Part shown: piece after piece, positions 1 to 64,000 of the stretch
Position numbering within the stretch: position 1 is the stretch's first letter
How the letters are laid out: each line of letters starts with the position of its first letter
Source: Isurus oxyrinchus
Taxonomy: Eukaryota
DNA: 64,000 bases
Direction of reading: 5' to 3'
NCBI GenBank assembly: GCA_026770705.1
Contig: JANJGN010000071.1
Location: forward strand, 2,108,001-2,172,000
Translations under genes and position numbers: made by a program
The notes under the pieces: generated by a model
The model's input: only the letters and a program-made list of their open reading frames with translations
Databases searched by the model: none
What the model was told of the DNA's origin: nothing

Positions 1-1439
1 GAACGTTGTTACAAATATCACACAAAGGGCACACGCCATGATAGCCCACTTTCAACAGATTTTACCAGTTGACCAGGTTGAAAACCTTTTCATAAACCAC
101 AACGTAGGTGTTCAATTCTTGCTGCTGTTTGCTTAATGTTCTCATAACTGCTATAACCTCTCTAGTTCCACTACATAACAACACCAACATAAATAAACAG
201 AAGCAGGAGTAGGCCTTTTGGCCCCCCAAGCCTGCTTGTCCATTCAATTTGAACCTGGCTCCTGCTGAAAGTTATTTAAGTTGAAGCGATAAAGCCATCA
301 GGTGCAGGGATTAAAATGTAAGCAAAGGAAAAATAATACTTAGAGATGAGATTTAAAATCAGTTTCTGTCAAGTATCATAGTGAGGCCCATTGCTCTGGA
401 TTCCTTCTTTCCAGAGTGAAGGGTTTGATGCTAGGAGTCACATTCAGCAGCTGCATTGTCTTCTCTAGTCGACTGTTTGGAGGTTGCCTGTAGATGTGAA
501 TCAGCAGGTCAGCAGCTTTGAGGAGTGAGTGAAGGTCCCTTTTATTTACAGGATCTGCCACAGGATGTGTAGGAATATTCCTGCTGAATCCCCCATCCTT
601 GTATTCATGAAGGTTTTGAAACTGGAAGTCATATTCAGCAGCTGCAATGGCCTTTGTAGTCAACTGTCTGGAGGTTGCCTGTACAGGTGGACTCGGCATG
701 TCAACAGCTTTGTTGGGCGGGGGGGTGCACGGGTAGTGAAGGTCCCCTTTCTTTAAAGGCTCTGCCAGCGCAAAACTTGATGATCCTGGGTCAAAATCAT
801 GTATCACCCTCCCCAAAAGCACTGTGGGTGTGACCTATGGAGGTTCCTTGGCTTCGACAAGCAGCCTACCAGCTCTGCTCTCAATTCCTCTTCACACTTG
901 CTTCCTTCCTCCTCTGGTCTTTACTTTGTTATAGTGTTAGTGTCCGCTCTGCCTTTTTTGTAGCTTTCCCAATTCTTCCCACCAACTCTCTCTGGCTTGA
1001 TCCTTCTCTGTGCTCATCTCATTGGTTTGGGTTTCTATCCGTTCATTGACCTGGTGTAATCTGAAACTGGTGCAATCAGGTAGGGGTGGGGGGGTTGGCG
1101 CTGGCCGTGGGTGGTGATACACGGCTACCTTTTTACCAAAATTCTTTCACGGGATGTGGACAGCGTTTGTTACCTGTTCCAGACTGACCCCTTGAGAAGG
1201 GGGTGCTGAGCTGCCTTTTCGAAGTGCTGCAGTTCGCCTGGTTTGACTGGTCTGTGGCGGGTTTTGATATAACTCAGTGGCTTGCTCGGCCATTTCAGGG
1301 GCCAGTTAAGAGTCAACCACATTGCTGTGGGTCAGGAGTCACACGTAGGCCAGAATGGGTAAGGACGGCAGGTTTCCTTCCCCAAAGGGCATTAGTGACC
1401 CAGATGGGTTTTTGCAACAATTGGCCTTAGTTTCATGGT

Positions 1440-2550
1440 CACCATTACTGAGACTAGCTTCGCATTCCAGATGTCACATCCAGTCGTGGACAATCAAACA
1501 ACTCACTGGAGGAGGAGTCTCCACAAATATCCCCATCCTCAATGATGGAGGAGCCCAGCACATCGGTGCAAAAGACAAGACTGAAGCATGCGCAACAATC
1601 TTCAGCCAGAAGTGCTGAGTGGGTGATCCATCTCGGCCTCCTCCGGAGGTCCCCAGCATCAGAGATGCCAATCTTTAGCCAATTCGATTAATTCCACTTG
1701 ATATCAAGAAAGGGCTGAAGGCACTGGATATTGTAAATGCTCCAGGCCCTGAAAATATTCCGGCAATAGTACTGAAGACTTGTGCTCCAGAACTTGCTGC
1801 ACCCCTAGCCAAGCTTTTCTGGAATTTTCTAGTACAGCTGCAACACTGGCAACTACCCGGCTATGGGTTACGTCCTGTACACAAAAAGCAGGACAAATCC
1901 AACCCAGCCAATTCCCCAGCAGTCTATTCTTGATCATTACTAAAGTGATGGAAGGGGTCATCAACAGCGCTTTCAAGCAGCACCTGCTTAGCAAGAACCT
2001 GCTCACTGATGCTCAGTTTGTGTTCCACCAGGATCATTCAGCTCCTGGCCTCATTACAGCCTTGGTTCAAACATGCACAAAGGAGCTGAACTCCAGAGGT
2101 GAGAGTGACTGTCCTTGACATCAAGGCAGCATTTGACTGAGTGTGGCAAATCAAGGAGCCCGAGCAAAACTGGAGTCAATGGGAATCGGGGGGAAACTCT
2201 CTGCTGCTTGGAGTCATACCCAGCACAAAGGACGATGGTTGTGATTATTGGGGGTCAATCATCTCAGTTCCAGGACATCACTGCAGGAGTTGCTCAGGGT
2301 AGTGTCCTAGGCTCAAACATCTTCAACTGCTTCATCAATGTCCTTCCTTCCATCATAAGGTCAGAAGTGGGGATGTTTGCTGATGTTTGCACAATGTTCA
2401 GCATCATTCATGGCTCCTCAGATACTGAAGCAAGTTATGTCCAAATGCAGCAAGACCTGGACAACATCCAGGCTTGGGCTGACAGGTGATAAGTAACATT
2501 CATGCCACACAAGTGCCAGGCAATGACCAGCTCCAACAAGAGAGAATCTC
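1440..2550 (+). mobile_element. Decayed CR1/L2-clade LINE RT fragment
   Basis: GVAQGSVLG..F..FINVL..MFADV, with frameshifts. Confidence 0.85.
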
Positions 2551-3024
2551 ACTGAAGGTGCAGAAAATTTGGATTTATTTTAAAGAGCCAGCCAGGACCA
2601 GCAGCTAGGGTGACAAAGCGTACACAGACAATCACATCCTTACGTGAAAGCTAAAAACCTGTACAAAGGGTTCAGCTGTAAATTTGCAATGAGGAAATGG
2701 GAGACACACACACAAGGACACAGGGTGACTCAATCAAGAAATGGGGAAGGTTATTTCATACCGTCCATTGGCCTTGAACCACATCCAGTCAGCCTCCGGA
2801 AACCTTTTGTAGGGAACAAACATAGATTCTTTGCTGTCTCAAAAGGACAATAGCCAGTCTCTGCCCTGTAATTACTGTACAAGAACACAATTATCAACCC
2901 ACCGGAGGGTCATTGTGCTGTGGCCTTTGTCTAACTAATACCATTACCTTGTAACTGAGAGTAAAAAATATATAAACTGTGCTCATTTGAACCTCGGTGG
3001 AGAAGCACCTGGACTGCCCAGGAA

Positions 3025-3970
3025 TGGCGGCTAAATGAGCTGCTGACACAAAGATAGGTTGGAAAGTAAATTGTGAAGAGGATGTAAAGTGGTTAGAAAG
3101 TGACATCGATAGGTTAAGTGAGTGGGCAAAGATCTGACAAATGGTGTATAATGTGGGCACATGTGAAATTGTTCATTTTGTCACAAAGAACAAGAAGGAA
3201 GATTATTATCTAAAAGGTGAGAGATGGTAGAGCTCTGAGATGCAGAGGGATCTGGGTGTCCTCGTGCATGAATCACAAAAGGCTGGTTTGCAGATACAGC
3301 AGGTCAATCGGAAAGCTAATGGGATGTTATAATTTACTGTGGGGGAATTGAATAGAAAAGTAGGGAGGTTACGTTCAGTTGTACAGGGCACTGGTGAGAC
3401 CACAACTGGAGTACTCTGTACAGTAAGGTCACCTTACTTAAAGAAAGATGTAAATGCATTAGAAGCAGTTCAGAGAAGGTTTACTTGACTAATACCAGGA
3501 TTGGGCGGGTTGTCTTATGAGGTCAGGTTGGACAGGTTAGGCTTGTATCCACTGGAGTTTAGAAGAGTAAGAGGCAACTTAATTAAAACCTTTAAGATCC
3601 AGGTGAGTCTTGACAGGGTGGATATGGAGAGGATGTTCCCTCTTGTGTGAGAATCTAGAACTAGGGGGTCATGGTTTAAAAATAAGGGGTCGCTCATTTA
3701 AGATAGAGATGAGGCGAAATGTTTTCTCTCAGAGGGTAGTAAGTCTTTGGAACACTCTGCCTCAAAAGGCAGTGGAAACAGGGTCTTTGAATATTTTTAA
3801 GGCAGAGCTAGATAGATTCTTGATTAACAAGGGGGTGAAAGGTCATTGGGGGTAGACAGGAATGTGAGGTTGAGGTGACAATCAGATCAGCCATGATCTT
3901 ACTGAATGGCGGAGCAGGTTCGAGGGGCGAGTGACCTACTCCTGATCCTAACTCAGATATCCATATGTTC
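3025..3970 (+). mobile_element. CR1-type LINE 3' fragment
   Basis: RRNVFSQRVVSLWNTLP..FKAELDRFL. Confidence 0.85.
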
Positions 3971-5297
3971 TCAAAGGCAATTGGGGATGGGCAACAAATA
4001 CTGGCCTAGCCAGTGACACCAACATCCCTGAAATGAATAAGAAAAAAATGTATCAATCAATTAAATTTATTGATTAATCGAATCGAAATTCCTCCAGCTG
4101 CCGTGGTGGGATTTGAACCCGTGCCTTCAAAGTATTCACCTGGGCCTCTGGATCACTGGCCTAGTGCCATTCCCATTGTGTGACTGTCTGCTATCATCAT
4201 GGCTCTTTCACATCGATGTGGAAGTCCTGATAACAGAAGCATTGGACGAGGTACAGAAAGGTGACAAATCAGGAGCTCCATTGCTCAATATGAACGGATA
4301 ATAAAGATAAATGAACATAAACCTTCCAGTCGCTAATTAGGGAGTCACTGTGGAGCCCATGAGTCCCTCGCAGCGCTATTGCAACTGTCTGGATCCCCAG
4401 TAGGGGACTCGGGGTGCAGCTGTGTCTTCCTCATCATTTGGAAAAGCCGGAATTGTTCGGGTGCCCCTTCAAACAGGCCGAAGATGCAGTGGTTGATGTC
4501 TCCCACAGGCCCTGGGAGACCTCCCCTGCCAATTTGTTTTGTAGCTTATTCTTCAACTGCGACATTGGATCAGCTTGAAAAAGGGTGAGGCTGAGGCAAT
4601 ACCACCAGGTAAGCGTCTATCCCCTCACACTTCACCCCCCCACCCCCGTAACCGTCACAATCCCTCCCATCGTGCTGGAGGAGCATAATGTGCACATTCC
4701 CCTCCTTCCAATCAGTCTCCTCCCTTCCTCTCTAATCCTTGATCTTATTGTGTTCGGGGTTGACATCCCAGTCCTCCTCCCTAGACTGTCTGATGTTGAC
4801 ATCCCAATGCCCCATGTAGACCTGACCTCTCTCCAACTAGAGGCCCACTGTACTGTGACTTACAGAGACCACCGGCCCCCCTCGATTCCCACCCCCACCC
4901 CTACCCTCTATATTACCTGCTCCCCACTGACAGGCTGCAGATGCCTCCCCTGACTGGGATTGTGCCACCTGCGGCCTAGTATCAAGCCCCCACCCCCAGG
5001 ACCGACGTGTGTGAGGGACTGACCACGTCACTCACACCATGCTGGGCACCACCAACCCAGGACTGCCAGACTCTCCCCACCACACTGGACTGGGACTAGA
5101 ATAGGCGTGCCAAGCACAGCTCTCTAAATCGTGGCGCAGACCCACAGCACTCGCAATGTTTTGTGGCCCGAATCCTTGCTGAGGAACTGCCCAGCACTAA
5201 AATCAAAACAACTGCAGATGCTGGAAATCCAAAACAGAAACAGAAACAGAAATACCTGGAAAAACTCAGCAGGTCTGGCAGCATCGGCGGAGAAGAA

Positions 5298-5812
5298 CTG
5301 AGGGAGTGCGGCACTGTCGGAGGTTCAGTACTGAGGGAGTGCTGCACTGTCGGAGGGTTTGAACTGAGAGAGTGCTGCACTGTCGGAGGGTCTGAGCTGA
5401 GGGAGTGCTGCACTGTCGGAGGGTATGAACTGAGGGAGAGCTGCACTGTCGGAGGGTTTGAACTGACGGAGTGCTGCACTGTCGGAGGGTCTGAACTGAA
5501 GGAGTGCTGCACTGTCGGAGGGTCTGAACTGAGGGAGTGCTGCACTGTCGGAGGGTCTGAAATGAGGGAGTGCTGCACTGTCAGAGGGTCTGAACTGAGA
5601 AAGTGCTGCACTGTCAGAGGGTCTGAACTGAGGGAGTGCTGCACTGTCGGAGGTTCTGAACTGAGGGAGTGCTGCACTGTCGGAGGGTTTGAACTGAGGG
5701 AGTGCTGCACAGTCGGAGGGTCTGAACTGAGGGAGTGCTGCACTGTCGGAGGGTTTGAACTGAGGGAGTGCTGCATTGTCGGAGGGTCTGATCTGAGGGA
5801 GTGCTGCACTGT
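5298..5812 (+). repeat. 33-bp minisatellite (variant tctgaactga)
   Basis: Tandem ctgagggagtgctgcactgtcggagggtctgaa. Confidence 0.95.
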
Positions 5813-6544
5813 CTAAAGAACATTGTACAAATTGCACAAAATTTCATCTGATGCCTGTGTCTCATGCTAACATGAAGTTCATGCACACAACAGGAATATT
5901 TCTCGCTGTTTCTCTGCAGCAAGACAGCTTTGGTATCACACCACCCACTGGCAAGAGTGTGCAGTTACAATGTGACATGTTTACATTGGAAATTTCTATT
6001 ATAAAGATGGACAGAGGAATTCATCTGATTGGAAAACGTGACAACAGGAAGCTATGTCTTTGAGCCAAGTATTTTGCAGCAAAACAAGAATTTTAATCTT
6101 TAAATATCTACAGAACAGGCTGAGCATTTTAATCACTTGAGTTAATCAATGTAATTTTATTCATAAGCCAAATGCTTCTTACAATCTATCGCAGCATGAA
6201 AAAGGTGCAGCATTCAGAAAGCACATTCCAATCAGAGAACAGAGTTTAGCAACGTCACATTTCTGTTCATTCCTATTCGATGAACAATTTCAAAAGGAAA
6301 TTGGACGGAAATTGGAAATAAATTTGCAGGGATACGGGGATAGAGCAGGGGATGGGACTGAGTGGATTGCTTTACAGAGAGACAGCATAGACTCAATGGG
6401 CCAAATGTCCTCCTCCATTGCTGGAATGACTCGATGATACGGAGATGATTATAACCAGGACACTGACCAGTTTCATTACAACTTAACACAACATCACACG
6501 TTATTTGTCCGCACTGACTGACCAGATTGTTGCTGTACAAAGCT

Positions 6545-6684
6545 TCAAACAGTCTGTCGACTTCCTTTCACTGTTTGTCTCTCCCAGACACAGACTCCAG
6601 TGATAGTGATAACCACAGCCACAAGGAAGATCACAGCTCGTATTCCCAGGATCAGGATCACGTGCAGAATCTCTCCTCCACTGT
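6545..6684 (-). CDS. Gene A TM + short cytoplasmic exon: (D)SGGEILHVILILGIRAVIFLVAVVITITGVCVWERQTVKGSRQTV*
   Basis: Polypyrimidine acceptor ttctttctgtgtgttctctag, phase-1 frame, a ~28-aa hydrophobic stretch with internal Arg (CGA, 6640-6638), then TGA. This frame is not in the ORF track. Confidence 0.85.
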
Positions 6685-9600
6685 CTAGAGAACACACAGA
6701 AAGAAATCATCACTGACTCTCCGCTTTCAATCTCTCACTCTGGCTGAACAATCAAGCTTCATATCACTGCAACATTTGCTGTAATATTGACCCATCCACT
6801 GGGATTCAATGTGGAAGGAATGTTTTCATTGTAAACACTCTAAGAGTGGACAATCGGAACTTTCCCCTTAGCGTGGAACATTGGTGAGAATGGATCATTG
6901 TGCTGTTGGACTCCCTGTCCAATGTTTCTCTCCATCGCTGTGTACAGGATTGTGCTGTAGAAAATTCTGGAAACGTTTAGTGCAGGGTGGAAATCCATCT
7001 CGGACGCGTGTGCGAATCGGGCAGGATCGAGATGGACTCCCCCACGGACTTACACCCCCCGCTTAATAAACAGTTCCAATCTTTACCCAGAGAGAGGGGA
7101 GAATGTGGAACTCACTCCCACAGGGAATGGTTGAGGTGAATAGTAGGAAATTAGGAAGTGAAATTGCTTGAAAAGCTTGGAGATGCAAGGGTTAAGTGTT
7201 ACCGTGCCACCACTGGTGGGAGAGTGTAACTACAGCGTGACGTTTACATAGGCAATCCCCATTATGAACATGGACATCATGTGAAAAATGGGCACTGGAA
7301 AGCTGAGAACTTGATGTAAGCTTTTCAGCAACAGGAATTCCCTTCCTAAACCTCTCCACTTCCCTCTTATTCTCAGATACTCAAACAAAATTTCACACAA
7401 AATCACGTAAGGAGGAATTGGGACTGGTGACTGGTCAAAGAGTTAGATTTCAGGAAGGTTCTTAAAGTAGGATAGAGAGTTGGAGAGGCAGAGAGTATCT
7501 GTGAGTATCTCTGTGCATCTGAGTGTCTGTAATAGACTTTGCAATTTCCATATTCTTCCATAAATATGAAAGGGAACACAAATCCCAGAATCCAGGTCAA
7601 CTCTCCGGTGCAGCACTGAGGGAGGTCAGGTAATCCACAGGGGAGTATGTGCTAGTGTGTTTGTTTGTGAGTGTGTCTTTGTGTGTGCTCATAGATGTGG
7701 GATTGTGTGTCTGCAGGTGTCTATTTAAGGCTGGATATTTATGTGTGTTTCTGTAGTGTTTCAATCTGAGAGAGATGTTGAAGTTTGTCTTAACTAACGT
7801 TCCACAGTGATGGTTATGAACCCCTCCACTGCTCCATGTTCATTCTCTGAGCACACTGATAGTCTCCAGTATCCCTGGATGTAACGTGAGGAATCACCAA
7901 CCACAGCTCATTGTTGGAACTTGTTCTGTTCATTGTGATATTCAGATGTCAGGACCGGACTCAACAAGACAGATTGCAGGTTTACCAACAGAAAGTGAAC
8001 AACAATTTATATTTAAAGGGAAGAGAGTGCTGGTTAATCAGCAAGTGGTCTCTGATTGGAGGAGGTGTTGCCATGGAAAATAATGTGTGTGAGATGTAAA
8101 GTTTAGACAGCTTGTCTCTTCATTCAGCAACAATCAAATAAAGATCAGTTAACTTCTATCGACTGTGAAGCACTTTGAGAGGTCTGAGAATGTGGACACT
8201 GAGAACGGGCTGCACTGTCAGAGGGTCAGCGCTGAGGGAGTGCTGATGTAGAATGAAAGGTGTCTGTAATTACCTTGCACAGTTAGTACGAGGGTCCGCT
8301 CCGATGAAACAGATGGATATCTCACTCTGCAGCTGAGAGTGTGTCCATGGTGTTTGAGTGATGGGATCAGGGTCAGAACAGAAGTATAGGACAGAGTGAC
8401 ACCATGCTGAGTTACAGTGTTTGAGACTGATCCAGGTACGTCAGTGGGAGTGTCCCAGGTTAAGACAGGTGCTGCTGTTCCATTGCACGTTGTGTTGAAG
8501 GTGCAGCTTACATCCACACGCTTTCCTGCAATAATTTCAGCAGGGAATATCGTGGGTTTATCTGTGAAATCTAACAGACAGAGAATGGATCCTTTTAGAG
8601 AAATATAACGTGAAGCATCAGTTCAAATAGAAATCACAGTCCCACAAGAAAAAGCACTTTTACAAGGATGATATCAGATCTGAGAGGTTACAATGATTAG
8701 GAGAGAATTTCCTGCTTTGAGACTTTGGTGTTTCTGTCTCTCAGCTTAATACACGTTCACTCCGAGACACTTGAACTGATAATAGTGGGTGAGGGTGGTG
8801 GAGCAGACCAGAGTTTGGAGTGCACTAACCCATCAGTCCCTCAGCGATCTGGGCCATTTATTACTTTGCAATTTGTGGGAGCTTGCTGTATGCAAATTGG
8901 TTGCTGTGTTTCCCACATTACAATAGTAACTACAATTCAGGAATCAGCTCATTGGCTGTGAAGTGATTTGGTCCATGCTGAGGTGGTGAAAGGTGCTACA
9001 GAAATGTGAATCTTTCTTCTGTCGCTAAGTCAGACTTCGAGACAGGATTAGAGAGATCGATAGGAGTGGATAACCTGATAACATTGATGGACACAGTCAA
9101 TACATTTAATCATTGATATTAAAGTGAGTATTAGAGGTTGCTTTAGGAGTGAATTGGAAGCGATCACCAGGTTATTGAGAATCAGACAGTGTGTTATAAT
9201 AAGCTGTGTTTTGTGTTAATACGTAAACGTCACAGTTTGTGTTATTTCCCATTGAGTGTTGAATGTGAATTGTTGAGTAATTATAACACAGCACTTACCA
9301 GAAACGTGAAGCTGGGTTACAGGGTAATAGTTATGGCTCGGACCATTGTCAAATTCTATTCTGAAAAAATAAGGACCCGCATCTTCCCGTCTGATGTTGT
9401 TTATAATCAGGGAACAGTCGCCATCTTTCAGGTCTCCAGACAGCCGGGTCCAATGGTGGAACCGTGGTAACTCGTGACTGTGATCCTTGGAGTGAAAGGC
9501 TATAGACGATGTTCTCCATTCCTCATTATTAAACCAGACTCCACCTCGCGGTTGGTTTTCCAGACACGATGGATAACTGTAATGACATGGAATCTGTACA

Positions 9601-12600
9601 CAGGAACCTTCCTGCGCTGTCACCTGTCGTGGATTGTCACCTTTCCACTCTTGCGAGGGTTCAGCTGGGGAGAGAAATCTCAATATTTATCTCTGGATGG
9701 TTTGTGGATCCACTGAACCCAATATTTACAGATGAGGCTGAATTGGGGGGATGGTCAATACTGAGGAGAATGGCAACAAATTATATTGTCAGGAAGAATA
9801 GAAAAACAGGATATAATTTAAATGGAGACAGGCTGCAGAATGCAGTACAGAGGGATCTGGGTGTCCTGGTACATGAATCACAGAAAGTCAGCATTCAGGA
9901 ACACCACAGAATGAGGAAGGCAAGTGGAATGTTGGCCTTTATTGCAAAGGGATGGAGTATAAAAGGAGGGAAGTCTTGCAACAGCTGCACAGGGTGTTAG
10001 TGAGATTGTAACAGGATCATTGTGTACAGGCAGTTCAGAGAAGCTTCACTGGGCTGATTCCTGGGATTAAAGGGTTTGTCCTGTGAGGAAATGTTGAGCA
10101 GGTTGGGCCTGTATCCATTGGAGTTTAGAAGAATGAGGGGTGAGCTTATTGAAACATATCCGATTCCGAGGGGGCTTGACAGGGTGGATGCTGGGAGGAT
10201 GTTTCCCCCTCGTGGGGGAATCTAGAACCAGGGAGCACAGTTTCGGAATGAGGGCTCTCCCATTTAAGACTGAGATGAGGAGGAATTTCCTCTCTCAGAG
10301 GGGTGCTAGCCTGTGGAATTCTCTTCCCCAGAGAGCAGTGGAGGCTGGGCCATTGAATAGACTCAAGGCTGAGTGAGGCAGGTTTTTGATCGACAAGGGA
10401 GTCAAGGGTTTGGGGGACAAGCAGGAAAATGGAGTTAAGGCCGCAACCAGATCAGTGAGAGCAGGCTGGAGGGACCGAATGGCCTGCTCCTGTCCCTATT
10501 TCTTATGTTCCTACATTCTTACCTTCCTAAAATATTAAAGCTGCAGAATAAACATGCAAGTGACTGACCCGCTCGACCCACCTTCCATCTGGGGGTCCCA
10601 TGGGGAGGACCCTTCCTGAGCCAGATCCACCAGCCAACATGGTCTGGATCTGAGCACAGGAGACACGGGGGGGAGTGACTAACAGGCTCCTTGTGACAGG
10701 CCCCGTCTGTCCAATGGCTGGCTTTCAGCTGCCAAGGCCAGAGTTGTCCTTGCTAAAACCGGCTCAGGACAGGCCAGGACCCCTGTGCAGACCCCCTCCA
10801 GCGCTGCAGCCTCTGTACAAACCCCTCATGCGCTTGTGGAGAGACACAAACAAGGCTGCACATTACCGAGGAGAATCCCCTCTACGGACTAAGGGGCTGA
10901 CTCATCACCTTAAACTCAGCAAATGAGGAGGCTCTCGCTCGGTATCGGGGCTTGGCATTGGCTCAATAAAAATAAGAGCTGTTTCAGCACAGTGGCTGGG
11001 GTGGGAACCTGATTGAAGGGATTCAAACATGGAGTTCCGGGAAAGATGGGAACGGATTCGGGAGATGGAAACACGTTGCAGGACTTTGGAGGGGAAAGAG
11101 AGGCTGGGGATGGGACGGGAGATTACACAGACAGTGTGAGGGGTGGAAGGTGTAGTGGGGAGGAGACACTTTACTCAGGGGGGAGGTGTCATCACCCCTC
11201 AGCTCGGTTTACGTTACAGCTATGATGTGGATTCAATCACACACAATAAGCTCATGGATCTGGGAGCAGAAATAGACAAATCATTAAAAATAGTGACGCT
11301 GGTTAACACGGCCAAAAAACAAGCAAATCAAACACTATTATTTGCCATTGAGTGTTGGATGTGAATTGTTGAGTAATTATAACACAGCACTTACCAGAAA
11401 CATGAAGCTGGGTTTCAGGACGGTCGTTGTATCTATTCCTGCTGTCAAAATCTGTTCTGAATAAATAATATCCTGCATCTTCCCGTCTGATGTTGTTTAT
11501 AATCAGGGAACAGTCACCATCTTTCAGGTCTCCAGAAAGCCGGGTCCGATGGTGGAACCGTGGTAACTCGTGACTGTGATCCTTGGAGTGAAAGGCTATA
11601 GACCATGTTTCCCAATTCCTTCTCATATACCAGATTCCAACAGGTGATCTCGGTACTAAATATGATGGGTAGCTGTAATGACACGGAATCTGTACACACG
11701 AACCTTCCTGCGCTGTCACCTCTCGTGGAGTGTCACCTTTCCACACTTGTGGTAGTCCAGCTAGGGGGAGAAATATCAATATTTAACTCTGAATGTTTTG
11801 TCAATCCACTAGACTCAAAATCCACCCCCTCCATCACTGGGGCACAGTGGCTGCAGTCTGGACTCACAATGAATGCCCCAATGTTTCACAACACATTGAA
11901 GAGAATCCTGGATACAGGAGTGGACAAGTTCATTCTACATTGGCTCGTAGCCCTCAGGAACCTGCTTAGTGAAGCCAGTCTTCCACCCAACACAGTGTCT
12001 ACAAGACACACTAATTGAAGTGAGTTCACTGCTGATTTACAAACTAGGACAATGGATTAGGAGCCTTCAGAATTCCCCCATTATCACCATGATGAATCAT
12101 GAATTGGCCTAGCTGTCCTAGATCCTCAGTGTCTAAGGCAGTGGTTCCTATTGTGATGAAAGTATAATAATTTTCATAAAATTTTATAGTATATTGTGAA
12201 GTAGGTTTATGGGGGTACGCATGATGGGTCTGCATGTGATTTAAGTACATTTGGAGTTAATTAGATTGGAAGTTTAAAATGATCAAAAGGAGCTAGGTGC
12301 TTGACATGCTATTGAGTAAACATGGATGCTGCTTAGCATGGAAGGTATGAAGAGAATTTGCATTTTTATTTCAATGAAGGGGTTGTTGGATTTCAAAGGA
12401 ATCTTAGTTTGTTTACAAATAGCCAGATAAGCAAGACTAAGGAATGTGCTTATTTTTCTCAAAGGCTCTTGGCAATATGGGCACCACAAAAGAATTTGTT
12501 ATGAGGAAGATACAGTTTCAAAAACATTTGGAACAATAGAATTTTCATGTTACAAAGAGAGAAATATATATCTATCAGGGAGAATGAAAGGCTATGTGTC

Positions 12601-15600
12601 AGAATGCCATGTAAGATCTAACACGAGTGTGTGATATAGTCTTAATGAAACCTCTAGCATTTGTGCACAAGCCTGCTATCCAACAGAACTGAAGTTGGGG
12701 AAAAGCCACTTGGAATTCCTCTGTGCAGGGTATTGCTTTTATATTGTGTTAACTTGCTGAGTTTGTTTTAAATATAAAGTCTATTTTTGGACCGTTGCCT
12801 TAAAGGGAGTGTAACTGGGAGTCAGGTTATTTCGGAATTTTAAGAATTATTATTAAAATGGTAATTGTAGTGTCATGTACATGCATGATATCATTTATTC
12901 TGAGAGCAAGTATTTTAATTTAATTTTCAAATCTCTAAAGTTCCTAGAGTAATTAGTGCTTCTGAATTCAGTGCACACATCTCATAATAAATACAAATTG
13001 CAAAATCATTATGATCGTGTGACCACCTTTCTCTCATGGACTTGGTCTGCCTGGCACACATCACCTGCCAAGTGATAACACTGTTGTAATATGCCTTTCA
13101 GGGACAGCAGCATGACATCACTCGAGGGGAAGTGTGTCATGTGATTTTTAGGAACTGGGGATAGGTTAAGTAAGTTCTATGTGTATTTGTGTGTGTTAGG
13201 CATAAGGTCTATCTTTAAGTTCAAGTTTAGTTTGATTTCTGTATTTGTGTGTTAAGAAAGGGGGAAACTTGACTTTTAGTTTCATTTTTATAGAAGCCAG
13301 AAATCTAATGAGGTTTGGTGACTGTTGAAGGAAAGTCAAAACAAATACAATGTGTAAGAAACTGTGCTGTTGCCTGGCAACAGTGATCCAGAGGGAAGGA
13401 CCCACAGAGACAGAGAAAAACAGAAAAGTACTTTCAGTTCTGTTGAAAGGAGTTGCCAGGAGAAGCAGCAAAGGAGCGGGACAGATAGTCAGTCCCAAAT
13501 TATAGAAGAAGCCAAAACTATCGAGTGGAACAGGAGAAAGGGCCAAGAAGACCCTCTAGTCCAAGGAAGATCAGGAATCTGGACAAGGTCCTGTTAAGTC
13601 AAGTTAAGGTTGAGGTTCAGAGGAGGGATCCAAGCTAAAAGAGAATGGGCAAAAGGACACAGACCCAAAGCAAAAAAGGCTTATGAGAAGCCAGAAGATC
13701 CTAGGAGACACCACAGGTTGGTGACTCATTACTACGGCCATGTGAAGCCATGGTGTTCCATTGACACGGCTGAGCATTGGAGAGACAGGGCGTGGAAGGA
13801 AGGCTGAATGCACGTGGCGATCCAGGGGGCAGGAACATGGGAAGGAGAGTTTGAAATAGTGAAAGTGGACCCTTGTGGAAGGTGTCTGAGTGAAAGTGTC
13901 ATGTTGGAGAAGATTCCAAAGAGAGCACTTGGTGAGTAGAGATTGGAAACTCTCATGTGAAAGAAGCAGTTTCGTTAGACCAGTTGCCTCACGGTGTAAC
14001 AAGCGTCTAGAGTCAGTTGAGGAGGGACCCGGAGCATTTGTTCCAAGTGGGCTCTGTCACTTGGTTTCAGAATGTGGTGTCCCTGACCCCAGGTCGTCTA
14101 CTGTTTTACATCGACTGTGTACTTAGTGTGAACATGAGAGTATAAGTTAGTTATTGTAATTGTGTTATCCTTATGAAACTGTAAATGTATAGGTCTGGGT
14201 GAAGGAGTAATGTCATATAGTTTGTCTTTCCTAGTTTAATAAATGTTTTATTCTTTTGTTAGAAGTTCATCAGATGACTCCTGTGACTCTGTTCAGTAGC
14301 CGCACTCCACATTCCTAAATAAAAAATATAAGTTAGGACCTATCAAGCTGAGTTCCACCCTGGGATCTGACTTGCCCAGTAGTAACATCAGCTGGGATGA
14401 TAACACCATCCAGTCCAAGTTTCACTTTGGTCTGTGAGCAGAACACAGCTCACACAGTTTGGCTGCAGGTGTCTCCCAGCTTTCTATCCTTGTACATCTG
14501 TTCTCATGTCCCTATTCAAAATAACTGAACCCACAATGTATTTACCCAATTCCGTATCAGTGGCTGGTGCCTTTATATCATTATAAAAACACAACATGGT
14601 GATCAGCGGTGACCAAACATTCTGGCAGCAAGATTCAGTACAATATGAAAATGATACCAGAAACCTCTTATTCTCTGTCCTTCGCAAAGATCCATCCCTG
14701 CAGCAGGAGCCTTAAGAGTTATTGATGTGGGGCTTAATTTATCAGATTGTAGAATGATCTGGAAGAGAAGGAAGTCATTTGGCCCATCGAGCCTGTGCTG
14801 GACCTTTGAAATATCTGTCCAATTAGTCCCACTTTCACTTCTGCTCTCTCCTCCACAGCCCTGCAAAATGTCCCCTTCAAGTATTTATCCAGTTCCCCTT
14901 CTGAAAGTTCCTGTTGAATCTGCTTCCACCGCCCTTTCAGGCAGTGAGTCAATGGTCTCTCTCTGAGCTGCAAAGTGCTCAGATTCTGTGAAATTTAAAC
15001 TCTGCAGCAGGTCAGAGACACTCATGAGAACTCAGAATATTTGACAGTTTTACACACAGACAGCTTTCCCTTCCTTCTCTCTTTCAGTTATCTTGCTCCC
15101 TTATTGAAGTATCTAGCATGGTGAGAATGGACAGGAAGTGTGACACTGAACAGCCTGTCTATTCTAGGAGCTGCTGTGTTGTCTTCATGGGAAATTCTGA
15201 CTAAAATCAGCAAATGACACAAAATTTCAGGGCATTGTTATCCGAGTCCTAGCATCAGGATAGACCTCATTCCCCAGTTTTTATCCCTGTTTCTCTATTC
15301 AGCCGATCGCTCCCCTGTCACTGGCTGACCTACATTGGCTCCCAGTCCAGCAATGACTCAAATTTCAAATTCTCATCATTGATTTCTTACCCGCAATCCA
15401 CCCTCTCCCCTCCCTATCTCTGTAACCTCCTCCAGTTCTTACAACCCTCTGAGATCTCTATTCTCCTCCAATTCTGCTGTCAGACAGGGAGTCAGTGTAT
15501 ATCAGTGAGCACAGGGGTGATGGGTGAATGGGACTTGGTGTGAGGTTGTACACTGGCTCACTGCTGAATCGGTTCCCAATCACAGCTCAATAAGAATGAT

Positions 15601-15692
15601 CTTTTACAAAGACTATTAGCCATAAATCTGTCTGAGCTGACGATGATATTACCTTGGAGAAGTGACAGGAGGAAGTAAGATTTCCCGATCAT
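6545..15692 (-). CDS. Gene A: Siglec-like receptor, activating type (leader 15692-15653; V 11760-11395; V 9664-9299; C2 8570-8274; TM/tail 6684-6545), ~402 aa if the broken exon at 7799-7950 is skipped
   Basis: All five exons have canonical AG/GT boundaries and compatible phase 1. V exons carry the Siglec motifs CVQIPC, DCSL and Y(F/L)FR. Confidence 0.82.
7799..7950 (-). pseudogene. 5'-truncated C2-set Ig exon of gene A
   Basis: Matches the 3' half of the gene B repeat exon (MNRTSSNNELWLVIPHVTSRDTGDYQC..ENEHGAVEGFITITVE) with its donor. The acceptor and 5' half are replaced by ~180 bp of unrelated sequence. Confidence 0.8.
8274..8570 (-). CDS. Gene A C2-set exon following the V domains (Siglec domain-2 type)
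   Basis: 297-nt exon DFTDKP..VSCTFNTTCNG..WDT..LSCRVRYP..LTVQ, nearly identical to 31811-32107. Confidence 0.9.
9299..9664 (-). CDS. Gene A second V-set exon (V2)
   Basis: 366 nt, AG/GT, EPSQEWKG..EGSCVQIPC..GDCSL..YFFRIE; essential Arg intact. Confidence 0.9.
9720..10510 (+). mobile_element. CR1-type LINE 3' fragment in the V1-V2 intron of gene A
   Basis: QRDLGVLVHESQK; RRNFLSQR..LWNSLP. Confidence 0.8.
11395..11760 (-). CDS. Gene A first V-set exon (V1)
   Basis: 366 nt, AG/GT, GLPQVWKG..EGSCVQIPC..GDCSL..YLFRTD; essential Arg intact. Confidence 0.9.
12150..14405 (+). mobile_element. Two adjacent LTR-like (solo LTR) segments
   Basis: TG...AACA ends with internal AATAAA; 12150-13080 resembles 48590-49470. 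Confidence 0.45.
15653..15692 (-). CDS. Gene A signal-peptide exon MIGKSYFLLSLLQ
   Basis: ATG + 40 nt + AG|GTAAT donor in phase 1. The same exon is conserved at 25476, 59537 and 61663. Confidence 0.8.
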
Positions 15693-16142
15693 TGTCCACT
15701 CCCAGATATTCCATCCACTTCTGACTCTCAAGCTATGAAAGAGAAAGGAGATAATGAGACCTCACCTCTTGTCCGACAGCTCTCGAGAGATCAGAACTGC
15801 TTTTAGACAATGTTTTCTCAGACTAATTTGATTATCTGTGGGATGATAGGTGCTCTGCAGAGAGTCACAAGACTTTAACAAAGAAAAACAATGAAGGGTT
15901 TGCATTTCTATAGCACCTTTCACCACCTCAAGATGTCCCAAAGCTCATGTCTCTGCTCTTCCCTCATCCCTTGAGCTAGAAAGATGTTCTGTACAACAGA
16001 CTTGAGCCTCACACCCAGATCTCAATAACCAGTAGAAATCTTTCAAAGACATCAATCATTGGAATCTGTCTTTATAAAGTCACAACATCAACAAAGGACA
16101 GTGTTGGTGGTGGAAGTGAATTCCAATCGTTCCATTACTTAC

Positions 16143-16290
16143 CCAGGACCTGTCCGACTGCTTGCCTGGGGAGGAACTGCCCACCCGCTCTGCTTGGGCA
16201 GAATGACCTCTTCCTGTGCTGCTCCCTCTGTGTGTTTAATTAGAAAGGGTTGATGTGTCACTGTGAGACAAAATGTGGAAGTGGGTAATC
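16143..16290 (-). promoter_or_regulatory. Putative promoter / non-coding first exon of gene A
   Basis: Reverse-complement copy of 24900-25044, ending in donor CTGG|GTAAGT; contains ETS-like GGAAG motifs. Confidence 0.45.
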
Positions 16291-16506
16291 AGTGAGAAGA
16301 TTGAGGATGTTTTGTGCTCTCAGCAAAACGTTTACCATGTGATGATCTGTCAGCTCATATTTGGGCAGCTGTAGTCATGAAGCTTCTCCAATGGCTCCGT
16401 GGGATTAAACCCCTTCCCCTCACCTCGGAGGCTGAAACTCAGGCGATAAGAGTTCCCAATACAGGTCTCTGGCCATATGGTCCATGTCGACAATCTGTGG
16501 TATCAT

Positions 16507-17180
16507 TACTGAGGGAGTGCTGCACTGTCAGAGGGTCAGTGCAGAGGGAATGCTGCAATGTTGGAGGGGTCAGTACTGAGTGAGTGCTGCACTGTCAGAG
16601 GGTCAGTAATGTGGGAGTACTGCACCATCAGAGGGTCAGTGCTAAGGAAGTGCTGCACTGTTGCAGGGTCAGTACTGAGGGAGTGCTGCACTGTCAGAGG
16701 GTCAGTGAAAAGGGAGTGCTGCACTGTTGGAGGGTCAGTACTGAGGGAGTGCTGCACTGTCAGAGGGTCAGGGCTAAGGGAGTGCTGCACTGTTGGAGGG
16801 TCAGTACTGAGTGAGTGCTGCACTGTCAGAGGGTCAGTGCTAAGGCAGTGCTGCATTGTTGGAGGGTCAGTAGTGAGGGAGTGCTGCACTGTCAGAGGGT
16901 CAGGGCTAAGGGAGTGCTGCACTGATGGAGGGTCAGTACTGAGTGAGTGCTGCACTGTCAGAGGGTCAGTGCTAAAGGAGTGCTGCACTGTTGGAGGGTC
17001 AGTACTGAGTGAGCGCTGCACTGATGGAGGGTCAGTTCCGAGGGAGTGCTGCACTGTCAGAGGGTCAGTGCTAAGGAAGTGCTGCACTGTACAGAGGGAG
17101 TGCGAGACTGACAGAGGGTCACTATTGAGGATGTTCTGCACAGTCGGGGGGGTCAGTACTGAGGGAGCACTGCACTGCCA
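16507..17180 (+). repeat. 33-bp minisatellite
   Basis: Tandem gagggagtgctgcactgtcagagggtcagtact. Confidence 0.95.
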
Positions 17181-17322
17181 TAGGTGGTTTCTTTCAGATG
17201 ACATGAGAGAGAGGGTTAAACCCACTGAGACACGACTGACACTAACGAGGCTGCACAATAATTTAACCCTATCAGTGCCAGTAATTGATGTGAGGATGTC
17301 TTCTGTTTCCATTTCTCTGTAG

Positions 17323-17571
17323 GGTAAACAGAACGTGCTGATTACTGAGCCCCGGAACACAACCAGAGACACAACTAGTGAGGGGGAGACCCCAGCTCCC
17401 CGGGGTCTCTCTGAAAGTGCATTGGGAGGCGATGCTGCACATTGGCACATCGACAATCCCAACGGCCTTCTCTACGCCAATCCCCAAGTATTGAGCATGT
17501 CCAGTGATGATGGGTCTGTCCACAGGGATCAGGAGACGGAATACGCACAGATCAGGTTCGAGCATAACTGA
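17323..17571 (+). pseudogene. Orphan terminal cytoplasmic exon, copy 1 (LLYANP ... TEYAQIRF)
   Basis: Acceptor ctctgtag, open frame to TGA, paralog of 48044-48292. No + strand ectodomain exons lie upstream within the window. Confidence 0.75.
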
Positions 17572-18159
17572 ATGAAAAATGGGGAGAGGGAGTGAGGAGG
17601 TATGGGGGTGGGGGTAGTGATTGAGATTCCTGGGAACGGGAAACAACCCACTGGGGGAGAGGGGGAGAGAGGGAGGAAGGGATGGGATTGGGCTGCGGTT
17701 GGTGTGGTTTGGAATGAAATGCTTCTCCAGAGAGGACTGGATGCTGAGCCACTGGGGATAGAGATTCACTGTCTCTCTCTGTCTCTCTCTCTCTCTCTCT
17801 CGCTCTCTTGTTCTCTCTCTCCCTCTCTCTGTCTTTCTTTCTGTGTCTGTCACTCATTCTCTATCTCCAGCTCCTCCTTTAAGATGCCCGTTAATAACTG
17901 ACTTTGTTGACTCAGCTGTTGGTCTCCTGTCCCTTATATCTCCTCATGTGCCTCAGAGTCAGGTGAAGATGTGACTAACAATTCCCGGATGAGCCTTGGG
18001 ACATTTTGCTACATTAAAGGTGCTATATAAATGCAAGTAGTTGCAGTAAGTCTGATCTGCTTCGATTAACAATGGAACCACAAAGGCTCCTTCGACAGGG
18101 CATGTGTGCAGGAGGATCCCAATAAATACATTGTGCTGTGAGATTTTTAATTCTTACAT

Positions 18160-18610
18160 CGAATGTGGCTGTCACTGGTGAAGCCAGCATTAATGCCCAT
18201 CCCTAATTGCCCTTGAGAAGGTGGTGGTGATCAGCCTTCTTGACCCGCTGCAGTCCATGTGGTGTAGGTACACCCACAGTGCTGTTAGAGAGTGAGTTCC
18301 AGGATTTTGACCCTGCGACAGTGAAGGAACGGTGATATATTTCCAAGTCAGGATGGTGAGTGACTTGGAGGGGAACTTCCAGGTGGTGGTGTTCCCATGT
18401 GTCTGCTGCCCTTGTCCTTCTAGATGGTAGAGGTCGTGGGTTTGGAAGGTGCTGTTGAAGGAGCCTTGCTGAGTTGCTGCAGTGCATCTTGTAGATGGTA
18501 CACACACTGCTTCCACTGTGTGTTCGTTGTGGAGGGAGTGAATGTTTAATGTGGGGGATGGGGTGTAGATCAATCGGGCTGCTTTGTCCTGGATGGTGTC
18601 AAGCTTCTTG
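18160..18610 (-). mobile_element. CR1/L2-clade LINE 3' end
   Basis: HLPNPRPLP..KSWNSL; same tail as 50200-50540. Confidence 0.8.
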
Positions 18611-18744
18611 ATTCTGTGCTTTGTATAGAACTGATTTAAAGAGACAGTCCCAGTCGTTGGTCTAAGATTACAGTGGGCTCTGTGTCTGTGCTACACTGAC
18701 TCTCTGCTATATGATAACCACAGTGTGATATTGTGTTATTACAG

Positions 18745-18826
18745 GAGAAAGACAGCGATGGAGGAGAGAGTTTCAGGGACCAGTGACATTGCCTTGACTC
18801 CCAGTCCACTCTCTGTGAAGCACCAG
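18745..18826 (+). pseudogene. Orphan first cytoplasmic exon (RKTAMEERVSGTSDIALTPSPLSVKHQ)
   Basis: 82-nt exon with AG/GT, paralog of 46580-46661. Confidence 0.75.
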
Positions 18827-18964
18827 GTACAGGAACTGTTTACACTCACTCCAAAGCTTCAATCTCAGTGTGTAGACAACACATGTCCCAGATTCCCAGC
18901 CCTGTTACCCACTGATTTGTACCTGTGGAGTCAGCAATGGTTCAATATCATGCTGTCTCTCTGT

Positions 18965-19720
18965 TATGACACAGCAACTGGTAAAGGCTGTTGTTTAAAA
19001 TCCCAGAGGGAAACTTTAAACAACTGTCATAACCTATATTTCCCAGTGGAATGTTTGAGATGCAGCTCTAAATTCAGGAATAAGACCACCAGTTCTTGAG
19101 ATGGTTTTATATCAAACTACATGAGACATTTATTAATTTTCACAAGTTAATCATATGCACATGGCTACAAACTAGTATTATCATAACTTTTTAACAAATT
19201 CCCAAACTAACGTCCTCTAAGACAACCCATAGACTTTAAGCAGATTCCAAGCGAAGCATTTTCACCTCACAAATTCCAAATGAGGTTCCTTTCACTTTGG
19301 TTCCTTTGCAGACAGGTGCAGGCTTACAGCTGCTTTGATGTTACAAGCCTCTGCTCTGCACACACAAAACTGCTCAAGTTATACCCAGTGCTTCTCTTTG
19401 AATGTAAATTCTCATTGTATCATCAGGACCTTTGAACTCCATCTCTTCTAACTATAAATCCCGTTTCATAGTATCAATTTTATTAGTAATATCAACATTG
19501 ATTGGTTTAAGAATTCACTCCCAGGCTTTGAATCCTCCTTTTAAAAATGCAATATGCCTCTTTACCTCTTTGTTTACATCTCAAAACTACTATACATCAA
19601 AGTCCCCAGACCGGCTGGCTTTAATCCAATTAAAACACACACACACACACCCACAGACTAAACCTCTGTTTAAAAAGACAATTTCCAATTACAATACATA
19701 CATTAATAGATTCATAACGC
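18965..19720 (-). mobile_element. LTR-like element, related copy at ~23345-24155
   Basis: Shared start tgacacagc..ggtaaaggctg and shared internal motifs between the two copies. Confidence 0.45.
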
Positions 19721-19847
19721 TCTGTCTCTGACCCTTCATCTCTCTCTCTCTCTCTCATCCTCTCTCTGATTACAAGATTCATGTTATTGAGCCTCACACC
19801 AGGCACCTGAGTGCAGAATCCAAGCCGACACTCGCCAGAGCCTTACC

Positions 19848-20130
19848 GAGGGAGTGCGAGACTGACAGAGGGTCAGTACTGAGGGAGTGCTGCACTGTCA
19901 GAGGGTCAGTACTGAGGGAGTGCTGCACTGTCAGAGGGTCAGTACTGAGGAAGACCTGTACTGTCGGAGGGTCAGTACTGAGGGAGCGCTGCACTGTTGG
20001 AGGGTCAGTACTGAGGGAGCGCTGCACTGTCGGAGGGTCAGTACTGAGGGAGTGCTGCACTGTTGGATGGTCAGCATTGAGGAAGTGCTGCGCTATCGAA
20101 GGGTCAGTACTGAGGGAGCACTGCACTGCC
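19848..20130 (+). repeat. 33-bp minisatellite
   Basis: Same unit. Confidence 0.95.
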
Positions 20131-20273
20131 ATAGGTGTTTTCTTTCATAAAACATGGGAGAGAGGGTTAAACCCACTGACCCACGACTGATACTAACGAG
20201 GCTGCAGAATAATTTAACCCTATCAGTGCCAGTAAATGATGTGAGGATGCCTTCTGTTTCCATTTCTCTGTAG

Positions 20274-20522
20274 GGTAAACAGAACGTGCTGATTACTGAG
20301 CCCCGGAACACAACCAGAGGTACAACTAGTGAGGGGGAGACCCCAGCTCCCCGGGGTCTCTCTGAAGGTCCAGTGGGAGGCGATGCTGGACATGGGAACC
20401 CCGACAATCCCAACGACCTTCTCTACACCAATCCCCAAGTCTTCAGGGTGCCCAGTGGTGATGGGTCTGTCCACAGGGAAGAGCAGACGGAATACGCACA
20501 GATCAGATTCAAGAGAAACTGA
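20274..20522 (+). pseudogene. Orphan terminal cytoplasmic exon, copy 2 (LLYTNP ... TEYAQIRF)
   Basis: Acceptor and open frame; in phase with 18745-18826. Confidence 0.75.
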
Positions 20523-21669
20523 GCGTGAAAAAGGGAGAGGGGGTCAGGAGGTTTGTGGATGGTGGCAGGGATGAAGATTCTTGGGAACATGAGACAACCC
20601 ACTGGGGGAGAGGGGGAGAGAGGGAGGAAGGGACTGAATGGGTCTGTGGTTGGTGTGGTTTGGAATGAAATGTTTCCCCAGTGACGACTTGATGCTGAGT
20701 CATTGGGGACAGAGATTCAGTNNNNNNNNNNNNNNNNNNNNNNNNNNNNNNNNNNNNNNNNNNNNNNNNNNNNNNNNNNNNNNNNNNNNNNNNNNNNNNN
20801 NNNNNNNNNNNNNNNNNNNNNNNNNNNNNNNNNNNNNNNNNNNNNNNNNNNNNNNNNNNNNNNNNNNNNNNNNNNNNNNNNNNNNNNNNNNNNNNNNNNN
20901 NATTAACTGGCTTTGTGAAATCAGCTTTTTGTCACCTGTCCCTAATACCTCATTATGTGTCTCAGAGATGGATTTATATGTAGGTAACAATCCCCTGAAG
21001 AGATTTGGGACAGTTTGTTACATTAAGTGTGCCATATAAATGCAAGTTGTTGCAGGAAAGTTGATCTGCCTCGATTCAGAATGGTAATTCGGAGGGTCCA
21101 TCGACAGGGCGTGTGTGCAACAGCCTCGCAATAAATGCATTGCACGGCAACAACTAAGCATGTCCTTTGATGCTGATGCATCCCAGTACTGCTGTGTGGA
21201 CACATCACAACCGAGGGACTGCCTGACTGCGTGCAGCCAACATGGCCGAATAGTAATTAGCAGAAATGTGATGTCACTGAACTTTGTTGACATTTCAGAA
21301 AGTGCTTTCTGAATTCTGCAACTTGTTTATTCTGTGATAGATTACAAGAAGCCTTTGCATTTTCTATAATATTACATTTATTGTCACAAGGGATTGAAAT
21401 GCCCAGACACCACCACCTGGAAGTTCGCCTCCAAGCCACACATCATCCTGATTTTGAAATATATCGCCATTCCTTCACTGCCACTTGGTCAAAATCTTGG
21501 ACTTCCTTCTCTAACTGCATTGTGGGTGTACCTACACCACATGGACTGCAGAGGGTCAGGAAGGCAGCTCACCACCACCTTCTCAAGGTAATTAGGGATG
21601 GGCCATAAATGCTGGCCTAGCCAGTGATGCCCACTTCCCATGGAAGAATGAATATATAAAATATAAAGT

Positions 21670-24560
21670 TGGAACAAATGAATGAAGTTATAGCACAAAT
21701 AGAGATTAATGGGTACGATAAGATGGACACTGCAGAGAGTTGGTTGCAAGGTGACCAAGGTTGGAAATTGAAAATTGAAGGATATTTGGAATCTTTGAAA
21801 GGATAGGAAAAATGAAAAGGAGGTGGGGTAGCTCTGTTAATAAAAGATGAGACCTGTAAAGTAGTGAGAAATGATTTTGGCTCAGATGTCAAGATGCACA
21901 GTCAGTTTGGGTGAACATAAGGAATTGCAAGGGAAAGAAATCACTGGTGGGTTGGTTTATACTCCCCCCTGACAGTAGTTACACTGCAGGGGTAGATTAT
22001 AAATCAATACATGAGGAGGTCTGTGAGAAAGGCACCACATTAATCATGGGAGTTTTCAATCGTCATATGGATTAGACAAATCAGATTAGCAAATGTAGCT
22101 TTCAGCGAGGTTATACAGATTGTATTCAGGACAGTATTTTAGAACAATGCAACATGGAACCAACCAGGGTAGAGGCTGTTTTGGTCCTGGCAATGTTTAA
22201 TGAGACAAGACTAATTAACATCTCATTGTAAAGGATCCTCAAGGGAAGAGTAATCATACGGTGTTGAAATTTAATATTCAATTTGGAAACTTGGGTCTGA
22301 AGCTAGTGTCATAAACTTAACTAAAGGCAATTACAAGGGTTAAAAGTAGAGTCGGCCCAAGTAGAGTGGGACAGCAGGTTTAACGGGGGGGGGGGGGGGG
22401 GGTGTAGATGAGGAGTAACAGGTGTCTAAAGAGATGTTTCATAAATGCCAATGAAGATATTTTCCAGTAAGAAAGAAAGAATCTATAAAAAGGATGGAGC
22501 ATCGGCGGCTAACTCAGGAAGCTAAGGACGGTATCCAACTGTGAGATAAAGCCGGCAATGTTGGGATGCTTAGTGATAGGCTGGAGATTGGGAATATTTG
22601 AGAAACCAGAAAAGTGAGGGGAGAAATATAAGGAGGCAGAAATGATGATATGAGAGTAAACTAGCAAGAACCATAAACAATGACAGTGAGATGTTGTACA
22701 TTAAAATAAGAGAGAAGCTACAGTAATAATGGGACACAGAGAAAATCAGACTGGGGAATTAATATTGGGAAACAAGGAAATGACAGAGACTTTCAACAAG
22801 AATTTTGTGTCTGTCTTCACAGTAAAAATCTCTAAAACCATCCCAATAGCAGGAGAAAGTCACGGTGCAACAAGGAGGGAGGAACATAAAACAATCACTA
22901 TCACCAGAGAAAAAGTATTAAGAAAACTAATGAGACAAATGCTGACAAGTCCCATGGAGCAGACGGCCTGAATGTGAGGGTCTGAAAGGAAATGGCTGCA
23001 GAGACGGTGGATGCATTGGTTGTAATCTTCCAGAATTCCTTAGATTATGGGAAGGTCCCAGCGCATTGGAAAAACATAAATAAAACATTTCTGTTCAATA
23101 AAGGGAGGAGGCAGAAAGCAAGAAACTACAGGTCAGGTAGTCTAATATCTGTCATTGGGAAAATACCAGAATTCATTATGAAGGAGGGAGCAGCAGGACA
23201 TTTAGAAAACCATAATTCAATCAGGCAGAGTCAACATGGGTTTGTGAAAGGGATATCATGTTTGAAAAAATAATTAGATTTCCTCGAGGATGTAACAAGT
23301 GGATTGGATAAAGGGGAACCTGTAGATGTGGTGTATTAGGGACTATGACACAGCCAAGGGTAAAGGCTGAGTTGTTCAAATCCCAGAGGGAAAATTGAAA
23401 CAACTGTCGTAACCCAATTTTGCTGTTTGTAATTTCGAGATGAAGACTTTGAATTCAGTAGGAATAAGACGACCGAGGATTGAGGGTTTTTTATATAAAA
23501 TTAAATAAACCATTTATTAATTTAACACATACACATTGGCTACAAGTAACTACTATAATAACTTTTTAACAAATCCCCCAATTAATCACCCCCACGTAAA
23601 TCTCTACTAAGGCAACAATGAACCATTGACATAATATAGACACCAGGCAAAGCACATTTGACATTACGAATTCCGAATGAGGTTCCTTTGCTAGTTGGTT
23701 GGAGGCTACAGGCTGGTTCGGTCTGAAATGCTCCTGCCTCACACACACAAACTCCTTCCTTTATATAGCTAGCTTTCCCTTTGAATGTAAATTTTCCATT
23801 GTATCACTCGGTCTTCTGAACTCCACCTCTTCGAACAATAAAACCCCCTTTCATAGCACCAATTTCATTAGTAAGTTCAAGAAAAAACACATCTTTTGGC
23901 TCCTTCTAACTAGGTGCAAGATTTTACCCCCAGTCTGGAATGGTTTATTCAACAATTGCAAATGAACAATTTACTGTTCTCCTCACAATTCACCTAATTA
24001 ACATCTCAAAACTACTAAACATCAAAGCACACAGACCAGTTGGCTTTAATCCAATTAAGACACACCCAGACACACACCTATTCATGGACCACCACTAGAA
24101 TTCTATTTTATTAATAATTTCCAAGCACATTTTACACACAAATATCTCTTCGTGACATTGGATTTCCAAAAGGCATTCATTAAGGTGCCACATCAAAGGA
24201 TACAGCACAGGGTGAAATTGGATGGTGTTGTGGGTGATATATTAATATGGATAGAGGACTGGCTAACTGATAGGAAACAGAGAGCCAGGATAAATGGGTG
24301 ATTTTCAGCTTGGTAAACTGTAACTAGTGGAGAGCCACAGGGATCAGTGCTGAGGCCTCAACTATTCACAATCTACATTAGTGACTTGGATGAAGGGACT
24401 GACTGTACTGTAGGCAGATTTTCTGACTGTGTGGTGAAGATAGGTAGGAAATATATAACCTGGGCAGGAAAGCAAGTTGTGAGGAGGACACAAAGAGGCT
24501 GTAGAGCGAGATAAATAGTTTCCGTGAGTGGATAAAATAATGAGCGGATGGAATATAAGG
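21670..24560 (+). mobile_element. Decayed CR1 LINE ORF2 (endonuclease-RT) interrupted by an LTR-like insert
   Basis: IFQNSLDYGKVP.HWK; SQHGFVKGISCL; PQGSVL-type motif near 24335. Confidence 0.8.
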
Positions 24561-24577
24561 AGTGAAAATATCAGGGT

Positions 24578-24792
24578 TAAAACAAAAAAACTGCAGATGC
24601 TGGAAATCCAAAACAAAAACAGAATTACCTGGAAAAACTCAGCAGGTCTGGCAGCATTGGCGGAGAAGAAAAGAGTTGACGTTTCGAGTCCTCATGACAA
24701 AAGGACTCAAGGACTCGAAAACGTCAACTCTTTTCTTCTCCGCCAATGCTGCCAGACCTGCTGAGTTTTTCCAGGTAATTCTGTTTTTGTTT
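24578..24792. mobile_element. Fold-back mini-element derived from the Penelope terminal repeat
   Basis: ~80-bp inverted arms; 15-bp TSD tgaaaatatcagggt at 24563-24577 and 24793-24807. Confidence 0.8.
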
Positions 24793-24899
24793 TGAAAATA
24801 TCAGGGTGTCCAGCTGATCCTACTTGTTCTGTTCTTATATTCTTATACAGACACAGGGTTTACTGACAGTGCACAGCAAAGTGCTGTTCACTCACTTTG

Positions 24900-25044
24900 T
24901 TCCGACTTCCTCATTTTGACTCACAGTGACACATCAATCCTTTCTAATTAAATACACAGAGGGAGCAGCACAGGAAGAGGTCATTCAGCCCAAGCAGAGC
25001 GTGTGGGCAGTTCCTCCCCAGGCGAGCAGTCGGACAAGTCCTGG
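24900..25044 (+). promoter_or_regulatory. Putative promoter / non-coding first exon of gene B
   Basis: PU.1-like ACTTCCTC (24905-24912), AP-1 TGACTCA (24917-24923), TATA-like TTAAATA (~24948), donor CTGG|GTAAGT at 25044. The block is repeated upstream of every leader exon. Confidence 0.5.
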
Positions 25045-25475
25045 GTAAGTAACGGAACGATTGGAATTCTCTTCCATGACCAACACCGTCCTTTGTTGAT
25101 GTTGTGACTTTATAAAGACAGATTCCAATGATCGATGCCTTTGAAAGATTTCTACTGATTATTGAGATCTGGGTGTGGGGATCAAGTCTGTTGTACAGAA
25201 CATCTTTCTAGCTCAAGGACATGAGCTTGGGGACATCCAAGGTGGTGAAAGGTGCTATAGAAATGCAAGACCTTCATTGTTTTTCTTTCTGAATGCCTTG
25301 TAACTCTCTGCAGAGCACCTATCATCCCACAAAGAATCAAATTAGTCTGTGAAGATATTGTCGAAAAGCTGTTCTGATCTCTTGAGAGCATTCGGACAAG
25401 AGGTGAAGTCTCATTAACTCCTTTCTCTTTCAGAACTTCAGAGTTAGAAGCTGAGGAAATATCTGGGAGTGGACA

Positions 25476-25515
25476 ATGATCGGTAAATCATACTTCCTCC
25501 TGTCACTTCTCCAAG
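25476..25515 (+). CDS. Gene B signal-peptide exon MIGKSYFLLSLLQ
   Basis: ATG, hydrophobic run, CAAG|GTAAT donor; continues in frame into VGLSQEW. Confidence 0.8.
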
Positions 25516-63799: not shown

Positions 63800-64000
63800 C
63801 CCTGACAGTGCAGCACTCACTCAGTACTGACCCTCTGACAGTGCAGCACTCCCTCAGTACTGACCCTCTGACAGTGCAGCACTCCCTCAGTACTGACCCT
63901 CTGACAGTGCGGCACTCCCTCTGTACTGACCCTCTGACAGAGCAGCAATCCCTCAGTACTGACCCTCTGACACTGCAGCACTCCCTCAGTACTCACCCCC
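63800..64000 (-). repeat. 33-bp minisatellite
   Basis: Same unit and same intron position as 32227-32620. Confidence 0.9.

What the first reader, a model, noticed from the sequence alone, without database searches (positions are those of the whole stretch)
6545..6684. Hidden activating-type TM exon with intramembrane Arg, missed by the ORF track
Seen: the phase-1 exon gives ILHVILILGIRAVIFLVAVVITITGVCVW followed by ERQTVKGSRQTV*. It shows no obvious similarity to the TM exon of gene B. Known: a basic TM residue plus a short tail is the docking signature for ITAM adaptors (DAP12, FcR-gamma). Inference: gene A signals through such an adaptor.
Basis: partly seen in the sequence, partly recalled or inferred. 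Interest (0 to 1): 0.8.

Follow-up and report, generated by a model that had tools for sequence, protein, structure and literature searches.

The report
Shark Siglec arginine membrane-anchor exon
This short exon is the real last coding exon of a shark Siglec-type immune receptor gene, giving it a membrane anchor with a buried arginine and almost no tail, the usual build of an activating receptor, and the same design is already predicted by automatic annotation in other sharks.

Summary
On the minus strand an AG acceptor (6686/6685) opens a phase-1 exon, 6684..6545. It encodes a 5-residue stub, a 29-residue hydrophobic stretch with one Arg (codon 6640-6638), a 13-residue tyrosine-free tail and a stop.

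Contigs of 2 of 4 public runs laid, both from one sample, join 8274 to 6684 with GT..AG ends. They also join the V and C2 exons.

The 45-residue peptide finds 8 shark Ig-superfamily receptors that end in the same module (E 3e-13 to 4e-5). The closest are great white shark RefSeq models with the same C2-to-anchor join (89-93 % identical). The Arg is invariant in 17 of 17 module sequences.

The upstream exons are Siglec-type V-set and C2-set domains.

So the exon is real and is an activating-type anchor. Coupling to an ITAM adaptor is still an inference. No adaptor could be searched here, and which adaptor it would be cannot be read from the sequence.

The junction contigs are short and cannot separate this copy from near-identical paralogues.

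The scan noted this exon type before on other DNA of this genome. I rate it a new member of a known kind, of modest interest.

The parts
15652..15691 (-). Leader (signal peptide) exon, coding part from the ATG; it ends in phase 1, with donor GT at 15651/15650. Its link to this gene is inferred from position and strand.
   Evidence: reads MIGKSYFLLSLLQ plus one base, the same leader as in annotated relatives; it matches a leader joined to a V1-like exon in run X2, but with 3 mismatches of 30.
11395..11760 (-). First V-set exon (V1), 366 nt, phase 1 to phase 1, open frame
   Evidence: Pfam V-set E 2.8e-13 and Ig_CD22 E 7.2e-9. Contig depth is higher over 11400-11799 than beside it. No joint from 11395 to 9664 was listed.
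9299..9664 (-). Second V-set exon (V2), 366 nt, phase 1 to phase 1, with the Siglec-type Arg in YFFRIE
   Evidence: Pfam V-set and Ig_CD22, both E 1.9e-10. The 18 best PDB matches are all Siglecs, and the Arg aligns with YFFRVE of Siglec-5. Joint 9299|8570 seen in X1 and X2.
8274..8570 (-). C2-set exon, 297 nt, phase 1 to phase 1, donor GT at 8273/8272
   Evidence: Pfam C2-set_2 E 8.2e-9. Joints at both of its ends.
7742..7950 (-). Truncated, frameshifted remnant of gene B's repeated stalk C2 exon, lying in the last intron; skipped by the 8274-to-6684 joint
   Evidence: 88-95 % identical to the stalk exon copies of gene B; the 5' half is missing and the frame shifts.
6545..6684 (-). Terminal coding exon: stub, TM helix with Arg, 13-residue tail, stop. 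This is the finding.
6584..6670 (-). Hydrophobic stretch of 29 residues (I5 to W33 of the exon peptide), the predicted membrane span
   Evidence: Kyte-Doolittle 19-residue means of 2.3-2.95 across it
6638..6640 (-). CGA codon of the intramembrane arginine, residue 15 of the exon peptide
   Evidence: Invariant in 17 of 17 module sequences.
6156..6544 (-). Probable 3' untranslated part up to the first AATAAA (6161-6156)
   Evidence: AATAAA 383 nt after the stop. X2 contigs 6370-6558 and 6054-6280 have no differing letters, and depth falls in the 6000-6199 bin.

Best explanation
Gene A is a minus-strand Siglec-type receptor gene. Its exons are a leader (15691..15652), V1 (11760..11395), V2 (9664..9299), C2 (8570..8274) and a terminal exon (6684..6545 plus about 400 nt of untranslated sequence). 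The terminal exon is spliced in phase 1 straight onto the C2 exon. It skips a dead remnant of a stalk exon. It supplies a 5-residue stub, one membrane-spanning helix with a single arginine about ten residues in from the outer end of the hydrophobic stretch, and a 13-residue tail without tyrosine. What is shown: the exon, its splice and its membership in a conserved shark 'arginine anchor' module. What is inferred from the general rule for immune receptors: the arginine pairs inside the membrane with an aspartate of a separate signalling chain (DAP12, FcR-gamma/CD3-zeta type or DAP10). That chain would be needed for surface expression and would carry the activating signal when the V-set domains bind a sialylated ligand. 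Which chain it is cannot be read from the sequence.
For: Sequence and phases. All five exons are open, with AG/GT borders and matching phase 1. Splicing: one search shows joint 6684|8274 with CT..AC ends on the plus strand, which is GT..AG on the minus strand. It is seen in X1 (1 contig) and X2 (1 contig), that is 2 of 4 runs laid. Joint 8570|9299 is seen in X1 (1 contig) and X2 (2 contigs). The X2 contig 6370-6558 covers the stop and tail with 0 differing letters. Homology: 8 of 9 hits (E 3e-13 to 4.4e-5) are C-termini of shark Ig-superfamily receptors. The sources name them CD33-like, Siglec-12/-13, CD22-like, sialoadhesin-like and SLAM9-like. Great white shark models P0017, P0018 and P0020 have the same C2-to-anchor join and are 93, 93 and 89 % identical over the exon. 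Two S. canicula models of 272-273 aa are leader-V-C2-anchor. Conservation: Arg is invariant in 17 of 17 sequences, 15 of them distinct, found by similarity to the whole peptide, while neighbouring columns vary. Ectodomain: Pfam V-set, Ig_CD22 and C2-set_2; the best 18 PDB matches are all Siglecs. Design: KD maximum 2.95 despite the Arg, and no tyrosine in the tail.
Against: None of the runs is on record as RNA; 'RNA?' is the tool's guess. X1 and X2 are one sample, so there is one biological source. X5 and X12 have no depth at the exon's 5' end and show no joint. The junction contigs have only 23 and 28 letters on the shorter side, below the tool's own 31-letter rule for bridging. They cannot tell this copy from paralogues with near-identical C2 and anchor exons. 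Contigs also run unspliced across the acceptor (X1 6657-7121, X2 6676-6985), so DNA or unspliced RNA is present. No joint links V1 to V2 in this copy. The leader joined to a V1-like contig differs at 3 of 30 letters from the window's leader. No adaptor was looked for, so coupling is inference only. Invariance of one residue among relatives that are 42-96 % identical over the first 33 alignment columns (the stub and membrane stretch) is suggestive, not proof.
Confidence: 0.65

Rival explanations
1. The exon is real and translated, but the arginine anchor does not recruit an ITAM chain. The product would be a non-signalling or decoy receptor, or the Arg would serve retention, turnover or pairing with some other membrane partner.
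For: No adaptor evidence of any kind was obtained here. Skate family members have short-tailed anchors with no charged residue at all (P0055, P0058, P0061, P0065), so short-tailed Siglec-like receptors without a docking residue do exist in the group.
Against: The Arg is kept in 17 of 17 module sequences across three shark orders and several ectodomain types. A charged residue in a lipid-embedded helix is costly unless it is paired. The design matches the general rule for adaptor-coupled receptors (established knowledge, recalled).
Confidence: 0.2
2. The spliced contigs come from paralogues elsewhere in the genome. This particular copy is transcribed at most as unspliced RNA, or is a silent or decaying duplicate.
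For: The scan's notes list many copies of this exon type in the same genome. The junction sides are only 23 and 28 letters. Unspliced contigs cross the acceptor. The last intron holds a dead stalk exon. No annotated protein identical to this copy's exons was among the 104 fetched.
Against: All five exons are open with canonical borders. X2 contigs over the coding tail and the untranslated part have 0 differing letters, whereas the nearest known paralogue proteins differ at 3-5 of 45 residues. No differing letter inside 6545-6684 is among the listed ones, although 49 rows were not shown.
Confidence: 0.12
3. A chance open frame with a hydrophobic run, not an exon.
For: The frame is short (46 codons) and has no start codon of its own.
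Against: phmmer E-values go down to 3e-13 against 1.84 billion proteins, with the match at the C-terminus of receptors in 8 of 9 hits. A canonical acceptor lies in the right phase. A spliced joint exists. It is the only non-microsatellite segment at this hydrophobicity in six frames.
Confidence: 0.01

Closest known systems
Great white shark (Carcharodon carcharias) RefSeq models named 'sialic acid-binding Ig-like lectin 12' / 'isoform X2' (P0018, P0017) and 'myeloid cell surface antigen CD33-like' (P0020)
   Same: Same architecture: V-V-C2-anchor or V-C2-anchor. Same C2-to-anchor join. The anchor exon is 93, 93 and 89 % identical and C2 is 95-98 % identical.
   Different: None is identical to this copy in any exon, so they are paralogues or orthologues in a close relative. 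The window's species was not determined. They are automatic predictions and have not been studied experimentally.
Human Siglec-14 (paired with Siglec-5) and Siglec-16 (paired with Siglec-11): CD33-related Siglecs with a transmembrane Arg that couple to DAP12 (recalled, not seen in a call)
   Same: Siglec-type V-set with the ligand Arg. The best PDB match of V2 is Siglec-5 (E 2.7e-13). There is an Arg in the anchor and a short tail. Neighbouring genes have near-identical ectodomain exons but a different anchor: A versus B is 94.6 % in V2 and 97.6 % in C2.
   Different: No orthology is shown. All 92 named hits of the family search are elasmobranch proteins. The names given by the annotation pipeline vary among near-identical proteins. 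The anchor module has no detectable relative outside sharks. As assembled, gene B's tail exon has a stop at the first tyrosine position, so the partner here is not clearly inhibitory.
Siglec-15: V-set plus C2-set, transmembrane Lys, DAP12-coupled, conserved across vertebrates (recalled)
   Same: Two-kind ectodomain (V then C2) directly followed by a charged anchor. It is detected among the PDB matches of V2 (7zoz, E 2.4e-7).
   Different: It is a much weaker match than the CD33-type Siglecs, has Lys rather than Arg, and has a longer tail (recalled). The one family member that a source names Siglec-15 (P0100, a sawfish protein) has an uncharged anchor and an 89-residue tail.
Skate and zebrafish modular domain immune-type receptors (MDIR)
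   Same: Multigene families of activating and inhibitory Ig-superfamily receptors in a cartilaginous fish, as stated in two passages of PMC3031540. Paired activating and inhibitory designs are therefore already known in the group.
   Different: MDIRs have CD300/TREM/pIgR-like V domains, not Siglec-type ones. I saw only those passages, not the original MDIR paper.

Membership tests
Adaptor-coupled activating immunoreceptor (design of KIR2DS, Siglec-14, TREM2) | Type I membrane protein with Ig-type ectodomain | tested here: met
   V-set, Ig_CD22 and C2-set_2 hits on the three upstream exons. Leader exon present. All exons are in phase 1.
Adaptor-coupled activating immunoreceptor (design of KIR2DS, Siglec-14, TREM2) | One basic residue inside the membrane-spanning helix | tested here: met
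   A single Arg at residue 15 of the exon peptide lies inside a 29-residue hydrophobic stretch. KD 19-residue means stay at or above 2.3 around it.
Adaptor-coupled activating immunoreceptor (design of KIR2DS, Siglec-14, TREM2) | Short cytoplasmic tail without tyrosine-based motifs | tested here: met
   13 residues after the hydrophobic stretch, with no Tyr. Relatives have tails of 5-19 residues by the same measure.
Adaptor-coupled activating immunoreceptor (design of KIR2DS, Siglec-14, TREM2) | Physical association with an Asp-bearing signalling chain, needed for surface expression or signalling | not testable with these tools
   Needs co-expression, co-precipitation and an Arg-to-Ala control.
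Adaptor-coupled activating immunoreceptor (design of KIR2DS, Siglec-14, TREM2) | Such a chain is encoded in the same genome and expressed in the same cells | not tested
The scan's notes hold no adaptor gene for this genome. The literature searches found nothing.
Siglec family | N-terminal V-set domain with the conserved ligand-binding Arg on strand F | tested here: met
   V2 YFFRIE aligns with YFFRVE of Siglec-5. V1 has LFRTD at the same place. That this Arg is the ligand-binding one is recalled.
Siglec family | C2-set domain(s) after the V-set | tested here: met
   C2-set_2 E 8.2e-9
Siglec family | Binds sialylated glycans | not testable with these tools
   Needs a glycan-binding assay with an Fc fusion, wild type versus the V-set Arg mutant.
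Siglec family | Orthology to a named mammalian activating Siglec (14, 15, 16) | tested here: inconclusive
   The sources name near-identical shark proteins CD33-like and Siglec-10, -12, -13, -14. No tree was built against mammalian Siglecs. The anchor has no relative outside sharks.
Shark arginine-anchor module (L..ILGIRA.IF..V...CV) | Invariant core motif and position at the C-terminus after an Ig exon | tested here: met
   The motif is invariant in 17 of 17 sequences. The module is C-terminal in 15 of the 16 proteins; P0099 carries it internally in an odd model.

The most novel reading that the evidence does not exclude
The arginine anchor is a shuffled or homogenised cassette. Over the stub and membrane stretch, Siglec-named, CD22-named and pIgR-named receptors of one shark order are 90-96 % identical (one single-V whale shark model is lower, at 78-84 %). 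The same receptor type is only 69-81 % identical between orders. C2 domains likewise group by species, not by tail type: in the great white shark they are 89-99 % identical between arginine-anchor and long-tail proteins, against 85-91 % between species for arginine-anchor proteins. On this reading, sharks keep activating and long-tailed Siglec-type receptors matched by ongoing gene conversion or repeated exon swapping. Gene A would then be such a product: a gene-B-like gene that lost its stalk exons, of which one dead remnant is left, and gained the cassette. This would be an origin of paired Siglecs independent of the primate Siglec-5/-14 case.
Probability: 0.4. Interest if true: 0.5.

Novelty: new member of a known kind. 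Interest (0 to 1): 0.3.

Why it matters
It adds one more intact-looking, transcribed activating-type member to a large shark Siglec-like gene cluster. It fixes the gene's exon structure, including an exon that simple ORF lists overlook. Taken together with its relatives, it shows that the 'charged anchor plus short tail' design is in use on Siglec-type ectodomains in three shark orders. It also shows that one anchor module serves several receptor types. That makes sharks a usable system for asking when adaptor-coupled Siglecs arose, and whether paired receptors are kept alike by gene conversion outside mammals. For this single copy the gain is mainly correct annotation.

Tried and rejected
I looked for a second copy of the exon in the window and found none (blastn). 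I looked for any similarity to gene B's TM exon and found none. I looked for other membrane-span candidates downstream of the C2 exon; none comes close and none has relatives.

I asked whether the stalk-exon remnant at 7742-7950 could be a usable third Ig exon. I rejected this: its 5' half is missing and it is frameshifted.

I looked for the letters of a loose end at 6523, a donor-like site 22 nt after the stop. They are not in the window, so a 3'-UTR splice and a paralogue with another 3' end stay open.

A PDB search with the anchor peptide at E<=10 gave 0 matches. Pfam on the anchor peptide gave 0 families.

Literature: six searches. I saw only the listings and abstract starts. None dealt with shark activating Siglecs or shark DAP12/FcR-gamma. 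I read passages only of PMC3031540 (MDIR) and PMC8455134 (one mention of Siglec proteins, which points to its Supplementary file 9; I could not see that file). Supplements were closed and may hold gene lists that bear on how many such genes are already catalogued.

One search, a bacterial-type promoter and terminator scan, is irrelevant to a vertebrate gene and was not used. In one search my gene B row was translated in the wrong frame and is dropped. The A/B comparison rests on the nucleotide identities. I did not fold any protein and built no tree. The window's species was not determined.

Full report
**What is in the sequence.**
- The finding lies on the minus strand.
- A pyrimidine-rich tract and AG at 6686/6685 are followed by an exon that starts at 6684. 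It runs to a TGA at 6547-6545.
- Translated from 6682 it reads SGGEILHVILILGIRAVIFLVAVVITITGVCVWERQTVKGSRQTV, then stop.
- The two bases before that frame complete a codon begun by base 8274, the last base of an upstream C2-set exon.
- The hydrophobic stretch is 29 residues long (I5 to W33) and holds one arginine (residue 15, codon 6640-6638).
- The tail after the stretch has 13 residues and no tyrosine.

**More than chance.**
- The best 19-residue Kyte-Doolittle mean is 2.95.
- Of 52,090 stop-free 19-residue windows in six frames of the window, nine segments reach that value. Eight are microsatellite translations and the ninth is this exon.
- Downstream of the C2 exon on the same strand nothing else comes close.
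- The exon has no second copy in the window.
- It has no similarity to gene B's TM exon at 45586-45702.

**The gene around it.** Upstream on the same strand there are four more exons:
- A leader exon that reads MIGKSYFLLSLLQ and ends in phase 1 (15691..15652).
- A first V-set exon (11760..11395).
- A second V-set exon (9664..9299).
- The C2-set exon (8570..8274).

All are open, have AG/GT borders and keep phase 1.

- Pfam finds V-set and Ig_CD22 in both V exons and C2-set_2 in the C2 exon. It finds nothing in the anchor peptide.
- Against solved structures, the 18 best matches of V2 are all Siglecs (Siglec-5, -8, CD33, sialoadhesin, Siglec-7, -10, MAG, Siglec-15; E 2.7e-13 to 2.4e-7).
- The Arg of YFFRIE aligns with that of YFFRVE in Siglec-5.
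- The last intron holds, at 7742-7950, a remnant of the stalk C2 exon that gene B repeats many times. It is 88-95 % identical, lacks its 5' half and is frameshifted.
- An AATAAA lies 383 nt after the stop.

I searched the exons one by one.

**Is it spliced?**
- The look-up of sequencing runs listed 17 runs that hold part of 6300-6700. None is on record as RNA.
- I laid X1, X2, X5 and X12 on 6000-11999. All are Logan contigs.
- In 2 of the 4 runs (X1 and X2, which are one sample) one contig each joins 6684 to 8274. The skipped part ends in CT..AC on the plus strand, which is GT..AG on the minus strand.
- The same two runs join 8570 to 9299 (1 and 2 contigs).
- X5 and X12 have no depth at 6600-6799 and show neither joint.
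- The X2 contigs 6370-6558 and 6054-6280 match the window without a single differing letter. This copy, or an identical one, is therefore in that sample.

Against this reading:
- The shorter sides of the junction contigs are 23 and 28 letters, under the tool's own 31-letter rule.
- Paralogues share near-identical exon ends.
- Contigs also run unspliced across the acceptor (X1 6657-7121, X2 6676-6985).
- No joint links V1 to V2 of this copy.
- A V1-like contig in X2 is joined to a leader that differs at 3 of 30 letters from each of the three leader copies in the window.

So the splice is shown for this exon type and is consistent with this copy. It is not uniquely assigned to this copy.

**Relatives.**
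- phmmer with the 45-residue peptide against 1.84 billion representatives gave 9 hits at E<=0.001. Eight have the match at the very C-terminus of a shark Ig-superfamily receptor (E 3.0e-13 to 4.4e-5). The ninth is a repeat artefact.
- Their sources name them as follows:
  - CD33-like and Siglec-12 (Scyliorhinus torazame)
  - Siglec-13 and CD22-like (Chiloscyllium punctatum)
  - CD22-like (Hemiscyllium ocellatum)
  - sialoadhesin-like (Rhincodon typus)
  - a hypothetical protein (S. torazame)
  - SLAM family member 9-like (Mustelus asterias)
- Pfam confirms their Ig make-up.
- Two region searches added two S. canicula models of 272-273 aa (leader-V-C2-anchor) and a pIgR-named S. torazame protein.
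- A whole-protein search with one of those models gave 94 hits at E<=1e-20. Of these, 92 carry a name, and all the named ones are from sharks, rays, skates or sawfish.
- Of all 104 proteins fetched, 16 are hit by the exon peptide in blastp.
- The closest are three great white shark models (P0017, P0018, P0020). They are 93, 93 and 89 % identical over the exon, have the same C2-to-anchor join, and are built V-V-C2-anchor or V-C2-anchor.
- None is identical to this copy in any exon. I could not name the window's species.
- In the alignment of this exon with the 16 proteins, the core L..ILGIRA.IF..V...CV is invariant. This includes the Arg in 17 of 17 sequences (15 distinct), while flanking columns vary.
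- One stingray protein has an unrelated anchor with an Arg and an 11-residue tail. Several skate proteins have short tails without any charged anchor residue.

**How it most likely works.**
- Shown: a Siglec-type ectodomain sits almost directly on a membrane helix with one conserved arginine and a tail too short to signal.
- Inferred from the well-established rule for immune receptors (recalled, not tested): the arginine is neutralised in the membrane by an aspartate of a disulfide-linked signalling dimer. That dimer brings the receptor to the surface and carries the ITAM or YxxM.
- The Arg lies about ten residues from the outer end and eighteen from the inner end of the hydrophobic stretch. 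As far as I recall, an outer-third Arg is more typical of FcR-gamma/zeta-coupled receptors and a central Lys of DAP12-coupled ones. I give this little weight, and the adaptor cannot be named from the sequence.
- No adaptor could be searched.

**Context: pairing.**
- Gene A and the plus-strand gene B are head to head. They share V2 (94.6 %) and C2 (97.6 %) at the nucleotide level, with identity running into the introns.
- The likeness ends about 30 nt after the C2 exon, at a 33-nt satellite.
- Gene B goes on to many stalk exons and an uncharged TM exon. Its tail exon, as assembled, has a stop where relatives have the first tyrosine. An orphan copy of that tail exon at 20256-20519 is intact. Gene B is therefore not clearly an inhibitory partner.
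- Across species, C2 domains group by species rather than by tail type (the gene B row there was mis-framed and is dropped).
- Anchor modules of Siglec-, CD22- and pIgR-named proteins group by shark order rather than by ectodomain name. The SLAM-named ones stand apart.
- This fits gene conversion or repeated exon swapping.

**Compared with what is known.**
- The design is that of human Siglec-14 and -16, and more loosely Siglec-15 (recalled).
- It is also the design of activating members of many paired receptor families. Passages in PMC3031540 describe the skate MDIR families as activating/inhibitory multigene families.
- Membership in the Siglec family is met for the two sequence features I could test. 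Orthology to any mammalian activating Siglec is not shown.
- Six literature searches found no paper on shark activating Siglecs or shark adaptors (listings only).
- The same module is already predicted in RefSeq models of at least eight shark species.
- The scan's own notes show that this exon type was reported, and in several cases followed up, at many other places of this genome. I treated those notes as leads and re-tested the points myself.

**Verdict.**
- The structural reading (activating-type anchor exon, really spliced) is supported, with the caveat about paralogues.
- The functional reading (adaptor coupling) is likely but untested.
- It is a new member of a known kind. Interest is modest for this copy and somewhat higher for the family-wide pattern of cassette sharing.

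Noticed in passing
window 7742-7950 (-): A dead remnant of gene B's repeated stalk C2 exon sits in gene A's last intron. It is 88-95 % identical to the copies in gene B, lacks its 5' half and has one frameshift. This suggests that gene A descends from a long-stalked gene.
   Followed up: partly
window 6522-6523 (-): A donor-like G|GTCAGT lies 22 nt after the stop. One X1 contig leaves the window sequence exactly there, and its further letters are not in the window. This is either a 3'-UTR splice or a paralogue with another 3' end.
   Followed up: partly
window 48005-48289 (+) and 20256-20519 (+): Gene B's last exon has a stop codon where relatives have the first tail tyrosine, so the later TEYAQI motif would not be made. 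A similar tail exon at 20.3 kb is intact but stands alone between the two head-to-head genes.
   Followed up: partly
window 15652-15714 (-); also 59515-59577 (+), 61641-61703 (+), 25457-25516 (+): The leader exon has two overlapping ATG frames. One gives MIGKSYFLLSLLQ. The other gives an MEYLGVDNDREILLPPVTSP-type start, which annotated great white shark models also use as an N-terminus (in the form MKYLGVDNDREILLPPVTSP). Several copies of this exon lie in the window.
   Followed up: no
window 8198-8245, 5099-5964, 16.5-17.3 kb, 19.8-20.1 kb, 32.1-32.7 kb, 46.8-47.9 kb, 55.1-55.9 kb, 63.8-64.0 kb: A 33-nt satellite borders the C2 exons of all three gene copies. In translation it gives long false ORFs such as SLSTDPLTVQH repeats. 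It marks the point where the likeness between gene A and gene B ends.
   Followed up: no
window 7311-8055: One X1 contig skips 745 nt with non-canonical ends (TT..GA). This looks like a DNA-level deletion variant or a paralogue that lacks the stalk-exon remnant, not a splice.
   Followed up: no
window 33056-37637 (N runs) and 32882-37471: Five N runs each directly abut a partial copy of the stalk exon, so the count of stalk exons in gene B cannot be read from this window. I left the N runs alone.
   Followed up: no
proteins P0001-P0020, P0099: The arginine-anchor module groups by shark order rather than by ectodomain name. It is mostly 90-96 % identical within an order across Siglec-, CD22- and pIgR-named proteins, against 69-81 % between orders. 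The SLAM-named versions form a separate, more distant pair.
   Followed up: partly
window 63231-63731 (+), 62393-62901: A third gene copy starts near the window's end. Its C2 exon is 99 % identical to gene A's. A note of the scan places another arginine-anchor exon about 20 kb beyond the window's end.
   Followed up: no
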